A stretch of DNA of 64,000 bases from the human T2T-CHM13v2.0 reference genome, Homo sapiens: NCBI RefSeq assembly GCF_009914755.1, contig NC_060926.1, one strand, 5' to 3'. The notes under the pieces are model-generated. The model worked only from the letters and a program-made list of their open reading frames with translations. It did not search any database and was not told where the DNA came from. The position numbers and the translations under genes were made by a program. Positions 1-64,000 of the stretch are shown here, piece after piece; position 1 is the first letter of the stretch; every line of letters starts with the position of its first letter.

Positions 1-829
1 ATTGTCATATCACCCTGTTGTATCACTGGAGTTTAAAAGGAATCTAAGATTTTAATGAAATATCTGCCCTACTGGTTTTACTTTAAGGCATTCACAATGC
101 TACTATTAAGTATTACTATGAGAACCTGAAAAGAATCAGTGGCGTTAAAATGCTTTTGAATGCCATTACTATTTGGAAAACTTTTCTTTAAAAATTAAAG
201 AAAATAGTGGTCTGCTTTTGTTTTTTGGTAACTTTTTATTTGAGAAGTCAAATTATTAAGTTTTGCAACATATCTCTAAATATTGGCAGAAATTTCTTGG
301 ATAGAGTTTGAAGCCTGAATATGGGCAGTGTCATTATCTGAACATGTTGGAAGATGAATCCATCCGTCTTATAACAATACCTCATTGTTTCTGAAATTCT
401 TAAATTGTATAAATGTGAATTTGAAATAAAATTTAATACCTATTTTAAACTAGCTTCTAACAATATTTATCTAATATATTTGTTCCCCTGGTCTAAATAG
501 AGAACATTGATTATTATTATTGTTTTTTAAAATTGATGCTAATTATATTTCCCTTTTATTGTTGTACTTATATCCCACTTCCCATTCCCCAGGATCCCGA
601 AAGAAGTGCTTGAGCTTTAGGTCAACCCATATCTGGAAGGGACAAAAGAAACTTCTAATTTAGTTCTTTAGTGTGGGTATGTAATACACTAGTATTCCCA
701 TTTTATTGCTTACAAAAGTAAGATCCGCTTGCTAAAGAGGATCAGTCCATAGTGTACTACCGGTTAGAAATCCACTCTCCTGCCTTGTTGTGCAGAAATA
801 TCATGGCTGCAGAACCCAGGCTGTAAAAT

Positions 830-963
830 TAGTGGGTCTCAACCCTGGCTGCACATTAGAATCACCTGGGGAGATTTTGAAATGATACCAGTGTCTGGGC
901 CCCACCCCAGCCCATTAAGCCAGAATCTCTGGGAATAGGGCCTGGGCAAGGATTTCTTTTCTG

Positions 964-996
<33 letters not shown>

Positions 997-1041
997 CTCC
1001 CCAGGTGATTCTAATTGTGCAGCCAGGGTTGAGAACCAGTG
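830..1041. mobile_element. MER5A1 hAT-Charlie MITE with internal poly(T) expansion
   Basis: Long terminal inverted arms (GGTCTCAACCCTGGCTGCACATTAGAATCACCTGGGGAG ... CTCCCCAGGTGATTCTAATTGTGCAGCCAGGGTTGAGAACC) match the remembered MER5A1 consensus. Confidence 0.85.
964..992. repeat. (T)29 homopolymer
   Basis: Uninterrupted T run seen directly. Confidence 0.95.
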
Positions 1042-1337
1042 TTTTAAATTAAACAGCACACAAGTTCGTCCTCAGTCTATAGGAATCACTTTCTCAGCAA
1101 TCACAGCTCCAGTCACAAATTGCCAAATGAAAATTAGTTATAAACGTGGAGGGAAAGAGAGTCCATGTTATGAAATCCCTCTTTGCAACCTGTCTATACA
1201 GAGAATCAGACTGAGGCTTGAGAACAGAAGCTCTGACCAGGAGTTATGAATATGAAAACAATGACTACCCTGGACGCCTTCCCACTGCCTTTATTCACAA
1301 CAAGAACTGGTGAAGCACAGTGTTAACGTACAAAGCC

Positions 1338-1470
1338 AGGCAAGTTATGTACCCACTCCGTTCCATCATCATCGTCTATAAGATGCGGATAGGAATAGGA
1401 TGGTTAGAAGAATTAAATTAAAAATATAACACGTCTGATCTACTGAAGGCATGATGAAATAAGTGTTTTA
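1338..1470 (+). mobile_element. MIR fragment
   Basis: Degenerate MIR core (GGCAAGTTA...CATCGTCTATAAGATG...AGAATTAAAT). Confidence 0.4.
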
Positions 1471-3754
1471 AGATAAAGAATTAAGAACCACAGTTCTTGT
1501 TTTAGGCCAAATAGGCAAGCAGTAAATTTGTCTGTCATTGCTTTTGTTTGGCTACACAATGGATAGATTGAAATGAATATTAGTAGGTATATTATGCACT
1601 TTGAAACCAAATATAAGTGACCTTTAAGTTATCTATTATTTGGATTGTGTGATCTCTGTTACGGCAGGCTTTAAAATATGAATTCCTCCTCCTCACCTTC
1701 CCCTTCCTATTACTGTTTTTTTTTTCAGATAAATATGATCTTAACACAGTACATTAGTATATTGCAATAATTGTAGGAGAAGAGCTTTTTGGTTATACAT
1801 ATTGAGGAGCTTAACTTTTTGAATATCGGTTGTGGCATAGTGAATGAGGAATTCCATTTGCGGCGTGGGTAGTGCATCTCAAAGGATCACATCCACTGCT
1901 ATGGCTCATCTTACTTTGCATTTATAAACCTATACATTTGTTTTTGTTCATCAGACAGACAGTAAATACACATTCGCTCTCTGTACTTTTTCTTTAACTA
2001 TGATTTTTATTTTAATTATTGGAAAATATCATTTATCAACCCTAACTGCTAACAATTTATCACTTGCATATTTTACAGAACTGGTAATTTATCACCTGTT
2101 ATTTTTACAGTACTAGTAAATTTACTGGTTCTTTCAAAATAAAAGAAATATAGCAAATTTTATTCACCTTGTTCAATTATGTGTGTGCATGTGTGCATGT
2201 GTGTTTGTGTGTGAGTTTTAACTTTTGTAGTGGTTTTTATCTAATATCCTGGTTTAAAGTCTACCACTGAATTGGTAGATTTATTATTATTCTTTTTTGT
2301 AAAAGCATTAAAATAGTGTCAAAATTATTTCTTTAAAGAAATACATTTTTGTTTTATAATCGAAAGATTTTTTACACATACAGATGCTTTTAATCATTTA
2401 ATTTAGATAACTTATGATAGTGCTCTCCTTTACTCTATAATCTAATAATTTCAGAGGAGAGCTGCTTTTAAGTGAAACGGGTAGTGTAGTTTTTGACTTG
2501 GGCACATTTAGAAGCATTTCCTAAATAGGGACTTACTTATGTTTCTGTATAACTATAATAATGACCCCCGTCTAAGAATCTGTATAGTAAGTGATGCTAC
2601 TGCATTATACCTTTACTTCTCAAAAAAAAAAGAAAAAGAAAAAAGAAAGAAACACCCAAACCAAAAAAATTCAAACTGCCCTTAGAGGAGTAAAAGTGTT
2701 CCATGCCGTGTTCCTTCATCCTCATCCCTTTGTCCTGTTCCCAAGGCTGTATCTATGAGTCTTCATTTTGATTAACAGCCTTTCTCAGGAAGTGGGAGGC
2801 AGAGACTAAGAAGCTAAAATCTCTTTGAAGTGTGTGCTAAATGATTCACAACAGTGTGAATGAATCAATTTCTGCAAGCATTCACAACCTTTTAAATATG
2901 TAGTCTGCCAAATCTTTGTTGGACTACATTCAATTTTTTTTTAAAGCACCTTTCTCCATGACACCTCTCTTTACACAACCCACAAGTATACAAGCCATTT
3001 GTAGTTCAGCTGCAGTACGCCTGCCCCAGAGATACTGTTTTGGGAGAAACATTTAATATTAATTTGTCTTTACATTTCATTGTGTTAAGTTTTGCCTTTT
3101 TTCATTGTCACCATTGCCATTTTTATTGGAGTTCATTTAGTGGTCCAAATTGTTTAAGAAACTGCCAGAACAGTTCTTTTCTGTTCACCCCATTTGATTC
3201 ACAGTTATGTATCCTACGTGATGCTGAAGAGGGACTGCTTTATCCAAAATGGAAGTGAAAAGTATTTCTTGAGTATTTATTACCTTGAGCAACAACTTTA
3301 TTTATACTTAGGTAATTATGTATTTAGGCAAAAGTTATTCAGTTCTTAAATGCATCACTGTAAATTATGAGAGTTCATTCTCAAAACTTATCTGAGAACC
3401 AAGTCTGATCTCCAGATGGTATCATTTAACTAAGGGCCATTGTCTATTTAGGGTGAGTTGGTGGCTGTATTTCAAGGACAGCACCATCAACACTCAGAGG
3501 TTGTCTTTTATTCTGATGACTGGTCATGTTCTCCCTGTAAAACTATAAATTTCCAAGCTCAAATGTATTATCTTCATCCTTGCTTCCTTTACCAAACAAA
3601 GCTGATTTCCGTTTTTAGATTTTTTTCTCACCCTTAGCACCATCACTATAACCCAGTCATTTAGGACATAAAAGAGATGTAGTGGAAGGGCTATTAAGAA
3701 CCATTTGCAAAGTAGTTCAAAGGCTAGCGTGAGTTCTCTCCAGGTCATTTAAGG

Positions 3755-3917
3755 TCTAGTCTCCAGATACTTGCATTAGAATCATCCATACTGCTTACTA
3801 AACTAAGAGACTCCTGGCTTGTCCTCAGTTCTGAATTCAAGATGCTGGAGGTGAGGCCCCAGGCAGAATCTACTCACCAGGCTCTCAGATTAAGCTTGCT
3901 CAAGTTTGAGAACATGC
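3755..3917. mobile_element. Degenerate MER5-family MITE
   Basis: TGCATTAGAATCA ... CAAGTTTGAGAAC motifs at MER5-like spacing. Confidence 0.45.
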
Positions 3918-5719
3918 TATGGAGTTTTAACATTTTCTTTTGATATCACCATTCATTATTATGAGTAACCGACCGCATTGCATAAGCAGGGAATTCATTC
4001 TGAACATAAATTTGCTACAAAACTACACAATAGGAAGATAAGATTGGCTATCAGGTAGTTATTAATACAGTGTATAGAAAAAGAAGGAGAAAGATTAAAT
4101 GTTAAATGCAAATTATGTCTAAGAAATTTTTCATGACAACTAAAGGATTCTCATTAAGAAGAAAAGAAACTTAAGCCATATTAGTTCATGAAGATTTGTA
4201 GTTTGGGCACTACGTTCTCATATTCTCTTGCTGGTCATCCCTCTCCCTCCCCTCCATCTCCTCTCCCCCTCTCTCCTTTCCTCTCTCATTATGGAACTGT
4301 TATGAGGTATCTTAGAATTTACATTCTGAAAGTTCATTGAATAACTTTTTATTTCTTTTTGTGGCAGATAGATATCACCTTAAGTAGCACCAGGAGTTTT
4401 TTGAGAGAAGAACCAGAACTCTGACCTAGACTTAGACAACAGTTAGTGTCCCTACAGTGTGTAATAGAGAATACCAATATATTGTATAAGAATTCAAGAT
4501 CCTGTGTTATTTATGTCAGGGTACAAGAGAAATATGATTGCTATATTTAAAAAACAAACTTATTTACAGCTTGTTTTAGCTTCTCAGTATTATAAAATAT
4601 TATTTTTTCTTTGTCATTTCACATTTTAAATCCATGCAGATGCAAATTTAGGGTTTAGTTATCGCTGAAACAGCAGGTATGTTTTCTGTTGGGTGAGAAA
4701 TGGATCAAAGATTTATTAAGCTGCAAAACTCAAATGGGGTTTGGACAGGGAAAGCCAGTGTCTGGTGGGTTACTGTCAAACAGTATTCCTTTTTTTCATG
4801 TCCACCTGAAATGGAAGCTTTACTTATCTCCTGTGCAGACTAGAGTGGTTGAGTTATAAACTTTCCCCCAGTGATGCCGTACAAATTTTGTTCTTTGAAC
4901 AATTAAAGCCAAGAAGACCAGAAAAGCACAATCACATCTCGATGGCCTCCATGCATTCCCTGGTTGATTTTCTGTGTACTGATTATTCTCTGGGTGAGTC
5001 GAGTTTGCTGTTACTCAACTGTTTACATCATGGTTTATTCTTCCCCCGGGGAGAGGATGACAGTGCAGGTACTAACAGCTTTCTCTCAAGTGGGTTTCCC
5101 TGAGACAAGGATGCATTGAAGAGAAAGGGAATGGGGAAACAGAGCGAGGCATATGGTTAAAGCTAACATCTACCTACTACTTAACCCACAAAGTTGATGT
5201 CCCTCAAATCAAAGAAAGTGGCTTTTGTTGCCCCACCCTTCCATGTCAGGCAGTTTTTCTGTGGGTTGTAGAGTTTTAATCTCTGCAGTGAAGTCGATCC
5301 TGCCAGGCTAAGGACAATCCTGCAGAAAAGGAGGCAGGTGGGAGCCTTTAGCTGCCAACTCTTCTAGCAGCTGGGGGATGGCTGTGCCTGGGCAAAGGAG
5401 TCTGAGTGGAGTACCAATAGCACCCACTTTTTGCCTTTTGTCTCTATACTTTTCAATCCGTGCTTCACTCTGTTCATTATACCACCATTCTATTCAGAAA
5501 TGTCAGTGACTCCTCACTGTCTAGAGAACACATTTCTGAATATCTATTGCTCTTATCTTTTAAATTTCCAATCTTTCTTTTCACTGCTTTTGCAGCTCTC
5601 CCTAAGTAAGCAATCCACCTTAGTCCTACGTATGTTGCCTAAGTTACTTCCCTTCCTCTCTACCTGACTTACTTTTTCAATGATTCCTTCATCTTAAATG
5701 CTTTCTTCTTCATGCCTTG

Positions 5720-5870
5720 AAGTTAGAGTCAACAAAACTGTGATTTAGTCCCCATTCAAATACATTTGTGCTTGGGTAAGTTAGCCTTTTTCAATCTCAG
5801 TTTCTTTACCTATAGAAGGGACTGTTCAGCTGTTAAGTTCAAATGAGATGCTGCATTTTAAAGCTTTATC
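5720..5870 (+). mobile_element. MIR fragment
   Basis: TTGGGTAAGTTA...TCTCAGTTTCTTTACCTATAGAAGGG...AAATGAGATG core. Confidence 0.55.
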
Positions 5871-8800
5871 AAACTCTCCCCAAAGTACTCACTTACAAAG
5901 GGGGTTACTCACAAGACCCTTGCTCCCTTTATTTTATTAACTTTTTTTGTATTTATTGTGTCAGCTCTTTGACATTTATCATAACTACACTTCCATTAGG
6001 AGGCAACAACATCGTTGGACACACCATCTTCTTTGCAAAGGCAGGTATCTTTGCTTAACCAGCCTCCATAATAGCTAATGTAGAAGGTCTTTCATGGAGT
6101 TTTATAAATTAACATGCTTGTTTTTAAATAACAAACCTCTTGACAATTCCTTGTGTCTGGACTGTAAAACTATGCAAAGAAGGTGAATTTGAGGCCCAGA
6201 TAATTACAGTTGAAAAATCCAGATAAGTTTAGGTTTACAGTTAAAACAGATACTCAGAAGCTGATGGTGATATACAATAAACAGTGATCAAAAGCTCACT
6301 GGAAAAGGGAAGTCTTTATTAACGGGGAGACCTCTAATTGAAATATATGTGGGAAGTAAATAATTCTAGTTACCAATATATTAGCAAAGAAGTTCCCAAA
6401 AAGTTGTCTCCCAATTATTTGCTTTAAAAAAAATTTCTCAAGCTACAGCCAAATAAAACATATTTTAAAAAGTACTTTCAATTTCTTTGGACCTTTTGAG
6501 TTTGTGTTACACACCCTCTCTCAAGAATGAAATATTTAGTTAGGATATCTGATTGGAACTGTAATGTCAAAGGTGATCAGAATCAGTAGGTTCATGATAA
6601 AGGCAGTACTATTAGGAGTTATTTATTATGTTCTTAGTGGCTGGGGTTCATGTTTTGAAGTGTATTCCATCATGCCCCAAGGGTATTTATAGACCAAACT
6701 TCTTAGCAAGTCTGGCTTTCATGATTTCACTCCGTGTATGGGGCTTGTACAAGTGGCTACTGAACACCGGTCAAGACGATTCACTTTTTATCACAAGATG
6801 GAAAACTTCCTTCAGTATGGTTCTATCTAGAGGTATCTGTTTTCTGTTACTGGTTAAATACTAGTGACATATAAGGTGGTAAGAATGCATTGAACATGTT
6901 AAGATAAATAGTTGAGGACTGTTTAAAAATCTGAAACTTGGGATTGTAATGAAAAAATACAAGTGGATCATTTCACAATAAACTCAACTTACTCATTTTT
7001 CTCCTTTACCTTCCACCTGTAACCCTAACTACAGAGATGAGAGAGGGAAAGAAATTGTGAAAAACCTAGAGAAATGCCTAAATAGCCTTACTATCTACCA
7101 TAGTTAGCATTTATTTTCCCTTAAAGCAATTAATGGTTTAGTTATGTTTCTCAGCTGCAATTTAGAAGATAAGAGATAGGATATTTAGATTGTCATATAG
7201 AGGAAAGCATTGCTGTCAAATATGTTATTGAAGCTGGAAAAAAATGAAATTGAAACAGAACACCTGCTACTTTAACTCATTTAAAAAAAACCAAAATGTT
7301 CTTTACTTGCTGACTGGAAATATTGTATTTTCAGAGAAGAGAAAGTGCTAATCTAAATGGGATAAAATGTAATGATTCACTATGCAATGATACGAAATCA
7401 GAAATATTTTAAATTAGATATTTCAGTTTGTGGAGGGTTAGGTGGTTTTTATAAAAATGATTTTGCTCATCAGGTGGTGCATATTTCTCTCAAATTGCAG
7501 TAAAGAGAATAAAAATCGGCCTGTCATTGAAGATTTTTTTTTATTGACATCTTTAGCTTGTCTTCATGCCAGTAATTAAATTGCTAATTATGTGTTTCTG
7601 TTACTGTGGTCATGCTTTTATTACATAATTGCCTCAAGTTTAGCTCAAATCACTAACAATATTTATTTAACCTTTTTGTGCATTAGATAAATTTTAATAT
7701 ATAAAAGCTTTGGAACGAGTTCATTGACTCTGTTATGATTAGCAAAATCAAAAGGATTCTAACCTTTTTTATAGTTACATGAGTTGGTCATGTTTTCAGT
7801 GAGATTGCTTATAATTATTAATTCGAGCAATAGCAATCATTGAAGTAGAAGAGAAAAAATACAAAGAAAACTTTATAAAAACCTAGGGTATATTCCAGAG
7901 AAATAAAGTGATCTAGCTTGACATAATTGAAAATATAAAATTAATAATTTGATTTTTAATATATGTCCATGTTTTTCAAAAACTTATTTGATTAAGTTGT
8001 GGATAATTCATTTACCAAGCTGCGGCCATGCCAACCCCCGAACGCAGGTGTAATTTTTGTCAGTGTCTCAATGTATTCATAAATTTTTCTCATTTGTTTA
8101 TTTTATGCAAACCATAAGAGACATTTTTCTCAGTGAAGATTGCCTCTTTATTTTATTTTGAAATATTTGTATATTTATTTCATTAAATGAGATAATGCTT
8201 TTTCGTATTAACATAATTTCCAGTACATTAAACATATTTCTCCACAGACAGAAGAGAGGAATCAAATTAAATGACAGCTAAATCACTTGCAGCAATTTCA
8301 ACTGTTAAAAGAAATAAGTGTCTCTGTTTTCTTTGTGATCACAAGATGTGCTGTAAAGGGAAATGAAATGCTAAAGAAAGAAAGGAAAACATAAAGAAAT
8401 AATGACTGACTTATTGCAGTAATACCATTGAGAGAAGAAAAATTCACTACAAATAAAAGGAAAAATAATATAGTGGACTTGAAAGTTACCAAATTCATTT
8501 CTTATTGATGAGTTCAGTGGAAGCCTAATACTAAGTAAACTGATGAAAAAAAATCAATGCAATAAACTATGAATGATGAAAGTTGAAATAAATACTTTTC
8601 CTATGGAAGACCATTATTCTAAATGTCTTTAATTTTTTAATAATTCATGACTTCATGTTTATAAAAAAGGAGGCGTTATTGCTTGGTAGACTCAAAAATG
8701 CATGTACAAAGCATCTACTAGAATTCTGTATTTAGTAATAAGTCCAAATGATATTGGTGACCTTCTGATTTTTAGTATCATGTCCTGACTTTAGGTGCAT

Positions 8801-11800
8801 TAGGGGGAAGCGAGCTAGAATTTTAAAAGCCATGCTGACAAAGGATGCTTGTACGTTTTTACAGCATACTTACTCTATTGAGGACAAACTGCTTTCCAAA
8901 CAGATAATTAATCTTTGGATCATAGAAAGCAAAGTTCAGTGTATATATTATATATATGCATGTATACAGAATGCTTATGAAAATTCTGGGGGACAGTGAT
9001 GGTAATTCTTGACAAAATCAACATTGCCACACACATGCACATGCATACATATGCGTGTGTGCATGTTTGTGTCAGTCAAGTTGTTAACGTGTTCAAGTCA
9101 GAGCATACAGGTTACCTGGATCTGAGTGTTTGCAGGTGGGCTTATCCACTTGTTTTCTCTTTTCACACATCATTAAAAAAAACTAGTTAATTTAATCAAC
9201 ACAATCAGAAGGCAATTAAGTAGAGAAAAAAAAATGATTCCAGCCATTTTTACTGAATTGCTTCTGACTGAATTAACCTTCTAATACAGTTGATCTTGTA
9301 GTATGCTCTTCTCAATGCCTGTCTCTTTCTTCTCTTCCTTTCCCCCAGTTCATCTACATCCTAACATTTCACTCTCCTTCTCTCCCTTTTGTCCTCTCGT
9401 TGGCTCCTAATTGGATTCTTCTTCTTTCCTTCAACATGTTAAGAAGCCTTTTCCACTGGCCGGTATTCCCATTCACTCTCCTGTCTCCCCTTCCAACACA
9501 CATGTACCTTACCCGGCCCCAATGAAAAAAAAAGAAATGCTAAAGCTGATTTTTCTTTTTTTGACTTACAGACGTTTGAAACTATTGCTTTGCTGAAAAC
9601 ATCTGACTGCCAGGCTAGGATGTGACACTTAAGGTAATTGTGATTTTTTTTTTCCGCCTTTAGAGACCTCTTCATCTGAAAGGTTCTTGGGTCCCCACTT
9701 GGTGTAAAGTTTTGGCCATCTCTTGAACTGTTTCCTCCTCAGTATAAAGCCTTTGTGAAGGTGTGTGGGAGCTGCAAGGCAAGCAGTTTTCTGAGGAGTT
9801 GGGGTTAGGGATGTAATGTTAATGTTCAGGAATCCTTCTCTGTGCCCACTTTGGAAATACTTCCTCTTATCTTTCATTCAGGATGCAGGGGATAAGGCAA
9901 AAGTGCAGGCCACATGCAAGAGATTTTGAATTATGCATTAAGCTGATAATGCCCCAGAATGCAAGCTTATGTCAATAAATAACTAGGCTGGCAGGAGGAA
10001 GGCAGTCACCTTACCAGTGCGGAGGGTACCACATAGGGAGAGAACTAGAGGAAGACGAGGTGAAGGGTGAAAGGCGCTCACATCCTGTTAGCTTGCTCTG
10101 ATGAAGAAGCAAGAAGAGTAAGTTAATATTGAAATTACTGTCTAATGCCTATCTGCTTTTAAATGGATTTAGCCAAGGTAACAAGACAATCTCTAAGGTG
10201 GGCCCTGTGTGTTCAAGGATGCATGTGTGGCGGGGTTAGCCCTTCTGTGGAGCTGTATGTAAAGAAATTCTGTCTGCAGAGAAATTCATGAATTCCTTAA
10301 TGGGACCCATACATTCTTTAAAAGGGCAAGAATTTTGGTGGCAAAATTTGGCAAAATTCATAATGGGACACTCAAGGTTTTGTTTCACCAGGTATTCTTT
10401 TCTGATTATGCCGTAGAATAGCAGTAAAAGTTAAGCAAGTGGAAGAAGCAGGATTAAAAGAATGCCAAAAATTGTGTCCCTGGCACATGATACAGGACTA
10501 CCCAATGCTGATGAGAAATGATTCTTTAATCTTTGTGTTATTTCTCTTGCCTTAGTAAAATGCATCAATAAACGTGACTATCTTCTGTGAGAAATGAACA
10601 GTGGTGCACACGCCAGCATATACCTGCACACACACACACACGATGTTTAAAAAAAAATTAGTCCTGTTTCTCAAGGAAATGGAAACTGTCTGGGTGTGTG
10701 GACCCTGGGAGATGGATACTTGAACCTTTATCTATTTTTTCCTTACCAAAAAGAAGAAGGAATTTCATATGCGTTTTACCATTTTCTTAGTTTTAGACAG
10801 CAATTTGCAGCCCCTGGTTATGCAATCTGAAGCTTTTGCTCAGATTCTCTTAGCAATGTGTGCATTTGCAAGGCCAGTTCTATAGGCCCACATGCATATA
10901 CACACTGGCAAATTAAAAATGGACCTGGGAAAACACCCTTCTCCTAGGAGAGTCATATCAAGCAGTGTTTAAATTAAATAATTTGCAGAGTGTAGGGAAT
11001 AAAGCTTTGTAGCAGTATCTGGAGGTTATCTTCCCTTGGGAAATTTCTGCCATTTAGTACAATCTGGTGCATGCCAATGAGACACACACTCATGCATACA
11101 CACACTAGTAGATATATTTTATTTTACATCTAAATTATATTTATTTCTTTAGGTTATCTGCCATTTCATGTTCATGTTGAGGAGGAAAAAAAAAGAGACA
11201 AACTTCTTGTGAAGGGTTGAGGTCATTAAGATCCAAACAAAAGCAAAGAAAGGTTATTAGTGAGCAGAAATGAGGGAGGGCTGACTGTGGCGTAAAGCCA
11301 GTTACCCCACAGCTTCTGGGGGAGCATGGCTGTGATTGGGAGACTGATCAAGCTCAGGTCACTGATTTTGCTCCCAGCCCATTGACTGGTGGTAAAAGGG
11401 GAGCCATTGTTGTGATGAGATAATGTGAGTAGGTAAGCCACAACTAGCCGAAATTAGTTGATTTCTTGCTTCTTGTCTTCCTTAACCAATATCAAAGCCA
11501 AATTGCATGTTAAGGAGTTTGTCGGTTAGAACCTCATGCTATGTTTCTAGTTAATGCATTCCTCTATAGCCAAATGTATTCTTAGCGTAATCAGCATACC
11601 TGTCCACCTGTGGAGAGAATGAAGCCTGTCACATGTAAGGATGTTGAATGAAATGTTAGCAGGACAAGAGAGGGTTAGAGGGAGAGGGAGAGAGAGAACG
11701 CGCACAAACAGAAGAAGATATCTACCTCTGTACAGGTTATTTTGAAAGATCCTATTTATAAAAATTGGGATAGGCTCAAGTGAAAATAGTTATTTTTTCC

Positions 11801-11970
11801 ATTTCCAAGATTATCTTTGTACCCTTTAGACTCCCACTTTTATCTTTTATGTAAGAAAATTCTTGCAAATTACTAGTAGCCGGTGTAGAAGCTGTGAGTT
11901 ATAGTGCAACTCTCAGTGAATCCCGCATTCTGGCTCCCCCAATTCTTTGACAAAAATATACAGCTACTGG

Positions 11971-12352
11971 TGTATGTTAGTTTGCTTGGGCTGCCTTAAA
12001 AAATACCATAGACTAGGTGGCTTAAATGCAGAGATTTATTTTCTCACAGTTCTGAAGGCTGGAAGTCTGAAATCAAGGTGTTGGCATGGTTGGTTTCTTC
12101 TAAGGCCTCTTCCCTTTCTCTGCAGAGAACCACATTCTTGCTATGTTTCTCACATGGTCATTCCCCTTTATGCACAAATTTCCTCTTTTTCTAAGGATAG
12201 CAGTCACATTGGATTAGGGCCCATCTAAAGACCCCATTTTAACTTAATTAGCTCTTTAAAGCTCTTATCTCCAAATACTGTTACATTCTGAGGTACCGGG
12301 GCTTAGGCCTTCAACATATGAATTTCAGGGGAACGTAATTCAGACCATAACA
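11971..12352 (-). mobile_element. MLT1B-like ERVL-MaLR solo LTR
   Basis: TG...CA termini, MaLR motifs (TTTATTTTCTCACAGTTCTG, GGATTAGGGCCCA, TTCAACATATGAATTT), 5-bp TSD ACTGG/ACTAG. Confidence 0.85.
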
Positions 12353-12593
12353 ACTAGACTTTCCAAGATAGTTGGTAGAGCTATAATTTTTAGATTTGTT
12401 TTTGCCTGTTTATCTAGAGATTTATTCTTCCCACTTTCCTTTCTTTTTCTGCATTTTTGTTAATACTGGACTGAAAGTAATTTGTTACAATGATTCTAGG
12501 TGGATGTGTTCTGTTGTTTTAAGAATGGTTTGGGGAAAGAAATAGAAAGCTTATTTAAGAAAACAAATCTTGCTTGATATTTTTTCTTTTAAA

Positions 12594-12787
12594 TTCAAGC
12601 CGGCTCCATCATGTTCTCTGACCTTAGCAAGTTACTCAGCCACACTGTGCCTCCTCTTTCTCCTCTGTATACTGTGGATAATAAAAAGAAATTTTCGAAA
12701 GGTTGCTGGGAGGATTAATTGAGATAATACATGTAAAGTGTCTAGCATGGTCCCTGGATCACAGCAAGTGCTCCGTAAATAGTATTT
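12594..12787 (+). mobile_element. MIR
   Basis: TGACCTTAGCAAGTTACTCA...GAGGATTAATTGAGATAATACATGTAAAGTG...AAGTGCTC. Confidence 0.75.
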
Positions 12788-13435
12788 ATCCAATAACCAT
12801 AATAACCACAGACACCTACAGAATTATATGTTGTACACTGGTGCTGGACAAAATGTAATACCCTTTCTGAATTTCATTTGATTACAGACTTATTTCGTGC
12901 TTTTAGAAGTGGAGCTAGGAGCAGATTCCTTTTAAAAATTATTTTAAGTGGACTTTGACAGAGGCTTGGACTCACAAAGTGTAGATAAAGCACAGACAGG
13001 CTTTATTGTTATCTTCTGTTTCACCAAACCAAAAGAAAGATCTTTGGTTGATAAGCAGAGTTAGAAAAACAGAGAAGAGTGAGTGGCTGGGGTCTTCTGA
13101 TACCTTGTGGGTCAGTAGGAACCCAGTTTCTTCTCTGGAGAATCTCAACCTGTGCAGCATGAGTAAACAGACCTGGCATGCGCCCTGTGGTCGTACGGAG
13201 GGACCAGTCACCAGGCCCTCTCTTTGTCCACGGGAGACAGTGGCTTTCTAGCCTTGGAGGCCCAAGCACATTGGACCACTGGATATTCAGAATTGGGATG
13301 TCAGACAGAGGTTACCCACAAGGCTTTCAAAATGTATAGTTAAGAACCAAACACATTCTTTGATGAAGCGAAACATTGAAAAGGCTCTATATACTGCAAT
13401 TGACTTGTATCAACGAACATTTTTAAGACTCTCAG

Positions 13436-13763
13436 GGCCAGGCGCAATGGCCCAGGCCCATACAGCACTTTGAGAGGCAGAGGCAGGAGAATCATGTGAA
13501 CCCAGGAGTTCAAGATCAGCCTGAGCAACATGACGAGAAGCCATCTCTAGTTAAAAAAAAAAAAATTATATATATAGATATATAGATATATATATAGATA
13601 GCCAGGTGTGGTGGCGCACGCCTGTACTGACAGCTCCTCAGGAGGCTGAGGTGGGAGGATAGCTTGAGCCTGGGAGGTTGAGGCTGCAGTGAGCTATGAT
13701 TGTATCACTGTACTCCGGTCTGGGCAACAGTGAGACCCTGTCTCAAAAAAAAAAAAAAAAAAA
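13436..13763 (+). mobile_element. AluJ, full length, with (TA)/(TAGA) microsatellite in the middle A-rich linker
   Basis: Dimeric Alu, J-type GAGGCTGCAGTGAGCTATGAT, poly(A) tail, TSD AAGACTCTCAG/AAGACCCTCGG. Confidence 0.93.
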
Positions 13764-13943
13764 AAGACCCTCGGGACTTAACTACTTTAAAAATAGTCTG
13801 ATGACCAAGAAAACAAAAGTATCTATTGTTTTAAAGTGGCATTTCCTTAAGGAGCCTTTGGCTCCATAAAATCCTGTGAAAATCTACATGAATACTCTGC
13901 CGTTGAATTTTGAGAGAAGTTAAGGAAGTAGCAGTATACTTTG

Positions 13944-14163
13944 TTTATTTTTTATTTTCCTTTTTGAGACAGGGTCTCACTCTGTCTTGAAAGCTGGAGT
14001 GCAGTTGGCGCAATCTCAGCTCACTGAAGCCTCAACCTCCCAGGCTCAAGCCATCCTCCCACATCATCCTTTCGAGTATCTGGGACTACAGGTGTGCACC
14101 ACTGTGCCAGGCTAATTTTTGTATTTTTTTGTAGAGATGGGGTTTCGCCTTGTTGTCCAGGCT
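13944..14163 (-). mobile_element. AluJb-like, 5'-truncated
   Basis: Antisense right arm plus part of left arm; TSD TATACTTTG/TATGCTTTG. Confidence 0.9.
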
Positions 14164-14276
14164 TATGCTTTGAATTGAATACAAAAAACAAGATGTTTGA
14201 GCTGTGTTAAAATAATAATGCTAATGATAAAATGCTGCTGTGTATTGGTATCTTCATGGGAGACACCATGCTAAAC

Positions 14277-14400
14277 TTTTTTTTAATTTATTTTTTAGTT
14301 TTATTTATTTATTTTTTTAAGACAGGGTCTTGCTCTTTTGCGCAGGATGGAATGCAGTGATCATGGCTTCCTGGGCTAAGGGATACTCCTATCTAGGCTC
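14277..14400 (-). mobile_element. Alu/FRAM fragment with internal deletion
   Basis: T-rich tail then AGACAGGGTCTTGCTC...GGAATGCAGTG. Confidence 0.75.
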
Positions 14401-14594
14401 TTAATATGTCTTAACTCATTCAGTATTTTCTAAAACCCAATAAGACAGTACGTTTTCTCACATTTAGGATGCACAATGAAGTAAAAAAGGATTGCCGGGT
14501 TTCAAACCCAGGCATTTGGCCTGCATTGCAATCTATGACGGTGACTGTTATACTTGAACAGGAACAAGAATCACTTGGAGGAGTTAAAAAAACC

Positions 14595-15930
14595 CATATT
14601 TTCATACTATACATAAAAATAAATTCCAGAGATATTCAAACTCTAAACTTTAAAAACTATAAAAATATAAACAGATAACATAGATGATTTTTTATAATTG
14701 TGAGTTGGGAAAGATCATTGTAAAGAACAGACAAAAACCTGTATGTTTACATTATATACAAATTAAACATCAAGTAGTGAGTTTTCAGAAAGTAATAAGA
14801 AGATAAATCACAGGACGGGAAAATGAGTGTAGGATATGAATGATATGAATGAACAATTAATAGAAGAAATAAGAATGACTAATAACCACATGAAATGAAG
14901 CAAAAAATGAAAATTTAAAATGAGATAGCCATTTTTAATACATTGGATTCGTAAAACTTTATGAAAAATATTTAGCATCCATGAGTTGTGAAGAAATGGG
15001 CCCTCTTATATTGTTTGTAGGTGAGAGTAGAAAATGATACAGCCTTTTGGAGTGGCAGTTTTTCATTATCTATTACAATTTAAAATGCACAGATCTTTGA
15101 TACAGAAATTTCATTTCTAGGAATCAATACTGCAAAAACACTTGTGTGTAAATGAAGATAAAGTGTGAGAATCTCTTTGGAAACATTGCTCTCTTTTTTA
15201 GTAAAGATATCTAATAAGTAGGAAACATATTAAAAGCAAGGCAAAGGCTAAAATAATTATGATATAAATCATAATAAAATTCCATAATATAAACCATGAA
15301 ATACTATATAACCATTACAAATAATAACAAAAATAGGTAGCTTTAAATAGATTTAGATATAAATCCGTATAATATGAAGTGAAAAGAAAACTCTGCCAGG
15401 TGCAGTAGCTGGCTGGGTGTGGTGGCTCAAGCCTATAATTTCAGCATTGTGGGAGGCCAAGGCAGGTGGATCACTTGAGCTCAGGAGTTCGAGTCCAGCC
15501 TGGGTAACATGACCAAACCCTGTCTCTACAAAAAATACAAAAATTTTCCAGGCATAGTGGCATGTGCCTGTAGTCCCAGCTACTTGAGGTGGGAGGATCG
15601 CTTAAACCTGGGAGGTTGAAGTTGCAGTGAGCCAAGATTGTGCCACTGCACTTCATCCTGGGTAACAAAGTGAAAACCTGTCTCAAAAACAAAACAAAAC
15701 AAAATAGTATAGTAGTCTAATTTTTATTATGTAAAATATACAGACTTACAAATAAACCAATGAATACATAGAGCTACTATAAGGACCCATCTACTTTTAA
15801 AAGTAATTATCTCTGTGGTACAGCTATTGAGGGGATGGCAAGAGCATTCTTTTGTGTTTCTACGTTTAATGAAATGCAATGTATTAATCTTTTGCCATAA
15901 GCATATATTATGTCTTCATTTAAAATTTTT
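14595..15930 (+). mobile_element. Old L1 (L1ME-like) ORF2 3' region/3' end, interrupted by an Alu
   Basis: Degenerate L1 motifs (AAAATAAATTCCAGA, GAAGAAATGGG...TACAGCCTTTTGGAG, TTTCATTTCTAGGAAT). Confidence 0.65.
15411..15703 (+). mobile_element. AluJb-like, full length
   Basis: GGCTGGGTGTGGTGGCTC start, GGATCACTTGAGCTCAGGAGTTCGAG, (CAAAA)n tail. Confidence 0.92.
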
Positions 15931-17917
15931 ACAGTGACCCCCCAAAAAACATTACTGAAAATATTATTGACTTGAGAAATTTTGTATCAAGATATGCATG
16001 GATAGAAAGATGGATCTTGGACAGTGGCTTGTACATCATAGGTTTTCTTTCTGCTCTTTCATATTTTACTTACCAAATATTCTTGGGACTCAGGGATCTT
16101 CATATTAAGAAACTCCTGAGATAAGTCTGGGGGTTAGTTGGGTTTGAGTATATTGGCAAAGCTGACACATGTCCAAAGGATTTAAGGGGAACATGGACCT
16201 TAGAATTTGAATGTGCCTAGAAACAGTGATTTCAGTTAGATTTTGCTTGAAGGTAAATTTTAGAGAATATAATTGTTTCCTTTATATTTCATGAAGACTG
16301 ATTCAGTACCCGTTTTTAACTCCCAGATATTTAGTCTCCTGTGATGATGCTATTACTTTGGTGGGTTTTTCACACTTGCTATATTTCCTACACCTCACGC
16401 TGCTGTTTATTTTAACTGTATATGGTCAGTGCACTCATTCCTAACACCATCACTTCCTAGTACACATTTAATTGTTTATAGAATAACCAGTGGGGTGGGT
16501 TTAGAAACCTCATGACTGATTCTCTGCTTCTTGTTTTCTTTTACCTTATTTTTCTTTTCTTATTGAGCTCTTAGAAAAGAGACATAATTACATTTCATAT
16601 ATGAGCACTTTCTTTTCCAGTATATATCCTTAGAAAGGAAGGGCCAGATATGTGTATTTTAAAAAGAACCTCAAATTAATCTACATCACTTGGAATAATC
16701 ACGCCTGCTGCTATCATGTCTTTGGGTCCACTTCTCAATAAAACACTTATTTTTATATTTTCAGATCTATTGATATTTGCTTAGAATGCAATTTCCTCTT
16801 GTATGAACTGTGGAATAGGATCTATTTCCCTTGTCTGCTCAATAGTTCTATGCTGTCTCATTTTGCCTTCTGCACCTTAAATATTTCTTATGTTGTAGGT
16901 CAAATTATAGGTGAACTGTCATATCCCCTTATGTCTATGAAAGCAATATTCTTCGGAGAAAAATATAAAGTATACATTTGTAGCTTGTCTGTATCTTGAG
17001 AGTCTTCTTTCCATTCTATATTTTGGAAGCTCAATAAAGCTGGAGTTTCTAACCTTTGGGTCACAACATATACCCCTGATTAAGTTTCTCTGGCTTCAAA
17101 AGTAGCTACAAGAATGAGAATTGTTATAAAGGGGGGAAAGCTCTTCAATAATTAGGATTCATCTACAACTAGAGCATTTTATTAATTACACATTGTAATC
17201 ACATGGATAGTCACAAAACCAATCGTGCAAGTCTGTATTTAGAGATTTGTAGACAGAAGACTTAACGTAAACATAGAAATGTTAAACCTACTCAACTGTA
17301 ACCTGCAAAGAAGATAACAAGAAGGATTCTGTTCTCTGTATGATTTGTGAACAATGCTAAGTAAATATTCATCATTAATATATAATAACTGTTGCTTTTG
17401 GCAGTTCACTTTTCATTTAATTTGATAATGTGTCCAGTAAATGAAGTGGTACAGGCTACAGTGTTTTACCAACACAATTGCATATTTTCAATCATTGTTA
17501 AATGAAGGCAGCTCAAGGCAAAGCTTTAACCCCCACTAGTTTTGTGTGTGATAAAAAGAGAAGGCGCTATCAATCTTTATTGTCTGTCTTGCTTACTGTA
17601 ATTGCATTCAATAGTCCGCTGATTCTGTTGTCTGTGCTAATGTCAGGAACAGAGGAGAGCCAGATGCTCAGACTTGATCATATGCATCCAGTGACCACTT
17701 TGATAAGTTGGCAGCAAGTCGCTGGGTTTGATGATAAATTGTTAACGCTATAGATTATGAACAGCTGAACACTGCAAGTGTACATGGAGGAAACTTCTTA
17801 CCTTGTTTTAAATCTGGCATCATGATGCTAGCTAAAGGGCATGTCAATGTATTATTCAAATGCATCTTGCACTGGAAATGTGCCAATGACTCATTGTATC
17901 CCTATGAATAGTAAAAG

Positions 17918-17935
17918 CAACAACAACAACAACAA
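17918..17935. repeat. (CAA)n microsatellite
   Basis: Seen directly. Confidence 0.8.
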
Positions 17936-18929
17936 AAATCCACAGTGATTTGAACATGACATTAATGGTCCCAGGATTATGAAAAGCATTTTGAAATACT
18001 GTTTAATAGTTCTGATTATCTAATTCAACGAGAAGAAAGCTTCTGAGTTGTATTCCCATTTAATTCATATTAAATCATGTTCTTCCTGGTCATTTCTGTT
18101 ATATTAGCCGATAATGAGGAAGTTTTTTAAAAACAAACCGATTTTTCCTTAGTTAAAACCCATGGCAGTTTGCTTGTGAAAGGACATATATTGGAGCTGG
18201 GAGGCAAGCATTGTGTTGACATTTTTGCCAAGGTTTTGTTTTATACAAATGCTGCTGCTGCTGAGAGAGACGTGACATAGGCCATTTGTACAGGGTATAT
18301 AATAGGTCTTATTTCTACTGAGTCCATGCAGACATTTGTAAAAGTTCAGGGTTGTGGTTCTGAAGTCATTGGAAATCTATTAAAGTTGCTTTAAAAGGCT
18401 GACATAACCATGAACTGTATGACAGTTTCATTCTAGAGAATGCTAAGCTGTTGATCACATTTTTAATGGAAAGTTTTAAGTGCAGATGACGAATATTTCT
18501 TTATTATACAAGTAATTGCTCTTGAAGTCTCCAATCATTATATGGTTTGGTTTCCCTCAAATAAACCCTTTAAGAAATACTGAGCTTATGGATTGGGACA
18601 AAAAAGGTCTCTTATCTAAGTGATTTTTTTTTTGTTAGATAATCGAAATTTTGTAGTCTCTTGTGTGTTACTTTTTGCCTGTGCTGCCAGGAGACTCAAA
18701 ACTGAATCATAATCACTTTTGTAGCTGAGTTTTCAGATATGCTTATCTTTTCTTTCGTTTCTCCTTTTTTCTCAACTTGTTACTTTACCTTGTTTTTCTT
18801 GCTTCTTGCTTATTGGCAGGATGGATATGTAAGGAAAATGGATAGCAGAGTAAAGAAGGAAGAGAACAAACTTTACCATGACATTTTAAAGACAGAGCCC
18901 TGAGGTATTTAACCATGTCACAGAAATAG

Positions 18930-19110
18930 AAACCAAAGTCTGTAGTTATGACAAATGTGAAATCCTAGCCGACACTGAGAGTCACTTAAACCTCTCTTAG
19001 GGTCATTTCCTTATCTTAAAAAACTGGGCATAATAAAATTATTTAATTAATAAGATGTGGGTGAGGATTAAATTAATTAATTTCAAATAAACACATAATA
19101 AATGTTAGCA
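18930..19110 (+). mobile_element. MIR
   Basis: AGTCACTTAAACCTCTCT...TTTCCTTATCT...GTGAGGATTAAA...AATAAATGTTAGC. Confidence 0.65.
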
Positions 19111-19559
19111 GCTATGATGATAAAAACTTTTTGTGTGAGCTCTGGAATGTAAAGATAGCATAAACGTATGACCCAAATGTTAGAGTTTACTTCCGATGGC
19201 AGCTGAAATTAAACTCAACCCTTAAAATAATTTCACCATGATTTGGAATACTACAAGTTAAATCCTGCTTTACGCAAGCAGATATATGAAAATCTTGGTT
19301 TACTCATTTGATTTTTTTGAGATGCACTCTTATTTTAGAAAATATCTTTAACTTTATAAAATTCTTCATTTTAGTGTTCTTTGAGGTATCAGGCTCTTCT
19401 GTAAGAATGAGTCATTAAAATTTAAATTTATACAAGATTTGCAAGAGCATATTGTTGGCCTAAAGTAAGATACAGCTCTCTTTCACTCAACACTTGAAGG
19501 AGTTCAACCCAGATTAGCACTCCCTCCTTCTGGATTTGTAGTATTATTGCTAATCTTTT

Positions 19560-20630
19560 GCTTTTTGTGCTACTCCTAGTTTTCTCAGCCTCAGTGGCTG
19601 CTCTTTCCAGTATTCTCCCCTTCCTATCCATCCTGCTCAGTTTCTACATTAGAATGCTCAGGGCCTTAGCTTGGGGTTCATTACTTGCTCTACATACACA
19701 CTCCCCCCTTGGTGACTTCATCCAGTCCCAAGGCTTTACACGCCATCTATAGACTGATGGCTGCCAAATTTCTGTCTCCAATGTGACCCCTCTTATGGAA
19801 CTTCAAATTCTCACTCTAAATGTGTAATAAGCACTTAAAACTTAACTTGATTTTCCCCTCCGGCCATCTCATTCCCTAGTCATCTGTACTTCAAGAAGTG
19901 TTACCACCATGTAAAGTTGCCCAAGCCAAAAACTTAGATATAATTCTTTATTTCTCTGTCTTCACCCACCACACCAATCCATTGGAAAGTCCTGCTGAGA
20001 CTATCTCTTGAACATATCTAACCTGTCCACTCTATCTGTCTTTTCTTTCCCTACCTTAGCCAATGTGCCAAGTCACCTGCCACTCTCACCTGTGCCACTG
20101 CAATAGCCTCCTGGTCTTTCTGTTTCTCTTCTTGCTTCCTTATGATCCAAGCTCTATATGGTACAAAAAGGGACATTTTGAAAACAGAAATATATCATGG
20201 TACCACCTTCTTCCTAAATCCCTCCAATGGCTTTCCATCACGCTTAGGATAAAGGACAGAGTTCCTGTCATTGTGTGAGGCCCTACTTTTCCAAGTCATC
20301 TCTTATGTACCCTCACTTCCTGCATTTCTGACACACCAACATTGCTGTGACTCAGGCCTTTGCACAGATGTTTAATCTACTTGGATCAGCTTTTCCAAGA
20401 ATTTTACAGGACTGGCTGCTTCTTGTCATTGAGGTTTCAGTAAATGCCATCTCATCTAGGATTTCCCGAAACATTCTCCACTATCTTTTATATCACTGTA
20501 TTTTGTTTTCCTCAAAGTTTATCATTGTCTAATTGCTTTCTTATTGATTGATTTATTTTTCTCTATTTCACTGCTAACATGTGAGCTTCATGAGAACAGA
20601 AACATTTTCATCTTGTTTACCCCTGAGCCT
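19560..20630 (+). mobile_element. L2 LINE fossil (RT remnant to 3' region)
   Basis: ORF 19558-19752 ends HSPLGDFIQSQGFTRHL, resembling L2 RT just upstream of a decayed YADD; downstream L2 motifs (CAAGCCAAAAAC, CCTCCAATGGCTTTCCAT, TGAGCTTCATGAGAACAG). Confidence 0.8.
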
Positions 20631-20639
20631 TCTGTTCTG

Positions 20640-20865
20640 CACATTGGTTAAGACTGTAGGCCCTGAAATCAGATTCACTAAGTTTGAGTGCTACCACTGA
20701 CACCTATGGCTGTGTCATTTCACATCAGTTGTTTCACCCTGGGCGACTCAGTTTTCCCAAGTGAAAATGGAGAAAATATTAGTGTCTACTCATACTATTG
20801 TGGGGAATAAAGGATCATACATGTAAAACATTTATGACGAGTCTGACATTCAATAGACTTTAGCT
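20640..20865 (+). mobile_element. MIR, near full length
   Basis: TGGTTAAGA...TCAGA head and CTCAGTTTTCCCAAGTGAAAATGG core. Confidence 0.65.
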
Positions 20866-21040
20866 ATTTTCCTCCTCACTTAGAATTAAATTTCTATATT
20901 TGGTAGCATAGTAGATATTCTATATAAAGGTACACAATGATATTTTTATGTCTTGATGAATATTTTTGAATTTTATATATTTTAATATTGATTTTGGAAA
21001 AGATGTCATAATACATATTTTGACTTCAGAAAAATAATTA

Positions 21041-21340
21041 GGCTGAGTGTGATGGCTCACACATGAAATCTCAGCACTTTGGCAGGCTGAGGCAGGAGGA
21101 CTGCTTGAGCCTAAGAGTTTGACACCAGCCTGGACAACAGAGGGAGACCCCATCTTTACAAAAAAAAAATTAGCCAGGGATGGCGGTGCATGCCTGTTTT
21201 CCCAGCTACTCAGGAGGCTAAGATGGGAGGATCACTTGAGCCCAGGAGGTTGAGGCTGCAGTGAGCCTTGGTGGTGCCACTGCACTCCAGCCTGGGCAAC
21301 AGAGCAAGACCCTGTCTTAAAAGAAAAAGAGAAGAAGAAG
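21041..21340 (+). mobile_element. AluJ (Jo/Jr-like), full length
   Basis: Dimeric Alu with J-diagnostic GAGGCTGCAGTGAGC and AG-rich tail. Confidence 0.93.
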
Positions 21341-21425
21341 ATTAGTTAATAATTTGCCAAATTAGCTCATTCATAATTAATGGCAAAATCATTTTTTTAT
21401 AATAGAATTTTGAAGGTTGATGATT

Positions 21426-21729
21426 TTTTTTTAAATTGAGACAGAGGCTCACTCTGTCACCCAGGCTGGAGTGCCATGGTACGATCTCGGCTCACTGCAA
21501 CCTCCACCTCTCGGGTTCAAATGATTCTCATGCCTTAGCCTCCAGAGAAGCTGAGATTACAGGTGTGCCCCACCATGCCTGGCTAAATTTTTTGTATTTT
21601 TAGTAGAGACGGGGTTTAGTCATGTTGGACAGGCTGGTCTTGAACTCCTGGCCTCAAGTGATCTGCCCCTCCTCTGCCTCTCAAAGTGATAGAATTATAG
21701 GCATTAGCCATTAGCCACTACACCTGGCC
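21426..21729 (-). mobile_element. AluS (Sz-like), full length
   Basis: Antisense Alu; 15-bp TSD TGAAGGTTGATGATT/TGAAGGTTGATAATT. Confidence 0.93.
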
Positions 21730-22455
21730 TGAAGGTTGATAATTATATTTAACAATATAAGTATGCCTTGCCATTTGGAAAAATTAGAACGTACAGTCAA
21801 GCAAAATGAAAAAATAAAAGTAATCTGTAATTCCTGATATTTTTAGGTATATTTAAACTTCCGGACTCCTCTGTGTACTGTAATGTATATTTTGTTTGAC
21901 ACTAGTTTCTGTGTTAGCCTGAAACAAAGGCTTGTAGAAGATGGTTTATCTGGGAAGCAATCCCAGGGATTTCATTAATATTGCTGTTGTAAAGTGCATT
22001 GCTTTTTTTAAATTGATTATTTTTCAATGTTTGCTAAGTATATGTTAGAATTACAATCGATTTTTAAAATTGTATCTGAAAATCTTGTTAAACTTAGTAG
22101 CTTTTTTGTAGAATCTTTAGAATTTTCTATGTATACAATTAAGTTTTCTGAATAAAGATTATTTTACTCATTCCTTTCTAATTTTAGCCTTTTTATTTCC
22201 TTTTCTTGTCTTATTGCACTATAGAAGACCTCCAGTAAAATGAAATGGTGAGAGTAGAAACTTCTGTCTTATTTCCAATTTCGGAGTATGTATTTCCAAT
22301 ACATACTATTAAATATGATGTTAGTTGTGGATTTTTTTGTTGATACCCTTCATCAGATTGAGATAGTTCTCTCTCTAGTTTTCTAAGAGTTTTTTTTAAT
22401 TATTATCATGAATGGATGTTACATTTTGTCATTTTATCATTTTATCCACTGCATA

Positions 22456-23257
22456 TGATATGGGGCAGGGGAACCCCAAAATTGAGGCTTAGCCTGAGAA
22501 GGGTTCATGGTTTCACCCAGGAAGGAATTCAGGGGTGAGCCGGAGGTGTTAGATGGCAACTTTGTATTTTGTTTTGTTTTGTTTGGAGATGGAGTCTGGC
22601 TCTGTCATCCATGCTGGAGTGCAGTGACACAATCTCAGCTCACTGCAACCTCTGCCTCTGGGGTTCAAGTGATCCGTCCACCTTAGCCTCCCAACTGGGA
22701 CTATAGGTGTGCGCCACCACACCTAACTAATTTTTTTGTATTTTTAGTAAAGATAGGTTTCACCATGTTGGCTAGGCTGGTCTTGAACTCCTGACCTCAA
22801 GTGATCTCCCTGCCTCAGCCTCCCAAAATGCTGGGATTACAGGTGTGAGCCAGCATACCTGGCCTAGGCAGCAACTTTTATTAAAGCAGCAGTGTACAGT
22901 AGCAGCAGAGTTGCTGCTCCTTGCGGAGCAGGGCTATCCCATAGGGGGCATGCCCAGAGTAGCAGCTCAGAGGCAGTCGGCCGTGTATTTTTAGCCACTT
23001 TTAATTACATGCAAATTAAGGGGCAGATTATGCAGAAATTTCTAGGAAAAGCGTGGTAACTTCTGCGTTGTTGGGTCATTGCCGTGGAAAGTGGTAGTAA
23101 CTTCTGGGTGTTGCCATGACAATGGTAAACTGACATGGCACACTCACAGGCATGTCTTATGGTAAACTGCTTCCACACTATCCCTGTTTTAGCTAGTCCT
23201 CAATTTGGTCCAGTGTCTGGGCACAACCTCCAGGGTCAATTCCTACCTCCCACCTCA
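22456..23257 (-). mobile_element. MER66-like ERV1 solo LTR, interrupted by Alu
   Basis: Reverse complement starts TGAGGTGGGAGGTAGGAATTGAC...GGACCAAATTGAGGACTAGCTAAAACAGGG; TG...CA ends; 4-bp TSD CATA/CATC. Confidence 0.8.
22564..22864 (-). mobile_element. AluS (Sx/Sz-like), full length
   Basis: Antisense Alu; TSD TAGATGGCAACTTT/TAGGCAGCAACTTT. Confidence 0.92.
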
Positions 23258-26200
23258 CATCTACTGGGAAGATCATATGGCTTTTCCTGTTCATTCTGTT
23301 AATATGTTGCATTTTATTGATTTATTTTCAGTTATGAAATCAGCCTTAGATATATTAGGTATGATGTATTATTATAACCTTGATTATGATGTATTAGCTT
23401 TTTTATGTAGTTTAGATTCAATTTGCTAATATTTTGTTAGAGATACTTGTGTATATATATCCACAGTAGTATCAGTCTGTAATTTTTTTGTTTTTGTTTT
23501 GCTTTTGTTTTTTTCCTGAACAGTATCATTGCCAGGTTTTGGTGTTCGAGTTATGTTAGCTCCTAAAATAAGTTGAGAAATGAGCCTTCCTTCTCTATTT
23601 TTAGAAAGAGTTTGTGTAAGAGTTATAATTTCTTTTTAAAATGTTGATAGAGCTCACCAGTAAAACCAGCCAGATCTGGAGTTTTCTTTGTGGAACAGAT
23701 TTAAATGATAATTTAAATGTAATTACTTGATAAGTGGCTATGCAGATTTTCTTTTTCTTCCATATCACTTTGGCAAGTTTTATTTTATAAGGAATTTATT
23801 CATTTCCCTAAATTGTTGAATTTATGCACATAAATTTGTAAATAATATTTTCTTAATATCTTTTTTATTATCTCTAGTGTCTATAGTGATATATCCCCAC
23901 TTTTGTTTCTGATATTGGTATTTTGTGTACTCTCTCTTTTTAAAATTAGTTTTGAAACAGGTTCATCAATTTTATTAATCTTTTAAAAGTCAAATTTTGG
24001 CCCTGTTAATTTTTTCTACTGTTTGTTTTTGAACTTACTGATCATGCTTTTATCCTTATTATTTCCTTCTTTCTACTTTGGTTTATTTTTTCTTTTTATG
24101 TATTCTTAAGATAGAAACTTAGATCACTGATTTTATATCTTTAATGTTCTTTTGTAATATAAACATATAAAACTATACATTCCTCTTCAATTACTTCCAT
24201 AGCTGTATCCCACAATTATTGATATGCTGAGTTGTTATTCAGTTTGAATATTTTCTAAGTTCTCTTTATCAATTCTTTTTTTGATCTGCAGATCAAATAG
24301 GTCTACTATTTAATTTTCAAATATTTGGTGATTTTCTAACTACCTTATTTTTATTGATTCCAGATTTCAATTCTATTATCATCAGAAAACAGGTACTATA
24401 AGATTTCAAACCTTCAAATGTATTTAGATTCATCTATGGTCCACTGTGTACTTAAAAACATTGTATTCTAAGTTATTGGGTGTGCTATATTATAAGTATC
24501 AATGAGGTCAATTCTGGAAATATTCTATGTATCTATTATATTTTTTCTATTTGTTCTATAAGTTTTGGAGAAAGGAGTGTCAAAATCTATACTTAAGACC
24601 ATATATTTATCTGTCTTTTTCTTTATTTCTGTTGATGTTTGTTTTTAGCATTTTGGAGCTCTGTTATTATATACTCACACATTATGGTTGTCATGTCTTT
24701 CTGACAATTTGAGCCTTTGTTTATTATAAAATGTCCCTTTTTATTTCCGGTAATACTCAGTGACATGAAGTCTAATTTGTCTGATATTATTATAGCAGCA
24801 TCAGCTTTCTTATACTTACTATTTGCCTTACACAGCTTTTCAATCCATTTACTTTTATGCTATTATCACATTTGAAGTATATCTAGTATACATGTTTGTG
24901 TTTGCCTTGTTTATTATTCATGCTATTTCGGCCTTTTAATTTTTTGTGTAATTAGAATATGGTTGGGTTTAAGTCTAGAATGTGCTATTTGTTTTCTATT
25001 TATCCCATTGGCTTTTAGTTCTTTTGTTCACCTTTCTTGCCTTCTTTTGGGTTAATTTAGTATTTAAAAATTCCAATTTAATTTTCCTATTAGCTTTTTT
25101 TCCTTCAAATTATTTTTTAAAGTTGCTTTAGGGATTAAAATATGTAACAGCATCTGGCACTCAAAAATTTCAACTTCTTCTTCAGCACTTAAAATAATGC
25201 TGCTCATTGGAAGAAAATAGATAAATACTTAACGAATTAATGACCAAATTCATGATGTGATTTTTGTCTTTTGATAAATGCTTTTGACTTTTATGTATAT
25301 CTAATACTGATTTGTGAAAAAAGACCTTTTACACCGTTTGGACCTGAAAAGGATTATTAAAATACTCATAACATTATTTCAAATGACCTGTTAACAATCA
25401 TATTGCCATTTAAATTTCTAAAATTGATATATGAAGCCTAGATATGTTAGTCAATAAATGCAAGCAAATTACCCTACTCATTCTAAATGGTGAAGTTACT
25501 ATTTTCTTTTATAGAATGTTGAATGGCTGGTAACTTTCTCATGACATAAGTAATACTTATTGATTTGGTTTCCATCAACTACTTCAATCTTATGAAGTCC
25601 TGAAAGGCAAATCCTGTTTTTAATTGTGTCCACTAACTCTTAGTTGTGTCTGAACTCTTGATTTTTTAAATGTGTTTTGTAATTGTAAACTAACAGCTGT
25701 CATCCTTAGCATGGTACTGTCTTGGGAATCCTGTGCTATCTGTATTAAGAGTGTATGTCTACAGAATATTTTTGCATTATCTTCTACCAGATGTCCTGAG
25801 GTGTATCCTAATCTGTGGGCAGTTATTATGCCAGTTTCATGACTTAGGAATTCCCAAATCATAGGACTAAAATTAAACCACATTTTCTTCACCTGCCCTC
25901 TGATCATACATTTCCAGAGATTGTTTTTTCCTCTTCTATTCCAACTCAGAAGGAGGGAACCTTTTGTGTCATCTTTTTGTACCAGTTGGTGGATTTTTTG
26001 AGTCCACTCAGGATGTAGTCCCATGAAGGTCCTGATTTTCATGATGATGTAGAAGGAGGGATTGTCTCAGTTCCCATCTGTTTCTTCTGAAGCTTGAGGC
26101 CCTTTATCTTATCACTGGGTCTGTGTTCAAAATGAAGCTTTGGAATTACCAAGAAAGATCTTTATGCACACCTCCACACAACCCATCCTGGGCAGTGCAT

Positions 26201-26301
26201 ATATTTTTTGCTCTGGTTTTCAGGTTTTTCTTCAGTTCTGGCCTTGGGGGTTTACTTAACTTTCTTGCCCACTTGAACATGTATTAATAGGATGTTTCCA
26301 C

Positions 26302-26403
26302 TGCACCTGTAGTCCCAGCTACTTGGGAAGCTGAGAGAGGAAGATCACTTGAGCTCAGGAGTTTGAATCGAGCCTGGGCAATGTAGTGAGACCTCACTTA
26401 TAA
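26302..26403 (+). mobile_element. Left arm of an old AluJ/FLAM (5'-truncated)
   Basis: CCTGTAGTCCCAGCTACTTGGGA...GATCACTTGAGCTCAGGAGTTTGA...CCTGGGCAATGTAGTGAGACC. Confidence 0.85.
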
Positions 26404-26405
26404 CA

Positions 26406-26728
<323 letters not shown>

Positions 26729-26757
26729 TTTCTCTCTCTCTATATATATGTATTTTT

Positions 26758-26920
26758 AAAAATTAGTCAGTTATGGTGGCATGTACCTCTATTCCTGGCT
26801 ACTCAGGAGGCTGAGGTGGGAGGACTGCTCGAGCCCAGGAGTTTGAGAATACAGTGAGCAATGACTCTGCCACTGTATCCCTGTCTGGGCAACTGAGTGA
26901 GACACAGTTTCTAAAGTAAA
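26758..26920 (+). mobile_element. Right arm of an old AluJ
   Basis: AAAAATTAG...GGTGGCATGTACC...GGAGGCTGAGGTGGGAGGA...CAGTGAGC...GTGAGAC. Confidence 0.85.
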
Positions 26921-28133
26921 ACTTCCTAATCTAAATTATTTCATATAAATAAGCAAAAATGCTGTGCATGCTAACTAGTGTCATATCTCTTTGCATTTCA
27001 CTAAAATCGCATTATCTTGGTGTGATAACAATGGTTATGTGATGATCAGAAACTCTGCCTCTTCATGGTATCTGAGACTAATGAGACATCCTTGTGCCAA
27101 ATACTGATGAGGGAATTTCAACTATTCCCATTATTCATAATGGTGAGAATTTAACATAATTTCTTTCTCAATATTTCCCCAATTTTCTCAATACTTTGTT
27201 TAGTAATTCATCCCCAAATTTGTAATTGTTGTTTTATTGTATTACTAAACATTTATTTGTACCACATTCTGTTTCTGTTCCATTGTCCAGTCCATAAATT
27301 TTTGTGTTAAAAATCCACATTTCATACAAAGTAAACACGAAACTTCTGGGAAAAGTGAAATAAAAGTAGACATTGTTTATGTAAATATTTGGACTCACTG
27401 TATTGTAGCTTTCTGGACCTAAAACTGTGAGCTAGATATCCTGATTGCCAAAATTGTCTTGGGATCTTGGATGTCTTTGCTTCCGTTCTAGAGCCAAATA
27501 AGATTGTATTTTGTAATTATATTATTGTGTCATGTGTCATAGCTGAAATCCTAATAGCCACACCTATGAAGAATGGAAACTGTTTACATCTTAAAAGATT
27601 TTATTCAAGAACCAGAAGGCAAAATAATGGAGTACCTTTATGTAAAATCAACCTTGATGTAAACATCTGGATTTACTTAGCAATTGTTTCATAGAACTGA
27701 AGTATAATTAAAAGGCTAATTTGCTAGTTTGCTAGTCATTTCTCTCAACTGCAGACATAATCATAGAAATACAGGTTTTCCCGTTTGGAAAGAGTGTTAA
27801 AGACTGACCCCCTTTTTGAAGGTTAAATCCCCTCTATAATATTTCTGCCAAGTATTATTCAAATCTGGAATTTGGTGTTTGTCTCATAGCTGTGTAACCC
27901 GGTGATGTAAGCCCTCTTGACTCTTGGAGACCAGTTGCGTGTCCTGGGATAGTCAGTAACCTTCTGCTTGTGGTATGTTTCTTTGTCTCACTTGTTCTGA
28001 ATCTTCATGCTCCTGAACGTAATTTGGATGTCTCATGTGGCACAGGACAGTTGGGATACAATACCCAGTTCTTTACTAGTTTTCACACTAAAAAAAAGAC
28101 TACCAGCATCAAGCAGTTAATAAGTTTGTAGTT

Positions 28134-28144
28134 TGTGTGTATGC

Positions 28145-28175
<31 letters not shown>

Positions 28176-28192
28176 TGCAAGCACGTGTGTGT
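28134..28192. repeat. Interrupted (TG)n microsatellite
   Basis: Seen directly. Confidence 0.9.
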
Positions 28193-30656
28193 TGTGGGAG
28201 GGGTAAGGAGTAACGGAGGAGAAGGTCATTATGCTGTCTATGGGGACTTTCACCAATTTCTTTTCTGCTCTCTAAAATTCACCTCATTCACTTGAGGTTG
28301 AGGCAAGTGTCATTCAGAAAACTTCCATTCCTGTTTACTGTAATACCTGTCTCTAGTCTATTCTAATTTTATGAAAGATTTACTTTCAACCAAGATTGTA
28401 CTCACTGTAAAGGAGAGTCTGGTGGATATTTCTTTTCTCATCACAGATAAAAATTATCTTTAAAGTACACCTACCTACAAATTCTGTACAATAGTACCAA
28501 TTTGAAATACATAGCTTGCTAACTTGAATATCTTATACATTTGTGGTAAGAAGTGGTGAAGACATTTAAATTATAATAATCCTGGAGATGTGAAGGGTTA
28601 TCCAGGATGGAGGAACTTTGCGTAGGTATAACCATTGCAGGGAGGCCTACTTGACAGAGGAAATAACTTGCTTGCAGGTTAGGGAGTGATAAACTATTGT
28701 AAACTAAAGACTCTTACATTCATTTAAATAGAAAATCAATACCTACAAACATGTTGCCAGATATTTGTTATTTATTACCTTCCTTAGTAAAGGTATAAGA
28801 CTAATCTGTAATTAGCACATTTACGTTCTAAATGGAAAGCTCTCAAAGAACTTACAAACATTAAATGAGCAACTACTGTAAGGTTAAACACTGTGCTGCC
28901 CCACATGGCTGCTCTTGTGGTTTTAAAAGTGCATAGATGACAAATCACATTCTAAAATAGTATATTTCTCTCTGCACATTCTTCTAGCACAGAAAGAACA
29001 CACTAACATCTTACCAAAAGTTTAAATTTGACTAATTCTGAATTAATGTAAACACATCATTAACTCTTATTACCATGATGATTATTTTTATTCAGGGTTA
29101 TGCAGAATTATTTGCACTTGTCCCTTAACTAAAGGAGACATTTACTTTTCTTTCATTTCTTAACAGAATGGAGAAATGCATCTATCCTTTCTGTTGGTTT
29201 TCAAATGGTGTTGACAAAAATATCTTTGATCTTACTTAAGAACAGAATGTGTTGGCCAGTTAAATAGCAATGATAACTAAGAGCAAACTCTCCCCAGTGT
29301 TTCGTATAGCTCAGTGTGTCTAAGGGAATTGTGTGGCTATTTTACTGCTGTTTCTCGACAGGTTTTTCATAGTTCTTTTTATAGCTAATATATTGTTCTG
29401 GAGCTCCATTCTTTCTAAATACTGGGGAAAAATGAGAAATCCAGGGCTACGGCCATGCCTGTGGCAGTTAAGTATTGATGATGAAATTGGTGAGGCATTA
29501 AGGAAGTGTGAGTTGGTAAGCAGGTGATACATTTAAAAGGGAAAACAAAATGGGAAGAATGGTCTGTTGGATGTTGCAAAAATTACAGAAATATCTTTAG
29601 CTTTATGCACCCTTATGTGCATAATGGTAGCAGCGTTGGTGGTTGGGGCATTGGAGTATTTTTACACTGTTTGGGATGTTGTCCTAAGTGAATTGCCTTA
29701 ATATTTTCCATAGAGGCAGGAATCTGAATAAATACTATATATGTTCACATATGTATCCTTGTATATGTTTTTGATTGGAAACAATCCTGTCATAAAATAC
29801 TTGCCTACTCTGCTAAATTAATATGAGTGTATTTATAGTCATGGGAATGATTTAATGTTGTTTGATAATCTTCTGTTTTATTTATACTGAAAAATTAAGT
29901 AAGAAGCAGAGAAAAACGAAAAAGTGGTTTGTTAAATTCATTTTACCTACTGTTCTTTTTTCTTTTCTTGTGTTTTCTTCAAATTAATCAATTAAAATGC
30001 ACAGATGTTCAATTAAAACTATAAAAATTTTCCATGGCTACAGCTGTTTTGAAGCTGCATTGTTGAAAATTTAACATATCTAGTAATGATTCCCTCTCAG
30101 AAGAAATTAAATTAATGACTTTGCTAGATTATTTTCCATTTGATAAATTAAACAAAATTAGAAAAAAAACTGAGACTTACTCTGCCTGCTACCTTTATTA
30201 ATTAGCATGATAGACTAGCAGATATTAATATGAAAAGGCAACAAAATGGAAAATGTTTCTTATTTTCCAAGTGAAATACCTTCAGGACTGCAGTTTATCT
30301 TATCGGCAAATGGTTACATGGTATAAATTATTAAAATTTTACCTGTAAATAGCAGACAAATGACAAATTTCATAATCCCACATAATAGAAATGGCAGAGA
30401 TGTGATTATGTGGAGCTGATATAAAAATTTTTTTCACATTTTTGTCCACCTTGTGCATGCTAGTCAGTGACCCTTAAATAATAAGTAGAGAAACAGGATC
30501 TTTTTTCTCAGTCATGTTGCTTTATCTCCAGGAAAATTTGATTTTTTTTCTCATTTTCAATTTATTCTTTAATTTTTAAAGATCTTTCTAGTCATTTTTT
30601 TTCTTATGCCAAAACTAGTAGATGGTCATTGCATTAGGGTTCTCCAGTATCAAAAG

Positions 30657-30658
<2 letters not shown>

Positions 30659-30702
<44 letters not shown>
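30659..30702. repeat. (GT)22 perfect microsatellite
   Basis: Seen directly. Confidence 0.97.
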
Positions 30703-30704
<2 letters not shown>

Positions 30705-31121
30705 CTAGAGAGAGATTTATTTTAAGGAATTGGCTCTCATGATTGTGGGAGCTGGCAATTCTGAAATTTGTAGGATAGATTGGCAGCCTAGAAACTCAGG
30801 CAGGAATTGATGTCGTATTGAGTCCAAAGTCTGCAGGGCAGGACGAGCTGTCTAGAAACTCAGGCAGAGTCTGTATGCTGCAGTCTTGAAACAGAAAGAA
30901 CGACATTCTTTCCTTTGAGACTTTCAACTGATTGGATGAGGCCCACCCACATTATAGAGGGAAATCTGCCTTCCTTAAAATCTACCAATTATAAATGTTA
31001 ATAAATGTTAATCACAACTAAAAAATTCCTTCACAGCAACATCTAGACTGGCTTCTTATGAGTTTAAAATGTTTTAAACTTCATTTGCTTATGGATCCCA
31101 CAGATGACAGCCAGCTTTTAC

Positions 31122-31220
31122 CTGCACATGAGGGGTAGCACTGTCAGCATGGTAGGGTTGCCACAGGCAGGCACCGGGCAGGTGATCAGGGCACACATTT
31201 ACCATTCGTTGTGACAGTAG
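31122..31220 (-). pseudogene. CRIM1: Disabled fragment of a CRIM1 VWC-domain exon (stop codon and frameshift), followed by a donor site and intron-like sequence to ~31052
   Basis: Minus strand translates YCHNEW*MCALITCPVPACGNPT (16-aa core at 31198-31151), then after a small deletion QCYPSCA-G|GTAAAAG. CRIM1 as I remember it reads CYCLNGREMCALITCPVPACGNPTIHPGQCCPSCAD. Identified from memory, no search run. Confidence 0.85.
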
Positions 31221-31379
31221 GATAGGCACCATATGCTGGGCACCATAGCCTAGCTAAGTTGACACATAAAATTAACCATCACACTAATTAAGAAAATTTT
31301 AGAAAATAAAAACTAACTAAAAACACATGTAATAAAGCCCTTTCAAATGATCTCTGCTAAATGTTTCAGTGTATATCCC

Positions 31380-32450
31380 TAGAGTCTTCCTCTTATGTTT
31401 ATGTGTCTTTTCTTTTTCCTAAGTTAAGAATAAAGTGTTTATTCTATTTCATAAGTCTTTATTTATTTAAGAGTATATACACCTCAATTCATTGAAATTA
31501 TTTATTTTTCAGTCATATTTAATAACTTCAGTATAACCGGTTGAAGGGCTTGTTGGATCCTTAGGTTTTTAATTTTACGTGGACATTATATCTTTTTACA
31601 TGTATCTTTTGAATATATTACTACATGTGCATTTGCTAGTTAAAAATATGTACATTTTAAAACTTTTTGCATGCATGGCTAAATTGCCTTCTAGAAATGT
31701 ACCAGTTTACATTCCCAATATCAGTATTCCAGAGGCCAGTTTCCTTCCCTACCTTTCAATATTAGGTGTTAGAATAAAAATATTCCAATCCAAAAGATAA
31801 AAAAGACCTTGCATTATTGTTTTAATTTGAATTTCTTTTATTTCTAATGGTGTTACATGAGTTTCTTATGTTTATTTATATTAGTAGTTCTTTGTAAATT
31901 GTCTACTTTGTCCAGTTTCTATGAAGACGCTTGCTGTTTTCGTATTATAAAAACTGTATGCCGTATGTATATACACACACTGTTATATATGGAATACATA
32001 TATAACTATATGTATATTATAGTTATATATGACATATATATGTATGTGTGTATATATATGTGTGTGTATAGATATATGCACACACAGTTGTATATGTGTG
32101 TGTGTATATATATATACGCACAGTTATATCTATATATGAGAAATGTATGGTATATATATGTGTGTGTATATATATGCCATACATTTATATATATGTGTAT
32201 ATACATACATGGCATATATATGTATATATATATGAAGTTTATCAAACTGAAGTAAAAAACTCATCCATTTTTTCTGTTATGTTATACTTTTGACGTCATG
32301 CATTTCAAATTTTTTCTGTCCCAGGATGGAACACCCTCTAGTGCCATTGTAGTTTATTTTCTTTTTGTAAGCCCTGTAATTAAATTTGATGTGTGGTGTG
32401 AGGTAGGGATTATTTGTCAGTTTAATATTTTGTTTAAACTACAATTTTTC
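31380..32450 (-). mobile_element. Old L1 (L1ME-like) 3' fragment
   Basis: AAATTGCCTTCTAGAAATGTACCAGTTTACATTCCCA, ATTGTTTTAATTTGAATTTCTTTA, GTGTGAGGTAGGGA motifs. Confidence 0.6.
31965..32233. repeat. Compound (TA)/(TG)/(CA) low-complexity tract
   Basis: Seen directly; source of the I/Y/M/C-rich ORFs at 31857-32293. Confidence 0.9.
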
Positions 32451-33594
32451 TATCTACTTCCATACCTGAGGGAGTTGGCATGCAACAGACTGAAAATGCT
32501 AGAAAGAAGCAGCTTTACAGGTTCATATCTGATTGACCCAATAAAGATCACAGTGTTTCTGCACCATTATTATTCTGTCTAAAAACAGAATTAAAGGTAA
32601 TGGCAGTTGCCTCCAGCATCCAGGCATATGAATGCATGTGTATGTTTATGTGGATGTGTGTAGATATATGTGAGCATGAAAGAGAGTATGCCTATAAGAT
32701 GATAATGAGGAATCTGAGAATCATTTTTAATATTAACTATGATCTTATTAGCTACAATTTTTTCAAGACTTGAGAATTTTTCTTTGTTGACAATACTTGC
32801 ATCTTTAATCAGTAATCATGCTAGATCAAAAAGTACTAGACTACAGTATTTTAACTGCAGAAGTATGTATTTATGTACAAGGGAAGAATATATCCATGGA
32901 CAAGATACTGCCTCTAATTCATGGACATATTCTGCCACTGAGCAAATCTTGTTACCAGTGACTATGTTGACTTGGAAAGGTTATGACACACATCCCTAAG
33001 CACAGTGCTGTTTGTGACCCTATTGTAATTTTTACTATATTTATGTACCCCCATAGGAAATGTCTTCCATTTATTTTTTACAAAATGATAAGTTATTGGG
33101 TATAAGAAAGTGCAGTGACTAAGATAAATCTTACCCTATATAGTCTTATTTTTTTCCACTCATCTTAAGAATCCTCATCACGCTCATCATCAATTTTTCA
33201 TCACTAAATATGGGACAAGAAGCAATGACCTGAAATTTCAAGTGAGCCATATTAAGAATTATGATTTTCATAATTGCCAGAAGTAAACAGGCTTAGTATT
33301 TTGTCAATATGTTTTATATATTTACCAATTCGTTTTAGATTGCTGTCTTTTTTTTTTTTGAGATTTTTTTTTTCAGAGTTATCTTGAAGTTTATTTTTAG
33401 TGTGGCAGAATTCCTTATTAATATTTGTGGGTTTTCATTATGCATTGCACTGTTTTACACTTGAAATTTTTAGGAGATATGGCTTAGCATTTTACATTTT
33501 ATCAAGCTCCTCAGGATATTGATATAGCTATTCAGTTTCAGAGGAACTAGACTATTGCATTTGGCTTTAGAATTGGTATATTCAGAGAGATTTT

Positions 33595-33680
33595 CTCATG
33601 AAATGTGAGAAGATAGGTTAAAGTGCCTAGCACAGAGCCAGGCACAGAGTAGGCATTGTACAAATGTGCATTACTTATTT
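33595..33680 (+). mobile_element. MIR 3' fragment
   Basis: TAAAGTGCCTAGCACAGAGCCAGGCACAGAGTAGGCA. Confidence 0.65.
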
Positions 33681-34179
33681 TATCCGAGTATTAAGGGTAA
33701 TTAGCAAACTGATGTGGACTTGGTCTGTTCCACATTTGTGGCTGTTTTTAAGGAAGCTTCCATTTAAATCCATACATTTTACAGTGTATGTTTTGTATTA
33801 CTAATCTCTATGAGCTTAACATTTGGAGGACAGTGTTTATTGACTTTTTAGTGTGAACAGCTCATCATTTTGTTAAAGACTGAATATTCTGAACATTCCA
33901 GGAACATAAATATCCAAAAGTACTACTTGCATTAGCTAACAGAACTGCCATATATTTGCACAGCTGTTAAATGGTTGTTTTAAAATTTTAAAAAATACTT
34001 CAGGTGTATGCAATTATTCAAATTATGTAAATATTCAGAGGTTTATACCAAAATAAGAAGATGCCACCTTGTGGTACAAAAAAAAAGATTTTTAAGTACA
34101 TTTGTAATATGTGGTTGACAAATCTTTGGAATAACATGTGGTTGACAAACCTATTTGAGTAAATAGGAAAAGCCGCTAA

Positions 34180-34536
<357 letters not shown>

Positions 34537-35009
34537 ACTAAATGTTTTAATTCAGCAACTATGTCACAAATAGAAAGATCACAAGGGGAAAATTATGTGG
34601 GAGTGTTTTGTTTTATGAAAGCAGGGGTCTATTCAGTAGTATACAGTTGTTACAAAGGTATTACAAGGGAACATTTCAAAGATGTTTAATGGAATATAAT
34701 AAACTCACAACATGTATTTTAAAATTAAGATCATGGTGTATTTTCAAGAACGATTGCTACATTTTGTTCCTTTAGGTAAAGAGTAAAATTTTATTATGAT
34801 TTCACTTTAATGAACATAATTTAAGACAATCTTTTACTTGGATAATGTCTATATATATTAAGATGATGTTTTGTTAAAAAGATAAAGATTACTTGAAATG
34901 AATTATGAACTATAGCATACACCTAGATGATGAGTAGATTTCTTACATCAGATTATGTTGGAACTTCTGAGAATGAGTCAATCTTGGAAATCATGTAGTT
35001 TGATATTTT

Positions 35010-35065
35010 ATCTTTTATTGGCATGTAAACTGAGGCATAGAGATGTTAAATGACTCGCCCAGGAA
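35010..35065 (-). mobile_element. MIR core fragment
   Basis: AAACTGAGGCATAGAGATGTTAAATGACTCGCCCAGG. Confidence 0.6.
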
Positions 35066-35769
35066 CCCCCACTCCTCAGCAGTTTCCTTCCTTTATCCTG
35101 TGCTGCTTCTTCTTCCCCAAACTACATTTGAATTGGCCTCTTGTATTGAGAATCTTTGTTTTCCAGAAAAAGAATAGATGAGAATCCATTTCTCCCCTCT
35201 GAACTTTTCATTAAATGTTTATTCTGTTGCATTTCTCCATAAGCATTTTTATATTGCCATTTTCTCCTCTTATTAGAATACTTAATATAGTTCCAAATAG
35301 TACCTAATTGAAAACAGTTTATCATATCCCTTTTTATTTATTAGTATAATAGTATCCCTGCAATCTGGTGGCAGGAAAGTACTGCACTATTTTATTGTAA
35401 TTTATCCCATTTTAAATGTTCATTTGGGTCTATGAAATTGCATAATACTTTTAATACTTTATAGAAATACACTTTCAGAGTATGTGTTGGAAAAAACGCC
35501 TCAAATATCAGAATTGGCTTTGAAATTTTGCAGAAATAATATTGGGGGATATTCCAAATCCAAACTTAAATGAATGAATCGGCCTATCATTTCAAAGATT
35601 TTGAAAGGGTGGGCACCTGTATATGTACCAAGGAAATAAAAGATCATATTTGTAGACATTTATCCATGACAAGTGACAAAAGAAGTTACTGGCAGGCCTT
35701 GTTATAGAATCTCCAGAGCATTGTGAGTGGATTTATCAGGAAAAGTATCACACATAGACTTGTATCTAT

Positions 35770-36812
<1,043 letters not shown>

Positions 36813-37399
36813 TGAATTATATTTAAATGAAGTCTTGAGGAATAAGAATAATTTAGATAATTAGGTGGTGCTGAGGTGGGTACTTTAGGCAGAAATGGTG
36901 TGGCCCATGTCTATTTCTCTTTGGGACATAGTGATTAAAATTTGTTTGGAGATGGAGGACCTTACATAAGGGTAAGGTTATTCAGGACAGGTGATGAATT
37001 AATTGTGTTTAGCTGTTTTCCATATGTAATGGAAAGCCATGAGTGACTTTTAGTTAAGAAAGTGTTATGAATGAACTAGCATTATGATTGAGGATTGTAC
37101 ACAAAAGTGTGGTTTTGAGAAAATAACATGAAATGAAATGAATGTGTGTGAATGTCTCTTAATTCAACAACTAATCTTTCTATTTCCAGATGTGCTTTGA
37201 TTCACAAGTATCATAGAAGAAAATATTTTTATTACCTTTATTTGGTTAATCTTCCTTTCTTCATTTATTGACCAGAAATACGGCAATAGAAACTCTATAC
37301 TCCCTTTGCAACAATTTATCTTTTCAACAGCACCATCCCTTAGGACAACTGTCACCTTCCAAGTACAGATTTACTTAAAAGAAAAAAAGCCTAGGGGTG

Positions 37400-37755
37400 T
37401 GTTATGGTTTGAATTTGTTTCCAGAAAACGTGTGTTGGAAACTTAATCCACAATGCAACCGTGTTAAGAGGTGGGGCCTACTGGGAGGTTTTTAGGTCAT
37501 TTGGGCTCCCACCCTCACGAGTGGATTAATGTTGGTGATAAAAGGGCTTAAGGATGTGAATTTGAGCTCTTGGTCTCCCTTACTCTTCTTTGCCCTTCCA
37601 CCATGGGATGACAGCAAGAAAGTCCTTACCAGATGTCAGCTCCTTGATCTTGGTATTCTCAGCCTCCAGAACTGCAAGAAATAAATTTCTATTGTATACA
37701 CGTTACTCAGTCTGTGAGTCTGTGGCATTCTAACATTACCAAACAGACTAAGACA
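37400..37755 (+). mobile_element. MSTD-like ERVL-MaLR solo LTR
   Basis: TGTTATGGTTTGAAT start, CAGCCTCCAGAACTG...AATAAATTTCT, end GACTAAGACA; perfect 5-bp TSD GGGTG. Confidence 0.88.
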
Positions 37756-37890
37756 GGGTGGTTGCACAAAAATGTGGTAGAGTACCCCATCGTTTATATA
37801 CTGTATAGGTGTTAGTAGGAGGTCAGTTAACTCAGTATAGCCCAGAATAGGCATCAAGAAGCTAAAGAAAACCTTTCTCAAAAATGTCTT

Positions 37891-38632
37891 TGTGTTAGGT
37901 GGAATAATGGCTCCTCAAAGGTGTTTATGTTCTAATCCCACAGACCTGTGAATGTTAGGTTATATGGCAAAGGAGAATTAGGTTTGCAGTTGAAATTAAG
38001 ACTGTGAGTCAGCTGACCTGAAAAAAGAGAAATTATAGTAGCATCTCTGGGCTAAGCATGTTAGCACTGGATTATCTGAGTGAGTCTAAAGTAACCATAA
38101 GGATCCTTAAAAGTGAAAGACAGAGACAGAAGAGAAGGTTGAGATGATAAAATGTCAGAAGGACTCAACCTACCATTGCTGGTTTTGAAGATGAAAAGGG
38201 GGGTGTTTGGTCTAAGACAAGAACGTGGGCCTCCTTTAAGAAGCTGGAAAAGGCTGAGTACGGTGGCTCAAGCCTGAAATCGCAGCTACCCAGGATGCTG
38301 AGGCAGGAGGATCACTTGAATTCAGGAGTTCAAAGCTGCAGTGCACTATGATTGCACCACTGCACTGCAGTGGAGTGACAGAGTCAGACCTTGATCTCAA
38401 AAAAAATAAAATAAAATAAAAAATAAAAAAAGCTGGGAAAAGGCATGACAAGGAAACAGTACTCTTTAGAAGCTTCTGAAAGGAATATTGCCCTCTTGCC
38501 CTACCTTGACTTTAGTCCAGTGAGATCTGCAACAGACTTCTCACCTACAAAACTGTAAAATAATACATTTTTGTTGTTTTAAGCCACTCAGTTTATGGTA
38601 ATATGTCACAGCACCAGTAGCAAATAAATACC
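37891..38632 (+). mobile_element. MLT1D-like ERVL-MaLR solo LTR, interrupted by an Alu monomer
   Basis: TGTGTTAGGTGGAATAATGG start, CATTGCTGGTTTTGAAGATG, TTGTTTTAAGCCACT. Confidence 0.85.
38252..38428 (+). mobile_element. FRAM/FAM-like Alu monomer
   Basis: Single arm with (TAAAA)n tail; TSD AAGCTGGAAAA/AAGCTGGGAAAA. Confidence 0.85.
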
Positions 38633-38684
38633 GCCCAGACCAAAGATCAAAGGATGAGAATGATCCTCCTCCTCCTCCTCATCT

Positions 38685-38905
38685 TATAGTTATTCTGTGG
38701 AGGACTGACTGTCTGTCAGGTACTCAACATAATCTCATCCAGTTCTTACTGCTACCTTGCTGGCAGGTATTATCTCTAGCTTGTAAATGATAAACAAATG
38801 CTGTTAGGAATTTAGAAAGAAATTCTCCCCAGAGCCTTGAAGTTTGTATGTGACAGAGATCAGGTTTAAACTGTTTCATCTGAGGACAAAGTCTCATCCT
38901 CTTTA
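38685..38905 (-). mobile_element. MIR
   Basis: Degenerate antisense MIR (GGCAGGTATTATC...TGTGACAGAGATCAGGTTTAAAC). Confidence 0.55.
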
Positions 38906-38921
38906 TTTCAGCAGGAGTAGT

Positions 38922-39055
38922 TGGGAGGCAGTAGAGCTTTGGGCCTAAGCAGGTTGGCTCTGGAGTCAGACTGCCTGGTTTGAATTCTTGCTCCTCATCT
39001 TGTTAGACTAGTGCCTAGGACATAGTAAATCCTGAGTACATCTTGGCTGTTATTA
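38922..39055 (+). mobile_element. MIR with internal deletion
   Basis: GGCTCTGGAGTCAGACTGCCTGGTTTGAAT head joined to AGTGCCTAGGACATAGTAA tail. Confidence 0.7.
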
Positions 39056-39879
39056 TGATGAATTGTTGTTATTAGTATTATTATTATACTGCATAGATGG
39101 CACTATAAGAGTAGTCATTGTCTTAGGAAGGTGTTTGTTAAAGTAACTACTACAACATCCAGACTATTGAGCTTAAGTATAAACTTCTCAAACTTCATTT
39201 TATCCTTTAATTTTAGCTTTTGGAATTTGTTGAAATGCCTCTTCAGTTCATTAAGCAGTGAACTTGAAACTCATTAATTCATGTATTTACCTGGCATGGT
39301 CTTTGTTTATAACTACTGGGAATGCTCTATTTTTGTCAACCCCTAATGATTGTTGGACAATATCTTGAAATAATTTTCAGTGATGGTTACTTTTTTGACG
39401 GGCCCTACCTTTGTGCAGTGAACTACTTTTTTTGGAAAGATGCTTGGATTTAGGAAAATAGGCATCTGAATGAACAGAATATAGTCCCTTGGGTGTAAGT
39501 GATGATCCTTTCGTTCTACCATTGTCAAGAGATGGCATTATGATTTATCTGGACATGTATGCAACTTGCAGGCCCATTTTATCATTCATTGTCTTACAAA
39601 TAAGCCCTGTTCCCTGTTTAACCAAGCCTCAACCACAGAAGGTGGGTAGCAAGCTGATAAATCTCTACCAAGGCACTGGGTCTTCAGACTGGTAATTTAA
39701 TGGTAAATCACTATTCTGGTAATCCAAAAAGACAAAATTTCTGGTTGTCCCAATATTCTGATTTCAAGGCAATCATTCATCTTTGGCCCCAGACCAGTGC
39801 TGAAGTAAATGTGTGCAGCCAATTCCAGTATGTGCTGAGTCTAAGATTAAGCAAGCTCTTGACACCTGGAACCCTCAGA

Positions 39880-40430
39880 TGTTAATCTCTTCTTAGTCAG
39901 TTTCCTGATCTTCTATTTGCTCTTCAACTCCCTTGGTTTCCCTGATATTCTTTTCTCCTTTTTCATTGTTCCTCTTTCACTTCTCATTCTTGGTTTCTTT
40001 TACGGACTCCACTTCTATAGTTCTCACATTAAAAGATAGCTTTATCTAGTTTTAAACTTCTACCCTCTACTCTTCTTGTTCTGTTCTCTCTTTCTGAATG
40101 CTTTTTCTGACTTGCATGCCAACAATTATTACCCCTGTTCTGATGACTCCCATCCCATTTTACTAGCTCCTAAATTCTTCCCTGATCTTCAGACTTATGA
40201 ATCCAGTGGCCTGGCAACTGGGCATGTAGATGAATATTGAAATCATCTTTCCTGTATAAGCCTGGGTTTTCTGTCCTAGTTGTGGCATCATTATCCTACA
40301 ACATTCAAATAAAAATCAACTGTTTTTTCCCATTTTGGTGTACTGTAATGTGTTTCTTGAATCTCCTTTCTCTCCATCTTTATTGTAGTTGTCCTGATTC
40401 AGGTCCACGTATTTGTCATCTGAATATTAA
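39880..40430 (+). mobile_element. L2 fragment
   Basis: Pyrimidine-rich L2 body with CTGATGACTCCCA (decayed ADDS) and TTCAGACT...ATCCAGTGGCCT. Confidence 0.55.
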
Positions 40431-41184
40431 TTTTGTTTTGATCGCTTTAATGTATCATTATAAATTTTATCATTAAATATATCCATCATGCTTTCTATTT
40501 TTTAATTTCATCCATTGCTTTAATGCTTTGGTGGTACTAATCTACCATGAAATAAGTTAAATATTCATATAGATTTCCCTCTAGATTATTATGGTTTCCT
40601 TTTTTATTAATTATTAATGCTTTATAGTTTCTTTTCTTTTTCATGTTAAATGTTCTTTCATTTTATTATCATTACTTATTTAAGGTTTGGATACTTGAAT
40701 TTTTCTTGATTGAGTTTCTTGAATGTTTACTCCAATAATTTTTGCAAGAACTAGTTCTTACAATTATTAATTTTAGTATATTTTTATTTTTTAAAACATT
40801 TTTACTTATTTCTGCTTTCATTTTTAATAGTATCTTTTTTTTCTGATTTTCCTAACTTTTCTTTGTTGATAGCATTTAGGATATGAATTTGCCTCCAGGT
40901 TACAGCTTTTTAAGCAACATGTGTTATAGTATGCAGTACTTTAAAAATATTCACCTTTTATATATGAAGAATTTCACATGTATGTAATGTAAGCAGAATA
41001 GTTTAATCACCCCCCAGGTACCTATCACCAAACTTCAACAATTATCAACATTTTGCCATACTTATTCCCCCATGCCCCCATTTTTTTTGCAGTATTCTAA
41101 AGCAAATCCTAGATATTGTGAAATACAGTAATATTTATTTATATTTTTAATTTTGAGTTTCCTACTATTAAAAAAAGTTTAGAT

Positions 41185-41279
41185 TATATATGTGTGTAAG
41201 TATTTGCATGTTTATGTACTCATATGTATATATGTGTGTAAGTATTTGCATGTTTATGTACTCATATGTATATATGTGT
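41185..41279. repeat. Perfect 42-bp tandem duplication (2.25 copies)
   Basis: TATATATGTGTGTAAGTATTTGCATGTTTATGTACTCATATG at 41185-41226 and 41227-41268. Confidence 0.93.
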
Positions 41280-42462
41280 ATTTGTGTGTATATATACAGA
41301 CACTCTGATACACATGCACAAACATTTTCAAGTAATTGGTGAATCTTTTAAGCTTGATTAAAATATTTGCAGTTTCAGGGAATGTAGTCAGATAATTTGA
41401 TCTGCATTATTTCTGCTTCTCCTAATAAACTTCGTTCTTCTTATAGATCATTATCTCACCAATTTGACAAACTATGTGTTCTTCAAATGCAAGGAAAATC
41501 TGCTTTTAGCGTTGGAAGCACAATATATTTTATCAACTATGCTAGTCAAATTTCCATGCTACCATTATCTTAATTATAATAATCCAAATCTCCATGTTGT
41601 CAAATTCGTCATGTTCTGTCCAAAGCTGGGAACATTGTATTAAAATCTATTATGACAACGTTTTCATTTTTATCTGCCTGCCAATTTTTGCTTAATATAT
41701 TTGGATGTTATATTATTTGACTCATAAAGGTTCATGGCTGATATATCTTTTATGAAACTTTTATCAATATAAAACAACTCTCTTTTATTCTATTTTATGC
41801 TTTTTGTCTTGAAGCCTACATTGTCCAAAGTTAACACTGTCACTTTTACTTAAATTTAATTTGTGCTCTCTAGATTCCTCCTCTCCGGGCAGGGCATCTC
41901 TGAAAGAAAGGCAGCAGCCCCAGGCAGGGCCTTATAGATAAAACTCCTATCTCCCTGGGACACAGCACCTGGGGGGAGGGACAGCTGTGGGCGCAGCTTC
42001 AGCAGACTTAAATATTCCTGTCTGCTGACTCTGAAGAGAGCAGCGGATCTTCCAGCATGGTGCTCAAGCTCTGCTAAGGGACAGACTGCCTCCTCAAGTG
42101 GGTCCCTGACCCCCGTGCTTCCTGACTAGGAGATACCTCCCAGCAGGGGTTAACAGACACCTCATACAGGAGAGCTCTGGCTGGCGTCTGGCAGGTGCCC
42201 CTCTGGGAGAAACTTTCCAGAGAAAGAAACAGGCAGCAATCTCTGTTGTTCTGCAGCCTCTGCTGGTGGTACCCAGGTAAACAGGGTCTGGAGTGGACCC
42301 CAGCAAACTCCAGCAGACCTGCAGCAGAGGGGCCTGACTGTTAGAAGGAAAACTAACCAAACAGAAAGGAATAGCATCAACATCAACAAAAAGGACATCC
42401 CCACAAAAACTCCATCTGAAGGTCACCAACATCAAAGACCAAAGGTAGATAAATCCATGAAG

Positions 42463-43486
42463 ACGAGGAAAAGCCAGTGCAAAAAAGCTGAAAATTCCAA
42501 AACCAGAATGCTTATTCTCCTCCAAAGGATCACAACTCCTTGCCGGCAAGGGAAGAAAACTGGACAGAGAATGAGTTTGATGAGTTGGCAGAAGTAGGCT
42601 TCAGAAGGTGGGTAATGACAAACTCCTCTGAGCTAAAGGAGCATATTCTAATTCAATGTAGGGAAGCTAAAAACCTTGAAAAAAGGTTAGAGGAATTGCT
42701 AACTAAAATAACCAGTTTAGAGAAGAATATAAATGACCTGATGAAGCTGAAAAATACAGCATGAGAACTTCGTGAAACATACACAAGTATCAATAGCTGA
42801 ATTGATCAACTGGAAGAAAGGATATCAGAGATTGAAGATCAACTTAATGAAATAAAGCATGAAGACAAGATTAGAGAAAAAAGATGAAAAGGAATGAACA
42901 AAGCCTCCAGGAAATATGGTACTATGTGAAAAGACTAAACCTATGTTTGATTGGTGTACCTTAAAGTGATGGGGAGAATGGAACCAAGTTGAAAAACACT
43001 CCTCAGGATGTTAACCAGGAGAACTTCCCCAACCTAGCAAGAGAGGCCAACATTCAAATTTAGGAAATACGGAGAACACCACAAAGATACTCCTTTAGAA
43101 AAGCAACCCCAAGACACATAATCATCAGATTCACCAAAGTTGAAATGAAGGAAAAAACGTTAAGGGCAGCCAGAGAGAAAGGTTGGGTTTCCCACAAAAG
43201 GAAGCCCATCAGACTAACAGTGGTTTTCTCTGCAGAAACCCTACAAGCCAGAAGAGAGTGAGGGCCAATACTCAACATTATTAAAGAAAAGAATTTTCAA
43301 CCCAGAATTTCATATCCAGTCAAACTAAGGTTTATAAGCAAAGGAGAAATAAAATTCTTTACAGACAAGCAAATCTTGAGAGATTTTGTCACCACCAGGC
43401 CTGCCTTACAAGAGCTTCTGAAGGAAGCACTAAATATGGAAAGGAAAAGCTGATACCAGCCACTGCAAAAACATACCAAATTATGA
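42463..43486 (+). pseudogene. Disrupted L1 ORF1p
   Basis: Start codon appears as ACG; ORF piece ENEFDELAEVGFRRWV...KNLEKRLEELL; several stops and frameshifts. Confidence 0.9.
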
Positions 43487-43549
43487 AGACCATCGACACC
43501 ATGAAGAAACTGCATCAACTAAGAGGCAAAATAATGAGCTAGCATCATA

Positions 43550-47362
<3,813 letters not shown>

Positions 47363-49259
47363 ACTATGAAAACACATGGACACAGGGAGGGGTACATCAC
47401 ACATTGGGCCTTGTCAGGGGGTGGGGGGCTAGGGGAAGGATAGCATTAGGAGAAATACCTAATGTAGATGACAGGTTGATGGGTGCAGCAAAGCACCATG
47501 GCACGTGTATACCTATGTAACAATCGTGGGCATTCTGCACGTTTCCCATAACTTAAAGTATAAAAAAATTAATTTGTACTTGGTTGAGAAATCTCTAGTC
47601 ATTCTTTCATTTTAAACATGTATGTGCACTTTTAAATTAGAGATATTATAGTAGCAGCACATTGAATGTGTCTTTTTACTCAATCTTCTGGTAGACTTTC
47701 TGCTATTTCTGAGTTTTTCAAAACTGATGTTTGAGTTTCTCTCTTTTCCTTGTGTGTATTTATCTCCCTTTTATGTTTTATTTCTTTTCCTTCAATTTTT
47801 GTATTTTTAAATTTTTTGCTACCTTTGTTTTGGTGATTGTTTTTGAATGGTCTATGCTTTCATGTTTTCTATTGATTAGGAAAGTAAGAATCTGAATATT
47901 TATTCCACTCACTTTCCAAAATATCCAGCCTCTATTTTTTTATATGAAAGTTAAGAAACAATAACTTTTGTTTATTCACAAGGAAAGTGTTGACATTCCC
48001 TGCTCCCAAACCTCCCAGTCCCTCTTATTTATATGAAAAGTGGTGCTGGACTCAGAATCAGCTTGATATTATTAAATTATTTTTGCTTCAGATCTATTCT
48101 TTTACAAGATTTATTTTTGACATTTGAAATTAGATTTGAAAATGTATTTATGATTGGTATTTAGGCCTAATACTTATGTTTATTTATTTCAGGGTTCATC
48201 GCTAAGATTTATATTCTAACTTTCCAAAATTTAAATTTGCAAATTAAATTTTAATTTGAGTATTAGTAGTCTTTTCTTTCCAATCTATTTTCCTTTCACC
48301 TCAGATTGTTCTTTCTTTATGACATCTTGAGGATGCCCAAGAGTTTTCTAAAGTTGTTTTCCTGATTCCTATAAAACCAAGAAATATCGAAAACTTCTAA
48401 ATGGTACTCTTTGCTTATAGCCATATGTAACCACAGGTCTCTTGTTTATTTACATTCACTCAAATAACAACTTTTTCCAATTCATTGTTGTTAATTTGTC
48501 CTCCTTGCACCTTTTCCCACATACTATTGGGTAAGTTGATGTGTTCACCTTCCTTTCTAATTTCCAGGGACCAGGGATCATTTACATACTGTGGTCTTGC
48601 ATTACTGCGATGAAATCTTCCACCACTCCCACCACCCACTACAAGAGATGGAATTAATTGAAACTACAGCCTTCAAGAGACATTTGGAGCAATACTCTTC
48701 CAGTTCTTTCTTCCACATTGTATTTGTGGGTACAGCGTCTCCCAGGATGTAGTGTGCTGTAATTATTCTTCCACCCTTTTATTTTCTGGGAGTTTCTCTA
48801 TCTGAATAGCACAGAAATATTAGTGGATAGGAAGGGAATATAATATTCTATCCATCTGAAAATTAACACCCATGTTGAACAGAATCCCTGTTCAGTTTCC
48901 TGTTTACTACAGGGTCCAAATCTCTGAGCTGAGCTGTGCAGCAGATAATAGGAGAAGAAAAAAAGATACCTGCTCCTCTTTCAAGGACGTGGACTTTTCT
49001 GTTTTGTGAAGTGATACTTGGATAGGCTACTGGATATTTTCTCATTCTTGACTCATCAACCTTATAATTGGTCTAAGTTTTTCCCAAATTTGTAGCTCTG
49101 GATTTCCTGTCACTCCTAGTTTTCTGTGTTAAAGTTTTCCATTTTGATATGTATGATATTGACAACTGGGAGAGGCAGTGCCCAGGGGATGGTAGCCAGA
49201 TGCCATTTTGTACCAGAAGTCTTTTATTATCTACATTTAATGGTTATAAATAATGAATG

Positions 49260-49900
49260 CCTTTGTTGGGAGTACTTTCATTTACTCATTCCAACAAACT
49301 CTTAGACCAATTTTCCTTGAGATCAATTAAATTCAATCCCTCCTGTATGCCAGACTTTAAAAAAATGCCCAATACTAAGTAGAATAAAAAATGTCTTTTG
49401 CTTCAGAGTAGTATGATTAGGACTATAACAGAGTTGGGTTGAAAGGTCTATAGTACACCAGAGTCAAGACTACGTTTGTCCTTGGGAAATTGGAAAGGCT
49501 ACTGGAGAATATGAAACTTCAGTGAATCTTGGGGTATCACTGGATATTTAGAAGCTGGGTTGAGGGGCCAGGGGATCCTTGGCAGAAAGAAAAGCATAGT
49601 GACATGAGAGTGCATCATGAGATCAGGAAGTCATGATAGGTTGTAGGCAATTAAGCTGAAGAGGTTTATAAGGCCCTTATTTGTGTGGATAGTGGACAGG
49701 TGCTGGGAATGATGGATGGCAGGAAGATCTGATACTAGAGCAGTTAAAATTATCTAGGCAAGTGAGATGGGGAAATGAAGTCAAACAGCAGCAGCAGGGA
49801 TGGAGGGAAAGTGACAAGTTTATGAGTCTAAACTGGAGAGAGAGAGGATGAGGGAAGAAGAATGTAGAATTTGAAGATTGTTTGGTTCTTCTGGTCTTCC
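49260..49900 (-). mobile_element. L2 fragment
   Basis: Purine-rich antisense L2 motifs (TCTAGGCAAGTGAGATGG...GCAGGGATGGAGGGAAAGTG). Confidence 0.55.
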
Positions 49901-52552
49901 AATTATGTTCAAGTATATGTGAGATGCAATGGTCAAAGTAATAGGTACATAATAAATAAACCATTTCTGTTTTCAGCATCTGTAGATCAAACTTTAGCTT
50001 GCCTTAGTTTATCATTCGTGTGTTTAGACTATGATCAAATAAATATATTCATTTTCACACTCTATTTTTAGTGGTACTAATATATTTTTTGTGACGCAAA
50101 ATAGTCACATTCCTAGTGATGGGAAAACTAATGCATAAATGGATTTGGCATAAATCTTGAGGAATCCCTGAGAGATCTGGTTGGATAATGAGTCCTATTT
50201 TTGATTTTCAATCAAATATTCTTTCCACTAGAATTATCTGCTTTCTTGCTCAAAAAGAGTCAACTAACTATCTGAAAACTAATGATAATTTGCAAGTTAC
50301 AAGAAAGCCATTTTCTACCTTTGTTATACTTGTAATAAATCCTAGGTCCAATGAATATGTTTTTAAATATGTTTCAAATAGGTATTACTAAAGTAAACCA
50401 TAAGAGAGACAAAGTAGAATTATTTCCCTCAAGTTTTTGGGAAAGTAATATTCTGTTCAGAGAATCAAATGGCATTATCCAAATGAAAGTATTATTTATC
50501 CCTCAAAGGAATTTCTACCTATTACTCACAATTTAGTTAGGTAGATTTTCTTCTCATGTTTGAGTTTCTTTTCCAAAATCATTTATCTTTTATTCAGTTG
50601 AAAAATACATATATATTCTTAAGCGGTATTATTGAGAAGTTTTCCACTAATGGGGGAGTAAAGAATAAAACAAAAAAATTAATACATGCTAGAATTGCTC
50701 AAACAACTTCAAGTACCCATCTTATAAACCCATAATACATTTATAGGTTTTTGAAATTGAGAAAGAAATCTCCATTTGCTCTAGTCAAATAATTTTTAGA
50801 GGTGCTAGAAATCATATATACATATATGTATGTATATATGTACCAGATTTAATAACTTGGCATGCATTACAAGAAATAACATTTTTCTCACATTCTTACT
50901 TTAAGGTAAAGATTTTTAAAAAAATACTTTAGTGAATTGAGATAGTCACTCTAGAAATTAATGCTAAAATGTTTAGTGATGCACTTGTACTAATTTAAAA
51001 ACATAACTTGTTAACCATTATATAGTATTTGTTTCCAAACATTTAAAAAACTCTAATAAAGATTCTAACACAATTGTAATCAGCTACAATCAATATGCAG
51101 GAGCTGGTTTTCATTTTCCACTTTGCACTGAGAGGCAGTTCTTAAAGTGCTGAAGACCTAGCTGTACTTGAAAATGGCTGAGATTTAGTTGTGCTTAGAT
51201 CTCTTATATTCCTCCTCAACTTTCAAGACATGCTTTCATTTGATAAGGATGCTTTGGAATCTGAATTTTAACATGTAGCTGTGATGCATTTCAGCATGCA
51301 AATATACACACTGTATATTATTTTGCTTTTACAGTAATTATTTTCATTTATGAAATTCTAAATTCGATGTTAAATATTGAATATTTTGGTTAAGTGACAG
51401 CTTGTGCTAGCTTTAGGATATTCCTGCTTGATAATTATTCATGAGAAGAACAGCTGAAAACAAACTAGTTATACACCTTGGCAAATTACTGTGATTGTAA
51501 TTCTGTGAAATTTCCCCATGGCCATGTGACTTTATTATAAGTACTCTAACAGTGCAGATGTCCAGAATGTTGTCGTTGTCACAAATGTTATTCCTATATT
51601 CAAAGTTTTTGAATTACTCTTAACTGCTTCAGAGAAAACGTGACAAAGGAGATGAGACATGCAATATGTATGATAGAACATATGCAGCTCTCTTCAGTGC
51701 CTGTCCTCCCTTGGTTTGGAGTGGGCATGGTGCTTACATCCCTTATTCCTGCAAAATAAGGAAGCAGTGGCATTTTTGTGAAATCTAGATATGATGAAAA
51801 CATTTCCTATTAAATGTTAAGAAAAAAGTAGCCCCAATTTATCATTCGTCAAAAAATTTCTGTCGAAAATCAAATGTTATTTCCCTACTCTCCTTCTCCC
51901 TTTCAGTTCCTTCCCCATATGGTTCCTGAAATGTTCCTCCATTTAAATGGATTTTAAAGCTCATTCCTTATAGTTCCTAGAGCATTCATTGCTTTTGAGA
52001 AAAAAAGAAAAACATTTTAGCATGTGCTATTTTTGTTATTCTAATTAGCAAAAACAGCTGGTCCTGTGCAGCTCAGACTGTAGTCTTTTTCAACACATTG
52101 TTCAGATTTTTTTTCTTCTTCTTCTGTCAAGCTACAGGCTACCACCTCTCCTCTTCCCACACAAATCAACCCCCAAAACACCTGCACACACAACCTTAAA
52201 TATCACCTACATCTGCCATGAAAGGAAAAGGGAAACAGCCTCCCCTTCCTGGTGGCTGGGCAGGGCACATGTACCAAATTATACAGAAGGTGAACTAAAG
52301 TCATTCTTAAGGTTCTCACTACTTCACTGATTTTCCATTCACCCAGCATATGTTTCTGTCGTCTCAAAAAGTGCATCTGTCTTATAGTTTTTTGTTTTCT
52401 TTCTTTTTTCTCAACCCCCTCTGGCACATAGGAGTAGCCTCTTGCAGAATCAGAGATTGAAAAATTGGATAATCAAAACTTACTCACAATTTGGTATCTA
52501 TCAAAGGCATGTGACTGCCAATGATCATTGGAGCTGATCAAAGTCACACTCT

Positions 52553-52566
52553 GTTACCATGGCAAC
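52553..52566. promoter_or_regulatory. RFX X-box motif GTTACCATGGCAAC
   Basis: Matches the GTTRCCATGGYAAC consensus in non-repeat sequence; binding not demonstrated. Confidence 0.6.
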
Positions 52567-53559
52567 GAATCCCCATCTTGTTTATATGGAGGGGTACGCA
52601 CCACAGGAGAATAATGTTGAGATGAATTAAATTTGTGTTGTTGAGAAATTAACATGTGGGATGTTTAGGGGTGAGTTGAATGGGTGTTTATCAGTGTGCT
52701 TTTTTTTTTTTTGTAAATGGAGGTGGTGGGGACAAAACATGACATATAGAGGGTGTCATTATAAAAGAATCCAGTAAAACACTGAAATGTTCCATAAGTG
52801 CATTTTTAGATGGGATCCAGATATGAGGAAATAGTCTTTATTTGGTTTTGTCACTGACATATTTCATGAGCTTGTCTTTCCAAGCTCTTCAGCTATTCTT
52901 CCCTTTTCCAAATTTAAAAAGGATTGCAATGGTGTGTGTCTTTCAAGTTTTATATTTGTTTATTTATTGAGCTGGAAACAATTCTTAATCTTGTACCATT
53001 AATCTTTTAGGGAAGATGTAGTATGGCTAGTATATTTTAATTTTCAGTGATTTGAGACCTCCCCTAGCCAAATTTTGGGTTTGCATAAAGCTCTTTGTGT
53101 TTTTAGTTTATAAGATATTATCTGATCATGAGGGTTGTAAGTCATTACACAATTTTCCAATGATTTTTTTGGCACCTTTTAATGTTTTAAATTTTTCAGA
53201 ATAAATTAGAGTATCTTCTTCAAAGGAAATACAATACACATGGGATATTTTAACTTTTTGTCATGTTCAAATACTAGCTCTCCTTGCCATGTCCCCCATT
53301 CTTTACCTAGGCACTGTTTTCCTGCTATTTTATCTCTCTTATCCTTCCACGTCATTCACCATCCATGTCAAATGCTTGCACTATAACCTCTATCCAATGT
53401 GGAACTATCATTTTCCTCTTCTCCAGCAGCCACCAGGAATCATTGACTCATATTTTCTGAAATAAACAAGACTATCATATGTCCAAATATTAGTTCCCAT
53501 TGCACTTGTTATTTTAGCCTTCTACCTTTTTATACTTCTCTTATTATTATTCAAAATAC

Positions 53560-54110
53560 GAGTTCCACAAATATTTGAAGTGACTGCCTCTTTCAAGACT
53601 GTGCTGTCATGTAAGATATGATCCCATTCTGGGAGTTTGAAATCTTATGAGAAAGAGGGAGAAACCAACACTCACTGACAGTCTCCTATGTGTCAGTGCC
53701 CCTGCACAGCACTTGATGCATTTGTAGCTTGTTCAATCTTTACATACACTAGAGGAGGTGAGTAATACCCTCATTATTCAAGTGAAGAAACTAAGTCATG
53801 GGGAGGTTAAGCAACTTGCTTAAGAACATGAAATGGAAGTCCACCCCTAATATTTGAAGTGCTTTATTTCAAGATTCTTGTTACTTTGTTTGCTTTTTCT
53901 AGGCTACATTGGGTGATAAAACATATACACATAAATACCATACAAGATGCAGCGAAATGAGTGTTACGTGAATGTCAATGGCAATATCTTCTTCAGAAGT
54001 GAAAGATGAGGAATAAATTCCTTCTAACCAGAATGTCAGGAATTAATTCTGAGGAGGAGGTAGCATTAGACAAGGCTGTGAGAAGGGTGGCACTTATTAG
54101 GTAAAGATGG
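53560..54110 (-). mobile_element. L2 3' fragment, interrupted by MIR
   Basis: CAAATATTTGAAGTGACT tail-like start; TTCTGAGGAGGAGGTAGCATT. Confidence 0.5.
53665..53900 (-). mobile_element. MIR
   Basis: CCTATGTGTCAG...GTGAAGAAACTAAG...GAGGTTAAGCAACTTGCTTAAG. Confidence 0.75.
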
Positions 54111-57100
54111 AACCTAGAGGTGAGGCTGAATGACTTGCCCTCTGTCACCTAGGTTGATCACAGATGCTTATAATATTGGTGCGTAGGCCATTTAGGATGT
54201 ATGCTCAATACAAACAGATGAAATCTTTGTTTTTCATTTTTGTATCTATCTTGGCCAGTACATTTAAAATGTTCATTTATGTTTTCCAGGAGGAGGCTTG
54301 CTGCTTTCTTTTTAATACCTGAATTACTTATCAAAAATAGCTATCCTAGAATGGGATATGATGGATGATATATTTATCTTTTATTAATCTATAAGGCCCT
54401 AAGGACCCATAACCTTTGTTAGTCAAATTAAATTAAATCAATGAAGAACTAGTACAACCAGCCTTATATAATTTTCTATTGCATATGCTAATCAAGGGTG
54501 GTGATAAATTCAGACAGAACCTATTAACCACTGCTTTACTGTTTACTTCAACCCTTTCTCCTACCAAGTTGTGATGACCTGCTAACATTGAGGCAATGAG
54601 TCTTGTTTCAGATTGCTGGAAGTGTTGTTAAAAACAAAGAGAAGGGTCAGGAAATAGAAAATATGCCAAATTATCTATTGGAGAGGATTAGCCAGGAACC
54701 AAGGGATAATAGGTTTCTATACCATTCTCTTAGTTGTGTACCTATTATAAGGCAATGGTCTTGTACTTTCTCAGTTCCTCATCCCTATACTGAGAATGAT
54801 GATACTGCTCTCGTCACTAAAGTTATTAGCAAACAAGTGTTAAGTACTTCCTATGTCATTTTAAAATGGATGCATATTAATTTACTACAACAGCTTTATG
54901 GAGAAGGTAAGTTTCATAATGAAACTATCTTGCCACCCAAAGAGGTTCTATCTGTGTTTATCTTCTTAGAAAAGCAAAAGGCTGCACACTTCCTGTTGTC
55001 CTCTCCAATGGCAGTGAGTCAAGGCCTCTCTTGGAGAGCTTTGTGGCTATAGAACCTTCTATCATCAAGGTGGGAACCTGTGAGCAGCAGAGTGCTTCCA
55101 CACTGACCCTTTCTTGAAGAGGAAGATTCTTTTAGCCCGAGACTTCAGGCAAAATACATTTGGAAAAAAATGTTTCTGAAGTATATTCTTGGAGGCTTCT
55201 TCCCCGCAACCCCTTCTGAGTGTCTGAGAAATACAGGCAAAGCTGCTAAATTTAGAGGACAAAATTTTTTTACCCAAAAGTATTAAATAATCTTTCTATT
55301 TGCTGGCAAAATGTGTTTAAACCATTTAATTCATTTATTTGCTTTAAGAGGAAAAGAAAATGTGGTCAGTGCCTTCCAGGAAGTGAGTTACTCAGCTGCA
55401 AACAGTGCCTGCATTGTTGTTATGGCTGACAGGTTATCCTACTGGTGAGAAAAGGTTTTCCCACCACATTCCAAACCACCACCATCTGAGTATTTTCAGG
55501 CTGCTTCAACCTTGTCTAAAGAAGCCAGAAGAATGTCTCCTACTGCTTCAGTTTACAACTTGATGCAGACATTGGGGAATTTTGAAAACTTTCCCATCAA
55601 AATCTACAAGAGGCTGTTGTCAGGGTGAGCTGTTTAAAGATCACAGCTATTGGGTAACTGGTTAACATTGTCCCTGCCCAATACCCCACCCACTGCCCCC
55701 AGAAGAGCTTTGTAGGCTTTCGAGGTTTCAAAATGGGCCTTTAGGCTGGAAGGCAAAGTGAGGGGGATTCAGGAGCAGAGAGCTCTAGCTCAGCTTCCCT
55801 GTGTGCCATTGTGCTTGTTGGGTAAGCAGGGGTTTAATGATAAAGTCATGAACTTAGCATACGTTTTCTCCTCTGTATTGTTCCTTTCTGCAGTGTTGTC
55901 TAATTAACAAGGGCATAAGACCCTTCTCTCATCATACCAGGAGATCTGCCACAGATTTCAGCTTACTCAACTTTCACTGACTTGGTGCACATCCAAAGAG
56001 TATTGGGGCTTCAGTAATTGCTCAATTATTAAAGAATTGTTAAATAGGTTTGTGTGGAAATGGAGTTTTCTGAAATACATTTGTATCATCAGAATCTAAG
56101 CTTATGTTCTTGGGTAATTCTGTCTTCTCTTAAATTTCTGAGTGGCTTTTTCACCCAGTGCTATTTTTTTCCAGCATAGAGGAACAAATTCATAAAAGAA
56201 ATCTCAATTTGTTAAAGCCTGATATTATGCGTGTAATGACTGGATTCTACAATGAACTGACTTTTGAATTTTAGTGAGTGGTAAATGAACGGATTGGAAA
56301 CCGTTGCTTTTAGAAATGGGCTCCTTCTGTTCCTTTATTCTAAATTTCATACTAGAAGGAAAGTTATTTTGCAGGTATAGTCCTTTTGCCTGGAGGTTGA
56401 TTTTAATTTACTTGAAATGGTAGTTTCTTTTCCCTCTTTCCATTAAAGCTTTCTTTCTGTTCAAGTCTAGAGCATTGAAAAACTGTAGCAAGTATTTAGA
56501 TCCTTTGTGATTTACAGGTTTTATGTATATAGTCAACCTGTAGTCAGCCAGCAAGTATTTCCCTTCCCAGGCATGGAGAAATATTGTCTAAAAGTAAATG
56601 AAAACATCAGTGAGGGCTTAATGAATTTCATGAAGCCTTGGGAAAACAACAGACCACAGATGACTTTCCTCTTCTCTTCTCTTTTACTTTTTCTTGAATG
56701 CAAGAAACCAGATAAAATATTAGACTTATCAGAGCGTAAATAGAAGATTCTGTTTTGATTAATCCTGGTAACAAATTAGAACAGAAAGACTGACACAAAT
56801 AGACTAAAAAAATAAAATAAAATAATGAAAAAAACCCCACTTATTTTAACCTTACTCTACAAACCATCTAGAGATGGCACCTGCTCCAGTTGTTCACTGT
56901 AGGAGTTGGAAGTTGAGAGGTTAACTTCTTCCAGCCCTTTTGTAAAGGAATAGTGGTCTCCCTTTGTTTTCTTGCTGCAAATCTGTGATACGAAAATAAC
57001 ATTCCATATACCTTCAGAGGAGGAAAAGTTCACACTGACCAATTTTATTTGATTTATTATTAGAAAACTAAGGAAGTTCACACTCTTGTTTACATAGAAT

Positions 57101-57122
57101 TAATATTCAATCTTCTGTTGAG

Positions 57123-57265
57123 AGGTAGTATCATTAGCCGAAAGAACTTGCAACAGAAGGAAGTGGCTTAGAATTTTAGTCCTTTGCTCCTAGTAGCTGT
57201 ATGACCTGGTAAGATTCTGAATTCTTCTGGCCTTCACTTGTCTCATCTGTGTAACGGCAATAATA
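57123..57265 (+). mobile_element. MIR
   Basis: TAGCTGTATGACCTGGTAAG...TCTCATCTGTGTAACGG. Confidence 0.65.
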
Positions 57266-57850
57266 TTTTATGGACCTTTTGGTCCATAGAAACTGGAAAA
57301 AGATAAAGCCTTAATAATATTCCTTCTAGACATGGGTGCAGTCTTTAGGATGGACAAGTACCACTAATATTCTCAGATTTTTATCTAATAGTCAAGATTT
57401 CTCACATGCTATAATAAAATGAGGTTTCATGCTAGACAATGAAACAAGAAAGAAGTGAAAAAATTCCTAATGATAATCCCACTTTGCTTGAAAAAGCAAT
57501 TCCAAACTGTCAGAAAGACAAAAAAATGGACTTTTTTTTGACACTTGCTAAATTATTACCGTTACTGGATTAACTCTGCATGCTGCTGGTTTACTGGGTC
57601 AGATACTGCTGTCCATTTGTCTCTTTTGGGCTTCCTGGTAAATAGTATATAGAGTGAAACCTCATTAACTTCTCCAGTTATTACAGCTAAGTTTTGACTA
57701 TCCAGGGATGGGCTTGCAACATTTTTATGTACTAATCTATCAGACTAAGGGTTTAAAATAACTTATTCAACTGCCTATTGTTCCTTTTCATGTTTTTCTA
57801 CTCATAAAACCTACAACCTACACTTAAAAAACAAGAAGATACCTAATTAT

Positions 57851-58348
57851 TGTTCCAGTTGCTATGACTATATAACAAATTATTCCTAGATTCACTGACA
57901 AAAAGAAATTTACTTATTAGGTTAATTGATTCTGTGGGTCAGGGATTCAGCCAAGACATGGTGGGGACAACCTGTCTCTGATTTACAGTCTCTGGGTCCT
58001 CACCTGGAATCTTGAAAGCTGGAGACTGTAGTCATTTGAAGTTTTCTCACTGACATTCCTGGAAGTCGATGCTGACTGTAGGCTGAAACTTAACTGGGAC
58101 AGTTGACCAGAAGAACTATGTTTGACCTCTCCATGTAGTCTGGGTTTCCTCATAACATGATGAGAGAGAGGTAGGCAGAAGCTGTATTTTTTTTGACTTC
58201 AGCAGTCACATAACATCACTTCCACCCACTCAATTATTCTGAGCCTACCCAAATTCAAGGCAATTCATGGGGAATGAGGAGGTTCCAAAAGAACATGTAG
58301 GACTTCAAATATCACTGTAGTCATTTATGGAAAATGCAGTCTACTACA
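57851..58348 (-). mobile_element. MLT1G-like ERVL-MaLR solo LTR
   Basis: GATTCTGTGGGTCAGGGATTCAG, CCTCTCCATGT...CCTCATAACATG, end GGAAAATGCAGTCTACTACA; TSD ATTAT/ATTAC. Confidence 0.8.
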
Positions 58349-58855
58349 ATTACCTTCCCCTCAACATTGAGATGTTGTAAAATATACAACTAAGTAAATA
58401 TCCACAGCAAAAAAAATAACTACTATTAAGTGGATGCCTTGCTTCTATTCATGAGGGAAGGCTGTTTCTCTTGGGGAGAAAGGAAGAGGAAATAGTTTTA
58501 AGCAGAAAGTCATCTGTAACAATTTAACTAGATGACTTGTGATTTCTAAAATAATAAATTATTTCCCAGTTAAATACAAATACCAAATCCACATTGGAAA
58601 ATCACATTTAAATGTTTTTAGATGGATTGTTCTTCTAGATTATCCAGGATCTCAGCACTACTTCATTGGACTGGTTATTCTAGTTGCTTATTTCTCTTCT
58701 TCTAGTTCCCCAGGATTAAAGTTGGTAGTGGTAATGGTGTTTTCAAAGGAAAAAAAAATGTGATGGACATATTCCACCTGTAGTAAGACTTCTAATCATC
58801 TACTAATGCTTGAGAGTGTTCAGTGAGATCAGAAATAATCTTTGGATCATTAACT

Positions 58856-59830
58856 CATTCATTTATTCTTTCATTCAACATACATTTGTTCAATAATTAC
58901 TTAAAAAGCATGCTAATTGTTATTTGTTCTGTCAAACACAAAGATTAATAATAAGCAGTGTCTGCTTTGAACAGAAATATTAGCTGTCATTTACTGAGCT
59001 TAGTATATGTCTGGCATTGTGCTAGCACTTCACATATAGTGTTATTCAACCTTATAGCATGAATTAAGGCAGACATTATTATCACCCATTTTACAGTTGG
59101 GCAAACAATTTAGGGAGGCTGATTTCTTGCCTAAGTTTGTACAGCTAGTTGGGAAAACATGTTGATATCACTCTTTGCTTTGTTCGTCTGAAAAGCCTAT
59201 TTTTCCTACAAGTCTAAACTGCTTCTTCTAAGAATTAGTCTTAGTAAGAGGAGGAGGGAGATAGCTACATTTATAAATAATTGTTATAATATAGGTGGAA
59301 TTTGATAAGTATCATTCAAAAAGCTATGTGAGTTTGGAGAGCCTGCTTCTTTGCTGAATAATTAGGGGAGAGCATCGTGGAAGTGATGGTATTTGAACTA
59401 GAAATTGAAGAACTCGTAGGATTTTAATTTGCGGAGATGGGGATAATAGAGGTAATGTAGATGTTAGAAAAGTGTAACTGGGTTAGGAAGAGCATGGAGA
59501 CATTTGGGAAATAGCAAATCATACACCTTAGAGTAATCGATGTGGGAGGATTGATGGGTTAGATGGCTGGTTGAGTCCTTATCACACAAGATCATATATG
59601 GTAGCTAGTGGGAGTTTAGCAAGTAATAATGAGCAGTTGCAGGTGGTTGAGTAGGAGATTGACATAGGGTAGGGCAACAGGAAGAGAAATCCAGCTGGGC
59701 TACCCAGGATGGACTGGAAGGGTTTGGTGACAGTGACGCTAGGAGGTTTGCAATAATCTGGAAAATGATGACGCGGGTAGAGGGGGATTGGTGATGGGAG
59801 CTATAAAGAGAGAGAGTGAAATGTGTTGAC
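58856..59830 (-). mobile_element. L2 3' portion, interrupted by MIR
   Basis: (CATT)n-like tail followed by purine-rich antisense L2 body. Confidence 0.65.
58980..59220 (-). mobile_element. MIR
   Basis: CATTTACTGAGC...CTGGCATTGTGCTAGCACTT...CCCATTTTACAG...ACAGCTAGT. Confidence 0.75.
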
Positions 59831-60296
59831 ATTTCTATAAAAAGTTAACTGCAAGTCTGGAGCAAAAAGAAGAGCCATTTGTTATATCTATATCTATGTT
59901 TCCCACCAACTGACCAGTTGTTCAATTAAAGTACATTTGCCTCTTCCCTCGAATTATCTTTTTTTACTTTATTAAGTCATACTCTCCGGGGGCCCTACCA
60001 AGCACCTGCATCTAATTTGGAAATGGGTTGTCATGGCTCCTGTTGCGACTGTTCTGCATTTGGAAGTTCATTTTCTATTCCGTTTATTTCGATTAAATGC
60101 TTTGCTATTAGACTCCTTGCAAGTCATACCCCCGGAATATGAAGTCAGAAAATAACGTGAGCAGCCCTGAAAGTGCTGAATTGCTGGTCAGTGTTGTGAG
60201 GAGCAAGAGGAATAAAAGGATAACAGTGCATGTTGCAAGTAATTTTGTAGAAGAGGTTTATTCCATTTTTGCCCCTGAAATAGTTCTGATTTTCTA

Positions 60297-60341
60297 AAAA
60301 AAAAAAAAAAAGAAAGAAAGAAAAAGAAAAAAGAAAAGAAA
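60297..60341. repeat. A-rich/(GAAA)n tract
   Basis: Seen directly. Confidence 0.8.
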
Positions 60342-61529
60342 CGGTGTGCTTGGTTGATTCTGTTAACATTTCCCTTTCCCTGTGCCCCTCAAGGTAGGTC
60401 TGTGCACATGGAGAGGTTAATATTAATATTGCCTTTTTACAGCTAAATTATCTGGCTCTAGAACCATTCACAGATTCTATTAAAGACCCCTGTGGAGGAT
60501 TGCTTCTTCAAATAGGCATTTTAATTCACCCGGGTACAATAAGGTGTTACCTTTCTTTCATTAATAAAATGGGAACTCATAAAGAAAACCAGATTATCTT
60601 GAATTTATGATCAAGTAATTTTGTTTCTCTTAGCCTGGATAATAATTGTGAAACATCATTTCCCCCCTTCTTTCCTTTTCCCTTCATACACTTCGACATT
60701 CTTAATTTCTCATGTTTATTTATCTTTTTTATTTTAATTTGACAGGGAAAGCTATCTAGGACCCCAGGAGGCAAACGCTGTGACTCAAGAATTGGTCTTT
60801 TCCATCTCCAATTTAATGAAATAATAAGCCAGTAATTGATTTATATTTATATTTACATTTGCCTTACAAATTCTGGGATTTTTGTCACCTTTATTGTAAT
60901 TCCATAAGTAGTCACTAAATTACTTCCAATGACCTCTGTTTTTCCCTTACCTACCCAGTGACTGAAGTCCTTTATTTTTGTCTAGGGGCTTTGTTCTTCT
61001 CTTTAATTTCTCCTGGCGTTTTTCCTTACCTCAAATTTTAGTTTTCATTTCAAAATGTTATTGAGTTAATTTTTTTTTTTTGGCCTAAAACTCTGTACCT
61101 TTATTAACAGATAATTTGCTTAAAACAATTTGGCTTTGTGTCTTTCTCCCTTCTCACAGTCTCATCTCAAGTGTTCTAATGAGGACTGGATTCTGGTCGT
61201 ATTAACAATTTAGGACACAACTTGGAATTGGAAAGTAAGCTAGCTGGGCTTCTGAGCATTTTGGGTGCACTCACAAAACCTTTTTATCCAAATCATGATG
61301 TTCATGGGCCTTCCTTCATTCAGACACTTGTTGCTTTCTCCATTCTTATTAAGAAACCTTTATTATCTGGTAATAACTTAAAGAAGATTAGATATAGCTT
61401 ATTAGAAGGAGGATTGAGGAAAGAAGGATCTGTTGGATTTAGGCAAATGGCATAAGAAATGATAGCTGATAGCCTGATATTTGTGGAAAATATTAAGCAC
61501 TGAAAAATTTGTAACTACATTAATATTGG

Positions 61530-61715
61530 CAAATGTGATCTCTGGGGCACCCACTATGTGTCAGGTGCTTTTCCATATATCATCTAAGTATCAGTGTTTC
61601 CATTTTATAGATGAGCAAATTCGGGCTGAGATGTAAATTGTCAAAACTGTCACAGCTAGTAAGTGGCACTACCAGAGTTATCCAGTAGTCTGTCTGACTC
61701 CTGAAATTGTGATGT
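61530..61715 (-). mobile_element. MIR
   Basis: CACTATGTGTCAGG...CCATTTTATAGATGAG...GTCACAGCTAGTAAGTGGCA...CTGTCTGACTCC. Confidence 0.8.
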
Positions 61716-62046
61716 TGTTCTGTTTCTCCCTATTACCTCAGTGTGCTGCAGTGGGTGCCTGCCCATGAGCACTCATCTTTGAAGAGAAAACTAAATTCAA
61801 TTCTGTGGCTTCTCCTTGAGGAAGCAAAAAAACAAGTTGTCTTGAAAGAATTTCATTGAAATGAAAGTATATATTTTTGGTTGTTAGGAAATGAACTCTT
61901 AAGCTATTTTAAAAGTTAATTATGTGGAACACCCGAGTTCACAGTAAAACAAGATTATTTTAAAATAATCCTGACATCAGAATATCTGGAAATTTGATCC
62001 CTGGATTGGGTTTTCCTTTAAAAAAAAGTTCACCATGAGATATCAA

Positions 62047-62810
62047 CATTCATTCATTTATTCACTCACTTTGGTTAACAAACATTGAGTGACTATTGTG
62101 CACACAGAAACATTGTTGTGACTCTTGAGAATTTGACCAGATAAGAAAACAAAACTAAACAGAAAATACAAAAAGCATGAAAAGTGAATTTCTGTTATTT
62201 AAATAAATGCTGAAATAGTGCTCCTCTTCCTCTACCTCATTCTTCATGTTGCCACTGGAGTTTTTTTTTCCTAAATCCGTAATATGATGGCATTACTTCC
62301 TGGTTTCAAACCTCTGACTACCATCACTGCCTATTAAATGTCACGTGGCCTTTCAGAACCTGTTGGTATCCTGCCTTTTCTGTCTCAGCTGAGGCTGCAT
62401 CCTAAACTGCTCACTCTTATGCCCCAACTGGCAGGCACTCTCACATCTCCTTGCCTGCCCTCTTGCTACTTCCTCCTGGGGCACATCCTGTGTTCTCTCA
62501 TTCTCTGTTCATCCTGCAGGATCCAACTCAAATGGCCTGGTTGGAAACTGCAAATAGACTAGCGTCTTACGGTTTAGCATGCACAAGAATAGAGAGGCAG
62601 CAGCCTAGCAGGCTCAGAACATGGGATGGCTCCATATTGTTGGAGGGCCTGTAGGTGTGATAATTTCACTCTGCCATGTATATATTTGGGGAGCCTTTGG
62701 AGGTATGGTTTTTACCCCAGGGGATAAGATTGGACTGAGAAAGACTAATTAGGAAATGCTGGAACAGTTCAAGGCAGAGACAAAGGCCTGTCTAAGGTGG
62801 TGCTGCAGGG
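62047..62810. mobile_element. Cluster of L2 fragments in both orientations
   Basis: (CATT)n tail at 62047, plus-strand-like body at ~62240-62540, minus-strand-like body at ~62640-62810. Confidence 0.45.
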
Positions 62811-62939
62811 CTGCTCATGGTCTTGTTCAGACTCCTGCAGCTATATCAGAACTGTCTGGCTGAGCTTGCTCCTTAAAGTCTCATTACAATTTTTTTGGAC
62901 ACTGACTGTCTTCTTGGATCTCCTATAATCTGATTTTAG

Positions 62940-63358
62940 CTCTTACACATTCTTCCTTGTTCTCTCAGCTCAGGCCATCCTGACCTCCTTGCTGTTCTTT
63001 GAACCTTTAAGAAAATCCCACTGTGGGAGCTCTGCCCTTTCTGCTCCCTCTGCCTAAACACAGTCCCCACCATTCTCTGCTCAGGGAGTGTGTCCCTACT
63101 GACTCCATTTCAATTAGCACCCCTCTCAGCCACATTCTCACTTTTTACCCTGCTTTATCTCCTTTTTGGTACTCACAGCCATCTCCTATTGTGTGTATAT
63201 GTTTTTACTGCCCTGTTTACCCCATTCAGAATGTAGATTCTTTAAGATTAAACAGCAGTTTTGTTCTCTGCTATATTCCAGCATCGAGAACTATGCCTGG
63301 CATAGAGTAGGTGCTCAAAAATATATATTTAATCATTTAGTAAATTAATAAATAAGTG
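62940..63358 (+). mobile_element. L2 3' end
   Basis: CCTCCTTGCTGTTCTTTGAAC...TGCCTGGCATAGAGTAGGTGCTCAAAAATAT and degenerate tail. Confidence 0.75.
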
Positions 63359-64000
63359 AGCGTCACAAATCCCCCTGATTCCTCCACTAATCGTTCTACC
63401 ATCACAAGAACTGATGGGCAACCTTTATGCCAGTATTTTCCAAACCTCTTCACCTCAGGACGTAGAAAATATGATAATATTTGCCTGGTATGACAGTATA
63501 CTAGCAGGGTTTTAAAGATAGCTATCTGGTGCTTAGTGAACAAAAAGGAATTACGTTTTTCAGTTCAATTATGGTAAGAAAAATGAAATCAAATATTGGA
63601 TAAAATGTTAAATATTGAATTTTCATAAAAGTTCCAAATGAAAATTTTGTAATTTTACAAAATTTTATAACCACCACTGCCTTATGGCACAGCTGTAACC
63701 TGTTTGCCACATACCGGCGGGTGTTGGCTCCCCGTTGCCTTTTTCCATTCTGTCTGGATTTCGGATTTTGCCTTTGGGGCAGGCCTTGCTGGCAGCACAG
63801 TGTCCCTCGCTGCATCCCACACCTTCCTTGTGAGCTGGCCTGTTCCATCAGGGCAGTTAGCTGGACGGTGGCCCATGCTATGATAATAAGGATGCTGAAT
63901 GTGAATTGTCTGCCTTCACCAGCATGACAAAATAGTAAGTAAGTAATGTTTGCGAAAGTTTGGCGTGTTGGAGGCCTCCTTGCTTAACCGCAGCTGAGCA

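What the first reader, a model, noticed from the sequence alone, without database searches (positions are those of the whole stretch)
31052..31235. Unspliced CRIM1 exon-intron fragment captured inside an MLT2 LTR
Seen: ~180 bp of non-LTR sequence interrupts the LTR. Its minus strand reads TAC TGT CAC AAC GAA TGG TAA ATG TGT GCC CTG ATC ACC TGC CCG GTG CCT GCC TGT GGC AAC CCT ACC ... CAG TGC TAC CCC TCA TGT GCA G|GTAAAAG, then ~70 nt of intron-like DNA. From memory, MCALITCPVPACGNPT...QCCPSCA is the end of a CRIM1 von Willebrand C domain. There is no poly(A), no TSD, and the exon/intron junction is retained, so it is not a processed pseudogene. Inference: templated capture of CRIM1 genomic DNA or pre-mRNA during break repair. 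YCHN matches what I recall of the mouse protein (human YCLN), so it may preserve an ancestral allele and be datable. The donor lies just downstream of the LTR 5' end in the same orientation. It is too short for the ORF track.
Basis: partly seen in the sequence, partly recalled or inferred. Interest (0 to 1): 0.85.

Follow-up and report, generated by a model that had tools for sequence, protein, structure and literature searches.

The report
Old CRIM1 gene scrap patched into LTR
A 176-base scrap of the CRIM1 gene, spanning an exon end and the start of the next intron, was pasted into an old retroelement LTR 22 million bases away on human chromosome 2, most likely as a patch during repair of a broken chromosome; it is a dead, ordinary relic that keeps an older form of the gene.

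Summary
On the minus strand, window 31223-31081 aligns in one collinear piece to chr2:36,520,322-36,520,469. That is its only other match in the genome (87% identity with gaps, E 1e-43). The target is the last 107 nt of a 210-nt CRIM1 exon plus the first 41 nt of the following intron. Its translation is 100% identical to human CRIM1 isoforms, and the exon boundary is confirmed by the protein.

Of the 29 other copies of the host LTR examined, 22 run straight across the site without the insert. The insert is 176 nt (31227-31052). It has no poly(A) tail and no target-site duplication. About 6 nt of LTR are missing, 4 nt at one junction are unassigned, and so is a 29-nt tail at the other.

This matches a "class 2 templated sequence insertion", a known product of double-strand-break repair. 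Whether the template was DNA or pre-mRNA cannot be decided here.

The copy is dead: it carries an in-frame stop, a 5-nt deletion and replaced cysteines. It keeps His where catarrhine CRIM1 now has Leu. Together with 9% divergence, that places the capture before the catarrhine ancestor.

This is a known kind of event with no sign of function, so interest is low. The LTR looks MaLR/MLT1-like rather than MLT2, but that is from recall only.

The parts
31228..31284 (-). 5' part of the host LTR (solo LTR of an old, abundant family), up to the break
   Evidence: 22 of 29 other genomic copies align to window about 31285-31235 at 79-92% identity. 12 of the 22 copies shown have the same GGT just before the break point.
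31224..31227 (-). 4 junction nucleotides (GCCT) of uncertain origin. They may be untemplated. Alternatively they are the start of the CRIM1 piece after a 3-nt loss; in that case GGT is a 3-nt microhomology between the LTR and the donor.
   Evidence: The sequence is read. An anchored extension test gave no positive score, so extension of the homology here is not supported statistically.
31122..31223 (-). Copy of the 3' end of a CRIM1 coding exon (end of a von Willebrand C domain), now dead
   Evidence: It aligns to L002 1501-1607 with 10 mismatches in 102 aligned positions and 5 nt deleted. The donor exon translation matches Pfam VWC at 5.3e-10 and is 100% identical to human CRIM1 isoforms. The copy has an in-frame TAA, and Cys-to-Ser, Cys-to-Tyr, Gly-to-Glu and Arg-to-Trp changes.
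31081..31121 (-). Copy of the first 41 nt of the CRIM1 intron that follows that exon, including the GT splice donor at 31121-31120
   Evidence: It aligns to L002 1608-1648 with 3 mismatches in 41. The boundary is confirmed by the protein: CRIM1 continues ...CCPSCA|DDFVV, whereas genomic read-through gives GKSW...*.
31052..31080 (-). 29-nt AT-rich tail of the insert, source unresolved
   Evidence: It does not continue the donor intron (extension score 0). A genome-wide pattern search with up to 3 mismatches found only the window itself. The best local candidate is L002 2122-2141, 474 nt further down the same intron on the same strand, with 18 of 19 aligned bases identical plus one gap. 13 of 2000 shuffles reached that score, and 1 of 98 control genomic chunk-strands scored as high.
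30706..31051 (-). 3' part of the host LTR after the break. It may continue beyond a (CA)n run to about 30630.
   Evidence: 40 further genomic places align at 67-83% identity (41 rows besides the window itself). Pairwise alignments start at window 31047-31058 and run to about 30706. Two weak matches reach 30630-30633.

Best explanation
A double-strand break inside an old solo LTR was repaired by end joining in the germline of an early primate. A short stretch copied from the CRIM1 gene, 22.2 Mb away on the same chromosome and now in inverted orientation, was used as a patch. The patch carried the last roughly 107 nt of a coding exon and at least 41 nt of the next intron, so its template was either unspliced pre-mRNA (through a cDNA) or genomic DNA. 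The donor stayed intact.

About 6 nt of the LTR were lost at the break. A few nucleotides were added at one junction, and a 29-nt tail of unresolved origin sits at the other. Since then the copy has drifted neutrally. It codes for nothing.

This is an ancient example, presumably fixed, of what Onozawa and Aplan call a class 2 templated sequence insertion.

Shown: the identity of the donor, the collinear exon-intron match, absence of the insert from other LTR copies, absence of poly(A) and TSD, and the decay of the copy.

Inferred: the break-repair mechanism, the germline timing and the date.
For: 1. Unique donor. The genome search gave only the window itself and C2:36520322-36520469, at E 1e-43. 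blastn of the 3148-nt donor locus against the window gave a single HSP, L002 1501-1648 to window 31223-31081, at 87.2%.

2. The donor is CRIM1. 94 of 97 candidates passed E <= 0.001, and the top named hits are all CRIM1. Human isoforms X9 and X10 are 100% identical over 100% of the query. The exon end is confirmed by the protein sequence.

3. It is an insertion into the LTR. 22 of 29 other copies bridge the site with -3 to 41 nt between flanks, against about 184 nt in the window. Copies such as L009, L020 and L030 read GGT, then 6 nt, then CCAG, where the window has GGT, then the insert, then CCAG. That indicates a microdeletion of about 6 nt and no duplication.

4. There is no poly(A) tail, no AATAAA and no TSD.

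5. The size of 176 nt lies within the 73-414 nt range (median 191) of experimental templated insertions. The junction features (microdeletion, possible microhomology, unassigned nucleotides) are those listed for class 2 (PMC5110952; whole main text read).

6. The insert is younger than its host. Insert versus donor gives JC distance 0.097. LTR versus other copies gives about 0.39 pairwise, from 19 HSPs of at least 250 nt.

7. The copy has decayed neutrally. It has a stop codon, a 5-nt deletion and four replacements at residues held by nearly every CRIM1 sequence listed.
Against: No single old event can show its own mechanism, and the empty orthologous site was not seen because no other mammalian genome is available here. 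The 29-nt tail and the 4 junction nucleotides remain unexplained. The proposed 3-nt microhomology is not statistically supported. That the insertion is fixed in humans was not checked; only one assembly is held. RNA involvement rests only on the literature's general claim for this class.
Confidence: 0.8

Rival explanations
1. RNA-templated sub-case. The patch was a cDNA made from nascent, unspliced CRIM1 pre-mRNA (for example by L1 ORF2 acting without its endonuclease) and ligated into the break.
For: The fragment lies wholly inside a transcribed gene and crosses an exon-intron junction. The review states that such insertions are enriched for transcribed sequence, are reduced more than three-fold by reverse-transcriptase inhibitors, and can use intronic sequence (PMC5110952).
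Against: Nothing in the sequence separates pre-mRNA from DNA. There is no splice, no RNA editing signature, no poly(A) and no priming microhomology that can be read. About a third or more of the genome is transcribed (recalled figure), so lying within a gene is weak evidence.
Confidence: 0.4
2. DNA-templated sub-case. Either a broken end invaded, or switched template to, the CRIM1 locus on the same chromosome, copied about 150 or more nt and was then rejoined (synthesis-dependent or microhomology-mediated template switching). Or a free genomic DNA fragment was captured.
For: Donor and target are on the same chromosome. There is a possible GGT microhomology at the 5' junction. A possible second collinear piece from 474 nt further down the same intron would fit a template jump.
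Against: The loci are 22 Mb apart. The microhomology and the second piece are both statistically weak (extension score 0; 1 of 98 controls scored equally).
Confidence: 0.4
3. L1-mediated retrocopy (class 1, target-primed reverse transcription) of an unspliced CRIM1 transcript fragment, whose poly(A) and target-site duplication have since eroded.
For: The tail 31080-31052 is AT-rich, with 14 A in 29 nt.
Against: At the roughly 9% divergence seen in the rest of the insert, a poly(A) tract would still be recognisable. The tail is mixed A/T/C/G. The flanks show loss of about 6 nt rather than duplication. There is no AATAAA, and the target does not resemble the TTTT/A site.
Confidence: 0.04
4. The piece has been co-opted. 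For example, the retained CRIM1 splice donor at 31122/31121 serves a minus-strand transcript, or the piece acts as a regulatory element.
For: The native donor CAG|GTAAAAG is intact.
Against: The hub's gene table lists only LINC01122, on the plus strand, with its sole exon in the window at 9572-9633, and no functional elements. The copy shows neutral decay. No expression data are available here.
Confidence: 0.03

Closest known systems
Class 2 templated sequence insertions / polymorphisms (TSI, TSIP; Onozawa and Aplan, PMC5110952)
   Same: A short piece (176 nt; experimental range 73-414) copied from a distant, unique, intact donor. There is no target-site duplication, poly(A) or polyadenylation signal. 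There is a microdeletion and unassigned nucleotides at the junctions. The donor lies inside a transcribed gene and includes intron sequence.
   Different: The described cases are recent: they are polymorphic in humans or induced in cell lines, and were selected at 95% or higher identity to the donor. This one is about 9% diverged, predates the catarrhine ancestor and is presumably fixed. Its RNA origin is untested.
Endonuclease-independent L1/Alu insertions and NUMT or interstitial telomeric-repeat insertions at break sites (cited in PMC5110952; otherwise recalled)
   Same: Filler DNA patched into a chromosomal break, without a TSD and often with target deletion. These are known from primate genome comparisons.
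   Different: Here the filler is a single-copy gene fragment, not a mobile element, mitochondrial DNA or telomeric repeat.
Processed pseudogene / retrocopy
   Same: A dead, dispersed copy of part of a protein-coding gene.
   Different: The intron is retained, there is no poly(A) and no TSD, and only about half of one exon is present.
Polymerase-theta templated insertions at end-joining junctions (recalled)
   Same: Templated filler with microhomology at repair junctions.
   Different: Those are typically a few to a few tens of nt copied from sequence near the break. This is about 150 nt from 22 Mb away. The 29-nt tail could be of that type, but no local template was found (local scores of 11-13, no better than controls).

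Membership tests
Class 2 templated sequence insertion | [quoted passage not shown] | tested here: met
   There is a single other genomic match, 22.2 Mb away and intact within the CRIM1 gene.
Class 2 templated sequence insertion | No target-site duplication | tested here: met
   Comparison with 22 bridging LTR copies shows about 6 nt lost and none duplicated.
Class 2 templated sequence insertion | No poly(A) tract or cryptic polyadenylation signal | tested here: met
   Read directly from the sequence. The tail is mixed sequence with no AATAAA.
Class 2 templated sequence insertion | End-joining marks at the junctions (microdeletion, microhomology, untemplated nucleotides) | tested here: met
   The microdeletion and the unassigned nucleotides (4 nt and 29 nt) are seen. 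The GGT microhomology is possible but not significant.
Class 2 templated sequence insertion | Derived from reverse-transcribed RNA | not testable with these tools
   The sequence is equally compatible with pre-mRNA and with DNA.
Class 2 templated sequence insertion | Insertion confirmed by an empty allele or orthologous empty site | not testable with these tools
   No other human or primate genome is held. The other LTR copies serve only as a proxy.
Processed pseudogene / class 1 (L1-mediated) insertion | Spliced or polyadenylated template, a TSD of at least 5 nt, and a TTTT/A target | tested here: not met
   The intron is retained. There is no poly(A) and no TSD.
Segmental duplication | At least 1 kb duplicated at 90% or higher identity (recalled definition) | tested here: not met
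   Only 143 aligned nt at 87-91% identity. blastn of the 3.1-kb donor locus finds nothing else in the window.
   No Dfam or Repbase library is available. The host is an old, abundant LTR family (2253 first-look candidates, copies 67-83% identical). From recall its termini look like MaLR MLT1.
CRIM1 (functional paralogue or exon) | Open frame with conserved cysteines of the VWC domain | tested here: not met
   In-frame TAA, a 5-nt deletion and two cysteines replaced. Pfam finds no domain in the window's ORFs.

The most novel reading that the evidence does not exclude
The insert is a two-piece, RNA-templated patch. A cDNA from nascent CRIM1 pre-mRNA began about 500 nt into the intron, jumped 474 nt upstream, and ran on into the exon before being ligated into a germline break. 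On the divergence seen, that happened very roughly 30-90 million years ago. It would then be a dated fossil of RNA-templated break repair in the primate germline, and it also freezes the pre-catarrhine His allele of CRIM1.
Probability: 0.15. Interest if true: 0.4.

Novelty: new member of a known kind. Interest (0 to 1): 0.22.

Why it matters
On its own the finding matters little. It is one more example, non-coding and apparently without function, of a described repair outcome.

It does have some modest value. First, templated insertions of single-copy gene fragments can be recognised and dated long after they have fixed. The published catalogue I could read covers polymorphic or induced events only. 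Second, the dead copy is an internal outgroup for one CRIM1 codon: it supports His as the older state and Leu as a change on the lineage leading to catarrhines. Third, a systematic scan for such exon-intron scraps could test, by donor expression and strand bias, whether germline break repair uses RNA templates.

Tried and rejected
1. Continuation of the donor intron into the 29-nt tail: the extension score was 0, so this was rejected.

2. A third-locus donor for the tail: the genome-wide pattern search with up to 3 mismatches and no indels found only the window itself. A more diverged or gapped source is not excluded.

3. A local template for the tail within about 3 kb on either side, on both strands: scores were 11-13, no better than controls.

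4. The tail as a piece from L002 2122-2141: this is kept only as a weak lead. 13 of 2000 shuffles reached its score, and 1 of 98 real genomic control chunk-strands tied it.

5. Extension of homology upstream of 31223: not supported.

6. Other CRIM1 pieces in the window: none were found. tblastn of the 904-aa human isoform at E <= 10 gave one HSP, and blastn of the donor locus gave one HSP.

7. Pfam on the window's own short ORFs: 0 families for 4 of 4 ORFs.

9. The primary papers by Onozawa et al. (2014, 2015) are not held. What I say about this class therefore rests on the 2016 mini-review alone.

10. A search for papers holding both CRIM1 and LINC01122 found 0. That is my only search bearing on whether this fragment is in print.

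11. A second literature search on templated insertions listed 6 papers. I saw only the listing and used none of them.

Full report
**What is there.** Read on the minus strand, the window shows the start of an LTR at about 31284. The LTR breaks off after ...ATGGT at 31228 and resumes at 31051 with CCAGTCTAGATG.... Between these points lie 176 nt that are not LTR.

I searched the genome with the 3' part of the LTR. There were 2253 first-look candidates, 40 were scored, and 42 match rows came back at 67-83% identity. I compared 29 of these copies (L004-L032) with the window pairwise. In 22 of them both flanks align, and the flanks lie -3 to 41 nt apart in the copy against about 184 nt in the window. 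The other 7 have no detectable 5' flank.

Printing the junction stretches shows that copies such as L009, L020 and L030 read GGT, then six bases, then CCAG. At the same point the window reads GGT, then the insert, then CCAG. The insert is therefore specific to this copy. About 6 nt of the LTR were lost, and nothing is duplicated.

**Where the insert came from.** A search of the whole assembly with window 31040-31245 returned two places of two candidates: the window itself and C2:36520322-36520469 on the plus strand (87% identity, E 1.0e-43). blastn of the 3148-nt locus around that place (L002) against the whole window gave one HSP, L002 1501-1648 to window 31223-31081, at 87.2% over 148 columns.

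L002 1398-1607 has the look of an exon, with an AG before it and a GT after it. Its translation (P0001, 69 aa) matches Pfam VWC at 5.3e-10. In a search of longer proteins, 94 of 97 candidates passed E <= 0.001. The named top hits are all cysteine-rich motor neuron 1 protein. The Homo sapiens isoforms X9 and X10 are 100% identical over 100% of the query.

In the human isoform P0012 the match ends at ...CCPSCA and the protein goes on DDFVV. Reading the genome through gives GKSW... and then a stop. The exon therefore ends at L002 1607. The 41 nt that follow in the alignment are intron. The donor is a CRIM1 exon end plus the start of its intron, and the copy is unspliced.

Donor and copy lie 22.2 Mb apart on the same chromosome, in opposite orientation. 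No other piece of CRIM1 is in the window. tblastn of the 904-aa isoform at E <= 10 gave one HSP.

**Anatomy of the insert (minus strand, 5' to 3').**
- 31227-31224: four bases that I cannot assign.
- 31223-31122: exon copy, 102 nt.
- 31121-31081: intron copy, 41 nt.
- 31080-31052: a 29-nt AT-rich tail.

The four unassigned bases could be the start of the donor-derived piece after a 3-nt loss. In that case GGT is shared by the LTR end and the donor. An anchored extension test gives no support for this.

The tail does not continue the donor intron. It has no other genomic match at up to 3 mismatches. It has no better-than-control match within 3 kb of the target.

Its best candidate source is L002 2122-2141, which lies 474 nt further down the same intron on the same strand. 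There, 18 of 19 aligned bases are identical, with one gap. 13 of 2000 shuffles scored as high. Among 98 control strand-chunks of real genomic DNA of similar size, one tied it and three were one point lower. I treat this as a lead, not a result.

The insert has no poly(A) tail, no AATAAA and no target-site duplication.

**State of the copy.** Against the donor there are 10 mismatches in 102 aligned exon positions plus 5 deleted bases. There are 3 mismatches in 41 intron positions. Overall that is 13 of 143, or 9.1%, with a Jukes-Cantor distance of 0.097.

In the exon, the copy has an in-frame TAA where Glu stood. It has Cys to Ser, Cys to Tyr, Gly to Glu and Arg to Trp at residues held by nearly every CRIM1 sequence listed. 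A frameshift follows from the 5-nt loss. Three differences are synonymous and cannot be polarised. The window's own short ORFs match no Pfam family (0 families for 4 of 4 ORFs). The copy is a dead fragment drifting neutrally.

**Date.** Two residues polarise the history.
- At the position that is Leu in human CRIM1, the copy has a His codon. Of the 93 CRIM1 sequences that cover it, 81 have His, 8 Leu, 3 Tyr and 1 Asn. The named Leu carriers are Homo (two isoforms), Pan, Pongo, Hylobates and Macaca; two more are unnamed. The simplest reading is that the copy was made before the His-to-Leu change, and so before the last common ancestor of Old World monkeys and apes.
- At the last residue of the exon the copy has the Ala codon. 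Of 54 sequences covering it, 13 have Ala: the eight primate-type sequences, the rodents Ictidomys and Thomomys, and three unnamed. 38 have Ser, including carnivores, cattle, elephant, tenrec, bats, a shrew and marsupials. This suggests that capture came after the Ser-to-Ala change shared by primates and rodents.

Each inference rests on a single site. Clustering of the database at 90% hides New World monkeys, tarsiers and lemurs.

The divergence fits this bracket. About 12 neutral changes fall over roughly 200 lineage-sites, which is about 6% per lineage with a wide Poisson range of 3-10%. Using recalled primate rates of about 1e-9 per site per year, this gives very roughly 30-90 million years.

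The host LTR is much older. Its pairwise identity to other copies averages 69.5% over 19 HSPs of at least 250 nt, a Jukes-Cantor distance of 0.39.

**Mechanism.** The combination of features is the following:
- a short unique fragment from a distant donor that remains intact;
- no poly(A) tail and no target-site duplication;
- a small target deletion;
- unassigned junction nucleotides.

This is the one listed for class 2 templated sequence insertions in the mini-review by Onozawa and Aplan. I read the whole main text of PMC5110952. That review reports experimental inserts of 73-414 nt (median 191). It also reports enrichment for transcribed sequence, use of intronic sequence, and a more than three-fold drop with reverse-transcriptase inhibitors. 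The authors leave polymerase template switching open. The 176-nt insert fits.

I therefore commit to repair of a germline double-strand break with a templated patch (confidence 0.8). I split the template question about evenly between pre-mRNA-derived cDNA and DNA, because nothing in this one sequence separates them.

An L1-mediated retrocopy is disfavoured. At 9% divergence an A tract would still be visible, and the flanks show loss rather than duplication. Co-option is disfavoured by the neutral decay. The hub's gene table also argues against it: it lists only the plus-strand LINC01122, whose sole exon in the window is at 9572-9633.

**What I could not do.**
- No other primate genome is held, so the empty site was not seen and fixation in humans was not checked.
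- No repeat library is held, so the LTR family is unnamed.
- No paper in the library holds both CRIM1 and LINC01122. That is the only search behind my statement that I found no description of this fragment.

**Verdict.** The thing itself is a new example of a known kind of event, with no sign of function. Its interest is low, apart from its use as a dated relic of the older CRIM1 allele.

Noticed in passing
window 30659-30703: A (CA)n microsatellite of about 22 units sits near the 3' end of the host LTR, just after the ...AAATAAATCTCTCTCT stretch. Several other copies of the LTR family also carry CA runs at or near this place (L004, L005, L013, L014, L022, L023, L028, L030 and L032 gave many CA-run hits). 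The LTR end may therefore seed microsatellites.
   Followed up: no
window 31066-31077 (minus strand, inside the 29-nt tail): The tail contains a near-palindrome: TTTAAAA, two bases, then TTTTAAA. It could form a 7-bp AT hairpin. Such snap-back sequences are seen in some polymerase-made fillers (recalled), but a 7-bp AT palindrome is easily a chance occurrence.
   Followed up: no
L023 (G000:C14:63219879-63223160), about 1100-1155: This other copy of the LTR family has a roughly 27-nt tandem duplication exactly at the stretch where the window's LTR was broken. This may be coincidence or a locally fragile spot in the LTR.
   Followed up: no
L024, L025, L027 (G000:C23 around 150.97-151.50 Mb): Three X-chromosome copies of the LTR are nearly identical to one another in the junction stretch and have the same alignment limits. 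This suggests they lie in a recent segmental duplication or an inverted repeat on the X.
   Followed up: no
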